In this document: one piece after another, positions 1 to 64,000 of the stretch
How positions within the stretch are numbered: the stretch's first letter is position 1
Layout of the letters: the number at the start of each line of letters is the position of its first letter
IMG/VR virus record: IMGVR_UViG_3300048927_000250
Location: 62,001 to 126,000 of that record
Length of the DNA stretch: 64,000 bases
Strand: one strand, 5' to 3'
Program-made: the position numbers and the translations under genes
Notes under the pieces: generated by a model
Database searches by the model: none
What the model was told of the DNA's origin: nothing
Seen by the model: only the letters and a program-made list of their open reading frames with translations

Positions 1-436
1 CCGGTAATTCTGACACCGGGTCGTAGTCCGGGACATTACTGATTGCCTCGGTCTTGCATTTCTTGTCACTGATTTCTTTGGCGTCTTTGTACACCTTCAC
101 GCCTTCACGCCAGCTGCCGTCAGGGAGCGTAGCGGAATAGACTACGTAACTGATGTTACCTTTGATGAAGCGGTAATACATCCCACCACCACCGGAGAAT
201 GCCGTGTACGCGTAGCGCACATTAGTGCGGTTCCCGTAAATTGCAAGTTCAGTGGTGTCACCTTTATGGAAGGCGTACAGTGGGCCGTCAGCGTCGTCAA
301 TAATGGAGACGCTGTGTTGCGCATCAAGTTCACAATGGAAAATGAGTGGGACGTTAACAGGGATGTCTTCCGCATGGGCTTTTACTTGGTGAGCCAGGAA
401 CACCGCACAGATTGCCAATAACCATACACGAATCAT
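1..436 (-). CDS. Secreted/periplasmic hypothetical protein, runs off the left edge of the window (not in ORF track)
   Basis: Manual translation from ATG 436: MIRVWLLAICAVFLAHQVKAHAEDIPVNVPLIFHCELD...YTAFSGGGGMYYRFIKGNISYVVYS...KC...; Sec-type signal peptide; start overlaps the TGA of the upstream ORF (ATGA). Confidence 0.8.
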   Translation of the reverse strand, partial: MIRVWLLAICAVFLAHQVKAHAEDIPVNVPLIFHCELDAQHSVSIIDDADGPLYAFHKGDTTELAIYGNRTNVRYAYTAFSGGGGMYYRFIKGNISYVVYSATLPDGSWREGVKVYKDAKEISDKKCKTEAISNVPDYDPVSELP

Positions 437-978
437 TTTGCTTCTCCTTCTACTGCAAAGCTTGGGTGAGTTAAGACGTAGAACTTACCGTGTACGCCCA
501 TTTTACCGCGGGCGACCGTAATACCGATGTGGTCCATGAGTCTTTCGGCTTCAAGGACAACGGCTTCAAAGAACAGGTTGAATTCCCAGCCGTCGAGGCG
601 TTTGGTTTCCACGCACTCCACCAATGCTCGCATTCCCGCCAGGGTTTCTGTTTTCGCTGCGTCCATGCGGTTCACTATTACCGCACTATTGATTTCGCTG
701 AGTGTCTGAGTTTCCAACTCGCCCAGACTCGGGTAGACCATGAGGTTAATTTCCTCTTCGTCCATCTTCCGTTTACGCAACGCCGACCACGTTTGGAAAT
801 ACGGGAGTTCCATCACCTTGGTCCGGCTGTCACGGCCACGGCGTAACTCCATGTAGAGAATATAGTGGGCGACCGAAGCGGGGGTGAAGCCACAGTAGAA
901 GCCTTCCAGTACTGCGCCAATGCGCCCAGTCATCAGGGTGTTGATGCGAATGTCTTTCGTGTCAGTGTTGGTGTTCAT
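433..978 (-). CDS. Hypothetical protein (181 aa)
   Basis: ORF preceded by repeated TGTTAAAACTACGGAG module, GGAG 9 nt before ATG. Confidence 0.8.
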   Translation of the reverse strand: MNTNTDTKDIRINTLMTGRIGAVLEGFYCGFTPASVAHYILYMELRRGRDSRTKVMELPYFQTWSALRKRKMDEEEINLMVYPSLGELETQTLSEINSAVIVNRMDAAKTETLAGMRALVECVETKRLDGWEFNLFFEAVVLEAERLMDHIGITVARGKMGVHGKFYVLTHPSFAVEGEAK

Positions 979-987
979 CTTAAAATA

Positions 988-1003
988 CTCCGTAGTTTTA
1001 ACA
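988..1003 (-). repeat. 16-bp translation-start module, copy 1 (TGTTAAAACTACGGAG)
   Basis: Identical to 1516-1531 and 4285-4300; one mismatch to 4680-4695. Confidence 0.9.
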
Positions 1004-1009
1004 GGTTAG

Positions 1010-1507
1010 TTACACAAGGCTGTAGCGTTGTGGGTTAATGAGTTTGTCTTCTTCGAGCGCGAGTAGGCATTCCCGGTATTGTTTATCTTGTTCGCATACC
1101 GCGGCAGTGGCAAAGTAATCACGCAGGGACTTAATGTCATTGGTGACGACCCAGTGCGCGAACTGGAGGTTGGTCACCAACTCTAACGGTGTGATGGGTA
1201 AGTTTCTGGTTCCACCGGTGAGCGACAGGGTAACCACCATCTCCTTCCCAATTCTAACCATCTCTTGCAAGGTTTCGACTTTGCGTCCTGCACCCAATAC
1301 GTAATCGTAGAAAGCGCGCCCCTGGTCAGTCTTAAGGCGTTGACCTTCGATAAGGCGGACTAAATCCGTGCGGTAGTTCGTCAATTCTTTTACGGTAAGT
1401 TCTCCGTAGCGCCCGCGGTTGATGGTCATCTCGAGTGATTCCATTGGGCGATTAGGGCGACCGCTGTTCAGGTTAAGTGTTCTTAAAAAATCTGTTTGTC
1501 TTGACAT
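1010..1507 (-). CDS. Hypothetical protein (165 aa; start moved to ATG 1507)
   Basis: GGAG of the repeated module lies 8 nt before ATG 1507. Confidence 0.8.
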   Translation of the reverse strand: MSRQTDFLRTLNLNSGRPNRPMESLEMTINRGRYGELTVKELTNYRTDLVRLIEGQRLKTDQGRAFYDYVLGAGRKVETLQEMVRIGKEMVVTLSLTGGTRNLPITPLELVTNLQFAHWVVTNDIKSLRDYFATAAVCEQDKQYRECLLALEEDKLINPQRYSLV

Positions 1508-1515
1508 ATCGAGCA

Positions 1516-1531
1516 CTCCGTAGTTTTAACA
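1516..1531 (-). repeat. 16-bp translation-start module, copy 2
   Basis: Exact copy; directly abuts a UUCG hairpin. Confidence 0.9.
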
Positions 1532-1532
1532 A

Positions 1533-1556
1533 GGGGACCGAAGTCCCCCTTTTTTT
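1533..1556. terminator. Hairpin GGGGAC-TTCG-GTCCCC (minus-strand reading), T-tract on the plus-strand side
   Basis: 6-bp stem 1533-1538/1543-1548; poly-T 1550-1556 on plus strand, only TTGTT on minus strand. Confidence 0.55.
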
Positions 1557-1560
1557 AAGG

Positions 1561-2427
1561 TTAGAAACCGGTGAAAGACACACCGTCGATTTTACCGCCT
1601 TTCAGCACCAGCACTACATTCGGGTTACGTGACTTGTTGGCACGTGTGTAATGCGGCACTGGGCGTTCGCCAGGAATATCAGAACGTTCACGACCACCCA
1701 AGGTGACGGCTACACGACTGGTACCGTACATCGCATCCACCGCAGAACCAATGCGGTCGAAGTCATCCAGAGACAGCGTCAGTTCGCTGATAGCCGGTGC
1801 ACTCTCTTTGGCGTTCACGCGGTTAACCAGATTTTCGATAGCATTACCCATTTCTTTCCAGGAATGAATATTCAGGTAATGGCCAAAATCCATGGTCGCC
1901 TTCAGGTCCATTTCGTTGGTAAAGTGTTTATCTACACAACGGTCAATGGCCTTCAATATCGGTTTAATCATTGGTGCGCAGGTACGGTTTTCGATGTAAT
2001 CGAGATAAGTGCCGATATCTTCCTGGCTACGGGTACGGGTGGCGATGGCGTAGTAGATAGTGGCAGTCATGAACTCGGCGAATGAACCTTTGAAGTTCAC
2101 GTCCGGGTAAGTGGTCGGTAACACCAACAACTCTTCCCCTTCTGGTATCGCCTTGTCGGCTTCGATTTCCCCCATGGTATCGGCGAAGTAGGTGCGGACT
2201 TGCTGGATGACCTCCTCCTCTTCCTGGGAGAGTTCGTAGTCTGGTTCGTCACGGTGCAAGCGGACCAGGTTGCGCAGTACCTCAGCGCGCTGCTCCATGT
2301 CACCCTGAGCTTTACGACCGGATGCGGCTTTACCGATGTCAGTGGTATCACGCAGGTAGTTAGCGCTTTCTGCCAGTACGAGGGAACCAATAATCAGTGT
2401 GTTAATTTTAAATTCAGATACTTTCAT
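1561..2427 (-). CDS. Hypothetical protein (288 aa)
   Basis: Long ORF with TAAGGGG Shine-Dalgarno inside the repeated 17-mer. Confidence 0.85.
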   Translation of the reverse strand: MKVSEFKINTLIIGSLVLAESANYLRDTTDIGKAASGRKAQGDMEQRAEVLRNLVRLHRDEPDYELSQEEEEVIQQVRTYFADTMGEIEADKAIPEGEELLVLPTTYPDVNFKGSFAEFMTATIYYAIATRTRSQEDIGTYLDYIENRTCAPMIKPILKAIDRCVDKHFTNEMDLKATMDFGHYLNIHSWKEMGNAIENLVNRVNAKESAPAISELTLSLDDFDRIGSAVDAMYGTSRVAVTLGGRERSDIPGERPVPHYTRANKSRNPNVVLVLKGGKIDGVSFTGF

Positions 2428-2429
2428 GA

Positions 2430-2446
2430 GACAACCCCTTATTTAA
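2430..2446 (-). repeat. 17-bp translation-start module, copy 1 (TTAAATAAGGGGTTGTC)
   Basis: Exact copies at 48807-48823 and 51422-51438. Confidence 0.9.
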
Positions 2447-3065
2447 GTGTCAGTTTTTTGCGGACGTTGGCTTTAAAGTGCGAGCCGCAGGCCAGCGCTT
2501 GATAGTACAGTGCGGTGAACGGAAATATCCGTCCGATAGGTTTCTGTTCTTGCACGCTCCCTTCCTTGAAGGTAAAGCGGTAAATCACGCCACCACAACG
2601 TTCGTCGTGACGTATTGCCGTGGCCACGTATAGCCACGCTGCCAATACGCATTGGCTAATGTGGGTAACACGTTCTTTTGCATCACCCAAAATGATGGTG
2701 CTTTCCGGCGGGTACTCGATAAGCGTCCCGTCTAATGATGCGACGTAAATCGGACCATCGGTGATAATCAACTGTTCGCCCTTCATCCCTTCTTCCAGAA
2801 TCAGAAAGCGAGAGGTGTCGGCGTAGCTGAGGAATCCTGTCTCCTCTTTTGCAGCCATCAGTTGATAACGATAATCCCAGGCACGGGCCATGATGTTACT
2901 CCCGACGTAAGCCCAGAGTAAGACCTTATGACCATGAAAGGTAAAGGGGCCGTGAGGGTAACGGTACTTACGCCCACTGTCTTCAGTGTGCATCTTCCCG
3001 CCATGGGCTACAACAACGCGAGAGTCAACGGCCAATTCCCCGCGTGTATAAACCAGTATGCTCAT
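2439..3065 (-). CDS. Possible Ntn-hydrolase/proteasome-subunit-like protein (208 aa)
   Basis: N-terminus MSILVYTRGELAVDSR resembles the MTTIxxxxGxLAADSR start of phage HslV/proteasome-like proteins; motif resemblance only. Confidence 0.4.
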   Translation of the reverse strand: MSILVYTRGELAVDSRVVVAHGGKMHTEDSGRKYRYPHGPFTFHGHKVLLWAYVGSNIMARAWDYRYQLMAAKEETGFLSYADTSRFLILEEGMKGEQLIITDGPIYVASLDGTLIEYPPESTIILGDAKERVTHISQCVLAAWLYVATAIRHDERCGGVIYRFTFKEGSVQEQKPIGRIFPFTALYYQALACGSHFKANVRKKLTLK

Positions 3066-3262
3066 TTTATTCGGCTCTCCAATAACTGCCGCATTAACTC
3101 AGCCTCCAGCCGAGCTGTTGCCAGTGTGTGCTCTGTGAGTTCTGCGCGTCGCACCGGCGATTGAGCCATCGCCTCCGCCATGTAGTGAACGAAGGACTTG
3201 ACGGTTGAATCGACCTGCTGGCGTTTGTGCTCGGAACGGATTAAAGCGTCTAAGTCCTTCAT
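3062..3262 (-). CDS. Small hypothetical protein (66 aa)
   Basis: 4-nt overlap with the next gene; AAGGA-type RBS. Confidence 0.7.
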   Translation of the reverse strand: MKDLDALIRSEHKRQQVDSTVKSFVHYMAEAMAQSPVRRAELTEHTLATARLEAELMRQLLESRIK

Positions 3263-3272
3263 GTTGAATTCC

Positions 3273-3440
3273 TTATTCGCCTAAGCGATAAACGTCGTCA
3301 CCGCCGAAGATACGACTGAAGTCTTCTTCGAAACGGGTACGGTCCAGGGGTACGTCATCGAACTCGCCTGGCGCTGCTTTGTCGTAGTCCCCGGTACCAG
3401 GGAGTGTACGTGGTGCTGGAACAGTTTCATTTCTTGCCAT
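3273..3440 (-). CDS. Small acidic protein (55 aa, not in ORF track)
   Basis: MARNETVPAPRTLPGTGDYDKAAPGEFDDVPLDRTRFEEDFSRIFGGDDVYRLGE*; GAGG RBS; fills the intergenic gap exactly. Confidence 0.75.
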   Translation of the reverse strand: MARNETVPAPRTLPGTGDYDKAAPGEFDDVPLDRTRFEEDFSRIFGGDDVYRLGE

Positions 3441-3459
3441 TGTCAGGTTCCTCTATGGA

Positions 3460-3504
3460 ATAAAAAGGTGGGGGCGGCACGCCCCCTGTCGGTAATGTCC
3501 CGAC
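3460..3504 (-). terminator. Intrinsic terminator with a second upstream hairpin
   Basis: GGGGCG/CGCCCC stem 3471-3485 followed on minus strand by ACCTTTTTATT; GTCGG/CCGAC hairpin 3488-3504. Confidence 0.6.
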
Positions 3505-3528
3505 CAAACGAAGAGAACTTTTTAGTGA

Positions 3529-3852
3529 TTAGTGTACGAGGCGAGTTTCGCCGTCAACAACGCGGTGAGAGTCGCGGTCAGCTTCGGTCACGGCGATGTA
3601 TTCGACCGTACCGGTGAAGCCCATCTGACGCCCGTAGGTGTCTTCGTAAAACTCGGTCAGTTCACGAACATCGTTCGGAAGCGGACCGTCCACCTGGAAG
3701 AACTTCAGTTCCTGGTCCATGGTGGTGACCATCAGGTACTTCTGACCGACGCGCAGGTTCTGACGGTCGGTTGGGTGCATGTTCAACGAGAACACCTGGT
3801 TATCGTCGTTGGACAGTTCGATGCGGTTGATGTAGTTACGAATGATTTGCAT
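3529..3852 (-). CDS. Hypothetical protein (107 aa)
   Basis: ORF with CAGGAG RBS. Confidence 0.8.
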   Translation of the reverse strand: MQIIRNYINRIELSNDDNQVFSLNMHPTDRQNLRVGQKYLMVTTMDQELKFFQVDGPLPNDVRELTEFYEDTYGRQMGFTGTVEYIAVTEADRDSHRVVDGETRLVH

Positions 3853-3894
3853 GATAAAACTCCTGAAAGAATAGTTAGGATTGTAGAATGGGGA

Positions 3895-4275
3895 TTAGTT
3901 AACTTTACGGTAGACTGGCATCTTGCTCAGGGTGTCGGTGTGAACCGTGAACTCTTTGTCAATCCCTTTGTTCAGTTTATAGGCCAGGTAAGCACGCAGA
4001 CGCAGTGCATCACCCCATGTGAACATCCACTCGGTGTCCCGTTTCCAGAACCACGAGTTAAAGCGACCGAACTGTGATTGCATCACGTAGATACGGTCGT
4101 ACATCTTACCGGATAACTCTTCTTCCAGAATCTCCAGTAACTTCGCGGCTTCTTTCGGGTTCAAGGTGATTTCCTTGACGCCCTTCAACGCACGGTTCTT
4201 TTCGAAGTCCGCTTGCTCTTTCGCTACTGCCTTCGCTTCATCAACCAGAATCAAACTCATTAATAAATTCAACAT
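3895..4275 (-). CDS. Hypothetical protein (126 aa; start moved to ATG 4275)
   Basis: Repeated module GGAG 9 nt before ATG 4275. Confidence 0.8.
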   Translation of the reverse strand: MLNLLMSLILVDEAKAVAKEQADFEKNRALKGVKEITLNPKEAAKLLEILEEELSGKMYDRIYVMQSQFGRFNSWFWKRDTEWMFTWGDALRLRAYLAYKLNKGIDKEFTVHTDTLSKMPVYRKVN

Positions 4276-4284
4276 GTTCTTAAT

Positions 4285-4300
4285 CTCCGTAGTTTTAACA
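4285..4300 (-). repeat. 16-bp translation-start module, copy 3
   Basis: Exact copy. Confidence 0.9.
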
Positions 4301-4307
4301 GGGGTAC

Positions 4308-4670
4308 TTAGTGAATCTGCATCATGACTTCGGTGAGGGCAGGGGACGCCTTCCCAACGATGGTGTAGGTCCGCTCGGTGTCGAGCGCCATTGCTGCTAC
4401 ACATTCTTCTTTCAACTTTTCCGTGACGATAATGCGGCGTTGCTCATCCGTGAAGTGAATGAGGGAATGGGTGGTGGGGTCGAAGAAGTAGCTCCCCGCC
4501 ACTTTGCTGAGCGTGAATTCAAAATCACACACGCCGACGGCAATGTATTCTTTAAAGGCGTGCTGCATGGCCTCTATCAACTTGTGGTTAATGCGCACTT
4601 CCACATCGCATTCATTATCCACGACATTCAATTTACCCTGGGTGTGAATGCAAAAATGATACTGTTGCAT
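4308..4670 (-). CDS. Hypothetical protein (120 aa; start moved to ATG 4670)
   Basis: Repeated module GGAG 9 nt before ATG 4670. Confidence 0.8.
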   Translation of the reverse strand: MQQYHFCIHTQGKLNVVDNECDVEVRINHKLIEAMQHAFKEYIAVGVCDFEFTLSKVAGSYFFDPTTHSLIHFTDEQRRIIVTEKLKEECVAAMALDTERTYTIVGKASPALTEVMMQIH

Positions 4671-4679
4671 GAGGTTATT

Positions 4680-4695
4680 CTCCGTAGTTGTAACA
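4680..4695 (-). repeat. 16-bp translation-start module, copy 4 (TGTTACAACTACGGAG)
   Basis: One mismatch to the other three copies. Confidence 0.85.
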
Positions 4696-4731
4696 TTGAT
4701 ATCTAGGGGTTTAGTACCCTTATTCACCGAG

Positions 4732-4742
4732 AGAATATATAC
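4732..4742 (-). promoter_or_regulatory. Possible early promoter (GTATATATTCT)
   Basis: Resembles the GTCTATATTAC motif found at 7397, 19681, 20622 and 54270; heads the left early cassette. Confidence 0.4.
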
Positions 4743-4764
4743 TTCAAAATCCTTTAGATAGGGA

Positions 4765-4883
4765 ATAAAGAAAGAATCTCCCCTCCAGCCAAAAGACGTA
4801 AAGTCTCTTGACTAAAGGGGTGCGAGCCTAATAGCAGGAAGATGCTGAACGGGAGACTTTACAACCGTTCTCATCCACTCGCA
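4765..4883 (-). ncRNA. Candidate structured sRNA / attenuator with terminator-like 18-bp stem and loop-loop complementarity
   Basis: Stem 4820-4803/4797-4780 pairs fully only on the minus strand (4 G.U); hairpin 4875-4841 has loop GTAAAGTCTC (4862-4853) complementary to GAGACTTTAC (4807-4798); P1 4883-4877/4827-4821. Confidence 0.6.
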
Positions 4884-4913
4884 TAAAGAGTGGACCGGCT
4901 GTAAAAAATGAGT

Positions 4914-5981
4914 TTAAGCAATGGCGGCGTAAGGGTACATCTGCTTCGCCAGGGATTTCAAACTGGTGGTCGCAGTGAAGTGACCGGAGACAGTGAGCAT
5001 CCGATTGTACAACGTATCGGTAACCATCAGCTTCTTCACGTCGTTTGACGCGCCATTGAACACAGAGAGGTTGCGGGGGTTGGTGGCTTTGAAAGACAGG
5101 CGGTCCCAGTTCGCATTGAAGCGGGTGAGAATCGCCACCAGTTCGTTCTTGTACTTGCTGTAGTCAGCGGCCAGTGCCCCTACCGGTAAACGGTAGTAGC
5201 TGATGATGTCGGTCACCGCCGTCGGGTAACGTTGCAGAACGAAGTCGACCCCGAGGTGGTCGAGCATACTGTTGAGGATGGTGACGTCGCCGTTCTGTAC
5301 TGCGAAATCGAACTGGTCGATTAACGCCGTTTTCATTACCACGTCATTCGGGTTGGTGCTCATCACCCGGTCAATGATGTTGGTCATCCCCAGACGGGCG
5401 GCGTTGGTCAGGATACTGACACGCATCGCGTAATCCGAGGCACTGTCTTTGATGCGCCCGAATTCTTCACCTGGCAAATCCAGCAAACGGTTACTGGTTT
5501 CAATCAGGTTGTTGATTTCGGGGACAGTGGCACCCAAAGCAACCTTGAGGAAACTGTTCCCGTTCTGTACCTGGTCGAAGGGAAGTTTGTTCAGGTTATT
5601 CAACTGACCCTGTATCTGACTTTGCAGGTCACTGGACATCCCTTTGATGGTCCCGATGGTTCCATCCAGTGCCGAGTTCAACTGAGTGGTCAGGGCAGTG
5701 ACGTCTTCCCGTACTTCTTTCGCCGTAGCCAATGCATCGTTCAGGGAACCGAGGTCCCCAATCTTCGTGTTGAAGAGGAAGTTCTTGGCGGCGGCTATCT
5801 TGTTCTGGATGGTGTTCGACATCCCGGTGAGGGTGTCTTTCGCTGTCTTCCCGTAACCATCGACCGTCATCAACGCGTCTTTGGCTTTGGTGGTCATCAG
5901 CGTACTGCCTGCCTGCACCGACTTCGTGGCACTGCTGGCTGCCGTTTTGGCGTCGCTCAATTTGCTGGTAATGTCTACCAT
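4914..5981 (-). CDS. Probable virion structural protein (355 aa)
   Basis: Ala/Thr/Ser-rich helical N-terminus, strong codon bias, position among phiKZ-like late genes. Confidence 0.6.
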   Translation of the reverse strand: MVDITSKLSDAKTAASSATKSVQAGSTLMTTKAKDALMTVDGYGKTAKDTLTGMSNTIQNKIAAAKNFLFNTKIGDLGSLNDALATAKEVREDVTALTTQLNSALDGTIGTIKGMSSDLQSQIQGQLNNLNKLPFDQVQNGNSFLKVALGATVPEINNLIETSNRLLDLPGEEFGRIKDSASDYAMRVSILTNAARLGMTNIIDRVMSTNPNDVVMKTALIDQFDFAVQNGDVTILNSMLDHLGVDFVLQRYPTAVTDIISYYRLPVGALAADYSKYKNELVAILTRFNANWDRLSFKATNPRNLSVFNGASNDVKKLMVTDTLYNRMLTVSGHFTATTSLKSLAKQMYPYAAIA

Positions 5982-6001
5982 GGTAGCGTCCTCGATGAGA
6001 C

Positions 6002-6028
6002 AAAAAAAGAACCGGGGTTTCCCCCGGT
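6002..6028 (-). terminator. Intrinsic terminator
   Basis: ACCGGGG/CCCCGGT stem 6011-6028 followed by TCTTTTTTT on minus strand. Confidence 0.8.
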
Positions 6029-6034
6029 CGTAAA

Positions 6035-6826
6035 CTATTCTTCTCCTTCTACCGCCACCAGTGCGTTACCGGCTACCTGAATGTGGTGAGAAGTCGAGCG
6101 GCCGCCAGAGTATTCCAGGCGCACCTTAAAATAGATTTGTTTTGGGTTCAGTACTTTGAGCCCTTTAGTGAACACTTTGATAGACATGTCCGGGTTACTC
6201 AACCCACGGGTTAAGTTACTGCGCTCCGAACTCCGCTTACCACCGTTCACGACTGAAGACTTCACCCCACTGTCCGCTACCGTTGTTTCGACGAAACCGT
6301 TCAGTGGGTTATTGAGATACGCCGACATCAGCTTACGCCATTGCTCGTCATTAATCTCCAAGGTGTTCTTAATGTTACGGAACATGGTCGCCAGGAAGTT
6401 TTGGCGGTCCGGGTATTTCTCGTTATGGAAAGGCAGGTACAGCATTTCTTCGTCAATGTTGACGCTGGTCGATACGGTTACCTCGTTGTCGAATTCCAGG
6501 TCCATCTTCAGTGTCACCTTGAGCGGTGCCAATAAGCGTAGACCTTTCATGAAGTTTTTGAACGTCAGTCCCGGGTTGGTCAACCCACGGTTGAGATTGC
6601 TGCGTTCCGAAGAACGTCCACGACTGGTTTGCAGCACCTCGTTCCGGGGGTCTTTCAAATACTGATTCATCAGCATTGACCACCGATGGGAGGAGATGTT
6701 CAGGTCACCTTTTATCTGGCGGAACATCAAAGCCAAGATGTTCATGCCACTAATGTTCTCCTCTTCTGGCTCGTTGAGTAGAGCGCCGAGTGCGAAGCGA
6801 AGTGGTAGACTACTCCTCATGTGCAT
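6035..6826 (-). CDS. Hypothetical protein with an internal domain duplication (263 aa)
   Basis: Two ~105-aa halves each containing RSSERSNL.RGL.NP....K.F.KGL..L.P. Confidence 0.85.
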   Translation of the reverse strand: MHMRSSLPLRFALGALLNEPEEENISGMNILALMFRQIKGDLNISSHRWSMLMNQYLKDPRNEVLQTSRGRSSERSNLNRGLTNPGLTFKNFMKGLRLLAPLKVTLKMDLEFDNEVTVSTSVNIDEEMLYLPFHNEKYPDRQNFLATMFRNIKNTLEINDEQWRKLMSAYLNNPLNGFVETTVADSGVKSSVVNGGKRSSERSNLTRGLSNPDMSIKVFTKGLKVLNPKQIYFKVRLEYSGGRSTSHHIQVAGNALVAVEGEE

Positions 6827-6833
6827 ACCTTAT

Positions 6834-7355
6834 TTACGTAGAGTGAGCCCTCCGCAGAATACTCTCGCAGAAGGTCATAATGTCACAATACACGTAATAC
6901 ATTTCACCGATACGGTAATTGTACACGTGCTCCGCCTCAGTCTCCCGGGAGAGGTCCATCGCTTCCACATTGTCCTTGATAAGTTCCTCAAGTTCCAGTA
7001 AGAAGGAGACGGCTTCCAGGTGGCTCCCTTGTTTATCGCTCAGCCAAAAGCGTAGGGAACTCGAATTGATTTCGGGCGGGTAGTGAGTGCGCGGCGGTTC
7101 TTCCGTGCGGGCGAAATACAACGTGCCTTTTTCTAAACGCTCGGCTACGTCGTACGCCTGATAATAGAAGTCGCCTTGAATCGGGAGCAGTAGTAGCAAC
7201 TCTTCCTCAGAGAGACGGAGTGCTCTTAACCCTTTCCATAGGATAAGCATGGTTTCCGGACTGACCTCTATTTCCCCGTCGATGCCACCCAGTAGGGCGT
7301 ACGCCTTGTTCAACTGACGGGATTGCAAGTAACGCCGTAACATTTTTGCTAACAT
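6834..7355 (-). CDS. Hypothetical protein (173 aa)
   Basis: ORF downstream of promoter motif, CAGGAG RBS. Confidence 0.8.
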   Translation of the reverse strand: MLAKMLRRYLQSRQLNKAYALLGGIDGEIEVSPETMLILWKGLRALRLSEEELLLLLPIQGDFYYQAYDVAERLEKGTLYFARTEEPPRTHYPPEINSSSLRFWLSDKQGSHLEAVSFLLELEELIKDNVEAMDLSRETEAEHVYNYRIGEMYYVYCDIMTFCESILRRAHST

Positions 7356-7396
7356 TCTGTGTAACTCCTGTGATACAAGTAGCTGAAGTCAATTCT

Positions 7397-7407
7397 ATAA
7401 TATAGAC
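7397..7407 (-). promoter_or_regulatory. Early-type promoter motif GTCTATATTAT
   Basis: Intergenic; matches 19681-19691 and 20622-20632; phiKZ early promoters carry TATTAC. Confidence 0.55.
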
Positions 7408-7434
7408 CTGTTCCGTTTTTAGGAGGACCTAGCC

Positions 7435-7983
7435 GTGAGCGCTATTGAGTTTGTTGAACCCGAAGACTTGGCGAAGAAGGCTGGGGCTTTACCGCAAGTC
7501 GTTGACCAGAATGAACTACCGGAGACTGAACCGGCCGGACAGTCTGAAGAAGACCGTGTGGACGACGACCGTCTTGAGTTTACCCAGAATGTCCGTGAGC
7601 AAATTGTTACCGGACTGATGCCAACAGGGAAAGCCCCGACTGACCTGAAAGAGATTGACCGTTTGCTGGCCACCCTTGATGGCATTGACCGTGCTGTCCA
7701 CACCAAACGTCGTACTAAGCAGGCGGATAAGCAAGTCCAGAATGACACCATGATTGCGAAGATTCTGGAGAAAGCCCAACTGGAATTGGAACGTAAGCAG
7801 TTGACGGGTTCCAACTCCGCACCGACCCGTGCGGCCAATGCACTTGACCCAAGCTTCCTGTCCCAACCGGTAACGCTGGAAGGGGAGTTCAAAGAACAGG
7901 TGGAACAAGAAACCTCCGCCGACTTCTTCGAACGTATGGAAAACGACCACCCCGAATTGCGTCGCGGGGAGAAAGAAGAATAG
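7435..7983 (+). CDS. phiKZ-like hypothetical protein (182 aa)
   Basis: AGGAGG RBS, GTG start, closed by a terminator; acidic/helical. Confidence 0.85.
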   Translation: MSAIEFVEPEDLAKKAGALPQVVDQNELPETEPAGQSEEDRVDDDRLEFTQNVREQIVTGLMPTGKAPTDLKEIDRLLATLDGIDRAVHTKRRTKQADKQVQNDTMIAKILEKAQLELERKQLTGSNSAPTRAANALDPSFLSQPVTLEGEFKEQVEQETSADFFERMENDHPELRRGEKEE

Positions 7984-7987
7984 AAGG

Positions 7988-8021
7988 CCCAGAGGAGCTT
8001 CGGCTCCTCTGGGTTCTATAC
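7988..8021. terminator. Terminator between convergent genes
   Basis: CCCAGAGGAGC-TTCG-GCTCCTCTGGG, 11-bp stem. Confidence 0.8.
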
Positions 8022-8022
8022 C

Positions 8023-8733
8023 CTACCGGTTGGGGGCACACCAGTAATCCACTTTTTCAAAGCGCAGGTTCATCGCCGGAGCCATGAACTGTTCCGCCAA
8101 TTCCAGAATCCCCATTTCCTTAATCATCGGCTCAAAGACTTTGGTGTCTTCGGGCGATGGCAGGTCTTTCAGCAGGGCCGCAGCCACCACTGTCACGGCC
8201 AGCAGGTTTCCAGGTTCATCGGTGTCCTTGTGCGTCTCCATCCAATCGGTGAAGTCGTACAGGATAAAGTGGGTGCAGTGTTCGGCCAGGTACTTCGGGG
8301 ACAGCCGTTTCTTGGCCACACGGACAAAGCGGATTTTGGTTTCCGGCCCCAGCAGTTGTTTCATCACCGCAATCTGTTCGTTCTGCACGGGCTTACTCAG
8401 GCGATACGGCCATTCGTTTACCAACACTTCGAAGTTAGCAGTTTGCGCATCCTGCCACGGGGCGCTGTTCGATTCCCGTTTCAGGTCAACCAGCAGGTTG
8501 TACATCTTACTGCGCGATGCCCGCATCAATACCAGGTCAGGACGTTTACGGAACCGTTCTTTCCATTGTTCTTCGGTCATCCCCGCATGTTCGTACACCA
8601 TGTGGTCCGATGTCCGCTTTCCGTATCCGGCTTGCACGCAGGTAATTGCCCGGTGCACCGACAGACTGGCCAGAAACGACAACCGGGTGTCGTACAGGTC
8701 GTCCATACTGACGAGGACTTTAATCGGTTCCAT
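8023..8733 (-). CDS. Hypothetical protein (236 aa; start moved to MEPIKV)
   Basis: CCGGAG RBS before ATG 8733; N-terminal VSMDDLYD is HAD-like (weak). Confidence 0.75.
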   Translation of the reverse strand: MEPIKVLVSMDDLYDTRLSFLASLSVHRAITCVQAGYGKRTSDHMVYEHAGMTEEQWKERFRKRPDLVLMRASRSKMYNLLVDLKRESNSAPWQDAQTANFEVLVNEWPYRLSKPVQNEQIAVMKQLLGPETKIRFVRVAKKRLSPKYLAEHCTHFILYDFTDWMETHKDTDEPGNLLAVTVVAAALLKDLPSPEDTKVFEPMIKEMGILELAEQFMAPAMNLRFEKVDYWCAPNR

Positions 8734-9208
8734 TGTGCGCTGACTCCGGCAGTTCCGCCCAGGATAGCACCAACAGCGGCAGCAACCAACGGTTCGCCCG
8801 CAGACGGTTTGCAATGTCCTGGTCAGTGACCTTGAACCGTGCGTCGTCTGTAGGGCCCACAGCGAACTCCTGGACCTTCTGGTTGGCATCGTACACCACC
8901 ACCGGCGCAATGCCGTAAGAGAGGTGCTCAATGACTTCCTCGGTACCTTTACGACCGAACGGGGTCAGGACCACCATCTGGAGGTCATAGACGAAGTTCT
9001 GATAGACCAGGTTACCGTGCACCTGTTCCGCCAACTGAACCAGCGAGGATTCAGTCACCAGGTTCATGTACTGACTACCTGCATAGAAGCTGGAGAGGAA
9101 TTCCCGCAGCTTCTGGTCTTCGGCTTTCGGCGAATCTTGCAGATAATCAATCACGGCCCCAGCAGACGTGGACACGAACTGTTCAAAGGTTGAGATTTCT
9201 TTTTCCAT
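8720..9208 (-). CDS. Hypothetical protein (162 aa; start moved to MEKEIS)
   Basis: Start immediately follows the stop of the RNAP subunit gene; AAAGGG RBS. Confidence 0.75.
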   Translation of the reverse strand: MEKEISTFEQFVSTSAGAVIDYLQDSPKAEDQKLREFLSSFYAGSQYMNLVTESSLVQLAEQVHGNLVYQNFVYDLQMVVLTPFGRKGTEEVIEHLSYGIAPVVVYDANQKVQEFAVGPTDDARFKVTDQDIANRLRANRWLLPLLVLSWAELPESAHNGTD

Positions 9209-9209
9209 C

Positions 9210-9887
9210 TTAACGCCCTTTATCCAAAGTGGTATCCAGATGCGCCACACGGAAGTAGGTCGCCATGTTCTGGGTAGAGGTGGTTCCTTCCCCGGCATCC
9301 AGCGCACGATTCAACGACCCGCTACCGGACGTCATGATATCGTACTCCAGCTGACGGTTAGCGGCGTCATCACCCCCACGAACAGAGATGGCTTCCAGAA
9401 TGGCTGCATCGTGTCCACGGGCGTGTAGCACCCCGATTTCCGGGAAGGAGAGACGTGACCCTTTCGAGTCCCCGGTCACCTGACCGGTCAGTTCATCGGT
9501 CGACAAGTTGTCTTCCGGAATCGACATCTTCGTCTCTTGCATCTGAGACAGGCGAGTAACATGGATTTTAATCACCATGTACTTGAGCGGGGTAATCATC
9601 TCCCGCCCCGTATCAGGGTCTGTCACCACCAGGCGGTGGAATAACTCGACGCCCCATTTCTTGGCCACGTTCTTCAGGTGGTCAACCGTCAGGGTGTGTT
9701 TGGTCAAGTTGGGGAGAATAGCAGATGGAGTTTGCGTCCCGTCTCCAAAGCCTTTCATCAGCGCGGCAAATTGCGCCGGGCTGAGGGCATCAAGGTCCTT
9801 CTTAAATTGTTCGGCATTACCGGTCCCGGGGAACAACTCGGCCATTCTTTGCACGCCAAGCGCCGTTACCTCTTCTCTTTTTCCCAT
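9210..9887 (-). CDS. rpoB: Virion RNA polymerase beta subunit, C-terminal fragment (phiKZ gp149-like)
   Basis: KGSRLSFPEIGVLHARG matches the RpoB GGQRFGEMEVWALEAYG region; size and position near uvsX as in phiKZ. Confidence 0.8.
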   Translation of the reverse strand: MGKREEVTALGVQRMAELFPGTGNAEQFKKDLDALSPAQFAALMKGFGDGTQTPSAILPNLTKHTLTVDHLKNVAKKWGVELFHRLVVTDPDTGREMITPLKYMVIKIHVTRLSQMQETKMSIPEDNLSTDELTGQVTGDSKGSRLSFPEIGVLHARGHDAAILEAISVRGGDDAANRQLEYDIMTSGSGSLNRALDAGEGTTSTQNMATYFRVAHLDTTLDKGR

Positions 9888-10263
9888 TGGGATTCTCCTC
9901 AGGAATCTTCACCACGCGTAAGCTTACGTCATACTTAGTCGCTTCTTTAACCACGTGGCCCGTGCCGCGACTGTAACCGTCCCAGAAGGCAACGCCATAG
10001 CGGGCGATTTCCATCATCTCCGCGTTACGGATGTAGCCTGCGGACTTACCGTGTTCGTCCCAATCGGCATCGTAGGTGGCGTGCGCCAGCTTGCGACGGC
10101 GGGCGTACAGATACGCCAGGTAATCGGTCCCCCTGGCACCCCCTTCAATCAGAACCACCTTCTCCCGGTCAAAGTTCTTGAGGAGGTGGTCCATGCGCTT
10201 GGCAAACTGCCAGTAGGATGTATAATGTCTACACCCACTGACCATGACGTATATTAAGTCCAT
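9817..10263 (-). CDS. SLOG/YspA-like (DUF2493) protein
   Basis: VSGCRHY...IEGGARGTD.LA..YA...DWDEHGKSAGYIRN.EM...AFWDG.SRGT motifs. Confidence 0.8.
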   Translation of the reverse strand: MDLIYVMVSGCRHYTSYWQFAKRMDHLLKNFDREKVVLIEGGARGTDYLAYLYARRRKLAHATYDADWDEHGKSAGYIRNAEMMEIARYGVAFWDGYSRGTGHVVKEATKYDVSLRVVKIPEENPNGKKRRGNGAWRAKNGRVVPRDR

Positions 10264-10276
10264 ACGTCCTCCGTCA

Positions 10277-10561
10277 TCAATGAATGATGCGCACCAGGTC
10301 GTCTACCAGTTCCCGTTCAAAGGCACGAATCCATTGGTCAATGGAGCCTTCTACCGGAAGTTCCCTGGCACGTTTAGCGGCCACTGGGTCTTTCTCATCG
10401 AGGAAGACGGTGAACCACTCGTTGATTTCGCGCATCTCGGACTTGTTGCTGCTGCGCTCACGCGGGGCGTGTTCGAACCGACGCTCAAAATAGTTGGCGA
10501 CACGGTTGGAGTAACGCGACAGCATCATCACGAGATGAAAGCGGGCGTCTTGCTTAACCAT
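10277..10561 (-). CDS. Hypothetical protein (94 aa)
   Basis: ORF tightly packed between uvsX and the SLOG gene. Confidence 0.75.
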   Translation of the reverse strand: MVKQDARFHLVMMLSRYSNRVANYFERRFEHAPRERSSNKSEMREINEWFTVFLDEKDPVAAKRARELPVEGSIDQWIRAFERELVDDLVRIIH

Positions 10562-10573
10562 TTCTCTGCTCTC

Positions 10574-12001
10574 TTATTTTTTCTTCAGCGGCTGCATCCA
10601 GTACGGATGGTATTCGCCAGCTGCCATACGGAGGAGGTCCAAAGCCGACAGGAACTGTTTGTCTTCTTTGATACCGTTAAACTGCCAGTGGCCGCGCGTT
10701 CCACCCAGGATTTCATCCCAGTCGTAACCCATCTCTTTCAGCTTCTGGAAGATGTCCGGTGGCGTCTGGTGCACGATGTCACCCAAGTACCACATGACGC
10801 GCTTAATCTGGCACAGCCCGGCGGTCAATTCCAGGGCACGGCACAGCTTCGCATCTTCTTTGATTTTGTCACGGATGGAGTTACGGGTGAACTTGCCGTC
10901 CGGGTAAATTTCCATGGACATGTTGACCATGTTGCTACCCATGCCGTACTGACCATTCTCACGCAGGTAGCAGAGTTCTGTCAGGTGCGGCTGTAATCCT
11001 TCGGTCTGTGAGAAGATAACCTTGAACGGGGCACCGGATTGACCGAACTTACCGCGCAGGTTGAGCATCTTCACTTCAACCAGGTCTTTGTCGTACTGCT
11101 CACCTTTCTCACCGCGACCGTACATCGGGATACCTTCTTTATCCAGGTGCGGTTTCTGCGAGTGGCACATCCACATGTTGTTCGGGATGTAGGTGAACTT
11201 TTCGGTGGCGTTCTTAATCTTGGTACCCGCCTGCATGTGCGCCATGATTTTCTCAGGCGGACTGTTCGGGTCCATGTTAAACGCATCGCCCAGGTGCGCG
11301 GTCATGACGCTGTAGAAGCCTGTGCGACCGTTCACGCCCGGCATGGCCATGATGATACGGGTTTTGTACATCCCGTCGTTGGCGAACAACATGTTGTTTT
11401 TGCTGTCGGCGACGTTCTTGGCTTTATCGGCTTTCTTCTCCAACGCTTCGAAGTTCAGCATCGACCAGGAGTCAATCTCTTCAAAGGTTGGGGCCAGGAC
11501 CTGGATGAAGCTACCATCGGCATTCAGGAACGGGGTTTCAAGCATCGCACCTTTGGTGGCGACTTTCTTCTTCCCGTATTCCTTACGTTTTTCCCAGTAG
11601 TCTTCCGCCGATATCTTAATCATGTTCGTCAAGAACATTTTCGGGTTACCGATAACCCCGGCTTCCTGGATGCGCGGGAATTGTCCCATACGGAACTCCA
11701 GGCCTTCCAGGTCACGAGAACCTTCGGTTTCTTTATAGAAGCTGTTACCCACGTCGTAGTAGTTGTTCTGGGCAGCGGCCATGAAATAGTCAGCCGTCGT
11801 GGACTTATACTGGTTGTTCTTACCCACGATAGCGGTGATGTGAGACATACCGCCGTTCAGCAAGGATTCACCGTGTGCACCGCGGGTATAACGGCCGGAG
11901 AAATGGTCAAAAAGGCAACCCACGTTCAGTTTTGGCGTAGAGGCATCGGCTTGTTGCGTTGCTTCCATTACGCCATCCATTGGGTCTAAGAAAAAGGACA
12001 T
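10574..12001 (-). CDS. uvsX: UvsX/RecA-like recombinase (phiKZ gp152-like)
   Basis: P-loop IVGKNNQYKST, Walker-B-like EEIDSWS, RecA-like strand LNLRGKFGQSG; 475 aa; synteny. Confidence 0.8.
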   Translation of the reverse strand: MSFFLDPMDGVMEATQQADASTPKLNVGCLFDHFSGRYTRGAHGESLLNGGMSHITAIVGKNNQYKSTTADYFMAAAQNNYYDVGNSFYKETEGSRDLEGLEFRMGQFPRIQEAGVIGNPKMFLTNMIKISAEDYWEKRKEYGKKKVATKGAMLETPFLNADGSFIQVLAPTFEEIDSWSMLNFEALEKKADKAKNVADSKNNMLFANDGMYKTRIIMAMPGVNGRTGFYSVMTAHLGDAFNMDPNSPPEKIMAHMQAGTKIKNATEKFTYIPNNMWMCHSQKPHLDKEGIPMYGRGEKGEQYDKDLVEVKMLNLRGKFGQSGAPFKVIFSQTEGLQPHLTELCYLRENGQYGMGSNMVNMSMEIYPDGKFTRNSIRDKIKEDAKLCRALELTAGLCQIKRVMWYLGDIVHQTPPDIFQKLKEMGYDWDEILGGTRGHWQFNGIKEDKQFLSALDLLRMAAGEYHPYWMQPLKKK

Positions 12002-12095
12002 GGTGCGATTCCTTAAGCTGGTTAGAGTGATTCTGTCATCTAATATGGGCTATACATTTAATTTTATGTAATTTAACCCCGGAGGTTGTACCCCC

Positions 12096-12953
12096 ATGAA
12101 CAACAATTTGAGTACGTTTCGTACGAGAGCCGTCATTATCGCACTGGAAGGGAAGTCACTGGTCTCGACCGAATCCCTTTCCGTACACCGTCCTCTTGCC
12201 GGGACAGTTGCCAAACTTTCTGGTTTCCTGAAAGAGCTGGGCGATGACTTAGGGTATCGTGTTAGTGGTATTCAGGACACCTTATTTAAGACGGACGTAA
12301 AAACTAAAAAGGGTCAGGAGCTGTTACTGTCACGCCTGCCTGGTACTGACTACCTGAACCTGGCACCAATTCGTGTCCCTGTGTTACCGGGTCTGCGTGT
12401 GACGTGGCTGGACCTGCTCCACAACATGAAACCTGGTGTTGAGTTCTCGGTCAGTTTGCAAGAGAACGTGATTCACCCGTTCAAGCAGTTTGTCGCCACC
12501 GCCCTGACCAACCCAGAGAAGTTCTCCTCCAGCGCCCTGAACTCCACCGTCAACTTCGTGGATTACGAGCTGCTGAAGAAGTCTCTGGGTGCCTCGGTCA
12601 GCGGGAACGCTTCTGTGAACGTGCGCAAGTACGGTGAGTGTGTGGCGCGTAACTCGGACATGGCAGAAGTTCTGGACCTGACCAACAACTTCGAGCACGT
12701 CTTCATGAACTCCAATCCACAGATGCTGATGGCGGAGATTGATGAGCTGCGTGAGTTGTTCGGTCAACTGTCGGCCAACATTACGGATACCAACCAACAG
12801 TTCCGTCTGAACGGCAAGACCATCTCTAACCTGGCCACGGCTGCGTACAACGTGGCAGAGTCAGTGGAGTACTACGCGGCAGTCAGAACCCTGTTCATCA
12901 ACCATGCGAACGCCATGAAGGCCGCGGTTGACAAACTGGTCAAAGCGGTGTAA
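12096..12953 (+). CDS. Virion (head) structural protein
   Basis: TATG at 12065-12068, GGAGG RBS; N-terminal ALE/STE motifs typical of head-protease cleavage sites. Confidence 0.65.
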   Translation: MNNNLSTFRTRAVIIALEGKSLVSTESLSVHRPLAGTVAKLSGFLKELGDDLGYRVSGIQDTLFKTDVKTKKGQELLLSRLPGTDYLNLAPIRVPVLPGLRVTWLDLLHNMKPGVEFSVSLQENVIHPFKQFVATALTNPEKFSSSALNSTVNFVDYELLKKSLGASVSGNASVNVRKYGECVARNSDMAEVLDLTNNFEHVFMNSNPQMLMAEIDELRELFGQLSANITDTNQQFRLNGKTISNLATAAYNVAESVEYYAAVRTLFINHANAMKAAVDKLVKAV

Positions 12954-12966
12954 CAAAAAAAATAAC

Positions 12967-13000
12967 CCCAGGGGACCCGAAGGTCCCCTGGGTTTTATGC
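12967..13000. terminator. Bidirectional terminator with TTTTATGC tail
   Basis: CCCAGGGGACC-CGAA-GGTCCCCTGGG; A-tract upstream, TTTTATGC downstream. Confidence 0.85.
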
Positions 13001-13360
13001 CATCGTGCGCGCGATGCGTACGATTTGCTTAACATCGTTATCCAGGTCGTATTTGCACTGGTCAGAGTAATGTAACCAGCACGGAGCAATACGGCGCAGA
13101 TAGCGTTCCAACGTCGGAGGAGCAATGTGTCGGAAGTCACGCTTTTTGACTTCCCCGCGCCAGGCTTTCGTCAGTAGTCCACAAAGGAGGAATCCCCGTT
13201 CGTCCTGCAAGAAACGGAGTTCATCATTCAGGACCTTGAAGTCAGCCTTGCGCTCACATCTGTCCGTTAAGAGGAGATAAAGTGACCCCGTTAACAAAAT
13301 CCTCCGTGACTTGTCACTGAGGAATCGTTTACTGAGGTGCAGCAGTATGGTCGTCTTCAT
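12995..13360 (-). CDS. Hypothetical protein (121 aa)
   Basis: ATGA overlap with the RNase H stop. Confidence 0.7.
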   Translation of the reverse strand: MKTTILLHLSKRFLSDKSRRILLTGSLYLLLTDRCERKADFKVLNDELRFLQDERGFLLCGLLTKAWRGEVKKRDFRHIAPPTLERYLRRIAPCWLHYSDQCKYDLDNDVKQIVRIARTMA

Positions 13361-14937
13361 ACACGCTTTCCAATTAACACTATTAGGTTGGACTTAAACG
13401 ACGCACTGAGGAGAAGGTCCCCATCGGTTTCCACAATCGTGGCATACCGGAACGAAGTTGCCGTTTCACGCCAAGTAATCGCCTTCACTGTGGTATTCGG
13501 CCCTGCGACGGCCACCAAAGTGTTACGCGTTGGAATGTCAGCACCCAGCTTAAACTTCACCGGACGTTGTTCAACGGTCTTCAGGTCCACGCAGAAATCC
13601 AAGGTAAACGTCGCCGTGTTATGCGGCGGGTCAATCTCTTTACGAGCCTTGTAAACCTGCTTGTTCTTCTCTTCGATTACCTGATAAACCTTATCAGTTA
13701 AATCGGTCACTACCAGGGCGTCGTCACCTGCGAGATAACGCTCGATAATCCGCACCAGACTCTCAAAGTGTCCCACTAGGTGGAAACCGTGGTAAGCCGG
13801 ACGGAGGGTCTTCAACACGGGGCAACGGTCAGGAGTTACAACAACCTCCTCATTCCATTTCGGGAACAGGATATCTTCCTTCTCCTCCAAAATGGCCGCA
13901 TAGCGTTCGGTGTTAAGAATGTTGCTCAGATTACCGAGCGTCACTTCACTGACCCCGCGATAGTATCGCTTCTCGAGGCTGCTCGCGAGCAAATCCAGTA
14001 CCGGTTCTGGCTCGCTGCTGACCCATACGGCGACTTTCGCTGTGGCGGTATCCTTGCCCACCAAATCGTCTTCGACGTCCGCTTTACCGTGGTTGCCGAA
14101 GAAATATACCGACTTGTCCTTAAATGCGTAGTCTGTGGCTTTGCGGTCAGAAAGCCCATACCACCAGTTGTGCTCCATGATACGGTTGCTCAACTTCGTT
14201 TTCTGAACGTATCCTTTCGGTGAAGAGCAACGGTATTCGTCGGTGAAAACTCCGCGGATACCACGAACTTGTCCCTTCGTGGAGTTCCAGTCGGCTCGGT
14301 CGTTACCCGGGTCGCCGGAGTGTGCTTCCGCTTTGGCGAAGTAAATGGAGATACCCTTCTTGATGGCATCCAGGTACAAGGTTGCTAACGTCTGCCACCA
14401 TGCCCAGTGTGCCACCGGTTTCCCGGTCGAAGTTAATCCCCCACGCTTCAGCCAGTTGGGGTAATCCCGAGTGATTCCGTCTAAGACGTATTGTGAATCC
14501 CCCAGGATTACCACCTGTTTTGGATGATACTTGTTTACAAAGGTCAACGCCTCAATCATGGCGTTTATTTCACCCTGACTGACGGTCCATTCCTCGCGAC
14601 CACCATACCAGTCAAAGAAGAAATCTGGTTCTACCGGTCTCGCCGCAGGCGGGCTCGGATAGGGCATCAACAATCCGTTGTAAAAAGGCTCGGTCTGTTC
14701 ACGTGAGGTGTCCTTGAACTCCTTCGTGTACTGTCCCAGCCGCCCATCCACGTAACCCAGGTGACTCGGCGCGTTCTTCTTCTTCGTGAATTTGTTTTTC
14801 TTTTCTTCTACCAGGCTATACGTGTACCCGTGGAGACCCCAGCTACCAACACGGTAACCTGAGTGACTGCCTCCATCAACGTACAGTACGGCACCAAATT
14901 CGCCTGGTTGCGCCGTAAAGTCCTGCGACAATTCCAT
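13357..14937 (-). CDS. rnhA: Ribonuclease H with C-terminal extension (phiKZ gp155-like)
   Basis: Catalytic motifs LYVDGG, EINAMIEAL, GDSQYV, AHSGDPGNDRAD. Confidence 0.9.
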   Translation of the reverse strand: MELSQDFTAQPGEFGAVLYVDGGSHSGYRVGSWGLHGYTYSLVEEKKNKFTKKKNAPSHLGYVDGRLGQYTKEFKDTSREQTEPFYNGLLMPYPSPPAARPVEPDFFFDWYGGREEWTVSQGEINAMIEALTFVNKYHPKQVVILGDSQYVLDGITRDYPNWLKRGGLTSTGKPVAHWAWWQTLATLYLDAIKKGISIYFAKAEAHSGDPGNDRADWNSTKGQVRGIRGVFTDEYRCSSPKGYVQKTKLSNRIMEHNWWYGLSDRKATDYAFKDKSVYFFGNHGKADVEDDLVGKDTATAKVAVWVSSEPEPVLDLLASSLEKRYYRGVSEVTLGNLSNILNTERYAAILEEKEDILFPKWNEEVVVTPDRCPVLKTLRPAYHGFHLVGHFESLVRIIERYLAGDDALVVTDLTDKVYQVIEEKNKQVYKARKEIDPPHNTATFTLDFCVDLKTVEQRPVKFKLGADIPTRNTLVAVAGPNTTVKAITWRETATSFRYATIVETDGDLLLSASFKSNLIVLIGKRV

Positions 14938-14982
14938 GATTACCTCGAAATAAATGCTTCGGTCAAAGGAAGTAACCGTGGA

Positions 14983-15510
14983 TTATTTTTTAACATCATT
15001 AACAATAGCGGAAGATTGCTCACTGAGCCCCGGTCCGGTGGGCTCTGGTTCTTCCTGCGGATGCAACCGTTCAACCTTCTCGATAAGCTTTTTGGTCAGC
15101 ACCCCGCACTTCTCAGGGTCCTTCGCACAAGCCTCCCTAACCTTCTCCAGCAACATTTCGTTGTAGATACCCAGCTCGGTATTCTTATGACTAAGCTCAT
15201 CCATGTCATGGTCGTACTGTGTGCGTAAAATATAGTCCGCCGGTTTCCCCACTACGCTATCTTTTACCTTTTGTACCTCGACCAGGCAGAGCCCCAACGC
15301 GTCAGCGTCTTTCCGGTAACGGAAGTACCCAAAAATCGAACCCAGTATTAACGCAGCAACCAGAATGGCGACGTACGTCCGATACTTTGTTCGCTTGCTG
15401 GGTGGTAACTCTTCTTCCATATCCCGGCGGTGACTCTCCTTTATGAAGTAGTAAAGGTATGGGATTAAACGAACCAAGAGTGAAAACACGTGACCTCCTG
15501 CGTTAAACAA
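14983..15510 (-). CDS. Membrane protein (175 aa)
   Basis: Hydrophobic segment YVAILVAALILGSIFGYF followed by a coiled coil; GGAGG present upstream of an alternative GTG start. Confidence 0.7.
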   Translation of the reverse strand: MFNAGGHVFSLLVRLIPYLYYFIKESHRRDMEEELPPSKRTKYRTYVAILVAALILGSIFGYFRYRKDADALGLCLVEVQKVKDSVVGKPADYILRTQYDHDMDELSHKNTELGIYNEMLLEKVREACAKDPEKCGVLTKKLIEKVERLHPQEEPEPTGPGLSEQSSAIVNDVKK

Positions 15511-15548
15511 CCCTTTCTTTATAATAGTTTTTTCGGAGACGATACAAC

Positions 15549-16850
15549 ATGTACAGCTTATACGGTTTTGTGGGTATCCCCAACTTCAAAAACAACGGAC
15601 CCGGTAAGACTGCCACCATTGGTGAGCTGGAAGATATAGGTTTCCAGTACAGTACCGAAGTCGGTACTTATCGCACGGGCACCTATTCCAACGTCGTATT
15701 TCACAGCATCGACTCGCGCCGCGACGATGTTCTTGTCGAAGTCGGATTGACGTATTACGATACGATTCTTCACATCTCGCAGTGGCTGTATGACCGGTCC
15801 ATTCAGGGCGCAGTTGGTCAAGACTCGGTTGCCCTGAAGCAGGCACTGACCGCCGAGTTCGGCGACAGCGTTGAATTCGTTGCTGTGGGACCCATCTTAC
15901 TCCAGGGTCATTACTACTACCCGGCAAGCATGGAGATTAAGGTTAACAACTCCGGCGAAACGAATGACTTGTTCGTCTGGTTTGCGAACGATAACTTCCT
16001 TGCTGAGTATCCGGGCAAGGAGTTCCGAATCGTCCCTGCCCTGGAACCCGTAGACCAATTCTTCAATCAACGTGATGCTGTCCTGGCCATGCTCAAGGCC
16101 ATCACCAGTGAAAGCCACAACGCCAAAGTGCAGGCTGCGATTGGTAAGAAACCGCAGTCGTACATCTGGACGAAGAACTTCAACTGGCACGACATTGATA
16201 ACGAGGACGTGACCTGGCCTGCGCCATTCACCGCGATTATCAACGGGCAAGCTGGCGTCAACATTGATTACATCAAAGAGGCGATTCGCGCGTACATCCT
16301 GGCAAATTCCGAACACACCGAATCCGAATGGGCTAAGGTGTTACCGGAAATCTTTACGCCAACGGAATTCTACATCGTGCCCATCTGGGACCGCTATAGT
16401 TTACCGAACCAGGCACTGGAGACTGGGGTTTACAGTCCGACCATCCCGTATTCGGACCAGATGACGTATGCCCTGAAGTACTTTAAAGGCTACCTCCCTG
16501 CGCACATTACGGCAAACCTCTGCGTTACAAGTTGCTCATATCAGTCGTTGCAGTTCCTCAGTTGCGGGAACCAGTTGAACTACGGTGCCGATACCCGCTT
16601 CGACCGCGAGTGGCCTAAGTACGCGAACGTACCGCCGGTCTCCGCTGAATTTGCGAAACTGCCGCCCGACACCCAGACGTTCATCACGAAGTTAATTACC
16701 CTTCTGATGGCCGCCGAGGTGGCAACGCCGCAGAGCATCATACCGACTGACATGACTCGTACGCAACGTGACGGGGTATATTACCTCACAACAACCGTCG
16801 GAGCAGTGCAGTACCTGGTACCAATTAAGCAAGGCTTTGCTCTGAGCTAA
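15549..16850 (+). CDS. Probable virion structural protein (433 aa)
   Basis: Long biased ORF, GGAG RBS, plus-strand late-type pair with the next gene. Confidence 0.7.
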   Translation: MYSLYGFVGIPNFKNNGPGKTATIGELEDIGFQYSTEVGTYRTGTYSNVVFHSIDSRRDDVLVEVGLTYYDTILHISQWLYDRSIQGAVGQDSVALKQALTAEFGDSVEFVAVGPILLQGHYYYPASMEIKVNNSGETNDLFVWFANDNFLAEYPGKEFRIVPALEPVDQFFNQRDAVLAMLKAITSESHNAKVQAAIGKKPQSYIWTKNFNWHDIDNEDVTWPAPFTAIINGQAGVNIDYIKEAIRAYILANSEHTESEWAKVLPEIFTPTEFYIVPIWDRYSLPNQALETGVYSPTIPYSDQMTYALKYFKGYLPAHITANLCVTSCSYQSLQFLSCGNQLNYGADTRFDREWPKYANVPPVSAEFAKLPPDTQTFITKLITLLMAAEVATPQSIIPTDMTRTQRDGVYYLTTTVGAVQYLVPIKQGFALS

Positions 16851-16860
16851 GGGGTTTCTG

Positions 16861-17478
16861 ATGGCAACGAGAATCACGCCGTTACCAAACATGCGCGGGT
16901 TGTACACACTGCGGATGCCATGGACAACGGACAACAAGGTCTTGTACACCTGTACGGCCCTGCGTACCTTTAGGGAATTGATTGCAAACGGCAATGACGT
17001 GTTCGTCACGTATTACCAGCCGAAGGGGTTGCAACAAAGCGACTACGAAGCTGACAATGCCGCCGGAGCAATCCTTTGTGTCTTGCAAGGGGACGACGGG
17101 AGTATCATTAATGTCCCGGACACCTACGTCGTTTCTTATCCTGACTCATCAGTGCCTGCTGTCGGCCACTTTGTATTGAGCGCGAGTATTGGACCCATGC
17201 GAATGGATGTCAATATGGACTTTTTACGCTCGAAAGTGGGAGAGGTAATCTCGGATACTATCGGAGTCGTCCCGGAAGTGTTCGTTGACGTCCTGGATAG
17301 CAGTACGGTCATGACACGGGAAGAATACGACGCTATGGAAGCGGCCCGCACTGCGGCTATCAAGAACCGTTCCACAACTTATGCCCTGCTGTTGCAAGAA
17401 CAGGCACGTACGACTGTCTTGCAGAATAAGGTGGCGGAACTTCAGTCCTTGTTAGAGCAGAAGCAGCAAAATCCTTAA
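16861..17478 (+). CDS. Probable virion structural protein (205 aa)
   Basis: TAAGGGG RBS; C-terminal coiled coil. Confidence 0.7.
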   Translation: MATRITPLPNMRGLYTLRMPWTTDNKVLYTCTALRTFRELIANGNDVFVTYYQPKGLQQSDYEADNAAGAILCVLQGDDGSIINVPDTYVVSYPDSSVPAVGHFVLSASIGPMRMDVNMDFLRSKVGEVISDTIGVVPEVFVDVLDSSTVMTREEYDAMEAARTAAIKNRSTTYALLLQEQARTTVLQNKVAELQSLLEQKQQNP

Positions 17479-17492
17479 CTCAGGAAAACAAC

Positions 17493-17524
17493 AAAAAAAA
17501 AAGAGAGGGCGAAAGCCCTCTCTT
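17493..17524. terminator. Bidirectional terminator
   Basis: AAGAGAGGGC-GAAA-GCCCTCTCTT with a long upstream A-run, between convergent genes. Confidence 0.85.
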
Positions 17525-17535
17525 ATTCTGCTTTT

Positions 17536-18171
17536 TTATTCTGCTTCTTCGCTGAACATTGGGTTGTCAGCATCGCGAAGTGCCGTCAGCGTTTGGTGCA
17601 GACGGGAGTTGATGTACACGCGGGAGTCGATTTCGTTGTGGCCGTAGCCGAACGGACCACCGAAACGGTAGCGGTTACTGTTCGTAAAGTTCTGCGGGTA
17701 GTAGCCGTGGATAACACATTGGCGCAGCTCTGGGTAGATGCTGTAGACCTTGTGGTCCAGACAGAACTGATTGAAAGCTTTCTGTACGCGGGTGCCGTAG
17801 AACACTTCGGTAGCATGACCTGCTTCGGAATGCAGTGCACCGTCAACCATCTGCTGTACCATGTTCTGAATCAGACTGATAGTTGCATCCAGTTCCCGGG
17901 AGTCGTACTTGTGCTGCAAGTCCAGAGACCAGTCTTTCACCACGCGAATGATTTCACGGAAACCACCAACGGTTTGCGGCAGACCGGTAATGTCGATTTT
18001 CGGTGCGTTGGTTTCAATAGCGTGTTCCGCCAGACGCTCGCACAGTTCCAGTGTCGCATCGTCTTTCAGACGCAACCACACGGTTGCCAGACGCTCTTCC
18101 CACTCAGCCTGCGTGTACAATTCTTTTTCCAGTACATCGGCCAGGTCTAAACAAATCTTGCGCTTATCCAT
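17536..18171 (-). CDS. Hypothetical protein (211 aa)
   Basis: Last gene of the early operon; AAGGA RBS. Confidence 0.8.
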   Translation of the reverse strand: MDKRKICLDLADVLEKELYTQAEWEERLATVWLRLKDDATLELCERLAEHAIETNAPKIDITGLPQTVGGFREIIRVVKDWSLDLQHKYDSRELDATISLIQNMVQQMVDGALHSEAGHATEVFYGTRVQKAFNQFCLDHKVYSIYPELRQCVIHGYYPQNFTNSNRYRFGGPFGYGHNEIDSRVYINSRLHQTLTALRDADNPMFSEEAE

Positions 18172-18180
18172 TACCTATCC

Positions 18181-18852
18181 TTACAGTGATTGAAGTTGTT
18201 GAGTGATTTCACTCAGTTCATACTGACGATTCACGTTACGGACCGAGAAATCGAGAGTGTTGAGTTTCGCCATTAACGCGTCAATACGGATGACACGTTC
18301 GTCCATCGGCCAATACTGTTTCAATGACCAGAGTACCAGCGCCGTCCAGTGGAGCAACTTGATGTAGCTGTGTTGCACCGTGAAGTAACTGTGGACCACG
18401 TTACCGAGAGTTTGACGCCCTGGTAGTTTCTGGCGTTGGTTGAGCCAGCCGTACGCCTGTGCCCTGGCATGATGAACCACGCTGACTGCCGCATCACCTT
18501 TACGTTCTTTCCACACCTTGTTCAGGGTGGCACCGCCTTGTTCACCAGAATCTTTGGCAATCACGGTGAAGAAGTCTGACGTATCAGCAACGAAGATGTC
18601 TTGGTAGTTCACCCCCAGCTTCATCATATCTCTGACGAGGTGGTCGAAAATAAACTCGCTGTCGTGCTTGTACCACATCTGGTCGTAATTGCTAAACCAG
18701 AAGTGGACCTGTTCCATCAATTGTGGGCCCGTCAAAGCACCCAGTTCCCGAAGCGCGTCCAATGGGTAGATTTGTAAGCGGAGTTCGCTTACGTCAATAC
18801 CCTCGTACGTTTCTTCTTCGAGCTCTTCGTCAATCATCACTTTTTCTGTCAT
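18181..18852 (-). CDS. Hypothetical protein (223 aa)
   Basis: ATGA overlap with the upstream gene; acidic N-terminus. Confidence 0.8.
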   Translation of the reverse strand: MTEKVMIDEELEEETYEGIDVSELRLQIYPLDALRELGALTGPQLMEQVHFWFSNYDQMWYKHDSEFIFDHLVRDMMKLGVNYQDIFVADTSDFFTVIAKDSGEQGGATLNKVWKERKGDAAVSVVHHARAQAYGWLNQRQKLPGRQTLGNVVHSYFTVQHSYIKLLHWTALVLWSLKQYWPMDERVIRIDALMAKLNTLDFSVRNVNRQYELSEITQQLQSL

Positions 18853-19202
18853 TTGTTTCCTGCCCTGTCAATCTTTAAAGAAATCGCTTCCGGCGTCATC
18901 ACCAGAACCTCATTCTTCATCATGGTGGGGTAGCTTGCGGCTACAATGTCAATCAACCCAAACATCCGGGTTTCGATGCGCAGGTGAGGACCGTCTTCAC
19001 GGTCCACTTGATTCCCGCCACGAAACTCCTGGACTAGCTTGCTGAACACCCGTTTGTCAACCTGGATGTTCATGGCAAGTGTAGCGTTACCGTCACCGTG
19101 CACGACATGTGCCGCGGGCAGCACAACAGCGTACTGTCCGAGGTTGGTCTTGAATGCCATTTGCAGGTTACGGTACGCGAATTGTATTTCTTTCAGGTTC
19201 AC
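18849..19202 (-). CDS. Degenerate (probably inactive) nucleotidyltransferase paralog (117 aa)
   Basis: LGQYAVVLPAAHVVHGDGNATLAMNIQVD aligns with LGNFALTSGAALVVHGVRDNCTDIDIQVD of the neighbour but lacks the Gly and the DxD. Confidence 0.7.
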   Translation of the reverse strand: MNLKEIQFAYRNLQMAFKTNLGQYAVVLPAAHVVHGDGNATLAMNIQVDKRVFSKLVQEFRGGNQVDREDGPHLRIETRMFGLIDIVAASYPTMMKNEVLVMTPEAISLKIDRAGNK

Positions 19203-19205
19203 TGA

Positions 19206-19625
19206 TTAATTCTCCTTAGTTTCTTCCAGGTGTGCGGCAATAAGTTCGAGGTCGAAGGCATCTTTACGACGCCCCCAAACCTCTTTCGCACGAGCAATAC
19301 TGTCCAGTGTCTGCACATGGACGCCGTCAACCATTTCGGTATGGAAGCGGGTGTTGGTAATCTTCACACGGTAATCGTCCCCTTCTGGTCCTACCGTGAA
19401 AGATAAGAATTGGGGGAAGCCGTGCACGTACTGCATGTTGGCACCAAAGCGCCACTCGAGTGAGTGCCAGACTTCCTCGTCCACTTGGATGTCGATGTCG
19501 GTACAATTGTCGCGCACCCCGTGGACGACTAACGCTGCTCCTGAGGTGAGCGCAAAGTTACCTAACGACCGTGGAAGTTGTGCAACGAATTGGTCCAGAG
19601 TTTCTAAAACTTGGTCAATGTTCAT
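19206..19625 (-). CDS. Small Pol-beta-superfamily nucleotidyltransferase (139 aa)
   Basis: SGAALVVHG...TDIDI signature plus C-terminal K...GRRKDAFD. Confidence 0.75.
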   Translation of the reverse strand: MNIDQVLETLDQFVAQLPRSLGNFALTSGAALVVHGVRDNCTDIDIQVDEEVWHSLEWRFGANMQYVHGFPQFLSFTVGPEGDDYRVKITNTRFHTEMVDGVHVQTLDSIARAKEVWGRRKDAFDLELIAAHLEETKEN

Positions 19626-19680
19626 CTTCTTTCCTTAAGCAGGTGTTGGTATTTGCGATATAGTTGGTTTGGTCACCCCA

Positions 19681-19691
19681 GTTATATAGAC
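19681..19691 (-). promoter_or_regulatory. Early-type promoter motif GTCTATATAAC
   Basis: Directly after the upstream stop; matches the other copies. Confidence 0.55.
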
Positions 19692-19692
19692 T

Positions 19693-20286
19693 TTAAATGT
19701 GCTTAGACCACGCTTTCTGGGCGCTGTATTCCAGCCCCGTCATCATGTTCTTTAGCAGCACATCCCGTAATGCTGAGTCAGGTCCCCCGACGGTGTAGTA
19801 CGTTACCGCACCCTGTTCCAGTCCACGCATGTACTGATGATGGCGTTCTGGGTGAGTGAAGGTAGTTTGTGGAGTGGTGTTTCGAAACGGGAAGAGGTGC
19901 CAAGTAACTTTGTTCAACCGTATTGGTTGACGAATGATACACGGCATGGCGTTGGGATACTTAGATGGGTCAGCTTCGTATCCTTTCATCGCTTCCAGAC
20001 TCGGGGAACGACGGTACGGTTCTTTCGGGTCTTTCACCAGATACTTTACCTCCGGGGCAATCTTGAGGAGATACGGCGGTTCATCAAACCCAGGGTAGTT
20101 ACGGAGGAAGCCATCCAATGTACTGACGTGCTTAATCTCCCGTACCCGCCCGTCGAGTAACGGAGAGGAGGGCACACCTAAGCAATTCTCCACCCAGTAA
20201 GGGAAGGCATGATTCCAGAAGTTGTTTTCCCGGCGCTGCGCCTCACGTAAGACATCATCACTGGGCATTTCGAAGTTATCTGACAT
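19693..20286 (-). CDS. Hypothetical protein (197 aa)
   Basis: Stop/start overlap with the upstream gene. Confidence 0.8.
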   Translation of the reverse strand: MSDNFEMPSDDVLREAQRRENNFWNHAFPYWVENCLGVPSSPLLDGRVREIKHVSTLDGFLRNYPGFDEPPYLLKIAPEVKYLVKDPKEPYRRSPSLEAMKGYEADPSKYPNAMPCIIRQPIRLNKVTWHLFPFRNTTPQTTFTHPERHHQYMRGLEQGAVTYYTVGGPDSALRDVLLKNMMTGLEYSAQKAWSKHI

Positions 20287-20588
20287 TATACATTCTCCTT
20301 GCTACCCAGGTTAAGAACCACTGTATTCGCCCGCTCCTTTTCTGTCAGGAGACGGTAGTGTTGGTCACCACCGCCCCAGTTACGTAACCCCTCCAGGGCC
20401 AACAGGGCGTTATTCAGTTCGATGAATTCAGGGGTATAGACGTAATAGAGTTTACCCCCGTACGTTTCCGTCGTGCGGTGTTTCCCCGCCGCAATCATCT
20501 CTGTTTTCTTTTCCTGAAGTTTCAGGTACTCCACGTCACTTTCAAAATCGCGGAGGATGAACGGGACAACCAGATGGTTAGCTATCAT
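20286..20588 (-). CDS. Hypothetical protein (100 aa)
   Basis: First gene after the promoter; AAGGA RBS. Confidence 0.75.
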   Translation of the reverse strand: MIANHLVVPFILRDFESDVEYLKLQEKKTEMIAAGKHRTTETYGGKLYYVYTPEFIELNNALLALEGLRNWGGGDQHYRLLTEKERANTVVLNLGSKENV

Positions 20589-20621
20589 GACACAATCCTT
20601 TTAGTTAAGGTTCTCACTTGA

Positions 20622-20632
20622 GTAATATAGAC
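20622..20632 (-). promoter_or_regulatory. Early promoter motif GTCTATATTAC
   Basis: Contains the phiKZ early consensus TATTAC; heads the accessory cassette. Confidence 0.65.
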
Positions 20633-20633
20633 C

Positions 20634-23111
20634 TCAAGCGAGTTGGGCTACTTTGTTGTAATCCGGATGGGATTTGTGCAGACCCACTTCCAGTACGTCG
20701 TGGAAAGGTAACGCACCCCATGCTGCTTCATGGTGACTAATCAGGAACACTTGCGAGAAGACGTTATTCTCGATGAGTTCTTTCACGTAGTTCATGAGCC
20801 TGGTCTTGTGAGCCACTTCCAACGGCCTGTCAGTTTCATCCAGGAGTAATGGTGCTCCCTCCTGACCCAGCTGTAACAACGCCACTACCTTGAAAGCGAA
20901 GTCGATGATTTCCACCTGGCCATCGGAACATTGGTTCACGTCCTTCGCCGGGTGACTGTCATCTTCGTTTACCACTACTGGGAACACGTACGTCAGTTCC
21001 GCATTGTCATCGAACCCACACGGCATCACTTCCAGCGGTGTGGTCCAAATCTGGCGGATGATACTGTTCATCTCGTTGATGAAGTTATTGATGGCACCGG
21101 TCATGTGTTTGGCAATCAGACCGTTGGCTGGCGACAGTCCTTCAATCGCAAACTTATACCCCGCAATCTTCTCCTCCTCCAGACGAATCTGTTCCATCGC
21201 ATCCTTAATGGCTTCGCGGTTAGTGTGGATATCGTTCAGCTCTTTGGTGAGCGTCCCAATCCACCCCTGTAAATCCTCGATAGCAATTTTACGGATACGG
21301 TTGAACATGGCTTCCAGTGCAACCTGAACATCCCCACCTAATGCTTCCACCTGACCCGTCAGGCTGTCCACGTAGCGACTGTACATATCGGCTTGTTCCA
21401 GACGCGCCTGGTCGCGCTTAATCAATTCGTGGAGGTACACCCGAGCGTAGACCACGTCCTCAATTTGTTTACTGAGCTGTTCCATCCGTGCCCGTAACTG
21501 ACCAGTTCCCTTGATGTCCTTTTCCTGCAAGGTCAACAAGAGTTTCTCTTTGTCCGCGTGTTCACGGGAGAGTTTGGCGTATTGCGCATGGTGTTCTAAG
21601 TCAACCGCCAGGTTACCGGCAATCGACACCAGAAGCATCGGACTCTTCATGATGTCAGCGGCATGGAAGAGGGTGCTGAAGTACAACTTGAGACTAGGGT
21701 TCGACTGTTCGAAAGACATCACGCGTTCATACGCACGAATCCACTCGGTAATCTTCCCTTGTTGCTCCTCCAGCTCTACCAGACGCTTTCCGTAGGTCTC
21801 CCGTTGGGTTCGCATGACCCCCAACTTCTCGGTGAGCACACGGGCCTCTGAGGCGCGTTTCTCTTCATTCGAGGAGTAACCACACTTCGGACATTTCGCG
21901 TCATGTTCTTCATTGAGGTGGTGCAGTCGTGCCTCGGCTTGTGCAATCTCATTCTCCACCTTGGAGAGCAAGGAGCGACCACGAGACAACGACTGGTTCG
22001 TTTCGTGCAACGCATTGGCGTTGTACTGATTATCGGCATTGACGGGCAGGTTGAACAATGCATCCTGAAGAGACGGAAGAATGGCGCTGATGGAATCCCA
22101 CGCCGCTTCCGGGTTAGGGTACTCCATCCCCGGTTGGAACCAGGTGACATTACGGAAGCTCACCAACTGTTGTTCCAACCGACGAACTTCTTCTTCCAGG
22201 TTATCCACGGAACCGTCACCGACCAACTGCTCGAGGGTGGTATTAAGAGAATCGTACTGTTCCTGATACGCTTTCTCTTTGGTGGCATACTCCTGGTACT
22301 CCAGTTGCAGTCCACCCAGACGGTCCGTGTACATGTCACGGTTAGACGCATCGAGAGGCGCATCCGGAATTAACTTCTTCCCGTGCTCCAGTGCTTTATC
22401 CCCGATGGTCTCCAAACGCGCTACAATCGCTTCTAAGGCGTCGGCATGTTTGTCTTCAATATCAGGTCGGTACTCTTGCAGAAGCTCTGTAACCGTGTCC
22501 TGGTAGCCTTTAAGGCGTTGCTTGAGGACTTCGTGCTCCTCCTCGGAGATATCACGGGTCTGACGTTGAACCAAAGACTCTTCCAAGCCGCGTTTGTAAC
22601 CGACCGCATCACGCAACTTCCCTTTCAGGCGGTTGTAGACCTTATACGCAAACGTAACGTCTGTTCCGCCAATACGGGAGAACAACTCCTGACGTTTCGC
22701 AGGCCCCAGGCGTGTCAGACGGATTTCCCCGGTGAGGATTTCGTGAACGTCTTGAGTGTAGTTAAATTCCAGGGCGTACAAATCCCGCTGGACGGTACGG
22801 GTACCGCCTTCGTTCAATTCCCGTCCGTTCTTTTTAAACGAGTAGCGCACGCCTTTACCTGCGGCTTCGGCGACTATTTCGTAGTCGGATTCATTTGCGT
22901 GTATTTTTGTACGCATGAATCCTTGTTTATGAAAGTCCCCTGCCTCGGGGTTGTATGACGTCAGCATTTTGAGGAGTGTACTCTTACCTGAACCATTCTT
23001 TCCAACAATCACTTGATACGGAGATTGGGGACGGTAAAGGATGCGGCTGACAGCATTCAGCATCAGACGTTTGTTTTTCACTACCTCGGATTCGGTTATC
23101 CGGTAAGCCAT
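20634..23111 (-). CDS. sbcC: SbcC/Rad50-like SMC ATPase (phiKZ gp165-like)
   Basis: Walker A GKNGSGKS, long coiled coil with CPKC zinc hook, signature SDGQ, Walker B LLLDE, ISH. Confidence 0.92.
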   Translation of the reverse strand: MAYRITESEVVKNKRLMLNAVSRILYRPQSPYQVIVGKNGSGKSTLLKMLTSYNPEAGDFHKQGFMRTKIHANESDYEIVAEAAGKGVRYSFKKNGRELNEGGTRTVQRDLYALEFNYTQDVHEILTGEIRLTRLGPAKRQELFSRIGGTDVTFAYKVYNRLKGKLRDAVGYKRGLEESLVQRQTRDISEEEHEVLKQRLKGYQDTVTELLQEYRPDIEDKHADALEAIVARLETIGDKALEHGKKLIPDAPLDASNRDMYTDRLGGLQLEYQEYATKEKAYQEQYDSLNTTLEQLVGDGSVDNLEEEVRRLEQQLVSFRNVTWFQPGMEYPNPEAAWDSISAILPSLQDALFNLPVNADNQYNANALHETNQSLSRGRSLLSKVENEIAQAEARLHHLNEEHDAKCPKCGYSSNEEKRASEARVLTEKLGVMRTQRETYGKRLVELEEQQGKITEWIRAYERVMSFEQSNPSLKLYFSTLFHAADIMKSPMLLVSIAGNLAVDLEHHAQYAKLSREHADKEKLLLTLQEKDIKGTGQLRARMEQLSKQIEDVVYARVYLHELIKRDQARLEQADMYSRYVDSLTGQVEALGGDVQVALEAMFNRIRKIAIEDLQGWIGTLTKELNDIHTNREAIKDAMEQIRLEEEKIAGYKFAIEGLSPANGLIAKHMTGAINNFINEMNSIIRQIWTTPLEVMPCGFDDNAELTYVFPVVVNEDDSHPAKDVNQCSDGQVEIIDFAFKVVALLQLGQEGAPLLLDETDRPLEVAHKTRLMNYVKELIENNVFSQVFLISHHEAAWGALPFHDVLEVGLHKSHPDYNKVAQLA

Positions 23112-23193
23112 TATTCTTATTCCTCGTGAGGCTAAAGTTAAGCGGTCTAACAGATACGCTTGCTATGTAAAAAATCATATTAGCGAGGACGTC

Positions 23194-24174
23194 ATGGCCA
23201 GCAAAGAAGATTCCTCTCCCTGGAGACTCTTTTGTATTGGGGTGGTGGCTGAGAACAAACCCCTCAGTACGAATAACATTCTCTTTACGCCTTTAGAGAA
23301 AACCCCGCTGATGCAGGGTGACTTGATGGCGAATGCGCAGCAGATAAAAGTAGAAGGGACGGATGCCTCAGGGAACAAGTTCCAGGCCCAGGCAAACACC
23401 GACGCTGCGATGGAAGCGACCTGGCTCCCGTCTGATGCAAACCGCGACACGGCCCCCGATGTGATGCGTGGGGAGAAAGTCTTCATCTATCGTTACGCCG
23501 ACGGCAAGACGTACTTCTGGCGAGAGATGAACACCGACCGTAAACTGCGCCGTGGGGAAACGATTCGTTGGTCTGCCTCTGCAACCCTTGACCCGAACGG
23601 TACCGGGGAAGTCACCGAAGACACTCACTACCTCTTTGAACTCTCTGGACACACCGGGGCGATTAACCTACTCACCAGTCAGGCAAATGGTGAGAAGAGT
23701 CGTTACCAGTTTACCATCGACGGAAAAGGGGGTTTGATTCTCTTGGGGGATGGTGAAGGGAACCGCTTCAGTCTGGACACGGTTAACACGGTGGTACAGT
23801 TAATGAACGCCATGGAAACAGTGCTTCAATTGAACCAACGTGACTTTCTTGTCTCGGCGGATGAAGATGGGGTGATGCAATTTGCCCGGATGTTAATCGA
23901 CCTGAAACAGAACGGGACGATTCAAGCCAAAGACTTCATCAAGATTCTCGGCGGGAAACGTATCGAGTTAGAAGCCATCGACATCCTGTTAAACGGTATC
24001 CTGCACCTGAACGGTCCGATTGTTCAGGACGACGGTGTGGCAGGTGGTTACGTGGCGCAGATGAAGGGGCCGCTTACCGTGGAGAAAGAAGGTACGTTCA
24101 ACAACGTCTCCGTCTCCGGTCACGACCACGACGAGACTGGCAGCAGAACCAAAAAACCCAACCAGGGAACATAA
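23194..24174 (+). CDS. Baseplate central spike protein (phiKZ gp164/P2 gpV-like)
   Basis: TATG at 23164; OB-fold-like N-terminus (APDVMRGEKVFIY), beta-helix-like C-terminus ending in HDH metal-binding apex motif. Confidence 0.75.
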   Translation: MASKEDSSPWRLFCIGVVAENKPLSTNNILFTPLEKTPLMQGDLMANAQQIKVEGTDASGNKFQAQANTDAAMEATWLPSDANRDTAPDVMRGEKVFIYRYADGKTYFWREMNTDRKLRRGETIRWSASATLDPNGTGEVTEDTHYLFELSGHTGAINLLTSQANGEKSRYQFTIDGKGGLILLGDGEGNRFSLDTVNTVVQLMNAMETVLQLNQRDFLVSADEDGVMQFARMLIDLKQNGTIQAKDFIKILGGKRIELEAIDILLNGILHLNGPIVQDDGVAGGYVAQMKGPLTVEKEGTFNNVSVSGHDHDETGSRTKKPNQGT

Positions 24175-24179
24175 GAGCA

Positions 24180-24216
24180 CTCCTCCTGCCTTTCGGGGCA
24201 GGAGGAGGCTTTATGC
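24180..24216. terminator. Terminator with TTTATGC tail
   Basis: CTCCTCCTGCC-T-TTCG-G-GGCAGGAGGAG followed by GCTTTATGC. Confidence 0.85.
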
Positions 24217-24219
24217 TGC

Positions 24220-26040
24220 TTACACGCGGGAGATTAGCGTAGAGCCTTGTTTGGTGATGGTGATTTCACCGCTCATGCTCCAGTTGGTTCCACGACCGGT
24301 ATCGTTGTAGACCTTGATGTAGTTCCAGCGACCAACCCCAACAGCTGGCAGGTTGAATGGACCCACGTTCACGGTACCGGAGTTACGTCCGTTGTTACCG
24401 GTATCTTTGTACATCACCTGCGCATCACCAATACCGTCACCGCCACTGTAGACGTAGAAGTATTGACGTTCACCGGAACCGCAGTACACGTTCAGACCAG
24501 AAAGCGTACGCGCGAAGTTTGCACCCGGAATACGGTAGATGGCCGTTGGTGTACGGATAGCTCCGCCCTGAGACCAACCAGGGAGCGTCTGGTTACCCGT
24601 CTGCCCCTCTGCTTCGTTCATCATGCGCGTTACCAGCAGTGAACCACCACGTGGCGTCAGGTAACGGTCAGAGGCCGTACCTGCTTGCGCTTCCGCATCG
24701 TTAGCCGTCAGGAAGTTATTGACGTTACCCAACCCAACCTGAGCTTTCGTAACGTTGTGTGGGTTGTCCTGACGGTTGGCGTGGGCGTTAATCAGTGGCA
24801 CTGCCAGCACGTTAATCGCTTGTGCAGTACGCAGCGGTGTCATGTACGTGGCATTGTCCGCCCCGACTTGTGCCTGCGACTGACTGGCGATACCGTAGTT
24901 CTGCACTGCACCCAAACCAACTTGTGCCGCCGTCACGCCGTGTGGGTTAGAGCGGTTGTTGATGTGGGCGTTCAACGGAATCAACGCCTGTTTCGAAACA
25001 GCCTGGGCCGTACGAAGAGGCGTCATGTACAGGACGTTACTGGTTCCGTTCTCAGCATCAAGCTGGGTGGCAATCCCGTAGTTCTCAACGGAGCCTAACC
25101 CGACTTGCGCTTTGGTTGTCGCATGGGGGTTGTTCTTATCGTTGATGTGGGCTTGAATCACCGGAGTGATGTTAAGCGCGGTGTACTTGGCGATTTCCTG
25201 CCAGGTAGTCAGTGGCGTCATGTACAACGTAGACGAGGTGCCCGCTTCCGCTTCCGCCTGAGTAGCAGGACGGTAGTTTTCCACAATCCCTAAGCCAACC
25301 TGCGCCTTGGTGGTATTGTGGGGGTTGTTCTTGTCTGCGATGTGTGCGTTGAGGTTCGCTTCCACTTGCGCCAGGTGTTGCTCAATAGCCAGGCAACGAG
25401 CATCCAGGCGATTGACGTTGGCGTACAGGTCAGCATCCACTGCATCGAGACGCGCCACTTCATCCAACATCTGCTGACGAACACGGTTGATGTATTCGTA
25501 GATAACGTTGTGCGAAGCGACGTCACCCTGAATCACCGCCCGCGTCAACTCTTCCAGCGCCAGCACCACGTACTCCAGGGAGTACAGGTCAGTGGCAGCA
25601 TGTAAGTGCTTGCTCGGGTTGAAGGTCAGCGGTTTACCCCAGATGTTACCCCAGGAGACCACACGGTCGTCCTGCATCAAATCGTTCATCATTTTCACGA
25701 TGGCGTCGATGCTGTAGGAGTAAGGTCCGCCCACAACCTGATACGTCAGCAACACGGTATCGTAGTCGCGGTTCACCAGGTTCAGGATGTTGTACACCGG
25801 TAAACCCAGGTTCTGGGTGGCTTCAACGTACGGGTAAATCAGGGTGTAGTCGGTACCGAGGTCGAGTTTCTTCCCACTGGCTTTGTCAGTAACGACCATG
25901 GAGTCGCCGTAGAACGGACCACCAAAAGGCTGAAACGCTCGGTTAAACTGTTTATCGACGGTGCGCTCTTCACCGATTACTCGGTTAGCCGCACTCTGCC
26001 CCGTTCTGTCCAACGGGTACTTGGGTTTGGTTAAGGCCAT
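24220..26040 (-). CDS. Tail fibre protein (606 aa)
   Basis: Four ~61-aa repeats NPHxxTxAQVGLGxVxN[YF]; N-terminal domain paralogous to 30535-33111. Confidence 0.85.
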   Translation of the reverse strand: MALTKPKYPLDRTGQSAANRVIGEERTVDKQFNRAFQPFGGPFYGDSMVVTDKASGKKLDLGTDYTLIYPYVEATQNLGLPVYNILNLVNRDYDTVLLTYQVVGGPYSYSIDAIVKMMNDLMQDDRVVSWGNIWGKPLTFNPSKHLHAATDLYSLEYVVLALEELTRAVIQGDVASHNVIYEYINRVRQQMLDEVARLDAVDADLYANVNRLDARCLAIEQHLAQVEANLNAHIADKNNPHNTTKAQVGLGIVENYRPATQAEAEAGTSSTLYMTPLTTWQEIAKYTALNITPVIQAHINDKNNPHATTKAQVGLGSVENYGIATQLDAENGTSNVLYMTPLRTAQAVSKQALIPLNAHINNRSNPHGVTAAQVGLGAVQNYGIASQSQAQVGADNATYMTPLRTAQAINVLAVPLINAHANRQDNPHNVTKAQVGLGNVNNFLTANDAEAQAGTASDRYLTPRGGSLLVTRMMNEAEGQTGNQTLPGWSQGGAIRTPTAIYRIPGANFARTLSGLNVYCGSGERQYFYVYSGGDGIGDAQVMYKDTGNNGRNSGTVNVGPFNLPAVGVGRWNYIKVYNDTGRGTNWSMSGEITITKQGSTLISRV

Positions 26041-26103
26041 CGTAAGGCTCCCTTTGGGGTTACTTCAAGCGAATATAAAGCGGGTCAGTCTATAAAATGA
26101 GAC

Positions 26104-27198
26104 TTACGGCGGAGTGATGTTCGACAAGACACCGTCTTCCTTGGTGAAGTAGAGTTGCTTGTCCACGGTGGAACTGAACAGGCGACCCTGCGGCATCTCC
26201 ATGACGGCCTTTGGGTTACCCGCAGCATACTTGACCCAGGCACGGTTTTCGTACTTCCAGGTGGAGTTGTCACGGGCGTCGATAATCGGTTTATTGCTAC
26301 CCGGTGACTGGAACACCTTGAAGGTAGCCTGTGGCTGACTGAATGCAATGTAACCAATCTTTGCCGGTTGCTGGAAGCGTTTCAGGTCAGCGCTGGTCAA
26401 TGGGATGACCAATGAGTTGGCTTCGCTGTACACAGTCGGTGAACCCACGTCGGAGGCCCAGATTTTAATCTGCGTTGCCGTACGTTCCACCTTCAGTCGC
26501 ACAGGTCCTGCTGTACCCCAACTTCCCTTCCCGCCGTTGGTGGTAATCCCTTCCGCAGGAATCACTGAACCATCCGCATGGTGCAGGGTACCGGTCACGC
26601 CACCGATGTACTTCATGGTACCGGTCGGACTCGCCGGGTTCAGTACCACGTACACCGGGTCAATGCGGTAACTGGCGTCATGGGGGACAACCGTGGAGAA
26701 AGTGCGGTACACCATCAACGACATCGGGACGCCGTTCTCTTCCAGATACGCCAGGCACAGACCGATAGCATCGTCATCGCCATCCGCACTGGACAATTCG
26801 ACTTCAAAGATGTAGCTGTCGTATTTGTCAGGAGACAGGAAGCCGGTGGTGTACACGGAGTTCACGGTGCAGACAATCGCATCGTTCGCTGAGTCGTAGT
26901 TCCACGCAGCGGCTTCGGCCGGGTCCGTCATCTTGTTGGCCCCGTTCAGTGAGATGCGCTCCCACTGGTTGAACACGGTTCCAAAGCTGGCACTCTTTTG
27001 GTCGTTCAGTTGAGCATCCGTGTTGACGATAGGATAAAAGTTTACCAGTGGTCCGGAAACTACGCTCGGCGTACCGTCCTCAACTTTGCTGAACAACGCA
27101 TCACCCTTACTCCAGTTAGGGCGGTCAAGGAGGTCGTAAATACCGGTATTCACCAACACCTTAAATTGCTGGTAAAATTCCCGCAAACTAATTTTCAT
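26104..27198 (-). CDS. Fibre-associated protein with lectin/thrombospondin-C-like domain (364 aa)
   Basis: DGDDDAIG Ca-binding-like motif; MKISLR start resembles MKVSLR of 29918-30472. Confidence 0.55.
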   Translation of the reverse strand: MKISLREFYQQFKVLVNTGIYDLLDRPNWSKGDALFSKVEDGTPSVVSGPLVNFYPIVNTDAQLNDQKSASFGTVFNQWERISLNGANKMTDPAEAAAWNYDSANDAIVCTVNSVYTTGFLSPDKYDSYIFEVELSSADGDDDAIGLCLAYLEENGVPMSLMVYRTFSTVVPHDASYRIDPVYVVLNPASPTGTMKYIGGVTGTLHHADGSVIPAEGITTNGGKGSWGTAGPVRLKVERTATQIKIWASDVGSPTVYSEANSLVIPLTSADLKRFQQPAKIGYIAFSQPQATFKVFQSPGSNKPIIDARDNSTWKYENRAWVKYAAGNPKAVMEMPQGRLFSSTVDKQLYFTKEDGVLSNITPP

Positions 27199-27242
27199 CG
27201 CAACACCCTTCTAAATTGGTCTCCGTCCGTGGAGAAGAGTCC

Positions 27243-29924
27243 TTAAGGGAAGGTCCAGTTTAAAGCACCGGTGGTTGTCGGGTTACCGCTCGAGGCCGGG
27301 ATAGCGAACGGAGCCTTATCGAACGACAAGGAGAAGCCGTCAATCCCTACCACTTTAAAGACTGTTACACTGACAACGTGCGTCGTGTCCGTGGCGACAG
27401 TCCCTACGAGTAATCGGTTCCGGTCAGCGCTTTGTGGACCATTGGTGACCAGGTAGTCAAACTGCCCATCGGTCAACTGAACGTAAATGTAAAAGGTTTT
27501 GTTACTGGGGTCAGCTATTACGCTGGCCAGGTTGACGGTTTTCTTCGGCGCGCGACCTTTGATACCCGCAATCTGGCAATACACCTCTTCTGAGAAGTAT
27601 ACGTTCCAGCTCCCCTTCACTGCCTGTGTTGCAATTACCTTGGCTTTGGCGGTTGCCCCTGACAATACACTCGTCTTGGTTCGTCCGTACGACATCACCG
27701 TCAGGGTGGTTTGTACGAATAAACTGTCGACACTGGTGTTCATCGCCACCACCCCTAAAGAGGAGGGGAGAGCAAAGAGTTCGTCTTGGTTCGCGTACCC
27801 ATGACCTTGGTAATCTCGAATGGCGAACATCGCCCCATCGCTGTCATTGAATCCCACCGCCTGCGTCGGATGTCCAGAGTTACCCGGATAACTGGCGGAG
27901 AATGGAATTGACCCGCCCACAAAGGTGTAGTCGGTTTGTTCAGCAATGGTCATCCCGATACCACCGGCTCCCACGTTCACCACGGAGATAACACCCGTCG
28001 CGACTTGCGCAGACAATCGTTTTTGAGTAATCGACACCGCAGACAACGTCCCACCCGACCATCCGGTTTTATCCCCCATTGTCAGGAAACTAAAACCTGC
28101 CCCATCGCCCATGATAATCAAAGTCAGTGATACGAACTTGTTGGCCAACTTCTTCGTCAGAATGCGCGGGATGGCGACCACCGTGTGCATACTGCGAATT
28201 GTCCCTACCCCGCCCAACTCAGCGCGAGCAGATGCTTCAATTGCATCGAAGACAGCCGCCGTCACTGTAGTATCATTCGTCCCTATCCCGTATTGGTCAA
28301 GGTTAGAAGACCCACTGGGTGCGTCGCGGGTAAACGTATTGGACAACCGGACATTAAAGTTGACATCAATCTCCGTTAACATCCGGGAAGTTTCCATCCC
28401 CCCAGTCGCTTCCCTCCCCGTGTCCAATGCCCACGTCGAGGTGGTGCCGTCCGGGTAGTTGAACACCGTGGTATCGTTGTAGTTGATGCCGGTGATGTTC
28501 GCCTGCCCGCCATCGAAAGAGACGCGGAGTTTATCCTTCGCTAGCACTTTCGGGATACGGATACTCACCGTCAGGGGCGTAGGGTAGTTACCTTTATACG
28601 CATACGGTGGTTTCCCACTGAAGTTACGTTGTTTCGGGTCCAACCACACCGCATCAGGAACCACCCCAAGGTACTGTTGTTGGGAAGTCCCGTAGACCAC
28701 AGAGTTGGTTTGTGTCAACACTTCTTTCGTGCGCGGGCAGCGGCCAAACGACGGTCTGACGTTACCCAGCCCCGAAAGACCGTACTTAACTGTATCCGGG
28801 TAAGAAGCCAAACCATTGATAACGATGCTGTTGGCGTTGGTGTCACCGACCGCTTGTGTCGGACCCAACGAGTTGGGTTGCCAGGTAAAGGTCTTCGTTA
28901 TCAGGTTAACATCCACTTGACGACTGACCAGAACACGGATGGAAGCACCGCTCGCCAAACTCACCCATTGTTCATGGACGAAGAAAAGACGATACGTATC
29001 ACCCGACAAGAATGTGGCGTGGATACTCGGCGGCTGAATCATCGGTGCGGTTGCTGGGAGGTTATCCGTCCATTCGAAATAGACCGAGTCATTCCCTAAA
29101 CCAGGTACCCCAGTGATGTAGTACTTTGACACCGCAATCGCATCCCAGCTGTTGAACTGGTTGCCGTGAATGTCTTTACCCGTCCAACCTAAGAGTTGGG
29201 TTGCAGCACTTGCTGGGTTACCCGTGTACGTTTCCATTTTATCCACCACGATAGACAAGGCTACACCTTGCGTGTCGTTGAGGTTGTAATGGAAATGGTA
29301 GAGACTACCCTTGTGCGCCAGTACGCAAGAAAGGCTCGGGGTCCAGGTGCTACCGATAATCCCTTTCAGTCCGGTTGCGTGGGCAGCCGGGTCCAGTGTC
29401 CCCGTACGCTCACTGACCGCAAAGAAAGAACGGTTGTTTACACTATCCCTGACCAGCAATGCTACCTGCGTCTCCAGGCCGTTTATCACGGCGATAGGAC
29501 GTTGGGTGTCAGGTAGGTACGACGGTTGCCAGATGTTCGCTAACGGGCTGTATCCTTCGACATTCCCTAACGCATTGACATTGTACTTACAGAGGTAAAC
29601 TCCGTACTGCGAACCGTCGCATCCTGCCCGAAGATAGTTACGTGACCCGTCTGCTTCGACGTTGTACGCAATCCCTGGGTTGTAAGTCGCCGCCCCTTCG
29701 TACTTCACCGAGATATTTGGCGGGATGAACCCCAGGTCGCCGAACTGGGACAACGGAAGGTCACCGGAACCTGCTATCAGGGCGAGTTTCGCATCCACCT
29801 GGTCTTTGGTGTACGTCCCGACTTGGTCCGTGGTAACCTCGTTTGGGTTTGCCCCGTCATCAATGGCCTGCTGGTAATCGGTCACCGATTTGATGGTCTC
29901 ACCAACACTCACCGATTTTACCAT
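27243..29924 (-). CDS. Tail fibre/receptor-binding protein (893 aa)
   Basis: NPxxVTxxQxxxYTKxxxD N-terminal motif, large beta-rich centre, C-terminal module shared with the 184-aa neighbour. Confidence 0.75.
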   Translation of the reverse strand: MVKSVSVGETIKSVTDYQQAIDDGANPNEVTTDQVGTYTKDQVDAKLALIAGSGDLPLSQFGDLGFIPPNISVKYEGAATYNPGIAYNVEADGSRNYLRAGCDGSQYGVYLCKYNVNALGNVEGYSPLANIWQPSYLPDTQRPIAVINGLETQVALLVRDSVNNRSFFAVSERTGTLDPAAHATGLKGIIGSTWTPSLSCVLAHKGSLYHFHYNLNDTQGVALSIVVDKMETYTGNPASAATQLLGWTGKDIHGNQFNSWDAIAVSKYYITGVPGLGNDSVYFEWTDNLPATAPMIQPPSIHATFLSGDTYRLFFVHEQWVSLASGASIRVLVSRQVDVNLITKTFTWQPNSLGPTQAVGDTNANSIVINGLASYPDTVKYGLSGLGNVRPSFGRCPRTKEVLTQTNSVVYGTSQQQYLGVVPDAVWLDPKQRNFSGKPPYAYKGNYPTPLTVSIRIPKVLAKDKLRVSFDGGQANITGINYNDTTVFNYPDGTTSTWALDTGREATGGMETSRMLTEIDVNFNVRLSNTFTRDAPSGSSNLDQYGIGTNDTTVTAAVFDAIEASARAELGGVGTIRSMHTVVAIPRILTKKLANKFVSLTLIIMGDGAGFSFLTMGDKTGWSGGTLSAVSITQKRLSAQVATGVISVVNVGAGGIGMTIAEQTDYTFVGGSIPFSASYPGNSGHPTQAVGFNDSDGAMFAIRDYQGHGYANQDELFALPSSLGVVAMNTSVDSLFVQTTLTVMSYGRTKTSVLSGATAKAKVIATQAVKGSWNVYFSEEVYCQIAGIKGRAPKKTVNLASVIADPSNKTFYIYVQLTDGQFDYLVTNGPQSADRNRLLVGTVATDTTHVVSVTVFKVVGIDGFSLSFDKAPFAIPASSGNPTTTGALNWTFP

Positions 29925-30472
29925 GACGTATTCCCCGCACTGTTCGAAACAGGGATGGCATTCCCACGGCGGGTGTTAGACAGACGCTTACCGCCAATCT
30001 GGATGACTGGAGTAAAATCGGTCAACGTTGCACTGGTACCTGTCCCCACTGCTTTACCGAGGTACATCAACGTATTCGACTCAGCCTGTTCAGTCGCACT
30101 GACCATATAGGTCAACGCCCCCACGTCTGCCTTCAGGTAAATGAAGTTCGTTGCCCCGGAGGTTTTGGTGATAGTCAGGGTACTGACCGGAAGAACCACA
30201 CGGATACCCGCCAGCAGGGAAGGAACGGCAGTGTTAATCTTCAGCCCTGCGCTATCGACCGCCACGGAAATGGCGAAGGTGTCGGATTGTCCCCAGTAAG
30301 AAATGGGAACGTCACTCAACTGGAGTTTGGCGGACAGCAGAGAATCAATTTCGGTTTTGGTGTACGCATTGATTTGAGCGGCAGTAACGTTGGTCGGGTT
30401 ATTGGTGTTATTAACGAATTGAGTAACAAAATCTAATACGGGCTTGAGTACCGCTCTGAGAGATACTTTCAT
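29918..30472 (-). CDS. Short fibre-family protein (184 aa)
   Basis: Shares the N-terminal NPTNVTAAQINAYTK motif and the C-terminal ...IPVS module with the 893-aa protein. Confidence 0.75.
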   Translation of the reverse strand: MKVSLRAVLKPVLDFVTQFVNNTNNPTNVTAAQINAYTKTEIDSLLSAKLQLSDVPISYWGQSDTFAISVAVDSAGLKINTAVPSLLAGIRVVLPVSTLTITKTSGATNFIYLKADVGALTYMVSATEQAESNTLMYLGKAVGTGTSATLTDFTPVIQIGGKRLSNTRRGNAIPVSNSAGNTSW

Positions 30473-30497
30473 GTTACACCCTTTATGGTTTAATCAG

Positions 30498-30524
30498 AAT
30501 AAAGAGAGGGGACGAATCCCCTCT
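30498..30524 (-). terminator. Intrinsic terminator
   Basis: AGAGGGGA-TTCG-TCCCCTCT then CTTTATT on minus strand. Confidence 0.7.
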
Positions 30525-30534
30525 TCTTAGATTA

Positions 30535-33111
30535 CTACGCGGTGGTACCATCGTCGTACTTGATATCACCGTTGACGGTCAGGTCGCGGTCGACTGTACC
30601 GGTCAGCGCCAGAGATACGCCGTAACCATTGCTGGTCGCTTTGATTTCCGTGCTGTCTGCGATACCGAAGGTCGGCGACGCCATCAACATCACACGCTCA
30701 GTGCTCAGTGCCATGAAGACTTCGTTCGTGTACTCGTTAAAGTAGAAACGAGATTTACGAAGCGGACCTTCGAAGCCTGCCACATTGGTCCAAACACCTT
30801 TGGCGTAACTGTAGGTCTTCGCCCCAACAACGTCAGTGAAGACGAAGTTCAGGCTCGGCCAGTTATCCGGTTTGAAGGTGACATCAGCCAGGTCAGTGGT
30901 TGGGGTCAGTATGCCAGCACCGAAGACGTATGCCAGGTCAGTCAACGTCAGACCCGTTTCGGTCAGGATGTTGGTCAACGGATACGTTGCGGTGAAGATT
31001 TGCGTAGCCCCGTTCTTCAGGATAATCTGAAGGTTAACGCCACGGGTGATTTTCGCGCTGTAAGTCAGGGTTGCTCCTGCGGCGGCACTTAACGCAGCTT
31101 CTGCTTTCGCATCCACCAACGTCCCTTGGCTGTCCAGGTACACTTCCGTCACGCCGGTGGTACGAATACGCGCCGCCATGAAGTTGTCTTCCATGTTACC
31201 GGACCCGGTATCCACCTGGTAGTGCACTAACGGTAAGTACACCGCAATGCCCGCACGCATGGTGAATGTCCCGGTGAAGGTCAGGACGGACGGTAAGACG
31301 TCGTACTCGTTGTCCGTGAACTGCCACGCCAGGGTTGGGGTACCGGTGCTGTTCCCTTTGGTCACGAGACCCAAACGAGACGCAGTCCAGTCGCCTTCCA
31401 CGGTGGAGTCAGCCAGCAGGCCTTCAAACGGGGCACGGGAGATGATGTCGTTCACCCAACCGGTGTTCGCCGTCAAGTGATAACCATCAACCAACAGTGT
31501 ATCCAGCAAAGCGCCGGCCGTTGATGGAATCATGTACTTGTCTGGCGCACCATTTAGTACATCCGTTTCCGACGCTGCCGCGTAGTTCTGTACCTGACCC
31601 AACCCAATCGAGTCTTTGGTTACAGGTTCAGCACCCGCTGCAATCATGTCGTGCACGGGACCGTTCAGGAAGATACGCAGGTCAGCCGCAGAGACGTATT
31701 TGTCGTCTGCTGTCATCGCCAGAATATCAGCGTCTTCTGCCATACCGTAGTTCTGAACATTGCCGAGGCCGACCTGTGCTTTGGTCGTGTTATGCGGGTT
31801 GTTGTAATCCGCGATGTGCGCAGCAATACCATCGCTACCGGTGGCTTTCAGAATCTGGTTCACCAGGTAAGCGGTCATCAGCTTATCGGTGGCCGTCCCT
31901 GCAATGGCTTCCTGTAGCGTTGCCACCCCGTAGTTTGGCACGTTACCTAAACCTACCTGGTCTTTGGTGACCTGGTGCGGGTTACTGAAGTCCAACAAGT
32001 GTGCGGAGAGACCCTGACCCGAACCGTTGGAGATAGCTTGCGCTACCAGGTACGGAGACATAAAGGTGGTGGTACTGGTTCCCGAAATCGCTTCGGCCAA
32101 TGTCGCCATCGCATAGTTCGGTACGCTACCCAGACCCACTTGCGCCTTCGTGACGTTATGCGGGTTGTTGGTGTTCCCGGTGTGTGACGCCAGCGCCAAC
32201 GGAGCCAATACGTCAATGGCCGCTTTAGTCAATGCAGGTGTCATGAAGCGGTTGGTTGCTACGCCCGCCTGTGCCTCCACAACGGTCGCCGTCTGGTAGT
32301 TGTCAACTGACCCTAAACCAACCTGGGCTTTCGTTGTACCGTGCGGGTTATCCGTCCGATTCGCGTGCGCATTAATCATCGGAACAATGAACTTGTTAGT
32401 GAAGTCCATCACACGCAATGACGTCATGTACTTGACGTTGTCAGTACCGGTCTCGGCTTCTTCTTTACTGGCCGGAACCAGGTTACCCAGGTCATCAATA
32501 CCCAAGTCAGCCAAGGTAATGTGGTGCGGGTTGGCGTGGTCAGCAATGTGCTCAAGAAGAGCCTGAAGCGCTTTGTTGTACCCGGCTTCCTGTGCGTCAA
32601 TCAAGTCATACAGGCGAGCCACCACTTCATTCATCCCGACCATGTCGTCCACATTGTGACGATGCGGTACCGGTGGTAACTCATCCGGGATGTCCACTAC
32701 CGCAGCCCAGGTCACGGTGCGCGGGTCAAGCTGTTTGTTGGCCAGCAGCGTCGTAATCTGGTTGATATCCAGAACGAACTCGCCACCCAGCGTCTGATAA
32801 TCAATTTCGACTATCAGGTTTGCCTGCGGGTCGTTCATGACGATAGCACCGTAAATAGGTTGCATCGCCCCCGACAGAATCATCTGGTCAAAACGGAAAC
32901 CGAAGTAATAGTCGTACCCTGGACGTAACGGCAACTGGGTTGCGGCATTCCGTAGCACGAAACCACGTCGGTGAAACGGTCCCTTGGTAGGGATAAAGAA
33001 GTTCGTCTGACCGTTGCCCACAGGCGTAATGGTATGACGCTCCTTAGTAATCTTGTTGTTCGTATTCGTCCCGTATGGGTCAAACTCGAACTCGTACGCT
33101 TTCGTTACCAT
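30535..33111 (-). CDS. Tail fibre protein (858 aa; start moved to MVTKAY)
   Basis: Four clear plus two degenerate NPHxxTKxQVGLGxVxNY repeats; GAGG RBS. Confidence 0.85.
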   Translation of the reverse strand: MVTKAYEFEFDPYGTNTNNKITKERHTITPVGNGQTNFFIPTKGPFHRRGFVLRNAATQLPLRPGYDYYFGFRFDQMILSGAMQPIYGAIVMNDPQANLIVEIDYQTLGGEFVLDINQITTLLANKQLDPRTVTWAAVVDIPDELPPVPHRHNVDDMVGMNEVVARLYDLIDAQEAGYNKALQALLEHIADHANPHHITLADLGIDDLGNLVPASKEEAETGTDNVKYMTSLRVMDFTNKFIVPMINAHANRTDNPHGTTKAQVGLGSVDNYQTATVVEAQAGVATNRFMTPALTKAAIDVLAPLALASHTGNTNNPHNVTKAQVGLGSVPNYAMATLAEAISGTSTTTFMSPYLVAQAISNGSGQGLSAHLLDFSNPHQVTKDQVGLGNVPNYGVATLQEAIAGTATDKLMTAYLVNQILKATGSDGIAAHIADYNNPHNTTKAQVGLGNVQNYGMAEDADILAMTADDKYVSAADLRIFLNGPVHDMIAAGAEPVTKDSIGLGQVQNYAAASETDVLNGAPDKYMIPSTAGALLDTLLVDGYHLTANTGWVNDIISRAPFEGLLADSTVEGDWTASRLGLVTKGNSTGTPTLAWQFTDNEYDVLPSVLTFTGTFTMRAGIAVYLPLVHYQVDTGSGNMEDNFMAARIRTTGVTEVYLDSQGTLVDAKAEAALSAAAGATLTYSAKITRGVNLQIILKNGATQIFTATYPLTNILTETGLTLTDLAYVFGAGILTPTTDLADVTFKPDNWPSLNFVFTDVVGAKTYSYAKGVWTNVAGFEGPLRKSRFYFNEYTNEVFMALSTERVMLMASPTFGIADSTEIKATSNGYGVSLALTGTVDRDLTVNGDIKYDDGTTA

Positions 33112-33187
33112 GGAAAAAGTTCCTCGAGGTTTATTCACCCGGCCGGATGGGTAGACATAGAATTTAACCGTTTTCAGGAGTTAGCTC

Positions 33188-34441
33188 ATGCTACGTGTGA
33201 TTTCCGCCCAAGTTATAGCCGCCGGGACATCTGGCGGGTGGCAAACCGCCAACTTGGCGGACGTGCCGATGTTTCAATCGTTTAAGCGCTACTCGGCCGC
33301 TATCGTACGGGTGTACGACACCGTAGCCGATACCAACGGCTACCTCGACCTTTATTCTCTCCCGGTGGTGACCCGCAGTTCAGCCATGACCCTGAAGGCC
33401 TACCTGGAGATTGCGGTAGGGTTAATCGTCTTAACCGACAGTCCCGCTACCCGCTCAACGACTCCCCGTGTGGCGTCCTATTACGCCGGGGCATACGGCT
33501 ACGCACTGAAAGGGTTCAACAACAACTTCCACCCGGATACCGAATTGCTTCCGGACCAGAAGATTGACTTGTTGGTCTACCATAATGATATCAGTGATTA
33601 TCGACGCCTCCAGGCGAATGCGCTCTTTGCAGTCAACGGATTGTTCCACAAGTCTGACTACACCGAAGACGGTATCGTGTTGTTTGACGGTGGCCGTACA
33701 GTCACCAAAGGGAATGACAACCGAGTAACGGTACTGGACTTCTCGTCATTGGGTGGGGTAACGCTGTTACCGATTACCAACGAGATGATTCGTTCCACCA
33801 AAGACACCATCGGCCTTGAAGACAGCCTGTACATTGACCTCCCGGAAACGCTGGAAGGGAAAACCCTGTTCGTGGTTATCGGCGGGATGCTGTATCCCCT
33901 GAACTCATCATTCGACATGGTGAGCTCCACTCGGGTCCGGTTGACTCTGAAACACTACGACCTGGTTGAGTGGTTCATCGACAACTATACCCTGATGGAT
34001 TTGTCGGCACTGCCAATGACCATGGACGTTAATGACCCGGCCAAGTTCGTGGAAGGGGAGTTCCACACCGATGCGTTTGTGCGTGCTGTACTGACCATGA
34101 GTCAAACGTTCTTTGTGGTTATCCCGACGACGGGTATCACCGTGGAGAAGGTTCGCCTTGGTGAGACTGACCAACCGGGTTTATACCGTGCACCTAACGA
34201 CGCTGACCCCGACGTCCCGGTGATGATTGGCAACGGGTATGTGGTGGCGTACAACGTCAGTTACCAATGGGGGTTCAATGCCCTGGCGGTACCGAACAAC
34301 CAGATGTTCAACCGCATCTGGAAAACAACAACCAAGGAAGACAACCTCGGTACGAACTACCAACTGTTGCGTGACCAGAACGAGACTAACCGTCCGCTCA
34401 AACGTCCCGCAGCGCATTTGCTCTACATCAGCAAACCGTAA
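33188..34441 (+). CDS. Probable virion structural protein (417 aa)
   Basis: CAGGAG RBS; long ORF in the tail module. Confidence 0.7.
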   Translation: MLRVISAQVIAAGTSGGWQTANLADVPMFQSFKRYSAAIVRVYDTVADTNGYLDLYSLPVVTRSSAMTLKAYLEIAVGLIVLTDSPATRSTTPRVASYYAGAYGYALKGFNNNFHPDTELLPDQKIDLLVYHNDISDYRRLQANALFAVNGLFHKSDYTEDGIVLFDGGRTVTKGNDNRVTVLDFSSLGGVTLLPITNEMIRSTKDTIGLEDSLYIDLPETLEGKTLFVVIGGMLYPLNSSFDMVSSTRVRLTLKHYDLVEWFIDNYTLMDLSALPMTMDVNDPAKFVEGEFHTDAFVRAVLTMSQTFFVVIPTTGITVEKVRLGETDQPGLYRAPNDADPDVPVMIGNGYVVAYNVSYQWGFNALAVPNNQMFNRIWKTTTKEDNLGTNYQLLRDQNETNRPLKRPAAHLLYISKP

Positions 34442-34450
34442 GGTGTAACC

Positions 34451-35035
34451 ATGTTCGAAAAACTGGAAGCGGCTGTCGGCAGTAAAGTGTTGTACGGGGT
34501 CATCTGGATTGCGACCCTGACCTTCACGTACTGGTTCGGCGGACACATTGAAAAAGAGAAGACCACGGCGGTCGACTCGGCGGTCTCGAGTGTCTCCACG
34601 CAATTGGGGACTATCCTGACCAATCAAATTAACACGCAGGTCGGTGGGATAAACGCCAGACTGCTTGGAGATACCAATGCGATTAACCTCATTCTTCAAG
34701 GTGGCTTCAAAAACAATGACGATGCTGATGCTCGTCTGCATAACCTCACTAATGCTGGGGTGTACGTCAAAGCCAGTCCTGGTACCCCAGGCGAAACCAA
34801 AGCCGCTGGTACTGCCGCCGCTGGACCCGGCAATAATGCAACCTATCGAGCCCAACTTTCAGACCAGGCTCGAGACTTTTTTGCAGGCGAAGCTAAACGC
34901 GCCAACCAATGTGCCGTTCAACTCAAAGGCGCTCAAGATACCCTCTTGAGTTGGCAGCGCGCTGTTGATGAGTACAACCGAACTGTTGCTGACCCCAATG
35001 GTTACGACCGCGTTCAACTGCCCGATAAAAAATAA
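34451..35035 (+). CDS. Rz: Inner-membrane spanin (Rz-like)
   Basis: N-terminal TM (VLYGVIWIATLTFTYWF), helical periplasmic domain, ends ...CAVQLKGAQ; contains a nested lipoprotein gene. Confidence 0.75.
   Translation: MFEKLEAAVGSKVLYGVIWIATLTFTYWFGGHIEKEKTTAVDSAVSSVSTQLGTILTNQINTQVGGINARLLGDTNAINLILQGGFKNNDDADARLHNLTNAGVYVKASPGTPGETKAAGTAAAGPGNNATYRAQLSDQARDFFAGEAKRANQCAVQLKGAQDTLLSWQRAVDEYNRTVADPNGYDRVQLPDKK
34716..34949 (+). CDS. Rz1: Outer-membrane spanin lipoprotein (Rz1-like), fully embedded in the +1 frame
   Basis: MTMLMLVCITSLMLG-C lipobox followed by a Pro-rich mature region; 77 aa. Confidence 0.75.
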   Translation: MTMLMLVCITSLMLGCTSKPVLVPQAKPKPLVLPPLDPAIMQPIEPNFQTRLETFLQAKLNAPTNVPFNSKALKIPS

Positions 35036-35045
35036 AAAAAAGAAC

Positions 35046-35081
35046 CTCCTGAGGACCCGAAGGTCCTCAGGGGTTTTATGC
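35046..35081. terminator. Bidirectional terminator with TTTTATGC tail
   Basis: CCTGAGGACC-CGAA-GGTCCTCAGG; A-tract upstream. Confidence 0.85.
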
Positions 35082-35783
35082 TGCGATGGGAAAGGAAGGT
35101 GTGAAGTTGGCGCTATACCTTGCCTTGCGATAGCAGGCAAACTCCGGGATATAAAGGTTGGAAGCAGTACCATCGCCAATCTGAAAGATGGTTGACGCCG
35201 CAATGTTGGTCAACGAGTCCCGTTCAGTCAGACTGTAATCGCTCCCCGTGAATACTGCTAACCCTTGCTTCACCCCATTCAGGTAGACGGAGATTTTCCC
35301 GTTACGTCGCTGCATGACGAAATGTATCCAGCGATTGGTTCCGGTTGCTCGCGTTGTACTGGTTGAGTAGTTCGAGTTACCTATATCAGGTTGGGTCGAA
35401 ACCTGTAAGCGGTTACCGTACCCGTTATCCCCAAAGCGAATGATTAACCCGCCCCAACTGGATGTATTCGGGCGTTGGTACATCAAAGTCGTGTAACCAT
35501 TACTGGTCTGGGTACAATAGAAAGGAAATTCAATCGTGAAATCCCCGGTCCCTACATCCATTGACGTCAATGGGATGATGGGGAACTGTTTGGTTCCCGT
35601 GAACAGTGCCTTACTGTACCCCGAAAGGGCTACCGGTGGTGTGACCACATCACTAGCAACCAGGTTAGTGAGACTGATAACCTGTTTCCCGGTCGATAGT
35701 CCTTTCTCGAAATTATAACCGATATAGGGCTGCTCACCCGGAACAAATCCGTTCTTCTTACCGAGGAGTATGGCTTCTAACAT
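35076..35783 (-). CDS. Virion protein, LamG/concanavalin-A-like domain
   Basis: GDFTIEF...WIHFVMQR..G.ISVYLNGV...IFQIG motifs; N-terminal tag MLEAILLGKK. Confidence 0.75.
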   Translation of the reverse strand: MLEAILLGKKNGFVPGEQPYIGYNFEKGLSTGKQVISLTNLVASDVVTPPVALSGYSKALFTGTKQFPIIPLTSMDVGTGDFTIEFPFYCTQTSNGYTTLMYQRPNTSSWGGLIIRFGDNGYGNRLQVSTQPDIGNSNYSTSTTRATGTNRWIHFVMQRRNGKISVYLNGVKQGLAVFTGSDYSLTERDSLTNIAASTIFQIGDGTASNLYIPEFACYRKARYSANFTPSFPIAA

Positions 35784-35793
35784 GGTCTACCCC

Positions 35794-36543
35794 TTAAGGA
35801 ATGATTTCCAAAACAGGACGCCAACCTAAATAGGCCTGAACGTCAGTGATAACAGGTGCACCCACTGTCCAGATGCTACTCCAGACGGTTGCAGCACGGG
35901 CTAGGCTATCGTTGGCATTGACCTGCTCACGACACAACTGTAATCCGCCGGGTGTAGTGGTGCCACCAATCAACATCAGGTCGTTGACCGGGTCATACGT
36001 TTCCCATTTCGGACCTTCCTGCGCAGAAACAGTAGTGGAGACAATATTGGGAATCAACCGCATCCAATCCGACCCCAACATCTCCGTTCGGTTAGTGTAG
36101 TTCCCGTTATAAGGGAGTTTACCCAGACCGGGTTGCAGGACGTTCCACAACATGACCTTGTACGTAACCCCGTTCAATACGATGGTCCGTAACTGGTTAC
36201 GCGGCGTTCCGTTGTTGAACAGCCCGTTGTCGTTTGACCCCCAGACTAAACCCGAAGAGTAAAGCGCACTCCACCCGTAAGCAGAGGTGATGGGTTTCTT
36301 CGGTGTATAGAGGAGGCGACCGTCAATCCCGAATTTCAACCACGGGATGGTTGTGTTGATAGCCGACCCCACATTACCCCCGAGTGCTCGCAATGCGGCT
36401 ACTGAGGGCATAGCGCTGTTCGCCACCTCTCCGTAGAACTCCGTAAAACGCGCACTGTTGTTGGGGTCGACGTATCGCCCAATGGGCGTGGTCGCGCCGG
36501 GGTATCTACCGCTTTTCTTCCCAGCTAACAAAAGTTCTTGCAT
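35794..36543 (-). CDS. phiKZ-family virion structural paralog (249 aa; start moved to MQELLL)
   Basis: WLKFxxDGxxLYxPKKP...W..LY..G...GWRPVLE family motifs; GAGG RBS; tag MQELLLAGKK. Confidence 0.75.
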   Translation of the reverse strand: MQELLLAGKKSGRYPGATTPIGRYVDPNNSARFTEFYGEVANSAMPSVAALRALGGNVGSAINTTIPWLKFGIDGRLLYTPKKPITSAYGWSALYSSGLVWGSNDNGLFNNGTPRNQLRTIVLNGVTYKVMLWNVLQPGLGKLPYNGNYTNRTEMLGSDWMRLIPNIVSTTVSAQEGPKWETYDPVNDLMLIGGTTTPGGLQLCREQVNANDSLARAATVWSSIWTVGAPVITDVQAYLGWRPVLEIIP

Positions 36544-36556
36544 GGTTTCATCCTCG

Positions 36557-37327
36557 TTACGCGCTGGGGTAAAGGGTTGCCGTGTCCGCAGTGAACCCGG
36601 TGGTCGGGAACAGTGCCCCGGCACGCAGTCGGTAACGTTCAACCATCCCCCTGACATCGGGACTGTTAGCCACAGACTGCGACATGATACCGACCTGTTG
36701 GTTACCCGTTGGAGTCAGAATCGTGTACGTCAACGTGTCAATCAACACCCCGTTACAGAAGAAGTAAACCTTGCCGCCAGAGTACATGACTGCAATGTGT
36801 TTCCAGTCGGTGCCGTAGAATGCATCGTTCTGTTTCGTTCCGTTGATTCTGGGCGCAGCCTGATTGTTCCAAATCCCAACCAAGCGGGCGGTGTTGGCGT
36901 ACCCCAAGGTACACTGTAACCGGTTGGTCCAGTAGCCGTTTACCGTGAGGTCGGGATAAACAATCAGGGGGACTAACGGTTGGTGTTTGTTAACCGGGGA
37001 AAGGACGTCCAAGTCCCGTTTCCAATAATCCACCGTCCAGGCACTGGTCACAAATCCTGGTGTAATAGTCCCGGGTGGAGTGGCGACAGAACCATGTCCC
37101 ATTTCCACACCCTTTCCGTATTGAAAACTTTCGGCACCCAATGAAGGTAATAGTGGGGGGACTGCTGCACCGGCGGTTGGGATAACACTGGTGACCTTCA
37201 AAGTTTTTCCGGTGTAATCGACAAAACCAGTGTCCCTGAAGATACTCGAGTCCCACGCCAACATCTCAGTGCCCAATGCCCACGCTGCGGACGGTTTCCT
37301 TCTTCCCATCAAGAGCGCTTCAATCAT
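36557..37327 (-). CDS. Virion protein, LamG-like domain (256 aa)
   Basis: WTVDYW...WKHIAVMYSGGKVYFFCNGV...RYRLR motifs; tag MIEALLMGRRK. Confidence 0.7.
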   Translation of the reverse strand: MIEALLMGRRKPSAAWALGTEMLAWDSSIFRDTGFVDYTGKTLKVTSVIPTAGAAVPPLLPSLGAESFQYGKGVEMGHGSVATPPGTITPGFVTSAWTVDYWKRDLDVLSPVNKHQPLVPLIVYPDLTVNGYWTNRLQCTLGYANTARLVGIWNNQAAPRINGTKQNDAFYGTDWKHIAVMYSGGKVYFFCNGVLIDTLTYTILTPTGNQQVGIMSQSVANSPDVRGMVERYRLRAGALFPTTGFTADTATLYPSA

Positions 37328-37336
37328 ACCTCCCCC

Positions 37337-38116
37337 TTATACGTCGTCTGCATTTTCAGGGAATGCGCGCGTGTCACCCCACATGATTCTTACGCCACCC
37401 ACACCTGCCCCGGCATACGCACGGGCGTTGTCACTCGAACGACGAGCCACCCCTGCGGATACACCACAGCGAGTACCTTTGACCAATGTCCCATACAGCT
37501 GTGAGCCTATCCCGTTGTTCCCGCCACTGATGTTCACGCCGTTGACGGTGTTACTGGTCATGGTACCAGCCTTACCCGCGGTCGTGTCGGTCGGAGTTGC
37601 CCCTGCTGTAGTACCACCGCCGTCTCCGTAGTACCCGCCCGTACCGGACCCCGGCGCACCTTGGGTACTACTGGTTGCAATCCTTACACCACCATCCCCG
37701 CCACCGGCTCCCAGAGAGTTGGCCACCATTGCATCTTTGGTTGCCCGACCACCAGACGCTTTCAAAAGCACGGTGGAACCGCGGAGGATACTGGTGTCCT
37801 TACCGTCTACCCAACCAATCCCACCGGTTGTATACCCAAGGTTACTGGTTCCCGCCCCGACAATGATGGTCAGTGTTTCACCGGGGGTAACTGAAATCGC
37901 ATTGTTGTAGCGCAGGGAGCCACCGACCCCACCAACGGTCGTGGTCACGCCGTCAAAGGTTCCGTACGCTGCATGTGCCCCTGCACCAATAGCCACTGCG
38001 CTGATACTCTTTACGCCGTCGGGTACAACCCAGTTAAAGGTTCCGGCGGCAATCCACATCGCCTGGCTAGGAAGAACCTCGACTTTCTTCTTCCCACCCA
38101 TCACCATTTCTAGCAT
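37337..38116 (-). CDS. Glycine-rich virion protein (259 aa; start moved to MLEMVM)
   Basis: WVVPDGVKSISAVAIGAG...VTPGETLTIIVGAG...GVRIMW glycine-rich domain; tag MLEMVMGGKKK. Confidence 0.75.
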   Translation of the reverse strand: MLEMVMGGKKKVEVLPSQAMWIAAGTFNWVVPDGVKSISAVAIGAGAHAAYGTFDGVTTTVGGVGGSLRYNNAISVTPGETLTIIVGAGTSNLGYTTGGIGWVDGKDTSILRGSTVLLKASGGRATKDAMVANSLGAGGGDGGVRIATSSTQGAPGSGTGGYYGDGGGTTAGATPTDTTAGKAGTMTSNTVNGVNISGGNNGIGSQLYGTLVKGTRCGVSAGVARRSSDNARAYAGAGVGGVRIMWGDTRAFPENADDV

Positions 38117-38178
38117 ACGCACCTCGAAGCATAAAAGAATGACAGCGCTACCCGAAGGTAACGCCGCCATTGTTAGCG

Positions 38179-38748
38179 TTAGACTTTTCGTCGTGTGGCC
38201 AGGAAGTCAAAGAAGGCCCCAACAAATCCACCACCTGCCTGGCTGTCACCTAACACCACCGACATCAGGTCACGGCGCTCTTTGTTGATTAAGCCCATGA
38301 ACAACCAACCAATCCCCATCACAGGACCAACCACCACCAGAACCAGGAACCAGTCCGGGAACTCTTTGCGGTCGATGGACACCCAACAGATAGTGGCCGC
38401 GAACATCAGCGCCATGAGGGCGAGAACCACACACATGGTCACACCAATCACGGCCCGGACTTTCGCTTCCCGTTGGTATTCAGGGGACACGGTTAACGGC
38501 GGTACCGCGTTGGGTGTTTTCTCCACCGTTTTATCATCTACGTCCAGACTCATGAATTCCTCCTGGTGCTCTGGGGTCAAAAGAGCGACAGAATCAATCA
38601 CGTGTTGCAACATTAAGCAGTCGCTACACGCGACGGCAAGCTCTTCGTATCCCTGGAGGGTTTCTACTAAGCTCTTACCGTTACTGAGCTGAATCCCCGA
38701 GACGCCCAGCGTCGTCGGTTTCACTTGTAACAGCTCGCTTACTTTCAT
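38179..38748 (-). CDS. Two-TM membrane protein, holin candidate
   Basis: Two hydrophobic helices in the C-terminal half, basic C-terminus; near the spanin genes. Confidence 0.45.
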   Translation of the reverse strand: MKVSELLQVKPTTLGVSGIQLSNGKSLVETLQGYEELAVACSDCLMLQHVIDSVALLTPEHQEEFMSLDVDDKTVEKTPNAVPPLTVSPEYQREAKVRAVIGVTMCVVLALMALMFAATICWVSIDRKEFPDWFLVLVVVGPVMGIGWLFMGLINKERRDLMSVVLGDSQAGGGFVGAFFDFLATRRKV

Positions 38749-39430
38749 TTTCGTTCAGCCTCGCTTGCACCTTGCTAATCGCTTCCATTGCTTTAGCAAA
38801 GACTGTGCTCATCGGTTGACGTGCATCCAATGTCACAGCATTAGGAGCGTTAGCAGCAAGATTTTGGTAGACTAAGCGAGCGGATTCGTAGCGGGTATCG
38901 AGCTTGGCTTCGATGTCACAGGGTTCATCCCGTCGCGGTACGCCGGGGAACAATTCTTCCCAGTGTGCATCATCCTGCGCTTTACGCCGAGCCAGGGACG
39001 TTTTGTGGTCCAGGTCCAGATAAATAATCAGGTCCGGTTCCAGGTCATTCCCTAACAGCACGTGGAGCTGTTGTGCGAGCTCGTACGTCTCTGGGTCTGT
39101 GTAGGCCAGGGTTGACCAGAAGAAACGGTCACAGAGCACTACAGAGCCTTTGGCGAGGTGTGGACGAATAACGTGTTCCAGGTGTTGACTGCGACTGGCG
39201 TTCAGGAGACAGAGGCGAGTCTGTTCCGTCATCGGTTCATTGTACTTAGACTGCCCGTACTTGACCAGGTCACGGAACTGTTCCGCCAACGGCGTACCGC
39301 CGGGCTCACGAGCCAGAACGACATCGTAGCCCTGGTCTTGTAAAGCAACACTAATCAGATTGCGCAACGTTGTTTTTCCTGCACCATCAAGACCTTCGAT
39401 GTCCAGGAAGAAAGGAATCAATTTATCCAC
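38681..39430 (-). CDS. tmk: Thymidylate kinase
   Basis: IEGLDGAGKTT, REPGGT, CDRF..STLAY motifs. Confidence 0.93.
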   Translation of the reverse strand: MDKLIPFFLDIEGLDGAGKTTLRNLISVALQDQGYDVVLAREPGGTPLAEQFRDLVKYGQSKYNEPMTEQTRLCLLNASRSQHLEHVIRPHLAKGSVVLCDRFFWSTLAYTDPETYELAQQLHVLLGNDLEPDLIIYLDLDHKTSLARRKAQDDAHWEELFPGVPRRDEPCDIEAKLDTRYESARLVYQNLAANAPNAVTLDARQPMSTVFAKAMEAISKVQARLNENESKRAVTSETDDAGRLGDSAQ

Positions 39431-39433
39431 GGG

Positions 39434-40012
39434 TTACTCCGGTTGGTTTTCTTCTATCCAGCGCTTGAGTCCCCACCACCCGATGGCAACGGAGTCAACG
39501 CTGTGTTCGTCTAACAAGTCCACTTCTACCTCAAAGGCAAAGTCCTTGTTCTTCAAGAGGGCATCCCGTACCGCATCTTTACCACCACCACGCCCCGGTG
39601 CACCGACGGCAATCTTCGCCGTCGGCGGGTCCACTAACCACAAACGGGTCTCTTCATTCCAGGCGTACACGGCGTTCTGAATACAGACCACCCCTTCGAC
39701 CAGTGAACGAAACGCCGCAGGGAAGCGCCCCAGGTACGCATCTTCACAACAGACGATGTGGGGATTCAGTTCGGTCAATTGACGCGTGATGAACTCACCG
39801 CACAACCGCAACCTTTTCCCGCGCACACCGAAGATATCAAACCGGGGATTCGACTTCATCACCGATTCCGCATGGAAGGTACGGGCAAACTTTAACCGGG
39901 GGTCGTTGGTTTCGATGTTGTGCTCAAAGTACGAGAACCCCAGTGACTGGCTACCGGGGTCAATCCCGACAACACGTAAAATATTCCCGTCCACGGGCAA
40001 CCTCCTGAACAA
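39434..40012 (-). CDS. ruvC: RuvC-like Holliday junction resolvase
   Basis: GIDPGS, CEDAY, K.AVG.GRGGKD, DEHSVDSVAIG. Confidence 0.88.
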   Translation of the reverse strand: MFRRLPVDGNILRVVGIDPGSQSLGFSYFEHNIETNDPRLKFARTFHAESVMKSNPRFDIFGVRGKRLRLCGEFITRQLTELNPHIVCCEDAYLGRFPAAFRSLVEGVVCIQNAVYAWNEETRLWLVDPPTAKIAVGAPGRGGGKDAVRDALLKNKDFAFEVEVDLLDEHSVDSVAIGWWGLKRWIEENQPE

Positions 40013-40040
40013 AAAATAAAAGCGGGGGACTGTGCCCCCG
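40011..40040 (-). terminator. Intrinsic terminator
   Basis: CGGGGG/CCCCCG stem 40023-40040 followed by CTTTTATTTTTT on minus strand. Confidence 0.7.
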
Positions 40041-40045
40041 TCTTT

Positions 40046-40396
40046 TTAGTAGAACGGTTTACATACCGCAATGAAAAGGATGTCTTTTACCTTTTCGGTT
40101 TCAGGCAGCTGGTCGTACGGCACGAGATTAGGGTGTTTCTTCCCTTCTCTGTCGTAGTCACCGTGTTCCCACCCTTGTTCCATCATCCAGGTTGACCACT
40201 GTTTGTGGGCATCCGCTGGACTGGAGAGTTTGGAATCAATGGCGTTGGCCACCGCGTGGATGTAATGCTCTTTATCGTCCTGTGACAGGGTGTTCCATTC
40301 CGGACGGGTTTCGTTACCGACTTCTTTGGTCCAGACGTTGTTCACGGCATGGGCCTGCTCAGCAATTTTTGCCAAGATTTGAATTGGTGGTTTCAT
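40046..40396 (-). CDS. Stand-alone RyR (ryanodine-receptor repeat)-domain protein
   Basis: H..W..WMMEQGWEHG.YD.EGKKHPNLVPYDQLPETEK.KD. Confidence 0.75.
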   Translation of the reverse strand: MKPPIQILAKIAEQAHAVNNVWTKEVGNETRPEWNTLSQDDKEHYIHAVANAIDSKLSSPADAHKQWSTWMMEQGWEHGDYDREGKKHPNLVPYDQLPETEKVKDILFIAVCKPFY

Positions 40397-40995
40397 TCGG
40401 GTTGCTCATCGTCTGGGAGGCTGGGGTAACGGTAGCCAGCGAGCGTAGGGTAGATAATCGCTTCACTGAGGTCGTTGTTCGGCGGCGTAAAGCCATCGAG
40501 GTCGGTGGTCTTAATCGCAGTGTTCAGGTGCGGTACGCCGTCCCAGAGACCGATGTCAAGAATCCCGTGCCAACCGAGCGAGTCATCGGCGAATATCGCC
40601 GTGAGGTTCCCTCTTCCATCAATAAGATGGACGGTTTGCGTAAAAAGCGAGGAGTCTTCAAAGTCGGTAGCCAGGTACTGCGGTAACCCGTATTGGATAC
40701 AGAAGCGCTTGAGGACGGCTGCAACCGTTTCCCCTTCACGAACCTGCACCATAGGAGTTATCCCTTTGAACAAGAGCGAGAATTCCACCCGGTGGTATTC
40801 GAAATCGCGGTAGCTGAAGAACCGGTTGGTCAAGTCACGGACCCAGATGGTGTTGTTGTCCGTCTGGGAATCGTAAGACTTGTACTCGATAGACAACTCA
40901 GTGGGAGCCCAGTTTGGCCCCTCAGGATTTGCCACCTTAATCAACCGGACCAGCTCGTCACGAATAACCCCCGTTTGCGTCAGGTTATCCATCAC
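40393..40995 (-). CDS. Virion structural protein, paralog of 42013-42861
   Basis: Shared N-terminal L..LIK..NP...NT...YHR motif pattern. Confidence 0.65.
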   Translation of the reverse strand: MMDNLTQTGVIRDELVRLIKVANPEGPNWAPTELSIEYKSYDSQTDNNTIWVRDLTNRFFSYRDFEYHRVEFSLLFKGITPMVQVREGETVAAVLKRFCIQYGLPQYLATDFEDSSLFTQTVHLIDGRGNLTAIFADDSLGWHGILDIGLWDGVPHLNTAIKTTDLDGFTPPNNDLSEAIIYPTLAGYRYPSLPDDEQPE

Positions 40996-41004
40996 GCCCC
41001 CTTA

Positions 41005-41934
41005 TTAGCTGACGGTGATGTTAGAGAGCAGGGAAGAACGTGCCATCGCTAACAGGTCGTTGTTGGCCCCAGAAGACAGCGCAGAGCCCGTCAACATCGG
41101 TTCGGTCGCGCCGACTTCCATGTTGATGTTGAAGCCTTCGTTGTCGATGGACAGTTGTTTGTAGGTGGTCACGTGCGTAATCACCTGGCAACCGATGACT
41201 TCTTTAAAGTTGATGGCGGCACCACCGGCCCCAACGGTTTGGATGTTACGGTCAACACCGGAGCAGAACGCCAGCTCAGAGATGATAGCGCGCTTCTCAT
41301 TATTCCACAGCACCGCCGCCACGTTGAATAGCTCATTCACGTCGAACAGGTCGAAGGCGATGGTCACTGGCATGGTAGTGGACAGGAAGTCGTTAGCCGT
41401 CGTTGTGGCTTCATCCGGTAACACTACCGGGCGCACTGGGTTCAGGTTCGCATTACTGAACACGTACTCTTCGGGTTTAGGTACGCCGTTGACTATCGTG
41501 GTGTGCATGACTTTGGCGGATGTACCGGAAAGGTCAATACGCTTCAGGTAATACGCGAAGTAGTTCTTACCGTTGTGCTGTTCGCTGCGGCGCAGGCCGT
41601 AGTTCAAACGCAGGTCAGCCGACAGGTCGTTGGCTTCTTCACGCAGCACAAACGGGATATGGTTCCAGCACGCACAATCTTCGGGCGCATGTTTGTACAG
41701 GTCGATGATGGTATCGGTCCCGTCGACAATGCTCGAGGTGTGACCTTTGTTACCAATCGCGTAGTAACCAAAACGAGGATTTTCACCCTGGCCCAGAATC
41801 GCATTCTGCTGAATCTGGAGCAATTCGTTGAGGGTCGTACCGGCCAACAGGGGTTGTTGTTTCCCAGCCAGCAAGTTATCTTGCAGCAAGCTGCCAATCG
41901 CCGTCCGGGTTACCGGACTAATCTTAACGGCCAT
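41005..41934 (-). CDS. Baseplate-related structural protein (309 aa; start moved to MAVKIS)
   Basis: Y.AIGNKG...IPFVLR...ISELAFCSG pattern typical of phiKZ-like baseplate/fibre-attachment proteins; GGAG RBS. Confidence 0.6.
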   Translation of the reverse strand: MAVKISPVTRTAIGSLLQDNLLAGKQQPLLAGTTLNELLQIQQNAILGQGENPRFGYYAIGNKGHTSSIVDGTDTIIDLYKHAPEDCACWNHIPFVLREEANDLSADLRLNYGLRRSEQHNGKNYFAYYLKRIDLSGTSAKVMHTTIVNGVPKPEEYVFSNANLNPVRPVVLPDEATTTANDFLSTTMPVTIAFDLFDVNELFNVAAVLWNNEKRAIISELAFCSGVDRNIQTVGAGGAAINFKEVIGCQVITHVTTYKQLSIDNEGFNINMEVGATEPMLTGSALSSGANNDLLAMARSSLLSNITVS

Positions 41935-41969
41935 CAGAGTATTCTCCGGGTTGCTTATTAAAGGGTAGA

Positions 41970-42003
41970 CACATAAGAAACCGGTGGGATGCTCTCCCAC
42001 CGG
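41970..42003 (-). terminator. Hairpin followed by TTTCTTATGTG (terminator and/or late promoter)
   Basis: CCGGTGGGA/TCCCACCGG 9-bp stem; TATG at 41975-41972. Confidence 0.65.
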
Positions 42004-42012
42004 CTCTTAGGG

Positions 42013-42861
42013 CTATGACGGCAAGTTGTAATGCAACACCAGATACCCGGCAACGTTGTCGCACATGTTCTCATCAAGACTGATAACCACACAGTGCGTG
42101 TACCAGAGACTGTTCGCCGGAACCGGGGCTCCGCTAATCAGACCGTTCCACGTTACCAGTGAACCACGCAGGTTCCAGTCCTGTGGCGTTACCTCATTAA
42201 CCCATGGCGTTTCCACCTTGCGGTTAAAGGAGTCCAACGTTTCCCCGATGATTTCCTGCCCTTGTGGGAACAAGGCTTGTAGTTCATCGTAGGCGTACGA
42301 GAAGTCAAAGCCGTACAGGAACAACGGACCTTGAATCTTCACCGTCTGCATGGTTGGGTAGTTAATCCCCGCCAACAGATGGTTTGTCATCACGGTTTCC
42401 AACTGGAGCTTACGGCGTCCGATATGTACGGTGAGCTTCCCGGTAAACGCCGGGTTATTCTCACGCACAACGATATCAACACTGTATGGCACCAGCTGCG
42501 GATTCAAGTAACCGTCGTAGATGTCTGCGGCCGTTAACTGGAACCCAAAGCGCGCATTGATGTCCGATAACAGTTCAGACTTCTGGGTTTGTCCTTGCGG
42601 TGCTACCCAAACCTCAACGTCGGCAAAGATGACCCCGATGTCAGGACGGTTGTGGGTCAGTTCCCAGGTACCTTCGCGCCCGTACTCCGGAACACCAATC
42701 AGAGTGGACTTGGTATTCACTTCCGTATCGGAGGTAATGAACGGTGTGATATCAATCAGCTTCACTTCTTCAGCGGTGAAGTTAATGTTGGGGTTATCCA
42801 ACTTCAACTGGCGGAAAAAGAGTTGCCACGTGGGTAGATTGTAGTAGCCATCGGCAGTCAT
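42013..42861 (-). CDS. Virion structural protein (282 aa)
   Basis: Baseplate cluster; paralog of 40393-40995. Confidence 0.7.
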   Translation of the reverse strand: MTADGYYNLPTWQLFFRQLKLDNPNINFTAEEVKLIDITPFITSDTEVNTKSTLIGVPEYGREGTWELTHNRPDIGVIFADVEVWVAPQGQTQKSELLSDINARFGFQLTAADIYDGYLNPQLVPYSVDIVVRENNPAFTGKLTVHIGRRKLQLETVMTNHLLAGINYPTMQTVKIQGPLFLYGFDFSYAYDELQALFPQGQEIIGETLDSFNRKVETPWVNEVTPQDWNLRGSLVTWNGLISGAPVPANSLWYTHCVVISLDENMCDNVAGYLVLHYNLPS

Positions 42862-42878
42862 CGTTTGACTCCATTTAG

Positions 42879-45122
42879 TTAGTCGTCATCACCGGTGTCG
42901 GTGACTTTAATTAGTTTGAGGCCGGTTAAACGGGTGTTGTCTACCACGAAATTCGGCTCGTCGCCGGTAGCCGGGTAAACCTTTAACCCGTTTAGACGAT
43001 GGCGGTCCATGACGTCCGGGATGGTTGGGTCGAGCACCAGATTAAACCGTACGCCCGGCATGTACATCCGGTGACGGGTTTCCGAGATAGGCGACACCTT
43101 AATACCGGTACCACCACCAATCCGCACATTGAGGTGCGACTTCATCCCGATGTTGCTCAGCAGCGGACTGTTGGCAATGGGGAGTTCAATGCGCATCGAC
43201 GTGTGCTCGTTGGTCTCTTCAAAGAACCGAACGGAGTTGTCAAGGTACAGGTGCTGCCAGCTTTCTTCGCTCTTCACATTGAAGCGCATCGCTAACCGGT
43301 CAGGGGTCAAGTACGGGCCGTCGTTGATTTCTTTCAGGAACTGGATACTGTACGAGGACAGCTGACTGACAATCCCGAGCATCGCCGCTTGAATCTCTTT
43401 CAAGGACGCCACGTGTTTCAGACTCATCCCGGTAACCAGAGCAAACAACGTCTCCTCAATCGCCGCAAAGTCTGCGGTTTTGAAATTGGAGAAGTCCAGT
43501 TGGTTTTCCGCCAACCACTGGTCGTACGTTTTGGTTGGGTCATCCACAATCGCCACACGAGTGTCGAAGTAGAACTGTTGCGTCAACCGTTCCAGGTAAC
43601 CACGACGAACCGGGTCTTCCTGCGTCGAGTACAACACCCGATGCGCTAACCGGTTTCCGTGAATCTGCACCATCGTCTTGTAGAACTCTTCCGTCGAGAT
43701 AATCTTCCCAACCGGGGTGTGTTCTGTTAACGCCAACATTACCATCGTTGGGGTCAAGACCGTCATGTCAGCATCGGCAACCAGTTCGGTGTACTTCGGA
43801 GCCATCACCCGCATGACACCCTGACAAAGAACCGTTGGAATCACGTCCGTAGGCAGCTCGTATTCCTTCAACAGGAAGTAAGTCCACAACACCAACGCCT
43901 GCTTGGCCGTTAACGTAATAGACGTCTGCGTTAAGGGGTTCTCCAGCGCTACAGTGGCGATGTAACGGTCTTGGGTAACCAACCACACCCATTCGTTGTA
44001 GATGGTCTCTACGAGCTTCACAGGCGTGGAATCCGTGTTGTCAATCATCTCGGACTTCACGACCTTGGTCGGCAGCGTTGACACGTAGGTGGAACTGGCG
44101 CGGACCGGAACATCAGACAGCTGGGCTTCCAGGTAATCACTGTTGTCACGCGCCATGGGGACCTGGGCACGGAGTACAGCCGCAATGGTGGTTTTCTCGA
44201 CTCCGGTTGCAGACGCGGCCAAATTGTTCAGTGGAATCTTCGCCACTTCCATTTCCGGGAGAATCTCCGACGGAATGTTTGCCGCGTTCTGCCAAAGTTC
44301 GTAAGCCGCCAGCGGGATATTGCGTTCCGTCAGGATGTTGGTAATCAACTCCTTGAACGTTTCCGCCTTCCCGGCGTTGTTCTCGTACCACGCAATGTTA
44401 CGGTATAAATGTAACGCTTGCTTGGTGGTCAGGTAGTCCTTATAAAGGTGCAACCTGCCGTGGGAACCGAGGTACGCCCAGATGTGATAGCTGTGCACGA
44501 AACGTGTGCCGCAGTTGGCCAACCGGATGTTGAGAATTGCGGGTCCCATCTGCATGAACAATGTTATCCAGAAGGACGCCGGATACATACTTTGGTTGAA
44601 ACCGATACGCGACATCCACCACCGGGTTGCGAACCCCTTTACCCACTTCTGGAGTTCGGACATCAGGTTAGATTCTTGTGACTCCACCAAACTGGTGTCC
44701 CAGGCAAGGATGGAGAAGTCATCGGCTGCTACCGCCACATTGATATCCACCGGATTGATAATCCCGCGAATCAAATCTTTCTGGTCCGGGTAGCGCTCCA
44801 TCAAGGCACGGTGGTAGTCGGAATCAATGCTGTAGGCCTTCGCCGTGGCGCGGTGCACCTGAAGGCTATCATATGTGAACGGGATTTCCTCCAGCGTATC
44901 GAGGGAGACGACAGTCATCACCTCGTCTATACCGTCAACGTATTGTCCCGCCAAATGTTTATAGTAGGGCTGTTGATTGAGCGGAAGTTCCGAAAAGTCA
45001 ACACCTTTGAGTTCTAAGTACGATTTGTTCTGCGCGTCGGAGTTGGCCGCGAACTTGAGCGTTATCGAACGCGCTAACTGGAGAACATTACTCCGATATA
45101 GCACTTGAGTGGTGTCTGCCAT
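42879..45122 (-). CDS. Baseplate wedge-like structural protein (747 aa; start moved to MADTTQ)
   Basis: CAGGAG RBS; divergent from the portal as in phiKZ-like genomes; HSYHIWAYLGSHG motif. Confidence 0.65.
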   Translation of the reverse strand: MADTTQVLYRSNVLQLARSITLKFAANSDAQNKSYLELKGVDFSELPLNQQPYYKHLAGQYVDGIDEVMTVVSLDTLEEIPFTYDSLQVHRATAKAYSIDSDYHRALMERYPDQKDLIRGIINPVDINVAVAADDFSILAWDTSLVESQESNLMSELQKWVKGFATRWWMSRIGFNQSMYPASFWITLFMQMGPAILNIRLANCGTRFVHSYHIWAYLGSHGRLHLYKDYLTTKQALHLYRNIAWYENNAGKAETFKELITNILTERNIPLAAYELWQNAANIPSEILPEMEVAKIPLNNLAASATGVEKTTIAAVLRAQVPMARDNSDYLEAQLSDVPVRASSTYVSTLPTKVVKSEMIDNTDSTPVKLVETIYNEWVWLVTQDRYIATVALENPLTQTSITLTAKQALVLWTYFLLKEYELPTDVIPTVLCQGVMRVMAPKYTELVADADMTVLTPTMVMLALTEHTPVGKIISTEEFYKTMVQIHGNRLAHRVLYSTQEDPVRRGYLERLTQQFYFDTRVAIVDDPTKTYDQWLAENQLDFSNFKTADFAAIEETLFALVTGMSLKHVASLKEIQAAMLGIVSQLSSYSIQFLKEINDGPYLTPDRLAMRFNVKSEESWQHLYLDNSVRFFEETNEHTSMRIELPIANSPLLSNIGMKSHLNVRIGGGTGIKVSPISETRHRMYMPGVRFNLVLDPTIPDVMDRHRLNGLKVYPATGDEPNFVVDNTRLTGLKLIKVTDTGDDD

Positions 45123-45163
45123 GGCCGACTCCTGAAAAGCGGTTAAAGAGAAAGAGGACCAGT

Positions 45164-47941
45164 ATGGGCTACAAGAAAAATAAAGTTGCGCCAACGTCGG
45201 TACGGGTAAAAAGTCAGAACACCGACTTCTTCCACCGTAACCCGCGCGCAGCTGTCGTCGCCTCCAAAATGATTGCTGACCGCTACAGCGGACAGAACAA
45301 ACCTGGCCACGGTGTCGACGTACCGAACGAAAGCATCTTTGACGTCATCATCAACCGCCGCGGGCGGAAGAACCTTGACGCCGAAACTATCATGAACTTG
45401 CAGCCGGACATCAAGCTGATTAAAAGCCTGATTACCTCCATCGTCATGTCACCGATTGACATGGACTCCGGCGGCGTAACCTTTAAAATGACGGAATCCA
45501 CGGAACTCCCAGGGGTGGTCTATAACCCGTTGCTGGAAGTCATCCGTTCGCACTTCACCAGTTACTACGACCTCAACGAAGTGTTACCGTTGGCCGTCGG
45601 CGAAGCGCTCTTCGACCAAGGTGCCTCCATCCGCGTGGTGGTTCCCGAAGCCGCGGTCGACGACATGATTAACGGAACCACTCAGCGCGTCAGCACCGAA
45701 GACTATATTAACTCCCGTCTGGACGCTGACCGCCTGACGTTCCGTCCCCAAGGTTTCCTGGGTCCGGTAATGGCTGGCTGGAAAGACAATAAACGTATTC
45801 CGTTTGATGCCCACGCTGCGCAGAAGAAAGTGTCACTGGAGTCCGCCTTTACTATCCAGGCGTCCGCCACGAACACGCGCTTCAACAGCATGGCGACCAT
45901 CACCGACAATATCGAAATCCTGACGGTTCCCATACTAAAAGAGCGCACACGTGCCCGCATGTTGCGTAATGCTCAGATGGCGCGGTTGTATCAGGCGAAC
46001 CGGTCTGTCGCCACGGAAAGTAACCAGGCGCAAATCCGTACGTTAGCAGGAACGTTGTACAAACAAACGAACGGTCGCAGTCAGGTGAAGAACGTGGAAA
46101 TCATGTCCGCGGCACATTCTGCTTCCCGTTCCTCAATCGGTCACCCAATGGTCATGAAGTGGTCCTCCGACTCCCTGGTTCCGGCGTATGTCCCGGGGGA
46201 AGAAGAGAAACACCTGGGATACATCGGGGCAATTGATGAGAACGGTCACCCAATTGATGTCATGGAAGAGATGAAGCAAAATATCTCGAAGGGCATGGGG
46301 AACCTGGATAACCAACAGGCGATGAACCTGACCTCGACGTTGATTCAGCAAACGCAGATTCTTCAGTCGGGTTACAACGTCGACATGGACAAGCAGTCCG
46401 CTGCGGAACGTTTGCGGCTCTTCACTCAGGTGTACGAAGAGAACATCTTGAACCGCATCAAGTCGGGTATCTACGGGCACAACGTGAAGCTCGGTGACAA
46501 CGAATCCTTCTACAAGGTGATGTTGGCTCGCCACTTCGCAAACAACCACATCCACCTGGTGTTCATCCCAGCCGAACAGGTCGCGTACTTCGCGTACGAC
46601 TACGACAAGAACGGTATGGGTAAATCCCTGCTGGATGACGTGAAGCAGGTCAGTACCCTGCGTGTCATGACCACGTTTGCGAACTTCATGTCGGCGATTG
46701 CGAACGCTGTGGGCCGCACCAAAGTGACACTCAACATCGACCCGCGTTCTCCGGACCCGGAAAAGGATTACCATATCCTGATGGACGAGTATCTCCGTGG
46801 CCAGTCTAACGCCAGTCCAACTGACGTAACCTCGGCAGCTGAGATGTTCCGTACCATTCGTCAGATGGGCGTGAACTTTGAAGTGACCGGTAACGACCGT
46901 ATCCCGAACACCACGGTACAGGTTGACTCTTACCAGTCGCAGAAACAAATGATTGACCCGGAGTTTACCAACGAACTGAAAACCCAGCAGTACATGGGCC
47001 TGTTCGTGACCCCTGACATGGTGGACATGACCCAGCAAGGTGATTTCGCGATTACCCGCTGGACATCAAACCAACTGTTCGCTAAGCGTATCAAAACTAT
47101 CCAGCAGGCGACGTGTCGCCATGGGAAGAAACTGGTCACGGCATATACCCTGTCGTCCGGTGAATTGATTAAGCGCTTGCAGCAGGAAATCGACGGGATT
47201 AAGGACAAGCTTCCGGAGAAGTACAAGATAACAGAATCACAGGGTAACGTTATCCGGCACCAAGAGCTGATTGAAGACTTCATGGAAGACCTCATGCTCG
47301 AGTTGCCAACACCGTCCAGTACCAAGTACCAGACGCAGCTGGAAGAAATGAACAAGTACTCCGGCCTCCTTGATGAAGGTATCCGTCATTACGTAACCAA
47401 CGAACTGTTGGGTGGTGCAATGGCAGATGAAGACAGTTCTCACGTTGACCTGATGGTGAACTCCATTAAGTCGTACATGATGCGCGAGTACATGGCGCGT
47501 GAGGATATCTTGCCTGAGTTGCAGGAACTGGTGCGTAAAGGTACCGAGGACAATCCGTCACTCGACCTCTCCAAAGAGTACATGGTGCACATGACGAACA
47601 TCATGAACAACCTGGGGGATTGGGGTTCAGCGGTGAAACTGCGTCGTGAGAAGTATCTGGAAATGCTGCAATCCAAGAACCCGGATTACGCCGAGGCGAT
47701 TGGTAGCGCAGGAGCCAGTGCGGACTCTTCATCTTCGGATGACAGCAGTGACGACGGTGGGGATGATGAGTTCGACTTCGACAGCGAGCCACCAGGAATG
47801 GATGAGTTCGATGACGGTGGGGATACCGATGCGGAAGAGTCTCCGGATGAGACAGACACCGATACCACCGGGGAAGCGGACATGGCGGCAGAAGAAGAAC
47901 CTGCACAGGAACCAGCAGGGGGCGCGGAACCAACGCCATAA
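45164..47941 (+). CDS. Portal protein (phiKZ gp129-like)
   Basis: 925 aa, N-terminal STE/SLE/ATE protease-site motifs, acidic C-terminal tail, synteny near the nvRNAP and MCP genes. Confidence 0.7.
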   Translation: MGYKKNKVAPTSVRVKSQNTDFFHRNPRAAVVASKMIADRYSGQNKPGHGVDVPNESIFDVIINRRGRKNLDAETIMNLQPDIKLIKSLITSIVMSPIDMDSGGVTFKMTESTELPGVVYNPLLEVIRSHFTSYYDLNEVLPLAVGEALFDQGASIRVVVPEAAVDDMINGTTQRVSTEDYINSRLDADRLTFRPQGFLGPVMAGWKDNKRIPFDAHAAQKKVSLESAFTIQASATNTRFNSMATITDNIEILTVPILKERTRARMLRNAQMARLYQANRSVATESNQAQIRTLAGTLYKQTNGRSQVKNVEIMSAAHSASRSSIGHPMVMKWSSDSLVPAYVPGEEEKHLGYIGAIDENGHPIDVMEEMKQNISKGMGNLDNQQAMNLTSTLIQQTQILQSGYNVDMDKQSAAERLRLFTQVYEENILNRIKSGIYGHNVKLGDNESFYKVMLARHFANNHIHLVFIPAEQVAYFAYDYDKNGMGKSLLDDVKQVSTLRVMTTFANFMSAIANAVGRTKVTLNIDPRSPDPEKDYHILMDEYLRGQSNASPTDVTSAAEMFRTIRQMGVNFEVTGNDRIPNTTVQVDSYQSQKQMIDPEFTNELKTQQYMGLFVTPDMVDMTQQGDFAITRWTSNQLFAKRIKTIQQATCRHGKKLVTAYTLSSGELIKRLQQEIDGIKDKLPEKYKITESQGNVIRHQELIEDFMEDLMLELPTPSSTKYQTQLEEMNKYSGLLDEGIRHYVTNELLGGAMADEDSSHVDLMVNSIKSYMMREYMAREDILPELQELVRKGTEDNPSLDLSKEYMVHMTNIMNNLGDWGSAVKLRREKYLEMLQSKNPDYAEAIGSAGASADSSSSDDSSDDGGDDEFDFDSEPPGMDEFDDGGDTDAEESPDETDTDTTGEADMAAEEEPAQEPAGGAEPTP

Positions 47942-47960
47942 CGAAAAAAAAAAGAAAGGC

Positions 47961-47994
47961 AACGCCACCGGGGAAACCCGGTGGCGTTTATGCC
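47961..47994. terminator. Bidirectional terminator with TTTATGCC tail
   Basis: AACGCCACCGGG-GAAA-CCCGGTGGCGTT, long upstream A-run. Confidence 0.85.
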
Positions 47995-47996
47995 GC

Positions 47997-48176
47997 TTAG
48001 TGATAACGGAAGATGCGATGCGCAATCAACGTTACAACCAAGGGCACAACCGTAATAAGGACAAACAGCCACAGGACGTTTGCCCGCTCAGGGGGAATGG
48101 AAACCATAATCAACGCACAGATAATCCATGCACCGAATCCACACCCCATAACGTAGCTAAACGCGCGCGGGGACAT
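47997..48176 (-). CDS. Small two-TM membrane protein (59 aa, not in ORF track)
   Basis: MSPRAFSYVMGCGFGAWIICALIMVSIPPERANVLWLFVLITVVPLVVTLIAHRIFRYH*; TGATG coupling to the upstream gene. Confidence 0.75.
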   Translation of the reverse strand: MSPRAFSYVMGCGFGAWIICALIMVSIPPERANVLWLFVLITVVPLVVTLIAHRIFRYH

Positions 48177-48802
48177 CAGCTGTACGCCACGTCACGCCAG
48201 AAGCGGGAGAACTGAAGGTTCTCCAGCGCATCCACGTTCTGCTCGCGCAGTGCGGTTTCAGCGATTTCCAGAATCCCACGGCCGTCATCGGGTTCATCCG
48301 TTAAAAGTTCGGTGAGTTCTTTTTCGTTGCGGGCAAAGAGCGTGTACGCAACCTGGGTCAGCAGCGAGGAGTGGTCGTCCTCACGTGACGGAGATTTGTA
48401 CTGATTAGCGTCTTTGACGTACAGGTTGTCCTGTTCCAGGACGGTGACTTCAATCCCGAAGGAACTGTCACGCCAGGCATCGAAACACTGACGGACAACG
48501 CCCAGTACCGATTGGGGATTCTGTTGATAGAAACGTTTGAAGGCCAGGTAACGCGGGGAGTCAAAGAAACTGTTAGCGCGGGCCTGTGCCATCAAATCGG
48601 GAACGGACGTGTTACCGAAGATAGCAGTAACGATTGGGTTCACTTCAGACATAGCGGGTTCCTTCTCAGGTTTAGGTAAGAATGCGGGTTCAGGGCGAGG
48701 CTCGGTAGCTTCCTCAGCCGTGGCGATGCGATAGGGTACGACGTTACTGATTGTTGACGTGTCGATTTTACCCTGAGAAGATTTGTTATTTTTTCTACTC
48801 AT
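48176..48802 (-). CDS. Hypothetical protein (208 aa; start moved to MSRKNN)
   Basis: 17-bp module with TAAGGGG RBS before ATG 48802. Confidence 0.8.
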   Translation of the reverse strand: MSRKNNKSSQGKIDTSTISNVVPYRIATAEEATEPRPEPAFLPKPEKEPAMSEVNPIVTAIFGNTSVPDLMAQARANSFFDSPRYLAFKRFYQQNPQSVLGVVRQCFDAWRDSSFGIEVTVLEQDNLYVKDANQYKSPSREDDHSSLLTQVAYTLFARNEKELTELLTDEPDDGRGILEIAETALREQNVDALENLQFSRFWRDVAYS

Positions 48803-48806
48803 GGTG

Positions 48807-48823
48807 GACAACCCCTTATTTAA
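48807..48823 (-). repeat. 17-bp translation-start module, copy 2
   Basis: Exact copy of 2430-2446. Confidence 0.9.
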
Positions 48824-49205
48824 AATCAAACGTGATGATGTAGCTTGGGATAAAGACATCACTCCCAGGCTTCAATCTTTTTTGCTCAGAGAAGGCAAAG
48901 CCGTAGCCTGCTTCTTTAAGCTTTTCCATCAGGTAGTACAGGCAGCAGGTGTTGATGTTCCTGTTGCGCAGCACTATCCCGTCGAAACGTTGACCCTGAT
49001 TGAATTTACGTTCGTGCTCTACAATACCGTTGAAGATGGCAGGATATTCATTCATCAGTTTGTAGGCTGTGCGTCCCTTAAGTACGTACTCGTTAACGCG
49101 GTTGACAAACTCCTGTTCAGCTTGCACGATACGCAGGTTAGTCACCCCTGGCAATTTACCCATAGGGTCATCAATCAGGGAGAGTAATACCGGCTGTTTT
49201 GACAT
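48816..49205 (-). CDS. Hypothetical protein (129 aa; start moved to MSKQPV)
   Basis: GGAG RBS before ATG 49205. Confidence 0.75.
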   Translation of the reverse strand: MSKQPVLLSLIDDPMGKLPGVTNLRIVQAEQEFVNRVNEYVLKGRTAYKLMNEYPAIFNGIVEHERKFNQGQRFDGIVLRNRNINTCCLYYLMEKLKEAGYGFAFSEQKRLKPGSDVFIPSYIITFDFK

Positions 49206-49218
49206 ATGCTCTCCAGAT

Positions 49219-49248
49219 GGCATAACGCTGGGAGGTTGCCCTCCCAGC
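49219..49248 (-). terminator. Hairpin followed by GTTATGCC
   Basis: GCTGGGAGG/CCTCCCAGC 9-bp stem. Confidence 0.7.
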
Positions 49249-49255
49249 TATGGGT

Positions 49256-51418
49256 TTAGTTGCTCAGGCGAACCAGGTATTCGCTCAGGCTTGGGTCGTA
49301 CCAGCTAACGAAGATTTCCATGTCCACACCGTCAGCCAGCAAGATACGGCGGCGGATAGCGAACAGTTCTTCTGCGATACCTTCGTGTTGACGCATCCCG
49401 TTAATGGCTTTAAACAGCAACGGAGAGGCTTCTTTGGTTACACGAGCGACACGCGTTGGCTTCCCGTTAGCACGCGGAGCCATCAGACCCAGTTCCATGG
49501 TAGAGAAGCTGGTCAGGATGGTGTCGAAACGTTCACGGTGATACACGCCACGATTAACTGCAACGTTGTCTTCACCGGCCGCAAACTCGATGCAGTGGAA
49601 CTGACGCATCAATTCACGGGCGAACTTGTTCAGACGTTCCACGGTTTGCACACCGAAGTCTTCTTTCAGGCGACCGAGGAATTCCACACCGTCAACGCCG
49701 AAGTCGTCAATCCAGCATGGCAGACCCAGGTTACCTTGCAGTGCACGGTTAACCGCAGCTGTGAACAGACGGTTGATGCCCACCCACAATGCCGGAGCAA
49801 TGGTCCCTTTCAGGTCCATCAGACGTTTGTGGTACTCCTGGTAGCTGTGGCCGTCGTGCCATTTGCTGGAGGTGAAGTCAATCAGCTGAAGCTTCAGGTC
49901 TTCGAACTCCGCATCGGTACGCGCAACGTACAGCAGTTCCATTTCGTTGGTGATACCCTGAATGGTAATTGGGTCAGAGTCTTCCGCCATGACGGTGTTC
50001 TCTGTTGCCAGCTGCCACATTTTCACCGTGAGGTCTTTCTTGCCCATGCCATAGACCGTGCCGTTTAACAGGACGGTATCCCCATTACGGGACGGCAGCT
50101 CCGGAGCGAAGGTCGGCATTGGTTCGCGTTCTTCTTCCGGCAGTTGCCCGTTGGCTTCTTCCCATTCCTTCATTTCGCGCTCGTGTTCCTTGCGCTGATG
50201 TTCTTCGTCTGCTTCGATATCGTTCAGACGGAAACGGGAAGTAGAAGCTACTTTGGTCAGCTGTGCACGAATCTGCGCAACTTCGTTCTCGTAGCTCTGT
50301 GGGCGACCTAAGTCAGGAATCACCGCATCATCGTAGTTCATGTCGACCTCAGTATACACGACATCCTGATAGCCATCTTCCGTCACCACTAAGCGCATAC
50401 GCACTACAGTCGGGTCGTACAGGACTGGCAGGTTTGGTTTGTTCGGGTCCAAAGGCTTACGCGGAAGCGTAGCAATGAATTCCGGGTTTTCGATGTCTGC
50501 ACCCAGCTCAATCAACTGTGCACGGGTCGGGCGGTCAGTCTTCGCCAACACTTTAGCTGGGTCCAGCGTTGCAGCATCACGAACAGGTTGTCCCATACGA
50601 CTTGGGCCGTTGTGGACAAACTTCACGGCTTCCGGTTCGCGGGCTGCGGCAGGTGCTACATTAACAACAGCTGGCTCTGGGAAATCCGGCACCGGTTGAG
50701 AGGCAGCCGGTTTTTCCTGAGTGATGCCACCACCTGCCAACTTCGCACGCATCTGTGCCAGTGCATCCTGGTTTTTATCCAGAACAGTGTTACCGGTAGA
50801 GCGTGGACGCTCTTCAGCGCGGCTGTAACGGTCAGAGACACGAGAAGGTTGTGCAGGTGCTCGGTCTTCTGGTAATGGACGGTCACGTAAGCGAGAACGC
50901 AATTCTTCACGTTCTTCACCACCGCGGGAAGAACGACGGGCGCTGCGGTCGTAATCACGACCACTGCTACGGTCACGTTCCTGACCACCACCAAAGCGGT
51001 CGCTTGGACGACCACGTTCGTCACGGTCATCGCGGTCACGACCGCGTCCACGGCCACCTCGACCACCACGGGCGTCTGAGAGCACGTCTTGCAGGTCTTC
51101 GGCTTTCTTGACGAACTTACGTGCGTCATCGTAGTCGCGGTCGTTCAGGTCGTCAGACAGACGTTTGTCCTTCAACACGAAGTCGGCGGCTTTCATGAAG
51201 ACCAGACCGGCGAGATGACGACTGTAGTCAAACTGACGGTCGTCGGACAGGTATTCCAGCGCATCAATTACCCACTTCATCAGCGAGTCAAATTCACGGT
51301 TAGTGAACTTGTCGATGCTCACTTCTTCGAAATACATTTCGATAACCATTGAACGGTCTTTCTTCAGAACATCAATCACGTCCAATTCGATATCACGGTC
51401 ACTTGGCAAACGGCTCAT
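49256..51418 (-). CDS. phiKZ-like protein with a long RGG/RD-rich disordered linker (720 aa)
   Basis: Directly downstream of the nvRNAP subunit; residues ~115-200 are R/G/D/S-rich. Confidence 0.85.
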   Translation of the reverse strand: MSRLPSDRDIELDVIDVLKKDRSMVIEMYFEEVSIDKFTNREFDSLMKWVIDALEYLSDDRQFDYSRHLAGLVFMKAADFVLKDKRLSDDLNDRDYDDARKFVKKAEDLQDVLSDARGGRGGRGRGRDRDDRDERGRPSDRFGGGQERDRSSGRDYDRSARRSSRGGEEREELRSRLRDRPLPEDRAPAQPSRVSDRYSRAEERPRSTGNTVLDKNQDALAQMRAKLAGGGITQEKPAASQPVPDFPEPAVVNVAPAAAREPEAVKFVHNGPSRMGQPVRDAATLDPAKVLAKTDRPTRAQLIELGADIENPEFIATLPRKPLDPNKPNLPVLYDPTVVRMRLVVTEDGYQDVVYTEVDMNYDDAVIPDLGRPQSYENEVAQIRAQLTKVASTSRFRLNDIEADEEHQRKEHEREMKEWEEANGQLPEEEREPMPTFAPELPSRNGDTVLLNGTVYGMGKKDLTVKMWQLATENTVMAEDSDPITIQGITNEMELLYVARTDAEFEDLKLQLIDFTSSKWHDGHSYQEYHKRLMDLKGTIAPALWVGINRLFTAAVNRALQGNLGLPCWIDDFGVDGVEFLGRLKEDFGVQTVERLNKFARELMRQFHCIEFAAGEDNVAVNRGVYHRERFDTILTSFSTMELGLMAPRANGKPTRVARVTKEASPLLFKAINGMRQHEGIAEELFAIRRRILLADGVDMEIFVSWYDPSLSEYLVRLSN

Positions 51419-51421
51419 TTA

Positions 51422-51438
51422 GACAACCCCTTATTTAA
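51422..51438 (-). repeat. 17-bp translation-start module, copy 3
   Basis: Exact copy of 2430-2446. Confidence 0.9.
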
Positions 51439-51448
51439 AGATACAAAG

Positions 51449-53113
51449 TTAGAAAGTTGAGATTTCATCTTTCATCATGTTCAGCAGGTTCACGTACTTC
51501 GGATTACGGATAAACATCCCGTCATCGTCAATCCACGCAAACGGATTCAGTTTGGTGCGGCCATCCGGAGACGGTTTCGGGAAGTTGCAGTAGCTGCCAC
51601 ATTCCACAACCGACGGGTGAAGATGGTAACTCACGTCGTTGACGTTGATTACTTTCTTCTTCTTCCCTTTCTGGATGACTGCGTTGGTCTGGCGGATGAT
51701 GTTACAGGTGTACTTAAACAAGTAACAGTCACCAGGGAACTGCACGCTGGTAATCTCACCGTGGCTACGGCGGCCCATGGGGAAGGAAAGAATGTTAATC
51801 TTCTTACCGAGTAACAGCTTGATTTTCTGTAACGAAATCGGATGCCGTTCGCGGTTTAAAGACCAACCCAGGTTAAAGATGGCGTCGGTAATGCTCGAAT
51901 ACACGTAACGGTTTACCATCAGGTACTTACCCCACATGTTACCCGGGTCAGCGTTGTTCATGCGTTGCTGAATCGTGTCGTTCATGTGGATAAAGAACTC
52001 GTAGATATCCCGCACATCTATACCGATGTTACGTAAATCTCGCCGTGCTTTCACGTCCACGTAGCGGTCCAGAGAATCCAGGTGGTTGTCGATTTTGTTC
52101 AACAGTTTCCCTTCGCTCTCGTTACTGCGGTGAATCGTGTAGCCCATTACCACCTTCCAGGAATCCGGATGGTCAATGTTCTGGGCGTTGAAGTACAGCG
52201 GGAAGTGGTCAACCACGTAGAAGAAGTGTGCCGCTGCCGTGTGGAAGTCGGTGTTCTTCATGGTCAACTGGTCGGTACGGAACACCAGGTTTAACTGGGT
52301 CGGCATCCCATATTTCTTCGGCGAGTGCACCGGACGTCCGATACCGCAAGCGTACTTGGAACTGAGCACGGTCCATTGCTCACCCTGATACATCTCACGC
52401 ACATCGTTGACGTCGCAGACGATTACGTCCAGGCCGTAGAAACGACGGAAGACATCAGTAACACCGTACTTACAGAACAGGTAGTGACCGGTTGTGGAAA
52501 TGGTCTTGGGTAAATGACGCACTTCACTGGCTTTGGTTTTAGGGCGGGCATTATGCGCCGTTACCTTCACCACGTAGCTGTTAACCGTTTCCCCATCCTG
52601 CAAGAGCTGGTACTGCTGCGTCTCCATAGTAAACTTCGCACGGGCGAAGATGACAAACACGTCACGGTCAGTTACCGTAAACACCGGGTCGCCTAACACG
52701 GATGCAATCGTGTTGGTAGTACCCGAGAGCATAAGGTTACCGGCCTCCCCAGCGAAAGGTAAGAAGATGGGCTTGGGAATCAGCGTCTCTTGTTTCGTTT
52801 TGGGGTCAGTATACTTGAACAGCATTTCTGCCAAGTACAGGTCAGATTCAGCAATGTCAAACTCACGCTTGCCGCTGTCGGATTTCATTAGGGTTTCTTT
52901 GACGGTTTCTAACGGCGATAACCGGCGTATACCCATGTAACGGAATTCCGGAGGAAAACCCTCATCAGCGCAGCGTGCCACCGAGTCAAGATACTCGAGG
53001 TCGCTTTCCATCGCCTCGCCCACAAAGCCTTCGCAGATGCGCGGGTTGAACTGCGGCAGGTCATCATGGATAAAATCAAATAGTTCGAGGTCGAAGCTCA
53101 CCTTATCCTCCAT
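51449..53113 (-). CDS. rpoB: Non-virion RNA polymerase beta subunit, N-terminal part (phiKZ gp123-like)
   Basis: 554 aa; C-terminal HPSVVECGS..N.PK..P.GR...LNP matches the RpoB H.SHYGR.CP.ETPEG.N.G region; synteny with MCP. Confidence 0.8.
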   Translation of the reverse strand: MEDKVSFDLELFDFIHDDLPQFNPRICEGFVGEAMESDLEYLDSVARCADEGFPPEFRYMGIRRLSPLETVKETLMKSDSGKREFDIAESDLYLAEMLFKYTDPKTKQETLIPKPIFLPFAGEAGNLMLSGTTNTIASVLGDPVFTVTDRDVFVIFARAKFTMETQQYQLLQDGETVNSYVVKVTAHNARPKTKASEVRHLPKTISTTGHYLFCKYGVTDVFRRFYGLDVIVCDVNDVREMYQGEQWTVLSSKYACGIGRPVHSPKKYGMPTQLNLVFRTDQLTMKNTDFHTAAAHFFYVVDHFPLYFNAQNIDHPDSWKVVMGYTIHRSNESEGKLLNKIDNHLDSLDRYVDVKARRDLRNIGIDVRDIYEFFIHMNDTIQQRMNNADPGNMWGKYLMVNRYVYSSITDAIFNLGWSLNRERHPISLQKIKLLLGKKINILSFPMGRRSHGEITSVQFPGDCYLFKYTCNIIRQTNAVIQKGKKKKVINVNDVSYHLHPSVVECGSYCNFPKPSPDGRTKLNPFAWIDDDGMFIRNPKYVNLLNMMKDEISTF

Positions 53114-53119
53114 TGGTTG

Positions 53120-54160
53120 TCAAGAACGGAACCAATCCGCCAGCTTACTGATTACGGTAATTGCCCCGCCGATAATTCCGGCACTGGCAACAAACATCTT
53201 CAGGTGTTCGCTGTCGTCTTTACGGTCGAGGCTGCGGTATTCGAAATAGTCTTTGCGCTCGAGCGATTTCAGTTCGTTCTCATTCTTCAGGGTTAATATC
53301 TGTTTCTCGAAGTCTTGCTTCTCCCGCTCCCAGGCTTTCTCAGCTTCGGCGAAAATGTCACCGTGTGCTGCTGCTTCCGCCTGCGTCGGATAAAACTTTA
53401 TCGGACATTGTTCATCAGATGAGTGGAGCTCGTAAAAAACGATTTCCGTCCGCTTATCCACGTTTCCCGGAACGTAGACATAAATACCTGATGGCTGTAA
53501 CGGGTCAGTAACGGGTGACACCTTACAGACAAAGCCGTTGACGTTAATGTAGCGCGTTCCGAAAATGCCCTCATTATCTACCACGCCCATCATCAGTCCA
53601 GAGGTGGCCGATGACATGGTAGCAATACGCTCTTCAAACGCCAGTTGGAAATCCACGTTCTCTGACGGATGTTGAGGCAGGTGTTCGAGGCCATGCATGG
53701 AGACGACAACATCGAGTTCTTGCAGATATAACACCCCACCTTTATCCATTACATCTTTAGCGTCCAAGAAGTAATGATGCGTTAGCTTCGTGACCTGGAC
53801 AGAGGCCCCGTAGCGAGAAGGTTCAATTACTTGCGATACACGGGTACGGTCTAAAGTCATTCCGTTACCGGTGCGTCGCGTTACGTCATAATCCACTCCT
53901 TCTGTTGAGAAATACCCACAGGTATAGAACAGCCCTTTGCGTAGTTCCAGGACCACCTCTTTACTCGGGATGCGATGAACAATCCCGTCTCGTTCTCTCA
54001 CGTATAAGTCGATGCCCGTGTTGTTGACAATGCTCTTGGCACTCACATACCGCGGCAGAGTCTTTGGAATCTCCTCTTCTATAATGGTGCCTAAGACGGC
54101 TTTAAATGATGTAGCCTCCCGTCTGAAGCGGGGAGGTTTCCCGTGGTAGTGTGATTCCAT
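53120..54160 (-). CDS. phiKZ-like core hypothetical protein (gp122-like position); start uncertain
   Basis: Between MCP and the nvRNAP subunit; C-terminal coiled coil and hydrophobic tail. Confidence 0.75.
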   Translation of the reverse strand: MESHYHGKPPRFRREATSFKAVLGTIIEEEIPKTLPRYVSAKSIVNNTGIDLYVRERDGIVHRIPSKEVVLELRKGLFYTCGYFSTEGVDYDVTRRTGNGMTLDRTRVSQVIEPSRYGASVQVTKLTHHYFLDAKDVMDKGGVLYLQELDVVVSMHGLEHLPQHPSENVDFQLAFEERIATMSSATSGLMMGVVDNEGIFGTRYINVNGFVCKVSPVTDPLQPSGIYVYVPGNVDKRTEIVFYELHSSDEQCPIKFYPTQAEAAAHGDIFAEAEKAWEREKQDFEKQILTLKNENELKSLERKDYFEYRSLDRKDDSEHLKMFVASAGIIGGAITVISKLADWFRS

Positions 54161-54269
54161 AATTTATCGCCCTGCGGGATAAACGCCGTTTGTTCCAAAT
54201 CGCTGATGAGCAGAAGTTCCTAAAGTTCTGTCTAACATCCCCGTTCCATTAACGGAATCGTTCAAGTAG

Positions 54270-54280
54270 GTAATATATTC
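54270..54280 (-). promoter_or_regulatory. Early promoter motif GAATATATTAC
   Basis: TATATTAC core downstream of the MCP terminator, upstream of the nvRNAP operon. Confidence 0.65.
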
Positions 54281-54304
54281 TTGAAAGTTCTTTACATCGA
54301 CCGA

Positions 54305-54351
54305 AAACAAAAAAAAGAAAATAAAGCCCGGGAGCCCCGAAGGGCTCCCGG
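54305..54351 (-). terminator. Strong MCP terminator
   Basis: CCGGGAGCCC-TTCG-GGGCTCCCGG followed by GCTTTATTTTCTTTTTTTT. Confidence 0.9.
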
Positions 54352-54366
54352 TACTTCAACTACGGC

Positions 54367-54474
54367 ACTCTACACTGTCGCCGGAGGGTCTCGCCAACGA
54401 ACCCTCGGTGGGGCGTATCACGGTTTAGTGAAACCGTTCAACTGTGGGTTGACGATAGCCTGGCTGAGTGGAGT
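54367..54474. ncRNA. Candidate multi-hairpin RNA element in the MCP 3' UTR
   Basis: Hairpins 54384-54406, 54420-54437, 54438-54452; closing stems 54367-73/54468-74 and 54375-79/54454-58 (G.U-dependent, plus strand). Confidence 0.4.
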
Positions 54475-56775
54475 TCAAGGAGCTGGAGTAGCATCAGTGG
54501 TGGTGATGTCGCCAGATACCTTAGCAATAGTGCTGTAGGTAGTACGTTCTGCGATTGCAGCTTCCAGGTTCAGCACGTCGATGACAATCATCAGCGGCAG
54601 GAAGTGGAAGTGACGGTAGCGAGGCGTCAGACGGATTTCGTTCGCGATACGCTGTTCACGAATCATCGCGAAGTTAACGATGTACTCTGGAATCATGCCC
54701 AGGATGCCGTGGTCCAGCGGATGAATTTCGCTTTCACGTGGCAGGGTGAAGGTCATGATGACTTTGTCTTTCATACGCAGGTCAGAGATTGACGCTACGG
54801 TGAAGTCGAAGCCAATACCAGTGGTACGGTCGTCGCCCTGAATCATCAGGTAGTTCGGCAGACGTTTGTCAGTACCGATTGCAACGTGCGGTTTCGGGTT
54901 AGAGCCCGGGAACGCAGTTTCCAGCGCCGCAGAGTAACCGGTTTTCAGGTCAGCACGGTAGATAGCTTCCTGAATCACGGATACGAACAGACCCTGGATG
55001 TCTTCCACGCGGCCAGCAGAGTTGGTGCTGTTCAGTTCTGCCTGAACGTCCAGCTTGATGCGGCGGAAGTACGGACGAACGTAGTACTGACCCAGACCTT
55101 CCAGACCCGGCTGAGATTCCAGCGGATGTGCAGTGTCCTGGCCCAGGTAACGTTCCAGGGTGTCAACGCGGTTCAGCAGGGTGGTAACACCCGCGTTACG
55201 CAGTTGCAGACGGTATGCGTTTTGCAGCGCTTCCATACGCGGATAGACTTTTTCGTCGTCAGTCAGCGCAGGTTTCATGATGCACAGCGGGCTCAGAGTT
55301 GGAATCATGAAGCCGTGTTTCATCACGTCGGAGTCAATCAGCAGACCACGTTCCAGCTGGTTGATGTTGGTCAGGCGGCTTTCCAGGCTGTAACCAGCCG
55401 GAGAGAACGTGATACCAGCAATCAGCGGAGCCAGAGTTGCGTCGGACAGAGCCACTTCCTGACCCTGGGCGTTGAACGCTTTCGCGATGCGCAGTTCAGG
55501 TGCACGAGTGTCACCGTTACCGCTTTCAACGTTCATCTCACCGTCAACCTTGATGCTCAGGTGGATGGTGTAGCCAGCATCTTGCAGCGGCTTCAGGATA
55601 GCAGAAGCAGCTTTAGAGTGCAGCTTGGTGTCCGGGGTAATCGGCAGGCTGTCGTTGTGGAACTTAACAGTGGTCTGACGGAAGTTCATTTCGCGGGTAG
55701 CCAGGTACTGCGCGAAGTTAGAACGGTTCACGTCGAAGTCAACTGCTTCGTTCACGCCACCTTTGCTGACTTTAACAATCAGCTCACCCAGCGCGATACG
55801 GCTGTCCAGTGAATCGGTGTGGTTCGGCGTACCCTTCTGCATACGAGAAGGAGTCTGCGCCAGGTTGATGAGACTGAAGCTACCAGCGTTGAACGCCAGG
55901 TAGTTAGTCTGGAACTCTTCACCAGACTGCTCAACAGTGGTCGGAGCAACCAGAGTTGGGTCGATGAAGTATTTGTCGTTTTTGCCGGTTTGCAGGCACG
56001 GAATCAGGTCGGTAGTATCCGTTTCCAGGATTTCGTGGTTCAGCAGACCTTCCAGGATGTTACGCTTCTGGAAGTCACCAGCATCGCCAGACTGGTCAGG
56101 AGCTTTCCAACCGTCCCAGACTACGTTACGACGCACGGTCATGATGAAGCCCGCGTTGTCCGGAGTCAGGATTTGGGTTTTGTAGAACAGCTCGTTGAAC
56201 TCGTGCTGTTTCGCCGCCGTCATCGCGATGGAGTAAGAGTGCTGACGCCATTCGTCAGTTACTTTCTCATCGAATGATTCCATTGCTGGAAGTGCGCGCG
56301 AAGGAACAACAGGAATCGCACCAGCCGGACCAGAAGTAATCTGCTCGTGGCGGATTACGTCGTCAGCTTTAAAGCCAGCACCGGTTTCACCGATGTTGCT
56401 GTAGTAGCCGCCAACGTTGTTGTGACCTTGCAGCAGCACAGCGGCCGCTTCAGTGGCAACACGCTTCTGGGCAGCACGGATGTGCGGTACGGCGAAACCG
56501 TACGCTGCACCGCCCTGGGTGTCAGCTTCAGAAGCCAGCGCGAACGCAGACTCGGTTGCTACACGCTGAACTTCACCGAAAGCGGTGTCGTAGCTGTGTT
56601 GGAATGCATCGCGGTCGATACCGAAATCGCTGAAGGATTCAACGGCCACGGCCACCGCACCCGCCTGCTGCTTGTTCGGCAGGACGTTCAAGGTGTCATT
56701 TACCACTGAACCCAGTTTTTCGAAAAGGTCGCGGTAACCAGAGTTGCCCGCGGCTTTGGATTTGACAATAGCCAT
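54475..56775 (-). CDS. Major capsid protein (766 aa; start moved to MAIVKS; phiKZ gp120-like)
   Basis: Extreme codon bias, propeptide with AVE/ATE/ASE/AME protease-site motifs, flanked by the gp119-like gene and DnaB. Confidence 0.9.
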   Translation of the reverse strand: MAIVKSKAAGNSGYRDLFEKLGSVVNDTLNVLPNKQQAGAVAVAVESFSDFGIDRDAFQHSYDTAFGEVQRVATESAFALASEADTQGGAAYGFAVPHIRAAQKRVATEAAAVLLQGHNNVGGYYSNIGETGAGFKADDVIRHEQITSGPAGAIPVVPSRALPAMESFDEKVTDEWRQHSYSIAMTAAKQHEFNELFYKTQILTPDNAGFIMTVRRNVVWDGWKAPDQSGDAGDFQKRNILEGLLNHEILETDTTDLIPCLQTGKNDKYFIDPTLVAPTTVEQSGEEFQTNYLAFNAGSFSLINLAQTPSRMQKGTPNHTDSLDSRIALGELIVKVSKGGVNEAVDFDVNRSNFAQYLATREMNFRQTTVKFHNDSLPITPDTKLHSKAASAILKPLQDAGYTIHLSIKVDGEMNVESGNGDTRAPELRIAKAFNAQGQEVALSDATLAPLIAGITFSPAGYSLESRLTNINQLERGLLIDSDVMKHGFMIPTLSPLCIMKPALTDDEKVYPRMEALQNAYRLQLRNAGVTTLLNRVDTLERYLGQDTAHPLESQPGLEGLGQYYVRPYFRRIKLDVQAELNSTNSAGRVEDIQGLFVSVIQEAIYRADLKTGYSAALETAFPGSNPKPHVAIGTDKRLPNYLMIQGDDRTTGIGFDFTVASISDLRMKDKVIMTFTLPRESEIHPLDHGILGMIPEYIVNFAMIREQRIANEIRLTPRYRHFHFLPLMIVIDVLNLEAAIAERTTYSTIAKVSGDITTTDATPAP

Positions 56776-56787
56776 TCTTCTCTTTCC

Positions 56788-56867
56788 TTCAACGTTGAAA
56801 GGTTTTGGTGTCAAGTACTTGACGAGTGATATTATCACATACCATAATAGGCGCTAGTACTAGCGCC
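56788..56867. promoter_or_regulatory. MCP promoter region: tandem TATG motifs and four palindromes
   Basis: TATGGTATGTG at 56846-56836; palindromes 56788-99, 56810-23, 56826-38, 56850-67. Confidence 0.65.
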
Positions 56868-57435
56868 CGCTCACGGCGTGACGGAGATAGCGTCTGAAAA
56901 CCTCAAGTTCTTTGAACTCGGGGAATTCCGCAATCCCACTTAACGATTCGATAACGGCATTGTAAAATGCACGGTCATCTTGGTACACCGGTGTAGTGCT
57001 CCCTATAAGAAGCAGGGTATTCGCGTCGACACGCACCGGTGTGTAAAACTCGGCATCGAGCGGATTGGTTTCTAACACACCAATAGCAGAATCTCCACCG
57101 GTCACTTCTTTCAGCTTCGCGTCGCGGTACAATTTCTCCTTCAACGCTTCAATTGCTTTCTCGTGCTCGAGGTAGAACGCTGCGTTTTCATCGCAGTCTG
57201 CTATGGTATGGAAGTCGGAAAAAACTTTATCTGTCAGACGATGGAGGTCGCGTTGGACGAGCGTGTAAATAAATACTTCGTCCAGTGTTACTATAGACGC
57301 TTGACCTTCACACGCCACCAATTTGGGAAAAGACAGCACGTCGAGGTACGTACAGTTTTTGGTTTCGCTAATTGCTGATGCGAGCCAAGACGGCACAATA
57401 CCTACGCGGAGCTGCTTGAGCAACTTGTTTCGCAT
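56860..57435 (-). CDS. Structural/assembly protein (191 aa; start moved to MRNKLL; phiKZ gp119-like position)
   Basis: GGAG RBS before ATG 57435; between DnaB and MCP. Confidence 0.75.
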   Translation of the reverse strand: MRNKLLKQLRVGIVPSWLASAISETKNCTYLDVLSFPKLVACEGQASIVTLDEVFIYTLVQRDLHRLTDKVFSDFHTIADCDENAAFYLEHEKAIEALKEKLYRDAKLKEVTGGDSAIGVLETNPLDAEFYTPVRVDANTLLLIGSTTPVYQDDRAFYNAVIESLSGIAEFPEFKELEVFRRYLRHAVSGR

Positions 57436-57459
57436 ACGGGTCTCCAGATGGGATTTCTG

Positions 57460-57470
57460 CACATATCATA
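57460..57470 (-). promoter_or_regulatory. Late promoter, tandem TATG (TATGATATGTG)
   Basis: Same TATG-N-TATGTG arrangement as at the MCP promoter. Confidence 0.6.
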
Positions 57471-57483
57471 AAACTGTCGGGGT

Positions 57484-59052
57484 ATGGGGATGAATTACAA
57501 ACTCGTCATCATTAACACACTATTATTGCTTTATTGGGAACAACAGCTGGACAATGGTGCAGACAACGCTACTCTGGTCAAGAACATTCTCAAAGAAATA
57601 CGTCCAGAACGCGGGATGGCTGACACCGACCCGAGTTACCCTTCTTTACAAGGCCTGCAAGTTATCATCGCTAAACAGGTCCTGAATTACGGTAACAAGA
57701 TTTCAAGGGAGTTCTTGGTATCACAAGTCAGAATGGTTTGCGCGGACGATACGAGCACCCGTGACCTGGTTCTTGATTCCATCGAACAGGAATTGGACCA
57801 GACGGGCGTTCGTAACTATTGCCTATCTCTCGTTCGTGAGCTGAAAACGTACCAACGTAAACAAGCCTTCCAGAAACAACTGAACGAATTGGGCGGGAAA
57901 ATCCTGTACGGCCAGGAAGAATACGACCTGACCACCAAAGCTCGTGAGTTGGTTTCTGCCTTTGAACGCTTTACTGAACAGGAAGGTGAAGACCTTCGTT
58001 CTATCCACGGAGTGAGCGAGTTCCTCGACTTCAATGACGAAGAGCTGCTGCGTAAATACTTCAAGGACAGTAAAGAGTCCGTCAGTCCCGATGAAATCAT
58101 CAAGTTCCCGATTCAGGCCGTTAACCGTCTGTTTGGGGCACAAGGCGGCGGTCGCCGTAAAGAGATGATTATGATTGGCGGTTTGCAGCACCACTTTAAA
58201 TCCGGTCTGGCAATGTTGATGACCCGTGGTGCGGCAATGTACAACAAACCGAAACTACGCGACCCGGCGAAGAAACCGGCAATCGTCATGCTGTCCACTG
58301 AGAACCAGCTGATGATTAACCTGCGCACCATGTACAAGCAAATCATGGAACCGCTGGTTGGTAAGAAGATTCGTTTCAACGAAATCGACCCTGCCGAAGC
58401 CGCAAGCTTCATGAAAGAGAAGTTCATGGAAAACGGTTGGCACTTCCTGATGGCGCAAGTCGACCCCGAGTACTTCGGTTACGACGAACTGCAACAGACG
58501 GTGCTGAAACTGGAAGCGATGGGTTACGAGATTATCGTACTGACCGTCGACTACCTCGGAATGTGTTCGACCAAAGGGTTGACTCACAGTGGCATCACCG
58601 GACGTGACAAACAAGCTTTGTACAACCGCAGCCGTAACCTGATGCTTCGTCACGACTATCTTATGATAACGCCTCACCAGTTATCAACCGAAGCCCTGGC
58701 GATTCACCGTGACCGACCGAAGAACTTCTTAAACGAGGTTCTGAACTGTGCGTACTACCACGACTGTAAGACGCTTGCGCAGGAAGTGGACATGGAAATC
58801 AACTTGCAGAAGTTGGTTCTCGAAGGAAAGACGTATTTGAACATCGGACGCGGTAAACACCGTGGTGTGGATGACACGCCATTGGATGACCAGCGTGCAA
58901 CCTTGCTGTTTGGTGACTTCGGTATTCCGGATGACATCAATGGCCAAGACCAGAGCATGAAACGCCCTGGTGACGGCATGGCAAGTGAAGGTGGTGCAGT
59001 CGCCTGGCATAATGGCGCACTGGACGACATGGGTGGGTACTCCATCAATTAA
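57484..59052 (+). CDS. dnaB: DnaB-like replicative helicase (phiKZ gp118-like)
   Basis: Degenerate Walker A GGLQHHFKSG, STEN, VDYLG, TPHQLS, GKHRG motifs. Confidence 0.88.
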   Translation: MGMNYKLVIINTLLLLYWEQQLDNGADNATLVKNILKEIRPERGMADTDPSYPSLQGLQVIIAKQVLNYGNKISREFLVSQVRMVCADDTSTRDLVLDSIEQELDQTGVRNYCLSLVRELKTYQRKQAFQKQLNELGGKILYGQEEYDLTTKARELVSAFERFTEQEGEDLRSIHGVSEFLDFNDEELLRKYFKDSKESVSPDEIIKFPIQAVNRLFGAQGGGRRKEMIMIGGLQHHFKSGLAMLMTRGAAMYNKPKLRDPAKKPAIVMLSTENQLMINLRTMYKQIMEPLVGKKIRFNEIDPAEAASFMKEKFMENGWHFLMAQVDPEYFGYDELQQTVLKLEAMGYEIIVLTVDYLGMCSTKGLTHSGITGRDKQALYNRSRNLMLRHDYLMITPHQLSTEALAIHRDRPKNFLNEVLNCAYYHDCKTLAQEVDMEINLQKLVLEGKTYLNIGRGKHRGVDDTPLDDQRATLLFGDFGIPDDINGQDQSMKRPGDGMASEGGAVAWHNGALDDMGGYSIN

Positions 59053-59126
59053 TCGGTACCGTAAAGCAAAAGCTTACGACCAGCCAACCTCAACCAACCG
59101 ACAACCGACTTCTTAGACTCGCGGTG

Positions 59127-59183
59127 GCATAAATGCCAGACTGGACTGGGTATCGTCCCAGTCCAGTCCCGCGGGCTTTATGC
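59127..59183. terminator. Symmetric bidirectional terminator, GCATAAA...hairpin...TTTATGC
   Basis: 12-bp stem GACTGGACTGGG/CCCAGTCCAGTC with a TTTATGC tail on each strand. Confidence 0.85.
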
Positions 59184-59187
59184 TCTT

Positions 59188-60012
59188 TTACGCTTTCCCG
59201 GTGACGGCTATCCGCTGACACCAGTAGTAGTTACTGAAGTACACACCGTACAACAACCGTTCAATCCGTTCGTACCAACCGTCGTTCTTGAACTGGGTTT
59301 GTTGCGCAGTGGTCAGGCTTACGTTCAACCATCCTTTCAGGGAACGCAGGTGGGCATCCATCATCCCTTGCGCCTTCCAGGTTTCCGGTTTAGGGTAAAC
59401 GCTGGTTGGTGCAGTGGCGTTCAGGTTAAGGCTTTCCCCACTGGCGGTGACGAAGACATTTCCCGGTTTACCCACGTGACGGGCTAGAGCCGCCACAAAC
59501 GCACTCAGGACGTACTTTGACCCCGCAGCGATATAATCCCTGTCTGGATAGAGTGGACCGGCTCCTGAGGCCGCCCAGGCCGTGAGAGGGGCGGTGAACA
59601 ACAGGTTATTAAAGATATCCTCGCTCCGGTAGCGGGGAACCAGCAACGGCACGTTCCCGTTATGGTAAGCCCGGTCCCAGAACCGTTCACTGACCCCTTC
59701 CTGCATCACCCCGTCAACGATGACTTCAATCTTCCGATGGGGGAGCGCCAACTTCACTTCATGAGCCGCTTCCACCGCCGCAAAGTGAATCTCGTTATCC
59801 CGGATACCACCCTGAACCAGCGCTGTCCCGATGTACGCATCGTTCAAGAGCAACACTTCGGTCTCATTGAACTCAACTCCGGTACGACCAAAGAACGGTT
59901 GACGAACCAACAGGTTTTTGATGTACGCCGCATTTTCAGGGGCGCGACTGATGACGCCGTCAACCATGGTCAGGAAGGAGGCGACGTTAGCGACGTTGTA
60001 TGGATAAATCAT
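59188..60012 (-). CDS. Hypothetical protein (274 aa; start moved to MIYPYN)
   Basis: GGAG RBS before ATG 60012, 2 nt after the upstream stop. Confidence 0.75.
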   Translation of the reverse strand: MIYPYNVANVASFLTMVDGVISRAPENAAYIKNLLVRQPFFGRTGVEFNETEVLLLNDAYIGTALVQGGIRDNEIHFAAVEAAHEVKLALPHRKIEVIVDGVMQEGVSERFWDRAYHNGNVPLLVPRYRSEDIFNNLLFTAPLTAWAASGAGPLYPDRDYIAAGSKYVLSAFVAALARHVGKPGNVFVTASGESLNLNATAPTSVYPKPETWKAQGMMDAHLRSLKGWLNVSLTTAQQTQFKNDGWYERIERLLYGVYFSNYYWCQRIAVTGKA

Positions 60013-60014
60013 GG

Positions 60015-61358
60015 TTACTCCGAATTCTTCGACAGGAACATCACCATCCCCGCCACTGACGTCTGGGTTTGGTCGGAAAGACCGGGACGTTCGAGAGCCC
60101 ACTGTTCATCAATCTGGAACATGGTCCCACCGTACTTCTTAATCTTTCCGCCGATATCGTGGTAGACCTGCACCGGCATTCCCGGGAACACCAGGTCCGC
60201 ATTCGAGTTCTGCCAGGTGGTAGTAAACAACTGACCGTCATTCGCTGCCAGCTTCGACATTTCAAACGGCACGTTGTTGGTTGCCTTCACACTGGACATG
60301 CCCGCAATGGCAAACCCATCCTCACGCGTGGAGTCCTGAAACTCCGCCATGTACTTACTGCGGTTCAGCAGTGCGGTGTTTTCCGTTTGGGCGGTAGGTG
60401 CAGCCATCAGCTCGTCGGCGCGAATGAATCGCACCCCGTTACCGTATTCAAAATTCCCCGAGACCGAGATATCCTGAATAGAGGGGGAGCCCGTACAAAC
60501 CACGTACAGTGTATCTCCATCCTGGTACGACGTGTTGTCCAGTAACGGCACCACGTTGGTCGGTACCTGGAACACCACAAGCTTCTTCACTGCGGTCTTC
60601 AGGTGGTTCGTCCGGTACAGCGGATAGATGTACCAAATCCCGTCCTGGATAAACGACCCCAACCCTTTATCGTAAAGCCCGTTCTCATTCTCCTGAATCC
60701 ACCCAGGGACGTCAATGAGCGGGACACTGTGCGGTACCACAAAGTCCGGGGTAATCTCGCCTTTGTTCACCGACGGAACCATCTCGAATCCCTTCAAGTA
60801 AACCGACTGTTCCCCTTTCTCTGATTTCGCCGCCGTTAAGACCAACGCCTTCAGGAAATCCTCGTTGCTGTTATAGCGGGAGATACCCCCGCCAGAACGT
60901 ACAGACATGAACTCCGCTACCGGGTCGACCAACTGCACATGGAAGTAGCGCATGTCATCCTTCCCGTCCAGGTAAGTCCCCGACGTCATCGGGTTACCGT
61001 GTGGCAGGGTAGCATCGGCGTTGTCCACCAGGAAGGCGCGGTACGTGTACGACGTGGTGATGCCCCCAATCACGTCTACCCCAGAAACCGGGTCGACCTG
61101 AATCTTCTGGAGCACGCACTTCAGGTTATCACGTCGCGCGTACAACACATCCCGGTAATCCTTCACCGAGGTGGCCACCTGAATGGTCATGTCCCTACAG
61201 AAGCTGCTGACGTAATCGGCCGAGCTCCATTTCTCAATCACCGCTATCGCCGCGGCACTCCCGTTAGCACTCACAAAGGTGGCTTTGTGGCGAAAGCGCG
61301 GACCCCGCGCTTTAAGGAGGATGGCGTGAATGGTGTCGTACAGCAAGTTTGGGTTCAT
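60015..61358 (-). CDS. Baseplate hub-like structural protein (447 aa)
   Basis: VPLIDVPGWIQ...G.Y..GLG..IQDGIWYIYPLY pattern; W.NS..DL..PGMPV. Confidence 0.6.
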   Translation of the reverse strand: MNPNLLYDTIHAILLKARGPRFRHKATFVSANGSAAAIAVIEKWSSADYVSSFCRDMTIQVATSVKDYRDVLYARRDNLKCVLQKIQVDPVSGVDVIGGITTSYTYRAFLVDNADATLPHGNPMTSGTYLDGKDDMRYFHVQLVDPVAEFMSVRSGGGISRYNSNEDFLKALVLTAAKSEKGEQSVYLKGFEMVPSVNKGEITPDFVVPHSVPLIDVPGWIQENENGLYDKGLGSFIQDGIWYIYPLYRTNHLKTAVKKLVVFQVPTNVVPLLDNTSYQDGDTLYVVCTGSPSIQDISVSGNFEYGNGVRFIRADELMAAPTAQTENTALLNRSKYMAEFQDSTREDGFAIAGMSSVKATNNVPFEMSKLAANDGQLFTTTWQNSNADLVFPGMPVQVYHDIGGKIKKYGGTMFQIDEQWALERPGLSDQTQTSVAGMVMFLSKNSE

Positions 61359-61367
61359 GGGTTACTC

Positions 61368-61985
61368 CTACGACGCCCCGTACCGTTTCCGTTTGCTCAG
61401 CCCGCTGTAGTTGACACGCTCCTGCAACGGTTTGTAATCGCCCGGACTTTCTTGTTTCTCGGACGTACCCTGGAGCAAATCGACCATCGAGGTTTTGAGC
61501 AGGTCTTTGAGGTCTTCCACCACCACGTCTTTGCGGGCTTTGAAGTCCACCGCCTTGTTGAACACCTGGCGGGCAAACTCATCCAGACGCATGGCGTACT
61601 TGAACGTCCTCTCGTACTTCTCTTTGTCCTTGAGTCGAATCCCACCCTTATGGTAGTTCTCACTGTACGCCTGGAACTCCATCAGGTAGTCCTGGATGAT
61701 TTGGTGAATCAACGGTAAGTCAATCTTGGCGTTCGCCAGGCGGAAGTTCCCGCCCCGGTGCCAGATTTCCATCATCTCGTTAATAGACCGTCCAGCCCGA
61801 CGTTCCTGGTACGGTAAACGCTGGTCCACATCACGCATCCCGGTAACGAAGGACCCGTAGGTGCGAATCTCACCGGTACTGGTTAACTCGTAATCCGCCG
61901 CGATGATGTAGAAGAGCGTCTTGAACAGTTTGTAGTGGGGGCGTTGGGATTCATGGACGGCTTTAAGAGTGTTCTCTCTGCCCAT
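61368..61985 (-). CDS. phiKZ-like hypothetical protein (205 aa)
   Basis: CAGGAG RBS; inside the baseplate cluster. Confidence 0.8.
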   Translation of the reverse strand: MGRENTLKAVHESQRPHYKLFKTLFYIIAADYELTSTGEIRTYGSFVTGMRDVDQRLPYQERRAGRSINEMMEIWHRGGNFRLANAKIDLPLIHQIIQDYLMEFQAYSENYHKGGIRLKDKEKYERTFKYAMRLDEFARQVFNKAVDFKARKDVVVEDLKDLLKTSMVDLLQGTSEKQESPGDYKPLQERVNYSGLSKRKRYGAS

Positions 61986-61997
61986 CGGGTGCTCCTG

Positions 61998-63308
61998 TTA
62001 CGGTAAGCCACGCATCGCCGATGGAATCAGCGCGTAGAGTACCGGTAAAAGGTAGAACTGGCTCAGCGGTTCCCAGTCGTAGGACTTGTCCCACAACTTG
62101 ATGACCGAGGCCGGGTCTACGGTATTGTTATCAAACATCTGCCAGACCATGGCTTCCAGTAAAGACAGGTTCGTGGTGTCACGGTCGTAGAAGGCCTTAC
62201 TGAGGATGTAGTAACCATCCGCCATCACCGCTGGGATATCCCGTGAACCGTCAGTGTTAGGTTCTGGTGGTGGCGGTAAGCCACGTTCCGCCCAACTCTG
62301 TCCTTCCGTGATGTCCCCTGCCCGCGCATTCGGTGGGTAGACCACATCGTACAGACCGGAATAACGAATCCCGCCGTAATACGGGTTACGGTGGAACAGC
62401 CGGGTTGACAGCAACTTGATTTGTTTGTCTGCACGTTTCAAGGTACGGGGACGCAAATCCACGATGGCATCAAAGAGGGTTACCGGTAAGCGTTGACGGT
62501 CATCCATCACCGTAGGTTTGTTCAACCCTCGGGTAAAGACTTCCGTTACCTTATCCCCAAAGCAGGTATCGACGAAGGTGGTCAGGAACGGGTCGTATAC
62601 CCGGTCAAAGCCCGGGACCAACAACGTACTGAATTCCCGGTCGATATACTGGTTCAGGTATTCCTGCGGCAGGGCCTCACGCATCTCGAGTAACTGAACG
62701 TACTGTTCGTGGGCTTCGGTGGTAATCAGCGGGTTAATGCCGGTATCCAGGAAGTCACGGACGAAGTAGTATTCACGCACCGTCTTCTCAATCAGGTCCT
62801 GATGGTCCTCAGGGGTCAGGTACTGTTTGAGGGTGTACTCGATAGAGTAGGTGGTCTGGGTGAAGATGGTTTTCTGTTCCACCGGGGAAATCACGATGAA
62901 CAGACCAGGACGCCCGTCACCCAGGTCAGCGATAAACATGTCACCTGGGTTCGGAATCACCCCTGGGTACATGTTCGCTCGACCCCGGGCTTCGAACTCC
63001 GTTGCCTCGACGTTATAGGTCGGGTTAACCGGAATCGGGTCAGTAACCTTCAGTTCCAAATCGTTGATACGTTTGTACTGTTGGTTGATGGCTAAACGGC
63101 TGTCTTGCTGTGCCGCTGTCTCGCCGTCGCCCCCTAATACCTGGGAGAACCAAGTAACCACCCAACGACGGCCCTCAATGGCCGTCAGCAGCGTTTTCAG
63201 CGGAATAACCTGCGTATCTACCGGGACGCCTTTATAGGGCGTAGGATTGAGCACAGGCTGTTCTGGCTTAGGGATGGGCACGGACTCATCAACATCGAAT
63301 AAGGACAT
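61998..63308 (-). CDS. Virion structural protein, baseplate/neck cluster (436 aa)
   Basis: YPGVIPNPGDMFIADLGDGR pattern; long biased ORF. Confidence 0.7.
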   Translation of the reverse strand: MSLFDVDESVPIPKPEQPVLNPTPYKGVPVDTQVIPLKTLLTAIEGRRWVVTWFSQVLGGDGETAAQQDSRLAINQQYKRINDLELKVTDPIPVNPTYNVEATEFEARGRANMYPGVIPNPGDMFIADLGDGRPGLFIVISPVEQKTIFTQTTYSIEYTLKQYLTPEDHQDLIEKTVREYYFVRDFLDTGINPLITTEAHEQYVQLLEMREALPQEYLNQYIDREFSTLLVPGFDRVYDPFLTTFVDTCFGDKVTEVFTRGLNKPTVMDDRQRLPVTLFDAIVDLRPRTLKRADKQIKLLSTRLFHRNPYYGGIRYSGLYDVVYPPNARAGDITEGQSWAERGLPPPPEPNTDGSRDIPAVMADGYYILSKAFYDRDTTNLSLLEAMVWQMFDNNTVDPASVIKLWDKSYDWEPLSQFYLLPVLYALIPSAMRGLP

Positions 63309-63320
63309 GGTAAAACCCCA

Positions 63321-63980
63321 TTAAGTAAGATTGGCAACGATAACCATGTTCATCACCGTAGGCCACACGACCCGGGGACCGAACAGTTTCGCATCCGTTT
63401 GTTTCAGGTACTGAATACAGCGCCACCATTCATCGTCAGGAATCCAGATGTTCTTGAGCGACTTCGGCAGTAACCCCTGATTGTACATCTCGGGTTCCAG
63501 TACCGTGAAGATAAGGTTCGCCCACTCCGGGTTAGACCGTAAGGTATCGGTCGCCTCTTTGGTGAGGAACGCCAACTGGGTGTACAGGTTAATGCGCAGG
63601 TGATGGACGTCCGTGAGTTTCAACGGCACCGTGCTACGGACCACCAGGTTCTCATCGACGTACAACCGACTGGAATCCAGAGGGCGGTCCCCGATATAGA
63701 GGACGATGTTGACCACGGACTGGGTACGCTTGGTGAGCCCCTTATGGTCTTTGGTCATAATCCCCAACAGTTTCTCATTCCAGGTGAACCCCGGGATGTT
63801 CTTCAAGTCGAGGACCATCGTCGGGTCGTCTTTCACCTGAATCATGAACTGCACCAGGTTCGTCAAGTCATGTCCGATTTGGGTCGGCCAGAACTCATCG
63901 AAGAACGGGATAATCATCCCACCGCGAGAGTTGTGGTTCTTAAACCCGGCGGCTTCCATCAACTGATGGTAACGGGACAT
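63321..63980 (-). CDS. Virion structural protein (219 aa)
   Basis: GGAG-like RBS; co-oriented with the structural cluster. Confidence 0.7.
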   Translation of the reverse strand: MSRYHQLMEAAGFKNHNSRGGMIIPFFDEFWPTQIGHDLTNLVQFMIQVKDDPTMVLDLKNIPGFTWNEKLLGIMTKDHKGLTKRTQSVVNIVLYIGDRPLDSSRLYVDENLVVRSTVPLKLTDVHHLRINLYTQLAFLTKEATDTLRSNPEWANLIFTVLEPEMYNQGLLPKSLKNIWIPDDEWWRCIQYLKQTDAKLFGPRVVWPTVMNMVIVANLT

Positions 63981-64000
63981 GGACTTACTCGCCGCTCCCC

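What the first reader, a model, noticed from the sequence alone, without database searches (positions are those of the whole stretch)
988..4695. Four accessory genes start with the same 16-bp module (TGTTAAAACTACGGAG)
Seen: copies at 988, 1516, 4285 (identical) and 4680 (1 mismatch), each with GGAG 8-9 nt before an ATG; the full motif was not seen elsewhere in the window. Twelve conserved bases lie upstream of the Shine-Dalgarno, more than ribosome binding requires. Two copies begin about 6-7 nt after the previous stop and one abuts a UUCG hairpin. Inference: a binding site for a phage translational activator/repressor or processing nuclease that co-regulates early genes, or a recombination seed that lets gene cassettes be gained, lost and shuffled.
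Basis: partly seen in the sequence, partly recalled or inferred. Interest (0 to 1): 0.6.

Follow-up and report, generated by a model that had tools for sequence, protein, structure and literature searches.

The report
Shared start-site motif of phage genes
A ten-base sequence (AACTACGGAG) lies just upstream of the start codon of seven unrelated small genes in an Erwinia jumbo phage and is almost unchanged in diverged relatives, which suggests these genes share a still-unknown control of translation.

Summary
The motif lies on the minus strand at window 988, 1516 and 4285 (exact) and 4680 (1 mismatch). Each copy has GGAG 8-9 nt before an ATG. The window is part of a 215-kb jumbo phage about 98.7% identical to Erwinia phage PhiEaH1.

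Genome-wide, the core AACTACGGAG occurs 7 times (0.38 expected, P about 2e-7). All copies are on the coding strand, 7-9 nt before the ATG of seven ORFan genes that are not paralogs.

In metagenomic relatives, whose proteins are about 31-88% identical, the core is intact at 25 of 26 sites. Flanks and spacers are only about 54% identical. The constrained part is therefore (A)AACTAC+GGAG. The upstream TGTT half is only a preference.

All seven copies lie downstream of three special copies of a TATATTAC-type (virion RNA polymerase-like) early promoter. Three of these copies (window 988 and 1516, and one just outside the window) also lie beyond terminator-like hairpins, so their early timing is less certain.

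One gene replacement is bounded exactly by two motif copies, but most gene-content breakpoints lie elsewhere.

Best reading: a start-associated, ribosome-site-embedded RNA motif, analogous to the SAS of Cluster K mycobacteriophages. It is probably read by an unknown sequence-specific factor. No RegA, RegB, CsrA or cold-shock-domain homolog is encoded, and no transcript data exist. The function is inferred, not shown.

The parts
988..1003 (-). Motif copy (exact 16-mer), core AACTACGGAG; GGAG lies 9 nt before the ATG at 978
   Evidence: The orthologous copy is kept in L124, L125, L126, L127 and L147.
433..978 (-). 181-aa ORFan gene served by the copy at 988
   Evidence: Orthologs are 49-81% identical.
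1516..1531 (-). Motif copy (exact 16-mer); GGAG lies 8 nt before the ATG at 1507
   Evidence: The copy is kept in L124, L127 and L147 although the protein behind it is only 31-61% identical or unrecognisable.
1010..1507 (-). 165-aa ORFan gene served by the copy at 1516. The PhiEaH1 record starts it at the GTG at 1516, which is probably wrong.
1533..1549 (.). UUCG-loop G+C hairpin that abuts the motif. It is terminator-like only on the + strand (T-run). On the gene strand it has no U-tract.
   Evidence: The hairpin family GGGACTTCGGTCCC occurs 8 times in the genome.
4285..4300 (-). Motif copy (exact 16-mer), 7 nt after the previous stop; GGAG lies 9 nt before the ATG at 4275
   Evidence: The copy is kept in L124 and L147.
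3895..4275 (-). 126-aa ORFan gene served by the copy at 4285
   Evidence: 68% identical ortholog in L124
4680..4695 (-). Motif copy with 1 mismatch (TGTTACAACTACGGAG); GGAG lies 9 nt before the ATG at 4670. It is the last part of the promoter-leader module.
4308..4670 (-). 120-aa ORFan found only in the PhiEaH1 species. In relative L124 an unrelated 88-aa gene fills this slot, with homology breaking just after GGAGAA and resuming 6 nt before the next motif copy.
4705..4747 (-). Early-promoter-like site (TATATTCT at 4739-4732, PWM score 32.3) plus a conserved leader element, GGGTACTAAACCCCT (4719-4705). It is one of three such modules in the genome, and all seven motif copies lie downstream of these three.
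   Evidence: The same 38-42-nt element is repeated three times in the strain held in runs X1-X4.

Best explanation
The motif is a start-associated element built into the ribosome-binding site of the mRNA. Its consensus is yUUGyUW-AAACUAC-GGAG-N6-9-AUG. GGAG is the Shine-Dalgarno core. The invariant, single-stranded AACUAC directly 5' of it most likely acts as a recognition element for a sequence-specific trans-acting factor. That factor is probably a protein, phage- or host-encoded, and is not yet identified. Sitting next to or on the Shine-Dalgarno sequence, the factor would set ribosome loading for a small regulon of seven ORFan genes. These genes lie downstream of three special virion-RNA-polymerase-type early promoters in PhiEaH1-like jumbo phages. 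The most likely purpose is co-ordinate switching, for example shut-off after the early phase.

Shown here: enrichment, strand and spacing, non-homology of the genes, conservation beyond the SD in diverged relatives, and position downstream of predicted early promoters. Three copies lie beyond terminator-like hairpins.

Inferred: action at the RNA level, the existence of a factor, and the direction of regulation.

As a by-product, the identical 10-16-nt blocks that flank neighbouring small genes can serve as microhomology for cassette exchange. One such swap was seen.
For: Enrichment and position: 7 copies of AACTACGGAG against 0.38 expected (P = 1.6e-7). All are on the coding strand, 7-9 nt before an ATG. 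There are none in the relatives 2050HW and PCH45, 7 in PhiEaH1, and 7 plus one intragenic copy in Ea277G.

Genes: the seven proteins are not paralogs and match no Pfam or PHROG family.

Conservation: the core is intact at 25 of 26 sites in at least five diverged lineages. AACTAC is 97.6% identical to this genome's copy, against 54% in the flanks and spacer (Fisher P = 9e-16) and 62.5% for the same six positions of non-motif genes. It stays fixed in front of a gene whose protein has drifted to 31-61% identity or beyond recognition.

Specificity: the two conserved C's cannot pair with the 16S rRNA 3' end, for which UAAGGAG is the perfect complement (established knowledge). Near-copies such as GCTACGGAG and AAACTAAGGAG are not conserved in relatives.

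Structure and setting: the AACUAC segment is predicted mostly unpaired (0.70 against 0.53 for other GGAG genes, P = 0.02), and the copies share no common fold. All copies lie downstream of 3 of the 18 early-promoter PWM hits. The genome encodes its own RNAP beta and beta' fragments.
Against: No factor was found. There is no RegB, RegA, CsrA or CSD homolog, and no complementary RNA is encoded.

Several other ribosome-site regions of this phage group are also strongly conserved between lineages, so conservation alone does not require a special factor.

One lineage changed the copy before the 122-aa gene to AAACCTATGGAG while keeping the other four, so the core is not indispensable for every gene.

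The early timing of the copies at window 988 and 1516, and of the copy just outside the window, rests on read-through of terminator-like hairpins.

The 'RNA' runs that hold the region contain whole-genome contigs and give no transcript information.
Confidence: 0.5

Rival explanations
1. It is simply a good ribosome-binding site with no dedicated factor. An A/U-rich single-stranded leader plus GGAG was copied locally between neighbouring intergenic regions and is kept by ordinary selection for efficient initiation.
For: The motif sits exactly where an RBS sits, and its U and A at -3 and -2 could pair with the last two bases of 16S rRNA. The phage has other repeated RBS modules that cluster regionally and are conserved in relatives: TAAATAAGGGGTTGT (4 copies) and CATCG-hairpin-TAAGGA (3 copies). 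The 5' TTGTT half is degenerate. A distant homolog of the 181-aa gene uses a plain CTAAGGAG.
Against: Both C's and the AA are invariant at 25 of 26 sites although they add no rRNA pairing, and an A at -1 would make a stronger SD. Among 101 GGAG-type sites the 10 upstream positions are otherwise unconstrained. RBS sequences of neighbouring non-motif genes such as the 157-aa gene drift freely between GAAGGAG, TAAGGAA and GAAGGAA.
Confidence: 0.25
2. It is the target of a sequence-specific endoribonuclease that inactivates a subset of early mRNAs at their Shine-Dalgarno sequence. This would be functionally like T4 RegB/S1 cleaving GGAG, but with an unrelated enzyme.
For: GGAG is in the SD of probable early genes. 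The region is single-stranded. Several spacers after GGAG are A-rich and resemble the RegB/S1 consensus GGAGRAYARAA (PMC1702504; spacers). Two copies directly follow hairpins that could protect the upstream 3' end after cleavage.
Against: There is no REGB_T4 homolog in the genome. In T4 the specificity lies 3' of GGAG, whereas here the conserved part is 5' and the 3' spacer is only about 54% conserved. There are no 5'-end data.
Confidence: 0.1
3. It is an internal promoter or start site for the phage's non-virion RNA polymerase. TACG in the motif resembles the phiKZ late-promoter core TATG (-3 to +1), and one lineage has TATG there.
For: The phiKZ nvRNAP needs only TATG at the start site (PMC7598289; PMC12809450). 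The variant in L139 reads CCTATGGAG. Two copies follow hairpins directly.
Against: There are only 7 sites, none before structural genes. TACG is depleted upstream of genes (0.74x) and TATG shows no positional peak. Initiation at that G would leave an 11-13-nt leader starting with GGAG, whereas phiKZ leaders are mostly 31-40 nt. Two copies lie about 50 nt behind a strong early promoter and two lie directly behind another motif gene, where no promoter is needed. The early-promoter PWM does not hit the motif.
Confidence: 0.08
4. Its main role is at the DNA level, as a recombination seed that lets gene cassettes be swapped, gained or lost (like the PeSL cassettes of T4-type phages).
For: The 120-aa ORFan (window 4308-4670) is replaced in L124 by an unrelated 88-aa gene. 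Homology ends 2 nt after GGAG and resumes 6 nt before the next copy. The leader of that locus in L124 looks more like the non-syntenic copy at genome 15966. Another repeated RBS module flanks a 124-aa gene indel as a roughly 35-nt direct repeat.
Against: Ten to 16 nt is very short for homologous exchange. The motif genes are among the stable, syntenic genes of the region in all lineages. At least five other gene-content differences lie at junctions without the motif. A DNA-only role does not explain the fixed distance to ATG or the single orientation.
Confidence: 0.07

Closest known systems
Start-Associated Sequences (SAS) of Cluster K mycobacteriophages (Pope et al. 2011, PMC3203893; still without a proven function in 2025, PMC12699233)
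   Same: Both are short asymmetric repeats present in about 7-19 copies per genome, in one orientation, a few nt upstream of ATG starts. Both contain the GGAG/AGGAG SD core with conservation that goes beyond what can pair with 16S rRNA. Both are confined to non-structural genes, precede genes of different families, and are conserved across related phages.
   Different: The sequence is unrelated (AACTACGGAG against GGGATAGGAGCCC), as are the host phylum and phage type (a virulent jumbo phage with its own RNA polymerases against temperate siphoviruses). Here the extra conservation is only 5' of the SD. No ESAS-like inverted repeats were seen. The SAS mostly follow large intergenic gaps, whereas two copies here lie 6-7 nt after the previous stop.
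T4 RegB/S1 cleavage sites (GGAGRAYARAA) and RegA translational operators
   Same: They are sequence signals that overlap the SD of a subset of early phage mRNAs and allow post-transcriptional shut-off. They are single-stranded and contain GGAG.
   Different: No RegB or RegA homolog is present. RegB/S1 specificity lies 3' of GGAG, whereas here it lies 5'. No cleavage or binding has been shown.
PeSL regulatory cassettes of T4-type phages (Arbiol et al. 2010, PMC2839356)
   Same: They are repeated regulatory sequences between small ORFan genes in an early, plastic genome region. Here one gene swap is bounded by the repeats.
   Different: PeSLs are about 50-60 bp, made of a sigma70 promoter plus a terminator stem-loop. 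The motif is 10-16 nt and has neither. The roughly 80-nt promoter-leader module present 3 times in this genome is the closer PeSL analogue, not the motif itself.
phiKZ-type promoters (early AT-rich TATATTAC-like; late TATG at the start site)
   Same: The phage has a clear TATATTAC-N5-TGA motif (18 sites, all on one strand) shared with 2050HW and PCH45. The motif contains TACG, one base away from TATG.
   Different: The motif does not match the early-promoter matrix. TACG is not enriched before genes. Copy number and position do not fit a general promoter class.

Membership tests
Start-associated sequences (SAS-like elements) | Short asymmetric repeat, many copies per genome, far above chance | tested here: met
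   7 copies of the 10-mer against 0.38 expected; 4 copies in the window against a mean of 0.48 in shuffles
Start-associated sequences (SAS-like elements) | One orientation, a few nt upstream of start codons (mostly ATG) | tested here: met
   All 7 copies are on the coding strand, with GGAG 7-9 nt before an ATG. The only off-site copy lies inside a CDS in Ea277G.
Start-associated sequences (SAS-like elements) | Contains the SD core, but conservation extends beyond rRNA pairing | tested here: met
   AACTAC is 97.6% conserved against 54% in the flanks. The inability of the C's and AA to pair rests on the known 16S 3' end. The Erwinia 16S sequence was not fetched here.
Start-associated sequences (SAS-like elements) | Precedes genes of different families, is restricted to non-structural genes, and is conserved among related phages | tested here: met
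Start-associated sequences (SAS-like elements) | The Cluster K consensus GGGATAGGAGCCC and companion ESAS inverted repeats | tested here: not met
   The sequence is different and there are no conserved inverted repeats upstream. This is an analogue, not a homolog.
T4 RegB/S1 target | A RegB nuclease is encoded | tested here: not met
   PF10715 gives no hit at E <= 1
T4 RegB/S1 target | Specificity in the 7 A-rich nt 3' of GGAG | tested here: not met
   The spacer is only about 54% conserved; the conserved part is 5' (PMC1702504)
T4 RegB/S1 target | Cleavage between G and A of GGAG during infection | not testable with these tools
   No usable RNA reads; runs X1-X4 hold genome-length contigs
T4 RegA operator | A RegA repressor is encoded | tested here: not met
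   PF01818 gives no hit
PeSL-type mobile regulatory cassette | Promoter plus terminator stem-loop within the repeat | tested here: not met
   The motif has no promoter match. Only 2 of 7 copies follow a hairpin.
PeSL-type mobile regulatory cassette | Insertions, deletions and replacements bounded by the repeats | tested here: inconclusive
   One replacement is bounded by two copies. At least 5 other differences lie elsewhere.
phiKZ-type nvRNAP late promoter | TATG at -3 to +1, with a primary 5' end at the G | tested here: not met
   The motif has TACG. TACG is depleted upstream of genes and shows no positional signal. The start site itself is not testable.
Jumbo-phage vRNAP early promoter | AT-rich core of about 10 nt (here TATATTAC-N5-TGA) | tested here: not met
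   None of the 18 PWM hits falls on a motif copy

The most novel reading that the evidence does not exclude
AACUAC-GGAG is the operator of a previously unknown post-transcriptional regulon in a jumbo phage that carries its own RNA polymerases. An unidentified sequence-specific RNA-binding protein or nuclease, unrelated to RegA, RegB or CsrA, would read the six bases next to the Shine-Dalgarno sequence. It would switch a defined subset of virion-polymerase-transcribed early ORFan genes on or off together. The three TATATTCTCT/GGGTACTA promoter-leader modules would define the same immediate-early class.
Probability: 0.3. Interest if true: 0.7.

Novelty: new variant of a known kind. Interest (0 to 1): 0.45.

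Why it matters
Start-associated motifs have been known since 2011 only from Cluster K mycobacteriophages, and their function is still open. Finding an independent, equally clean case would show that the phenomenon is general. This case is in a Gram-negative, virulent jumbo phage with its own transcription machinery.

It also offers a tractable system with seven sites, a 10-nt core and a natural variant lineage. It gives a concrete handle on how early ORFan genes of PhiEaH1-like phages are co-regulated.

In practice the motif corrects start-codon calls. Two of the four window genes are annotated in PhiEaH1 from upstream GTGs. Together with the promoter map, it also marks a candidate immediate-early gene set in phages that are considered for fire-blight biocontrol.

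Tried and rejected
- An exact 14-mer scan of IMG/VR gave only single, chance-level hits in unrelated contigs.
- The search for related loci with the 165-aa protein found nothing in IMG/VR.
- tblastn of two motif genes against 50,697 phage records found only the PhiEaH1 species.
- Four 'RNA' runs that hold the region turned out to carry 25-175-kb contigs of a roughly 98% identical strain, so they give no transcript ends or levels.
- No RegB, RegA, CsrA or cold-shock-domain gene was found.
- Pfam, PHROGs and the ESM Atlas gave nothing for the motif genes.
- No sequence complementary to the motif is encoded beyond chance. A 7-mer match in two early promoters is within expectation.
- There is no shared secondary structure around the copies and no Rfam family.
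- Positional enrichment of TATG or TACG as a polymerase start signal was not found.
- Lineage-wide co-variation of the motif, which would have pointed to a co-evolving factor, was not found. The lineage with the variant CCTATGGAG keeps the canonical core at its other four sites.
- Contig L145 was a fragment without the gene start.
- A literature string search for TATATTAC returned only unrelated papers.
- The apparent replacement of the 165-aa gene in L125 is a diverged homolog (31%). The one in L147 has no BLASTP match and shares only a C-terminal motif by eye. Neither counts as a clear cassette swap.

Full report
**Observation.** The 16-mer TGTTAAAACTACGGAG is present on the minus strand at window 988-1003, 1516-1531 and 4285-4300 (exact) and at 4680-4695 (one mismatch). 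There is no other match with up to 3 mismatches in the 64 kb, and none of 100 dinucleotide shuffles reaches four matches. Read on the minus strand, GGAG is followed by 9, 8, 9 and 9 nt and then ATG, at 978, 1507, 4275 and 4670. The copies at 988 and 4285 begin 6 and 7 nt after the stop of the preceding gene. The copy at 1516 abuts a UUCG-loop hairpin (1533-1549).

**What the genome is.** The window is positions 62001-126000 of a 215,418-bp virus record. The record is about 98.7% identical to Erwinia phage PhiEaH1 and to vB_Ea277G, genus Iapetusvirus. It encodes fragments of multisubunit RNA polymerase beta and beta'. A paper on the nucleus-forming Serratia phage PCH45 names PhiEaH1 among its closest, though distant, relatives. 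All genes around the motif are annotated as hypothetical.

**Genome-wide distribution.**
- The core AACTACGGAG occurs 7 times in the genome against 0.38 expected under a first-order Markov model (Poisson P = 1.6e-7).
- All seven copies are on the minus (coding) strand, with GGAG 7-9 nt before an ATG. They lie at genome 15914, 61114, 62994, 63522, 66291, 66686 and 190849.
- PhiEaH1 has the same 7 copies. Ea277G has 7 plus one chance copy inside a large CDS. The more distant relatives 2050HW and PCH45 have none.
- The seven downstream proteins (69-181 aa) are not detectably related to each other. They match no Pfam or PHROG family.
- The three proteins that were searched have no homologs outside PhiEaH1-like phages. 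The two put to the ESM Atlas gave no usable hit.
- The shared sequence is therefore not a by-product of gene duplication.
- Among 101 predicted genes with a GGAG-type site, the ten positions upstream of GGAG are otherwise unconstrained.

**Conservation in relatives.** Protein searches found metagenomic contigs of diverged relatives. These cover the five-copy cluster (L124, L125, L126, L127, L147) and the copy at genome 190849 (L139-L143). Orthologous proteins are about 31-88% identical where homology is detectable.
- At these loci the core AACTAC+GGAG is intact at 25 of 26 sites.
- In ungapped comparisons with this genome, AACTAC is 97.6% identical, the six bases further 5' are 67%, and the more distant flank and the spacer after GGAG are 54% (Fisher P = 9e-16).
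- The same six positions in front of non-motif genes of the same operons are 62.5% identical. This control is heterogeneous, because some other ribosome-site regions are also very well conserved.
- The core stays fixed in front of a gene whose product has drifted to 31-61% identity, or beyond recognition in L147.
- The single exception is the most diverged lineage (L139/L140), where the copy before the 122-aa gene reads AAACCTATGGAG. The same contig keeps the canonical core at its other four sites (L147). There is thus no lineage-wide co-variation.
- Near-copies in this genome (GCTACGGAG, AAACTAAGGAG) are not conserved in relatives.
- A remote homolog of the 181-aa gene uses a plain CTAAGGAG.

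The constrained unit is therefore (A)AACTAC plus GGAG.

**Transcriptional setting.**
- A position matrix built from an obvious repeated motif (yTnARGtmTATATTACy-N4-TGA) gives 18 hits, all on the minus strand.
- TATATTAC-N5-TGA is likewise enriched and strand-biased in 2050HW (19 against 1-2 for the control pattern) and PCH45 (15 against 2-3).
[quoted passage not shown] The assignment here is by analogy, not by experiment.
- Three of the 18 sites form a subtype: gtaTATATTCTCTnGGTGAnnTAGGGTACTAnACC, at genome 15966, 66739 (window 4739) and 191616.
- All seven motif copies lie downstream of these three promoters and before the next early promoter or strand switch. Two copies sit about 50 nt behind the promoter as the last part of a conserved leader.
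- Caveat: the copies at window 1516 and 988, and the one at genome 61114, are 3.2-5.6 kb downstream, beyond terminator-like hairpins. Their early timing depends on read-through.

**Gene-content breakpoints.**
- Between this genome and L124, BLASTN homology runs through the promoter and leader and stops 2 nt after GGAG (L124 6378 = genome 66678). It resumes 6 nt before the next motif copy (L124 6662 = genome 66306).
- In between, the 120-aa ORFan of this phage is replaced by an unrelated 88-aa gene.
- The leader in L124 is also more like the non-syntenic copy at genome 15966 than like the syntenic one.
- This is one clean cassette swap bounded by two motif copies.
- Other differences in the same regions lie at junctions without the motif: 70-aa, 296-aa and 168-aa genes in L124, and 89-aa and 288-aa genes in L125.
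- A 124-aa gene present in L139, L141 and L143 but absent here is flanked by a roughly 35-nt direct repeat of a different ribosome-site module, CATCG-hairpin-TAAGGA.
- Repeated ribosome-site modules in general, not this motif in particular, are where these genomes break and rejoin. The motif genes themselves are syntenic and persistent.

**Mechanism tests.**
- The copies share no secondary structure. AACUAC is predicted mostly unpaired (0.70 against 0.53 for other GGAG genes, P = 0.02).
- No Rfam family matches.
- No complementary RNA is encoded beyond chance.
- The genome has no homolog of T4 RegB, T4 RegA, CsrA or a cold-shock domain.
- TACG in the motif is one base away from the phiKZ late-promoter core TATG (PMC12809450), and the L139 variant has TATG. 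However, TACG is depleted upstream of genes, TATG has no positional peak, and copy number and placement do not fit a promoter class.
- The only public 'RNA' runs that hold the region contain genome-length contigs of a roughly 98% identical strain and say nothing about transcripts.
- In that strain one copy carries T to A at motif position 3 and a 1-nt shorter spacer. Both changes lie outside the core.

**Interpretation.** The position, orientation and spacing show that GGAG is the Shine-Dalgarno sequence of these genes. The 3' end of 16S rRNA can pair with UAAGGAG (established knowledge). The conserved C next to GGAG, and the AAC further 5', cannot be explained by rRNA pairing. Yet they are the most conserved intergenic bases in a fast-evolving region, and they are shared by unrelated genes.

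The most economical reading is a start-associated RNA element recognised sequence-specifically by a trans-acting factor that modulates initiation on a small, probably immediate-early, set of mRNAs (confidence 0.5). The rivals are:
- a plain, locally copied strong ribosome site (0.25);
- a RegB-like nuclease target (0.1);
- an internal polymerase start site (0.08);
- a primarily recombinational role (0.07).

**Comparison with known systems.** The closest known kind is the Start-Associated Sequence of Cluster K mycobacteriophages (PMC3203893). The function of the SAS was still unverified in 2025 (PMC12699233). All the defining positional and conservation features are met here. The sequence, the host, the phage type and the absence of ESAS repeats differ, so this is an analogue and not a member by descent. 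T4 RegB/S1 sites (PMC1702504) and PeSL cassettes (PMC2839356) resemble it in single aspects only and fail their defining tests.

**Verdict.** This is a real, statistically solid and evolutionarily constrained motif. Its cis-regulatory nature at the ribosome site is well supported. The factor and the direction of regulation are inferred. Interest is moderate. It is a new variant of a known, still unexplained kind of element, in a phage group where it could be tested.

Noticed in passing
window 4739, 7404, 19688, 20629, 54277 (minus strand); 18 sites genome-wide: An early-promoter-like motif, yTnARGtmTATATTACy-N4-TGA, occurs only on the minus strand. TATATTAC-N5-TGA is also enriched and strand-biased in Serratia phages 2050HW and PCH45, so it is probably the virion-RNAP early promoter of this clade.
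   Followed up: partly
window 4705-4747; genome 15966 and 191616 (L006, L007): A promoter-plus-leader module of about 80 nt (TATATTCTCT..GGTGA..TAGGGTACTAnACC) is present three times per genome and conserved in relatives. The first gene behind it differs between lineages (120-aa against 88-aa gene; 124-aa gene present or absent), so this slot is a hot spot of gene turnover.
   Followed up: partly
window 2427-2447, 48820, 51435; genome 33262: A second repeated ribosome-site module, TAAATAAGGGGTTGT (4 copies, all before ATG). The copy before the 288-aa gene is identical in L124 and L147.
   Followed up: partly
genome 191542, 190454, 186518 (L007 region); L139-L143: A third module is CATCG, then a short GC hairpin, then TAAGGA, then ATG. 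A 124-aa gene present in L139, L141 and L143 but absent here and in L142 is flanked by two copies as a roughly 35-nt direct repeat, which looks like deletion or insertion by recombination between RBS modules.
   Followed up: partly
window 1533-1549 and 7 other genome sites: A UUCG-tetraloop hairpin, GGGACTTCGGTCCC, occurs 8 times. At 1533 the T-run is on the + strand, opposite to the genes, so it would terminate antisense transcription rather than the operon.
   Followed up: no
window 1879-2314: Inside the 288-aa gene, the roughly 98% identical strain in runs X1-X4 has a 434-nt patch of the same length that is too diverged to align. This is a mosaic segment within an otherwise near-identical genome.
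   Followed up: no
window 1516 and 4727 (L008 features BASYS00161 and BASYS00167): The PhiEaH1 record starts two motif genes at upstream GTG codons, one inside the motif and one inside the promoter leader. The ATGs at 1507 and 4670 fit the SD spacing, the relatives and the protein clusters better.
   Followed up: partly
window 4780-4820, minus strand: An 18-pair hairpin followed by a T-rich tail lies just upstream of the early promoter at 4739. It is probably the terminator of the preceding operon.
   Followed up: no
runs X1-X4: Libraries labelled metatranscriptomic RNA-Seq assemble into 25-175-kb contigs of the phage. They behave like DNA and cannot be used as expression evidence.
   Followed up: yes
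L124 9454, L125 2-466, L127 495, L147 2742 against window 1010-1507: The 165-aa gene family evolves extremely fast (61% down to undetectable identity). Only a C-terminal DK(L/I)xxPxxY(S/T) motif, the upstream hairpin and the AACTACGGAG site are kept.
   Followed up: partly

What the first reader, a model, noticed from the sequence alone, without database searches (positions are those of the whole stretch)
4765..4905. Candidate RNA switch / kissing-loop sRNA between a late gene and the early cassette
Seen: on the minus strand CCCCUUUAGUCAAGAGAC-UUUAC-GUCUUUUGGCUGGAGGGG forms an unbroken 18-bp stem with four G.U pairs (mismatches on the plus strand, which fixes the orientation), followed by AGAUUCUUUCUUU (terminator-like). 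Upstream, hairpin GAUG-a-GAACGG-[UUGUAAAGUCUC]-CCGUUC-ag-CAUC (4875-4841) displays a loop whose 10 nt are the exact complement of the apex of that stem (4807-4798). CAGCCG (4901-4896) can also pair with the stem's 3' arm, so two mutually exclusive folds exist. A TATG (phiKZ-type late start motif) lies at 4885-4882, and the bases starting there (GCGAGU) pair with GCUCGC at 4827-4822, closing a compact ~115-nt RNA. Inference: either an attenuator gating read-through from the late gene into the early cassette, or a free late sRNA whose complementary loops could pair in trans into oligomers (as phi29 pRNA does). I do not recognise it as a known RNA family.
Basis: partly seen in the sequence, partly recalled or inferred. 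Interest (0 to 1): 0.82.

Follow-up and report, generated by a model that had tools for sequence, protein, structure and literature searches.

The report
Structured small RNA gene in jumbo phage
Between a virion gene and an early-gene cassette of a PhiEaH1-like Erwinia jumbo phage lies what looks like a small RNA gene of its own (promoter, about 115-nt folded RNA, long terminator hairpin), with a hairpin loop that stays complementary to the tip of its own terminator in every relative found; it is a new example of the short non-coding RNAs recently seen in phiKZ-like phages, and its function is unknown.

Summary
The 18-bp G.U-containing hairpin (4820-4780) is kept as an 18-21 bp strand-specific hairpin in five diverged metagenomic relatives, with many compensatory changes. 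The 10-nt loop/apex complement (4862-4853 with 4807-4798) is the longest complement at the homologous place in all six sequence types (10, 10, 8, 7, 8, 8 nt), made with partly different bases.

TATG (4885-4882) belongs to a conserved motif, TCATTTTTTAC-N15-TATG. Its relaxed form occurs six times in the PhiEaH1 genome, always intergenic and on the gene strand, and it resembles the phiKZ middle/late promoter layout. The closing stem starts exactly at the G of TATG.

My best reading is a self-contained, non-virion-RNA-polymerase-driven small RNA that shares its terminator with the upstream virion gene and sits just before an AT-rich early promoter (4743-4731). The loop-apex pairing is about isoenergetic with the closed terminator tip. 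It could be a tertiary contact or a tuner of termination.

An attenuator role is not excluded. pRNA-like oligomers have no support. Rfam has no match. Nothing is tested in vivo.

The parts
4914..5981 (-). Upstream gene, 355 aa. It is a homologue of phiKZ gp174 (structural protein) and of the 'virion-associated protein' of Serratia phage Moabite. Stop codon TAA at 4916-4914.
4901..4911 (-). TCATTTTTTAC, the upstream promoter element. Its TTAC lies at -22 to -19 relative to G4882.
   Evidence: It is invariant at a fixed 15-nt distance from TATG in six homologue types, and similar in the 51-53 % relatives. The relaxed motif has six hits in PhiEaH1, all intergenic and on the gene strand (checked against the annotation). 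The phiKZ middle promoters carry AAanTTACc at about -24 (PMC4666361).
4882..4885 (-). TATG. G4882 is the predicted +1 of the small RNA, by analogy with phiKZ nvRNAP promoters.
   Evidence: The closing helix P1 begins exactly at this G here, and the same holds for the unrelated RNAs at the same slot in L012 and L013/L017. No 5' end has been mapped.
4873..4895 (-). P0: a hairpin GUCCACUC / GAGUGGAU with UAUG in its loop. It exists only in transcripts arriving from upstream, and it excludes P1/P2.
   Evidence: It is present in all six homologue types with three different sequence solutions (-7.6 to -12 kcal/mol). It is absent at other promoters of the same class.
4822..4882 (-). 5' domain of the RNA, a three-way junction. 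P1 is 4882-4877 with 4827-4822. P2 is 4876-4872 with 4844-4840. P3 is 4870-4865 with 4852-4847. P4 is 4837-4836 with 4829-4828.
   Evidence: Minimum-energy fold from +1. RNAalifold on an unfitted MAFFT alignment of five close sequences gives 19 pairs, none broken, 2 compensatory and 5 half-compensatory. L009 and L011 fold this part differently.
4853..4864 (-). The 12-nt loop of P3. GUAAAGUCUC (4862-4853) is complementary to the terminator apex. The core GUCU is invariant in all six homologue types; GUCUC is kept in five of six (L007 has GUCUA).
4780..4820 (-). T: an 18-bp hairpin with 4 G.U pairs and loop UUUAC. It is the predicted intrinsic terminator for both the small RNA and the upstream virion-gene transcript.
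   Evidence: It is 18-21 bp with 3-4 G.U pairs in all six types. On the model-fitted alignment, 8 of its 18 pairs change on both sides and 100 % of cells pair.
4798..4807 (-). GAGACUUUAC: the top five pairs of the 5' arm plus the loop of T. This is the partner of the P3 loop.
   Evidence: GAGAC...GUCU at the apex is invariant while the lower stem varies.
4761..4779 (-). U-rich tail AGAUUCUUUCUUUAUUCCC after T. It is conserved in 5 of 6 homologue types.
4731..4743 (-). AGTATATATTCTC: an AT-rich early-type promoter candidate for the downstream small-gene cassette.
   Evidence: Six such sites occur in PhiEaH1, all on the minus strand. Three share the leader that follows. phiKZ early promoters are AT-rich (PMC10914365).
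4668..4730 (-). Conserved leader (GGTGAAnnAGGGTACTAAACCCC), the box TGTTACAACTACGGAG (4695-4680), and ATG 4670-4668, the likely true start of the first cassette gene.

Best explanation
The spacer is a small transcription unit of its own. A phiKZ-type promoter for the phage's non-virion RNA polymerase (TCATTTTTTAC-N15-TATG) starts an RNA at G4882. The RNA folds into a three-way junction (P1-P4) followed by a long G.U-rich hairpin T and a U-rich tail, where it ends after about 113-116 nt. The same hairpin also ends transcripts of the upstream virion gene and insulates the early cassette, which has its own AT-rich promoter 35 nt further on. The P3 loop pairs with the apex of T by opening its weak top. 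This gives a compact pseudoknotted ('kissed') RNA whose two states are close in energy.

Shown: the sequence features, their conservation and co-variation, the promoter-like motif's intergenic and strand-specific distribution, and the lack of coding potential.

Inferred: the start site, termination, the existence of a discrete RNA, the tertiary pairing, and any function. The function is probably regulatory, in trans or through the terminator.
For: Phage type:
- The window is 98 % identical to Erwinia phage PhiEaH1. That phage carries split multisubunit RNA polymerase genes and a tubulin-like gene, so it is phiKZ-like.

Promoter:
- The spacing TTTTTAC-15-TATG is invariant in six homologue types whose flanking protein is 71-100 % identical.
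- The same layout is seen in 51-53 % relatives with unalignable intervening sequence.
- The relaxed motif hits PhiEaH1 six times, all intergenic and on the gene strand.
- phiKZ nvRNAP starts at the G of TATG, and middle promoters add a TTAC element near -24 (PMC4666361).

Discrete RNA:
- P1 starts exactly at that G and closes just before T.
- The unrelated RNAs in the same slot in L012 and in L013/L017 have the same architecture: a closing stem from +1, then a terminator. In L013/L017 this is 57 pairs, 0 broken, 6 compensatory.
- A second promoter + ~115-nt RNA + terminator unit exists at PhiEaH1 3751-3640.
- phiKZ and 201phi2-1 make such short RNAs, two of the phiKZ ones confirmed by northern blot (PMC10914365, PMC11512511).

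Structure:
- z = -6.2.
- On the model-fitted alignment 98 % of cells pair against 83 % in shuffles, and 18 of 37 pairs change on both sides.
- T is strand-specific in all six types.

Loop-apex pairing:
- It is the longest complement at the homologous site in all six types, with shuffle P of 0.001-0.09.
- It is kept by different bases: GUAAAGUCUC/GAGACUUUAC, then GUAAGUCU/AGACUUAC (one base lost on each side), then GUCUCUCU/AGAGAGAC.
- The duplex is worth -11.5 to -15 kcal/mol against +10 to +12.7 to open the top of T.

Other:
- Non-coding: the 20-codon ORF is not conserved.
- The RNA body diverges as fast as or faster than the coding flank (54-86 % against 68-81 %), so structure rather than sequence is constrained.
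Against: - No transcript ends have been mapped for this phage or any close relative.
- The overall count of the promoter-like motif is not above mononucleotide-shuffle expectation (6 against 5.1 +/- 2.2 on both strands). Only its placement is non-random.
- There are only six independent sequence types, so no formal covariation statistic such as R-scape is possible.
- The alignment behind one search was fitted to the model, and L009 and L011 score weakly (E = 3e-6 and 6e-4).
- P1-P4 are not kept in L009 and L011.
- A 10-bp helix made by a 12-nt loop is sterically strained, and nearest-neighbour energies ignore this.
- The U-tract is interrupted and begins after AGA.
- The conserved P0 hairpin uses bases upstream of the proposed start. 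This argues that read-through transcripts also matter.
Confidence: 0.5

Rival explanations
1. Transcription attenuator or conditional terminator. The P3 loop acts as an antiterminator that captures the emerging top of the terminator's 5' arm. This lowers termination and lets non-virion polymerase run from the TATG promoter (or from the virion gene) into the early cassette at middle or late times. Which fold forms may depend on where the transcript began (P0 against P1/P2).
For: - The upstream segment pairs with the 5' arm by perfect Watson-Crick pairs, while the terminator's own top has G.U pairs or an A.C mismatch.
- The two states are near-isoenergetic in all six types.
- Premature termination just downstream of promoters, with partial read-through, is documented in phiKZ 5'UTRs (PMC10914365).
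- P0 is conserved and excludes P1/P2.
- The loop segment is predicted to be more accessible in the short than in the long transcript in 5 of 6 types.
Against: - The complement covers only the top 5-8 pairs plus the loop. The lower 11-13 pairs, with a G-C-rich base next to the U-tract, can still form.
- There is no conserved sensing element: no Rfam aptamer, the leader ORF is not conserved, and the 5' domain differs in L009 and L011.
- The cassette has its own conserved early promoter.
- The pairing of UUUACAGCCG with the loop region, which would sequester the loop, is kept only in the window, L006 and partly L007.
- Relatives with unrelated RNAs in this slot show no such complement.
Confidence: 0.25
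2. An elaborate 3' untranslated region and insulating terminator of the virion-gene operon. No separate RNA is made. The loop-apex complement and P0 only stabilise or process the mRNA 3' end, or are fortuitous.
For: - T is the first terminator-like element after the stop codon.
- P0 is conserved and uses bases upstream of TATG.
- Other early promoters in the genome are also preceded by a terminator.
Against: - Elsewhere in the genome terminators follow the stop codon directly and are short G+C-rich tetraloop hairpins. Here 95 nt intervene, and they carry a motif that is otherwise only found upstream of genes.
- P1 starts exactly at the G of TATG, here and in non-homologous RNAs in the same slot.
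- The complement persists through sequence change.
Confidence: 0.15
3. A DNA-level element: inverted repeats bound by a protein that controls the adjacent promoters, or a replication or packaging site at the module boundary.
For: - GTCTC / GAGAC / GTCTT half-sites and a palindrome flank TATG.
- The GenBank record of vB_Ea277G starts, and two metagenomic contigs end, 10-70 nt after T.
Against: - G.U pairs make the hairpin strand-specific in all six types, a 10-13 kcal/mol difference. DNA duplex recognition does not explain this.
- The lower stem co-varies over 13 pairs.
- There is no GC-skew inflection.
- The contig ends fall at different bases.
- The element is unique in the genome.
Confidence: 0.05
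4. A free RNA that assembles into dimers or rings through intermolecular loop-apex pairing, as phi29 pRNA does.
For: There is only the 7-10 nt complement between two hairpins of the same molecule.
Against: - Half of the apex partner is buried in the stem.
- The phage encodes a large terminase and is unrelated to phi29-like phages.
- No RNA component of the packaging motor is known in phiKZ-like phages (my own knowledge).
Confidence: 0.03

Closest known systems
Short non-coding RNAs of phiKZ and 201phi2-1 produced by a terminator placed just downstream of a promoter. Examples are the 71-nt RNA before PHIKZ221, the 141-nt intergenic RNA before PHIKZ302, and sRNA005 of 201phi2-1 (PMC10914365, PMC11512511).
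   Same: The host is a phiKZ-like jumbo phage with its own polymerases. The layout is a promoter followed within about 70-250 nt by a terminator, in an intergenic or 5'UTR position, and the function is unknown.
   Different: There is no sequence or Rfam relationship. The locus lies after the gp174 homologue, where phiKZ has a convergent head-protease gene. Here the RNA shares its terminator with the upstream gene, is followed by a separate early promoter, and carries a conserved loop/terminator-apex complement that I did not see mentioned in the passages of those papers that I read.
Bacterial type I 3'UTR-derived small RNAs such as DapZ and MicL (named from my own knowledge, not tested here).
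   Same: An internal promoter sits at the end of, or just after, the upstream gene, and the terminator is shared with the mRNA. A short conserved single-stranded motif could serve as a seed.
   Different: The polymerase and promoter are the phage's own. Hfq dependence and targets are unknown. The only complement of the loop in the 64-kb window is the RNA's own terminator.
Terminator/antiterminator attenuators and pseudoknot riboswitches, for example fluoride and preQ1 (from my own knowledge).
   Same: An upstream segment can pair with the 5' arm of the terminator, and the two folds are mutually exclusive and of similar energy.
   Different: There is no conserved aptamer, no ligand, and no leader peptide. 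Only the top third of the stem is contested.
phi29 prohead RNA (pRNA).
   Same: It is a phage RNA of about 120 nt with complementary loops.
   Different: Here the complement is between a loop and a mostly paired stem tip of the same molecule. The phage family and packaging machinery are different, and there is no homology.

Membership tests
phiKZ-type promoter-proximal-terminator small RNA | The host phage has phiKZ-like split multisubunit RNA polymerases. | tested here: met
   PhiEaH1 is annotated with several RNA polymerase beta/beta' fragments and a tubulin-like protein. The upstream gene is a gp174 homologue.
phiKZ-type promoter-proximal-terminator small RNA | A phage promoter motif (TATG at +1, optionally TTAC near -20 to -24) lies directly upstream. 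| tested here: met
   The motif is present, conserved at fixed spacing, and found only in intergenic, gene-strand positions genome-wide. This is sequence evidence only.
phiKZ-type promoter-proximal-terminator small RNA | A terminator lies within about 250 nt of the start, and a discrete short transcript is seen in vivo. | not testable with these tools
   A terminator-like hairpin begins 62 nt after the predicted start. No transcriptome exists for this phage.
Intrinsic (factor-independent) terminator | A stable stem-loop is followed immediately by a U-tract. | tested here: inconclusive
   The stem is worth -28 kcal/mol with 4 G-C pairs at its base. The tail is U-rich but starts with AGA and is interrupted by C and A. 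The stem is far longer and more A/U- and G.U-rich than the other terminators of the window.
Riboswitch / known cis-regulatory RNA family | A match to a curated covariance model, or a conserved ligand-binding core. | tested here: not met
   There is no Rfam hit up to E = 10 in the window region and none in six relatives. The 5' domain is not conserved in L009 and L011.
Leader-peptide attenuator | A conserved short ORF whose translation decides the fold. | tested here: not met
   The 20-codon ORF 4874-4812 is frame-shifted in L006 and has no AUG in L007.
Terminator/antiterminator switch (generic) | An alternative helix is incompatible with the terminator stem and conserved across relatives. | tested here: inconclusive
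   It is conserved in all six types and is isoenergetic with the stem top. It leaves 11-13 basal pairs free to form.
phi29-type pRNA | A phi29-like phage, with the RNA bound to the connector and interlocking loops that form rings. | tested here: not met
   This is a phiKZ-like jumbo phage with a large terminase. There is no Rfam pRNA hit. Ring formation is not testable here.
tRNA / tmRNA | A cloverleaf recognised by ARAGORN. | tested here: not met
   No tRNA or tmRNA was found in the window.

The most novel reading that the evidence does not exclude
The element is a factor-independent switch that senses where a transcript began. Transcripts arriving from the virion-gene operon fold P0, which hides the 5' strand of P1/P2 and partly hides the loop segment, and they terminate fully at T. 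Transcripts born at the internal TATG promoter fold P1-P3, display the loop, capture the nascent terminator apex, and partly read through into the 'early' cassette. The phage could thus re-express early genes late, from a promoter only 100 nt upstream of a strong terminator.
Probability: 0.12. Interest if true: 0.75.

Novelty: new member of a known kind. Interest (0 to 1): 0.5.

Why it matters
Non-coding RNAs of nucleus-forming jumbo phages have only just begun to be catalogued, and none has a known function. This locus offers a compact candidate (about 115 nt) supported by comparative evidence, with a clear testable feature: a loop that co-varies with the tip of its own terminator. It also has a natural series of variants, and unrelated structured RNAs occupy the same genomic slot in sister clades.

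It also provides sequence-level candidates for two promoter classes, plus a leader/ribosome-binding box, in the Iapetusvirus group, for which no transcription map exists. If the pairing tunes termination, it would show how phage-encoded multisubunit polymerases are regulated at a late/early module boundary. If not, it is still a new phage RNA family worth adding to Rfam.

Tried and rejected
- Rfam scans of the region and of six related loci gave nothing relevant. ARAGORN gave nothing.
- Repeated-element idea: the hairpin and the whole RNA are unique in the window and in the 218-kb PhiEaH1 genome.
- Leader peptide: the ORF is not conserved.
- Replication origin: there is no GC-skew inflection at the locus.
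- P0 as a general promoter hairpin: it is absent at the other promoters of the class.
- Loop-apex complement as a general design of RNAs in this slot: it is absent in L012, L013, L017 and in the second PhiEaH1 unit.
- Homology between the short and long RNAs: the covariance model finds none.
- More relatives:
  - GenBank phages hold only three near-identical records with a 100 % identical spacer.
  - An IMG/VR pattern scan returned only chance hits.
  - Protein-guided scans of IMG/VR and JGI metagenomes added only 52 % relatives.
  - Extra cluster members were near-identical to L007 and L011.
- A pseudoknot count with the count of structure pairs was not attempted, because the model-fitted alignment puts the compensating one-base deletions in different columns. 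The pairing was counted per sequence instead.

Full report
WHAT THE WINDOW IS. Window 4300-6000 is 98 % identical to Erwinia phage PhiEaH1 (Iapetusvirus, 218 kb) and to vB_Ea277G. PhiEaH1 is annotated with several split RNA polymerase beta/beta' genes and a tubulin-like gene, which are marks of phiKZ-like phages. Genes around the finding lie on the minus strand.

The gene ending at 4914 (355 aa) is a homologue of phiKZ gp174 ('structural protein') and of a 'virion-associated protein' of Serratia phage Moabite. Downstream lie about 16 small hypothetical genes. In phiKZ, SPLA10 and PCH45 the gp174 homologue is followed instead by a convergent head-protease gene. The junction studied here is therefore specific to the PhiEaH1 clade.

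THE OBSERVATION.
- The 18-bp stem 4820-4780 has four G.U pairs and loop UUUAC.
- The U-rich tail is 4779-4767.
- The hairpin 4875-4841 has a 12-nt loop.
- There is an exact 10-nt complement between 4862-4853 and 4807-4798.
- TATG is at 4885-4882.
- GCGAGU pairs with GCUCGC at 4827-4822.

The spacer folds at -58.1 kcal/mol, z = -6.2 against shuffles. The long hairpin is strand-specific: -28.2 kcal/mol sense against -15.7 antisense. Rfam has no match and ARAGORN finds nothing.

RELATIVES. GenBank and IMG/VR copies have a 100 % identical spacer and are uninformative. A search with the 355-aa protein found metagenomic relatives at 88, 88, 76, 75, 71, 53, 52 and 51 % identity. Their contigs were fetched.

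Five of them (L006, L007/L030, L010, L009, L011) have an alignable spacer of the same length. A covariance model built from the window and L006 recovers all of them. It finds nothing else in the whole PhiEaH1 genome or in the more distant loci.

PROMOTER. In all six sequence types TTTTTAC is followed after exactly 15 nt by TATG, while the bases between vary. The 51-53 % relatives have the same layout, (T-rich)-[T/C]AC-N14-TATG, in otherwise unalignable sequence. In L013 and L017 it occurs twice, once before the non-coding stretch and once before the next gene.

In PhiEaH1 the relaxed pattern occurs six times. The count is not above shuffle expectation (5.1 +/- 2.2), but all six lie on the gene strand and in the few intergenic gaps, upstream of genes (checked).

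In phiKZ the non-virion polymerase starts at the G of TATG, and middle promoters carry AAanTTACc centred near -24 (PMC4666361). I therefore take G4882 as the likely +1. This is an inference, since no ends have been mapped.

Independent support is that the closing helix P1 begins exactly at this G. The same is true of the unrelated RNAs found at this slot in L012 and in L013/L014/L017/L019. That last RNA is a 237-nt domain closed from +1, with 57 predicted pairs, none broken and 6 compensatory.

STRUCTURE OF THE RNA. From +1 the minimum-energy fold of the window, L006, L007 and L010 is P1 (6 bp), P2 (4-5 bp), P3 (6 bp, with a 12-14 nt loop), a small P4, then the long hairpin T.
- RNAalifold on an unfitted MAFFT alignment of the five closest sequences predicts 19 pairs, none broken, two compensatory and five half-compensatory.
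- On the model-fitted alignment of six types, 98.1 % of cells pair (shuffles 83.1 %, slid controls 40-57 %). Eighteen of 37 pairs change on both sides. T alone has 8 such pairs of 18 and 100 % pairing.
- That alignment leans towards the model, and L009 and L011 score weakly.
- L009 and L011 fold their 5' part differently.
- T is 18-21 bp with 3-4 G.U pairs in every type, and 10-13 kcal/mol weaker on the other strand.
- Its apex GAGAC...GUCU never varies, while the lower stem is rebuilt from different bases.
- The RNA body is no more conserved than the coding flank (54-86 % against 68-81 % identity). The region after T, which holds the early promoter and leader, is more conserved at 75-82 %.

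THE LOOP-APEX COMPLEMENT. For each type I searched for the longest Watson-Crick complement between the part upstream of T and the 5' arm plus loop of T. In all six it falls at the homologous place.

| Type | Upstream segment | Partner in T | Length |
|---|---|---|---|
| window, L006 | GUAAAGUCUC | GAGACUUUAC | 10 nt |
| L007 | GUAAGUCU | AGACUUAC | 8 nt |
| L010 | AAGUCUC | GAGACUU | 7 nt |
| L009, L011 | GUCUCUCU | AGAGAGAC | 8 nt |

- In L007 one base is lost on each side. The helix reaches 9-10 pairs if the first base of the 3' arm and a G.U pair are allowed.
- In L010 it reaches 9 pairs with one bulge.
- Shuffle probabilities, in the order window, L006, L007, L010, L009, L011, are 0.001, 0.0014, 0.014, 0.088, 0.016 and 0.026.
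- The sequences are related, so these probabilities do not multiply. Still, the helix is kept by partly different bases, sliding towards the loop in one lineage and into the stem in the other.
- Nearest-neighbour energies give -11.5 to -15 kcal/mol for the duplex and +10 to +12.7 to unpair the same bases of T. The net is -0.7 to -4.6, so the closed tip and the kissed state are about equal in all six. Steric cost is not included.
- The complement is not found in the unrelated RNAs of sister clades or in the second PhiEaH1 unit.

A SECOND ALTERNATIVE FOLD. When sequence upstream of TATG is included, a hairpin P0 (4895-4888 with 4880-4873, UAUG in the loop) forms and uses the 5' strands of P1/P2. 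All six types have such a hairpin, built from three different sequences (-7.6 to -12 kcal/mol). Other promoters of the class do not. So transcripts coming from the virion gene would fold differently from transcripts born at TATG. The loop segment is predicted to be more open in the short RNA in five of six types. This is weak evidence.

DOWNSTREAM. AGTATATATTCTC (4743-4731) belongs to six similar AT-rich sites in PhiEaH1, all on the minus strand. Three share a conserved leader. This fits the AT-rich early promoters of phiKZ (PMC10914365). The cassette therefore has its own promoter, and T separates it from middle or late transcription.

INTERPRETATION. The best-supported reading (0.5) is a self-contained small RNA gene. 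It has a promoter for the non-virion polymerase, a structured RNA of about 115 nt, and a terminator shared with the virion gene. The conserved intramolecular loop-apex pairing either compacts the RNA or tunes its terminator. Short RNAs made by a terminator just after a promoter are documented in phiKZ (71 and 141 nt, confirmed by northern blot) and in 201phi2-1 (eleven candidates) (PMC10914365, PMC11512511). A second such unit exists at PhiEaH1 3751-3640.

An attenuator (0.25) is not excluded. However, only the top third of T is contested, no sensor is visible, and the cassette has its own promoter.

The other rivals are:
- a mere 3'UTR/terminator (0.15);
- a DNA-level site (0.05);
- pRNA-like oligomers (0.03).

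Each is weighed in the Rival explanations section.

NOVELTY AND SCORE. The kind (a promoter-proximal-terminator small RNA of a phiKZ-like phage) is known. This family, its position and its self-complementary loop/terminator design are new, and nothing is known of its function. Interest is 0.5. It is a well-supported candidate with a clean experimental handle, but the evidence is sequence-only and rests on six sequence types.

Noticed in passing
window 4695-4680, 4300-4284, 1531-1516, 1003-988 (minus strand); also PhiEaH1 130806, 84851, 40999: A 16-nt box TGTTA[A/C]AACTACGGAG lies 8-12 nt before the ATG of at least seven small genes. It looks like a conserved leader/ribosome-binding box of the small-gene cassettes.
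   Followed up: partly
window 4668-4727 (minus strand): The first cassette gene is annotated in PhiEaH1 from a GTG (window 4727). The conserved box and the spacing in relatives point to ATG 4670-4668 as the real start.
   Followed up: partly
window 4743-4731 (minus strand); PhiEaH1 84898, 41761, 31657, 15823, 10230: Six AT-rich sites AGTATATATT[C/A][T/C]C, all on the minus strand, are candidate early (virion-polymerase) promoters. Three share the leader GGTGAAnnAGGGTACTAAACCCC.
   Followed up: partly
L025 (PhiEaH1) 3776-3640, minus strand, outside the window: A second TTTTTAC-N15-TATG promoter is followed by about 115 nt of non-coding, structured sequence and a canonical terminator, upstream of a macrodomain (Appr-1-p processing) gene. 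This is another small-RNA candidate.
   Followed up: partly
L013:4094-4365, L014, L017:1169-1440, L019:3582-3854; L012:4222-4420: In relatives whose gp174 homologue is 51-53 % identical, the same slot holds unrelated, longer structured RNAs. One is a 237-nt domain with 57 predicted pairs, 0 broken and 6 compensatory, followed by a terminator. L012 has one of about 190 nt. Each is closed by a stem that starts at the G of TATG. There is no Rfam match.
   Followed up: partly
L005 (vB_Ea277G record end = window 4754); ends of L006 and L010: The GenBank record of vB_Ea277G starts, and two independent metagenomic contigs stop, 10-70 nt after the terminator. This could be chance, an assembly artefact at a strong hairpin, or a physical end.
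   Followed up: no
window 12992-12967, 8013-7988, 6029-6010, 3486-3470: The ordinary terminator-like hairpins of this phage are short G+C-rich stems with tetraloops and a T-run. The 18-bp A/U- and G.U-rich hairpin of the finding is atypical among them.
   Followed up: no
L003 (SPLA10), L004 (PCH45), L044 (phiKZ): In these phages the gp174 homologue is followed by a convergent head-protease gene. The small RNA plus early cassette is therefore a rearrangement junction specific to the PhiEaH1 clade.
   Followed up: partly
L012:4100-4205: In L012 a 35-codon ORF with a good ribosome-binding site lies between the gp174 homologue and the TTTTTAC-TATG promoter. It is absent from the other relatives.
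   Followed up: no

What the first reader, a model, noticed from the sequence alone, without database searches (positions are those of the whole stretch)
56788..56867. Four palindromes packed into 80 bp around the major capsid promoter
Seen: GGCGCTAGTACTAGCGCC (18 bp, perfect), GTGATA-T-TATCAC (13), GTCAAGTACTTGAC (14, perfect), TTCAACGTTGAA (12, perfect). Two share an AGTACT core. They bracket tandem TATG motifs: one upstream, three in the 5' leader. A rough random model (4^-9 per position for the 18-mer, 4^-7 for the 14-mer) makes this clustering very unlikely. Inference: an operator array for a dimeric regulator, extruded DNA hairpins helping the phage RNAP open a late promoter, or leader hairpins with self-complementary GUAC/ACGU loops able to kiss-dimerise or autoregulate capsid translation.
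Basis: partly seen in the sequence, partly recalled or inferred. Interest (0 to 1): 0.6.

Follow-up and report, generated by a model that had tools for sequence, protein, structure and literature searches.

The report
Palindromic leader of jumbo-phage capsid gene
Four short perfect palindromes really do crowd the late promoter and leader of the major capsid gene of a PhiEaH1-like nucleus-forming jumbo phage. The one beside the ribosome-binding site is a capsid-gene-specific element kept, with changing sequence, across that whole phage family, which points to an undescribed control of capsid expression.

Summary
The window is an Erwinia phage PhiEaH1-like genome (phiKZ-like). It holds 25 palindromes of this size, as chance predicts, but four lie in 56788-56867. 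No simulation reached that clustering, and it is the only such cluster in the 215-kb genome.

All features read on the minus strand:
- H0 (56850-56867) is a strong hairpin over the stop codon of the upstream gene.
- Two tandem TATG motifs follow, matching the phiKZ-type late promoter.
- H1 starts exactly at the predicted +1 (56838).
- H2 lies mid-leader.
- H3 abuts the Shine-Dalgarno of the capsid gene, whose true start is ATG 56775.

Relatives keep this layout while the sequences change. A perfect palindrome of at least 10 bp lies within 45 nt of the capsid start in 33 of 73 distinct leaders, against 8 of 191 other gene starts. Most have a CG centre, and the phiKZ version occurs once in its genome.

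Best reading (about 0.5): a structured capsid mRNA leader whose RBS-anchored hairpin pairs an anti-SD with the SD and tunes translation or stability.

One point stays unexplained: symmetry runs through the nominal loop (9 of 14 elements against 1 of 31 controls), which a plain hairpin does not need. No transcript data could be obtained.

The parts
56860..57462 (-). Upstream gene, 200 aa. It sits where phiKZ gene 119 sits in the conserved gene order. Its stop codon TAG is 56862-56860.
   Evidence: ORF list. phrog_31665, E 6e-119. The order helicase / ~190-aa gene / capsid / RNAP subunit recurs in Moabite, PCH45, SPLA10, KpLz-2_45 and phiKZ.
56850..56867 (-). H0: 18-bp perfect palindrome. As RNA it is an 8-bp GC-rich stem with a GUAC loop (-13.2 kcal/mol). 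It overlaps the upstream stop codon and lies at -12 to -29 from the predicted +1.
   Evidence: Kin with 66-68% capsid identity have a different hairpin at the same place, and in one the loop is not palindromic. It is not a canonical intrinsic terminator by the scan. It resembles the genome-wide unit of a hairpin followed by TTATG.
56843..56846 (-). Distal TATG motif (predicted late promoter, +1 at 56843).
   Evidence: Sequence. The tandem TATG pair is invariant in L010 and L025. Consensus from PMC4666361.
56838..56841 (-). Proximal TATG motif (predicted late promoter, +1 = G at 56838).
   Evidence: GTATGT and TATGTA are 8-11 times enriched upstream of genes in this genome. Relatives carry TATG followed by T or A 60-90 nt before the capsid ATG.
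56826..56838 (-). H1: 13-nt palindrome, a 5-bp stem with a 3-nt loop (-3.1 kcal/mol) that begins exactly at the predicted +1.
   Evidence: In L010 and L025 one A-to-G change turns the loop-closing U-A into U.G, so the DNA symmetry is broken but RNA pairing is kept.
56810..56823 (-). H2: 14-bp perfect palindrome in mid-leader (5-bp stem, GUAC loop, -4.0 kcal/mol).
   Evidence: L025 has a different 14-bp perfect palindrome at the same place, and L010 has that one with a single G.U.
56786..56801 (-). H3: RBS-proximal hairpin. Its core is the 12-bp perfect palindrome 56788-56799 with an ACGU centre, extended by U.G and C-G pairs so that a CUUU stretch pairs with the GAAGG of the ribosome-binding region (-4.5 kcal/mol).
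   Evidence: Family-wide conservation is shown.
56780..56790 (-). Purine-rich Shine-Dalgarno region (GAAGGAAAGAG). Its 5' part forms the 3' arm of H3.
   Evidence: Sequence. The same AAGGAA block about 11-14 nt before the ATG is found in relatives.
54475..56775 (-). Major capsid (head) protein gene, 766 aa, starting at ATG 56775-56773.
   Evidence: phrog_3231, E 9e-223. Homologues align from residue 1-5. vB_Ea277G is annotated from this ATG.
54328..54351 (-). Canonical terminator after the capsid gene (10-bp GC stem, UUCG loop, T-rich tail). Listed for contrast with H0-H3.

Best explanation
The 80 bp are the junction between the upstream gene and the capsid gene of a phiKZ-like phage. H0 is a strong hairpin closing the upstream gene. 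It is followed by two tandem TATG late promoters for the phage's non-virion RNA polymerase. The resulting leader of about 63 nt folds into three small stem-loops. H1 starts at +1, so the mRNA would have no single-stranded 5' end, which is the layout of known 5' stabiliser hairpins. H2 is a spacer hairpin. H3 is the functional core: a hairpin anchored to the ribosome-binding site, with an anti-SD stretch in its 5' arm, part of the SD in its 3' arm, and a WCGW apex. I infer that H3 acts on the RNA to set how, or when, ribosomes or a factor reach the capsid RBS, and that H1 and H2 protect the very abundant late transcript. Shown: positions, statistics, conservation, capsid specificity. Inferred: the transcription start, RNA-level action, and the direction of the effect.
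For: The clustering is real. The TATG motif is conserved, enriched upstream of genes, and known as the late promoter with G as +1 in phiKZ. The layout is kept while sequences turn over in kin with 66-68% capsid identity. A perfect palindrome of at least 10 bp lies within 45 nt of the capsid ATG in 33 of 73 distinct leaders against 8 of 191 other starts in the same loci, and in 17 of 29 clusters at 60% identity. An exact 4-nt anti-SD lies within 24 nt upstream of the SD in 39 of 73 leaders against 17 of 160 controls. The element sits 1-24 nt (median 10) from the ATG but 11-140 nt from the nearest TATG, so it is tied to the RBS. Arm length varies from 4 to about 10 pairs while the SD/anti-SD base and the CG apex stay, as expected of a hairpin rather than a protein site with fixed spacing. 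One large clade keeps a stem here through compensatory changes with non-palindromic loops. The phiKZ 10-mer is unique in its 280-kb genome. Related phages show several promoters, and 3' ends just downstream of them, in the capsid leader (PMC11512511; PMC10914365).
Against: The leader hairpins are weak (-3.1, -4.0 and -4.5 kcal/mol), and the whole leader is not unusually stable (z -1.5, 14 of 200 shuffles fold as well). Predicted SD pairing in MFE folds is no more common than in control genes (50 of 72 against 111 of 191). A plain hairpin does not need a self-complementary loop, yet 9 of 14 distinct capsid elements have one against 1 of 31 controls. A systematic count of internal mismatches shows no G.U excess (3 G.U, 8 A.C); the G.U cases in sister lineages are post hoc. 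No transcript ends could be read, so the +1 is only predicted. No experiment exists on this phage.
Confidence: 0.5

Rival explanations
1. The palindromes act as DNA or nascent-RNA structure on the phage non-virion RNA polymerase. They would be downstream promoter determinants that help melting, escape or start-site choice, or pause/attenuation sites just after the promoters that time capsid expression.
For: In phiKZ the +1 to +51 part of the late promoter P119L is needed for about 30-fold of in vitro transcription, without any conserved sequence (PMC4666361; PMC12809450). H1 begins exactly at +1, and H0 lies at -12 to -29. In 201phi2-1 two termination sites lie immediately downstream of capsid promoters. 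In the PhiEaH1 supergroup the distance from the proximal TATG to H3 is a constant 37-41 nt. Perfect symmetry suits DNA hairpins, which tolerate very small loops (established knowledge).
Against: Family-wide, the conserved element tracks the ATG and not the TATG (11-140 nt), and it incorporates the SD. Most other predicted TATG promoters in this genome have no hairpin at +1. H1-H3 are far weaker than this genome's real terminators and have no T tail.
Confidence: 0.15
2. One or more palindromes are operators on double-stranded DNA for a dimeric phage or host regulator that controls the capsid gene specifically.
For: Dyad symmetry runs through the centre and is specific to capsid leaders. The CG centre is nearly invariant (20 of 22). 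The element occurs as a single copy per genome. The same 12-mer as H3 is found in two Erwinia-type lineages with only 30-41% capsid identity.
Against: The four palindromes have four unrelated half-sites. Arms vary in length and sequence, so the distance between the conserved outer parts is not fixed. H2 is replaced by a different perfect palindrome in kin with 66% identity. The outer arms being SD and anti-SD has no rationale for a DNA site. No candidate regulator was identified.
Confidence: 0.12
3. The self-complementary elements let capsid mRNAs pair with each other, by loop-loop contact through the CG centre and then an extended duplex. This would couple translation, stability or location of the most abundant late mRNA to its own concentration.
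For: Symmetry through the loop is selected. ACGT and TCGA centres replaced each other in two separate groups without intermediates. The predicted homodimer is 16 kcal/mol better than two monomers, against 7.3 +/- 2.9 for shuffles. Palindromic stem-loops and CG-containing tetraloops are known dimer linkages in retroviral RNAs (PMC516450).
Against: Four-nucleotide loops are poor kissing partners. The energy gain is a trivial property of any palindrome. Several clades manage with non-palindromic loops. There is no experimental hint in any phage.
Confidence: 0.1
4. The cluster is a by-product with no function of its own: chance, overlapping sigma-70-like hexamers, or restriction-site-like words.
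For: A sigma-70-like match (10 of 12) lies on the plus strand at 56819-56848 and uses parts of H2 and H1. The centres are 4- to 6-bp restriction-type words.
Against: None of 200 simulations reaches the clustering. Palindromy is kept in relatives while the sequence, including the sigma-70-like hexamers, changes. This genome otherwise purges many palindromic words, so retention here argues for selection.
Confidence: 0.03

Closest known systems
phiKZ-type late promoter of the non-virion RNA polymerase (TATG, G = +1; P119L)
   Same: There is a TATG directly before the predicted start, in tandem copies. It is upstream of a late structural gene, in the same gene neighbourhood as phiKZ genes 118-123.
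   Different: The start site is not mapped in this phage. Here the promoter sits directly before the capsid gene, between a strong hairpin and a hairpin that starts at +1.
Capsid-gene leaders of 201phi2-1 and phiKZ mapped by ONT-cappable-seq (several consecutive promoters; 3' ends right after promoters; 5'UTR-derived small RNAs)
   Same: The window has tandem promoters and small hairpins inside the capsid leader. The RBS-proximal palindrome is present in both of those phages.
   Different: In the text read here (abstract, outline and keyword passages of PMC11512511 and PMC10914365; their supplements are not held), those papers do not describe the RBS-anchored palindrome or its family-wide conservation. 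Whether their termination sites coincide with it could not be checked.
5'-terminal stabiliser stem-loops (E. coli ompA leader, T7 gene 10 leader); from established knowledge, not tested here
   Same: A hairpin sits at the very 5' end of a very abundant mRNA, as H1 would if +1 is 56838.
   Different: H1 is short and weak (-3.1 kcal/mol) and perfectly symmetric. Most other predicted late leaders in this genome lack such a hairpin.
SD-sequestering hairpins and translational operators (fourU-type thermometers, RNA-phage coat protein operator); from established knowledge
   Same: A pyrimidine anti-SD pairs with the SD in a small hairpin next to the start codon. The element is specific to one gene.
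   Different: No ligand, protein or temperature dependence is known. The hairpin is symmetric through its loop with a conserved CG centre, which those systems do not require.
Retroviral dimer linkage elements (palindromic stem-loops, GACG tetraloops; PMC516450)
   Same: Self-complementary apical sequences with a CG dinucleotide sit on short stems in a leader.
   Different: Those act on genomic RNA for packaging. Their loops are usually six or more nucleotides. Dimerisation of a phage mRNA has not been reported in what I searched.
Phage N4 virion RNA polymerase hairpin promoters; from established knowledge
   Same: Small DNA hairpins lie near a phage polymerase start site.
   Different: N4 hairpins lie upstream at a fixed distance, with conserved loop and stem features. 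Here three of the four palindromes are downstream, and the conserved one follows the RBS.

Membership tests
phiKZ-type late (non-virion RNAP) promoter | TATG motif immediately at the start site, upstream of a late gene | tested here: met
   Two TATG motifs at 56846-56843 and 56841-56838. They are invariant in L010 and L025 and present in all relatives. The related 6-mers are 8-11 times enriched upstream of genes.
phiKZ-type late (non-virion RNAP) promoter | Transcription starts at the G of TATG | not testable with these tools
   RNA-library contigs span the region in 13-33 kb pieces, and the raw-read runs lack the phage.
phiKZ-type late (non-virion RNAP) promoter | The genome encodes the multisubunit phage RNA polymerase | tested here: met
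   A 'polymerase' gene lies two genes downstream of the capsid gene in PhiEaH1, as for phiKZ gene 123. This rests on annotation and gene order only.
Intrinsic (rho-independent) terminator | GC-rich stem-loop followed by a T-rich tail | tested here: not met
   H0 has the stem (-13.2 kcal/mol), but its tail fails the T-run criterion and it was not called. In L010 and L025 the equivalent hairpin is followed by an A run. H1-H3 are AT-rich, weak and have no tail.
This genome's own terminator class | Stem of 7-14 bp that is GC-rich, with a GNRA or UUCG-type tetraloop, often followed by TTATG | tested here: inconclusive
   H0 shares the GC stem and a following TTATG, but it has a GUAC loop. H1-H3 share none of these features.
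5'-terminal mRNA stabiliser hairpin | Stem-loop within 0-2 nt of the 5' end of the transcript | tested here: inconclusive
   Met only if +1 is 56838 (predicted). With the distal start there is a 5-nt overhang.
SD-sequestering translational hairpin | SD bases paired with an upstream complementary stretch in a local hairpin | tested here: met
   In the window, a CUUUCA stretch pairs with UGAAGG. An exact anti-SD is present in 39 of 73 capsid leaders against 17 of 160 controls. MFE-based pairing alone does not discriminate.
SD-sequestering translational hairpin | Opening of the hairpin is regulated (temperature, protein, ribosome, processing) | not testable with these tools
   Needs reporter or structure-probing experiments.
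Operator array of one dimeric DNA-binding regulator | Repeated sites that share a half-site and a fixed spacing | tested here: not met
   The four half-sites are unrelated, and arm length and sequence vary among relatives.
Kissing-loop / palindromic dimer linkage | Self-complementary apical sequence | tested here: met
   GUAC, GUAC and ACGU centres in the window. A self-complementary centre is found in 9 of 14 distinct capsid elements against 1 of 31 controls.
Kissing-loop / palindromic dimer linkage | RNA actually dimerises | not testable with these tools
   There is only a thermodynamic prediction, which holds for any palindrome.
Any curated RNA family (Rfam 15) | Covariance-model match | tested here: not met
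   Only one chance-level hit to an unrelated family (E 1.4, 13 bits against a gathering score of 42).

The most novel reading that the evidence does not exclude
The RBS-proximal palindrome is a capsid-gene-specific element, conserved across nucleus-forming jumbo phages, whose two-fold symmetry is itself the functional feature. Either a dimeric factor reads a WCGW-centred palindrome at the capsid RBS, or capsid mRNAs pair with one another through it. Either way, capsid synthesis would be switched by factor level or by mRNA concentration rather than by a simple hairpin.
Probability: 0.2. Interest if true: 0.75.

Novelty: new variant of a known kind. Interest (0 to 1): 0.55.

Why it matters
How nucleus-forming jumbo phages time and scale capsid production is unknown. 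Their late promoter is only four bases long. Published work shows that unknown downstream sequences matter about 30-fold, and their mRNAs must leave the phage nucleus before translation. A cis-element that is unique to the capsid leader, tied to the ribosome-binding site and kept across the family gives a concrete handle for these questions. It is small enough to test with a handful of reporter constructs in phiKZ, PhiPA3, Goslar or PhiEaH1. It may also help phage engineering (capsid expression cassettes) and annotation, since it marks the true capsid start codon.

Tried and rejected
- Reads: the one run search found four metatranscriptome runs holding the phage, but their contigs span the region in 13-33 kb pieces, and the two raw-read RNA runs I tried held no phage reads. 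So there is no information on starts or ends.
- Sense versus antisense folding energy as a test for RNA-level selection: not discriminating (10 of 24).
- G.U versus A.C mismatches as a strand test: the systematic count shows no G.U excess (3 against 8). The G.U cases seen in sister lineages are post hoc.
- 'SD paired in the MFE fold': no different from control genes.
- Whole-leader stability: z only -1.5.
- Rfam: nothing.
- Near-identical strains (PhiEaH1, vB_Ea277G): the region is identical, which is uninformative.
- Supplementary tables of the two cappable-seq papers are not held, so the published termination sites could not be compared with the palindromes. The original phiKZ promoter-mapping paper is not in the library.
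- The pair counts come from an alignment centred on the palindromes by construction. They show diversity of pair types, not independent proof of pairing.
- Canonical terminator for H0, and a sigma-70 promoter, were considered and rejected.
- An operator array of one regulator was rejected (unrelated half-sites).

Full report
**What the window is.** The 2 kb around the finding is 99.3% identical to Erwinia phages PhiEaH1 and vB_Ea277G (genus Iapetusvirus). The window is positions 62001-126000 of a 215-kb virus record. The local genes are on the minus strand:
- a 200-aa gene (57462-56860, phrog_31665);
- the major head protein (phrog_3231, E 9e-223);
- a hypothetical gene;
- a phage RNA-polymerase subunit.

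A DnaB-like helicase is transcribed divergently. The same gene order is found in Serratia phages Moabite and PCH45, Salmonella phage SPLA10, Klebsiella phage KpLz-2_45 and phiKZ genes 118-123. So this is a phiKZ-like, nucleus-forming type of jumbo phage.

The capsid protein of relatives aligns from residue 1-5 of the ORF that starts at ATG 56775. That ATG has a purine-rich Shine-Dalgarno, whereas the GTG at 56838 used in the RefSeq record has none. The 63 nt between them are therefore leader, not coding sequence.

**The observation.** All four palindromes are present as described. The window as a whole has no excess of such palindromes: 25 observed against 31.7 +/- 5.9 simulated. Four within 80 bp was never reached in 200 simulated windows. 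The 215-kb genome has 99 against about 105 expected, and no other cluster. The genome otherwise purges palindromic words. GATC is absent altogether, eight 6-bp palindromes are absent, and CTAG is at 0.06 of expectation. That makes retention of four palindromes in one leader more notable.

**Anatomy on the transcribed strand.**
- H0 (56867-56850) is a GC-rich 8-bp stem with a GUAC loop (-13.2 kcal/mol). It contains the stop codon of the upstream gene.
- Two TATG motifs follow, 5 nt apart.
- In phiKZ, TATG is the late-promoter consensus of the non-virion RNA polymerase and its G is the start site. [quoted passage not shown]
- If the same holds here, the proximal start is G 56838, which is also the first base of H1 (5-bp stem, 3-nt loop, -3.1 kcal/mol).
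- H2 (5-bp stem, GUAC loop, -4.0) follows after 2 nt.
- H3 follows after 8 nt. Its core is the 12-bp palindrome, extended by a U.G and a C-G pair, so that a CUUU stretch pairs with the first bases of the ribosome-binding region (-4.5). The ATG lies 12 nt after the core.

GTATGT and TATGTA are 8-11 times enriched upstream of genes in this genome, and about 29 candidate TATG promoters can be listed. Only a few of them have a hairpin at +1.

**How these hairpins differ from the genome's ordinary ones.** Intergenic hairpins in this genome are mostly 7-14-bp GC-rich stems with GNRA- or UUCG-type tetraloops; 35 have a 4-nt spacer. An example is the terminator after the capsid gene at 54351-54328. 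Many are followed by TTATG: 28 of 204 flanks, against a 1.4% background. This matches the published phiKZ terminator motif, a stem-loop followed by TTAT. H0 plus its following TTATG resembles that unit but fails the T-tail criterion. H1-H3 are a different kind: short, AT-richer, weak and symmetric through the centre.

**Close relatives.** Two metagenomic relatives with 66-68% capsid identity (L010, L025) keep the tandem TATG block and H1-H3 positions.
- H1 differs by one A-to-G change, giving a U.G pair.
- H2 is replaced in L025 by a different 14-bp perfect palindrome. L010 carries that one with a single G.U.
- H3 keeps a 10-bp core.
- At the H0 position both have a different hairpin, one with a non-palindromic loop, followed by an A run. 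That argues against H0 being a simple intrinsic terminator.

**Distant relatives.** In Moabite, the Klebsiella group, PCH45/SPLA10 and further metagenomic loci (41-56% identity), a perfect 12-16-bp palindrome again abuts the SD, with different arms and an ACGT or TCGA centre. phiKZ itself has a perfect 12-bp palindrome made of anti-SD, ACGT and SD seven bases before the capsid ATG. Its 10-bp core occurs only there in the 280-kb genome. Goslar, RSL2, a Vibrio phage, Eowyn and an Erwinia phage with only 30% capsid identity also have one, and the last carries the very same 12-mer as the window.

I then collected 80 more capsid loci from IMG/VR. Over 73 distinct leaders:
- 33 have a perfect palindrome of at least 10 bp within 45 nt of the ATG, against 8 of 191 other gene starts in the same loci.
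- This holds in 27 of 54, 17 of 29 and 12 of 13 clusters at 80, 60 and 45% identity.
- Centres are ACGT (17), TCGA (11) and three other self-complementary tetramers (5).
- An exact anti-SD lies within 24 nt of the SD in 39 of 73 leaders against 17 of 160 controls.
- The element ends 1-24 nt (median 10) before the ATG but lies 11-140 nt from the nearest TATG.
- In one large clade the same position holds a stem that changes by compensatory substitutions but has non-palindromic loops.

The lineages are related, so the P values overstate independence. The cluster counts are the safer statement.

**RNA or DNA?** Evidence for an RNA hairpin:
- the tie to the RBS;
- SD and anti-SD as the outer arms;
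- variable stem length with a constant base and apex;
- bulges and internal loops in the extended stems;
- the clade with ordinary loops;
- several sister-lineage changes that give G.U.

Evidence against a plain hairpin:
- The structures are weak and the leader as a whole is not unusually stable.
- MFE-predicted SD pairing is not more frequent than in controls.
- A systematic mismatch count shows no G.U excess.
- The nominal tetraloop is self-complementary in 9 of 14 distinct capsid elements against 1 of 31 control hairpins.
- ACGT and TCGA centres have replaced each other in two separate groups without visible intermediates.

So two-fold symmetry is itself under selection in many lineages. 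Something reads, or benefits from, that symmetry. It could be a dimeric factor, a DNA-level structure during transcription, or pairing between mRNAs. The last is thermodynamically favoured, as for any palindrome, and has precedent in retroviral leaders. I cannot decide among these with sequence alone.

**Relation to published work.** Cappable-seq of 201phi2-1 found three consecutive promoters before the capsid gene and two termination sites immediately downstream of two of them. Three promoters were reported for phiKZ, along with many 3' ends inside 5' leaders. The text I read from those papers (abstract, outline and keyword passages) does not describe the RBS-anchored palindrome. Full-text searches for the motifs returned no phage paper, and Rfam has no match. 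The ChmC RNA-binding protein of these phages binds near start codons without a defined motif. It is a possible reader, but nothing links it to this element.

**Verdict.** The finding is real and non-random, and it marks a conserved, capsid-specific cis-element. The most likely function is control of capsid mRNA translation or stability by a structured leader behind tandem late promoters (confidence about 0.5). The rivals remain open: action on the phage polymerase, a DNA operator, and mRNA self-pairing. The selected symmetry through the loop is unexplained.

Noticed in passing
window 56775-56838 (minus strand): The RefSeq PhiEaH1 record starts the major head protein at GTG 56838 (787 aa). That G is the predicted transcription start. 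The real start is almost certainly ATG 56775 (766 aa), as annotated in vB_Ea277G and as homologues align.
   Followed up: yes
whole genome G000:C1 (215,418 bp), including the window: GATC is completely absent on both strands (about 1,560 expected). Eight 6-bp palindromes (among them ATCGAT, CTGCAG, GCATGC and GGCGCC) are absent, and CTAG is at 0.06 of expectation. Yet H0 contains two CTAG. This is strong avoidance of restriction-type sites.
   Followed up: partly
genome-wide; in the window e.g. 54328-54351, 49961-49988, 54163-54183: Terminator-type hairpins (GC stems with GNRA or UUCG loops) are very often followed by TTATG, usually TTATGC: 28 of 204 flanks against a 1.4% background. This may be a combined stop/restart unit, or simply the tail of the terminator, as in the published phiKZ terminator motif.
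   Followed up: partly
window 56819-56848, plus strand: There is a sigma-70-like promoter match (TTGACG, 18 nt, CATAAT; 10 of 12) antisense to the capsid leader. It is built from parts of H2 and H1 and is not conserved in L010 or L025.
   Followed up: partly
G000:C1:182080-182092 (outside the window), minus strand: A second case of GTATGT followed at +3 by a 13-nt palindrome lies upstream of a 323-aa gene. A few other predicted late leaders also start with a hairpin, but most do not.
   Followed up: partly
L038:630-651 (Erwinia phage pEa_SNUABM_54) and L029:990-1011: The 12-mer core of H3 is identical in two lineages whose capsid proteins are only 30% and 41% identical to the window's. This suggests sequence-level constraint, convergence in one host, or exchange of the leader.
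   Followed up: partly
runs X2, X3 on window 54200-58200: Libraries labelled metatranscriptomic RNA-Seq hold the phage in contigs of 13-33 kb (longest record 110-175 kb) with only 8 differences. This looks more like phage DNA in the library than like transcripts. A root metagenome may be the source of the window.
   Followed up: no
window 59125-59168: Two adjacent hairpins (a 14-nt near-palindrome and a 12-bp stem with a 6-nt loop) lie between the convergent helicase gene and the next gene. This is likely a bidirectional terminator.
   Followed up: no
window 7394-7406: A 13-nt AT-rich palindrome (TCTATAATATAGA) lies between divergent genes, with no TATG nearby. It may belong to another promoter class.
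   Followed up: no
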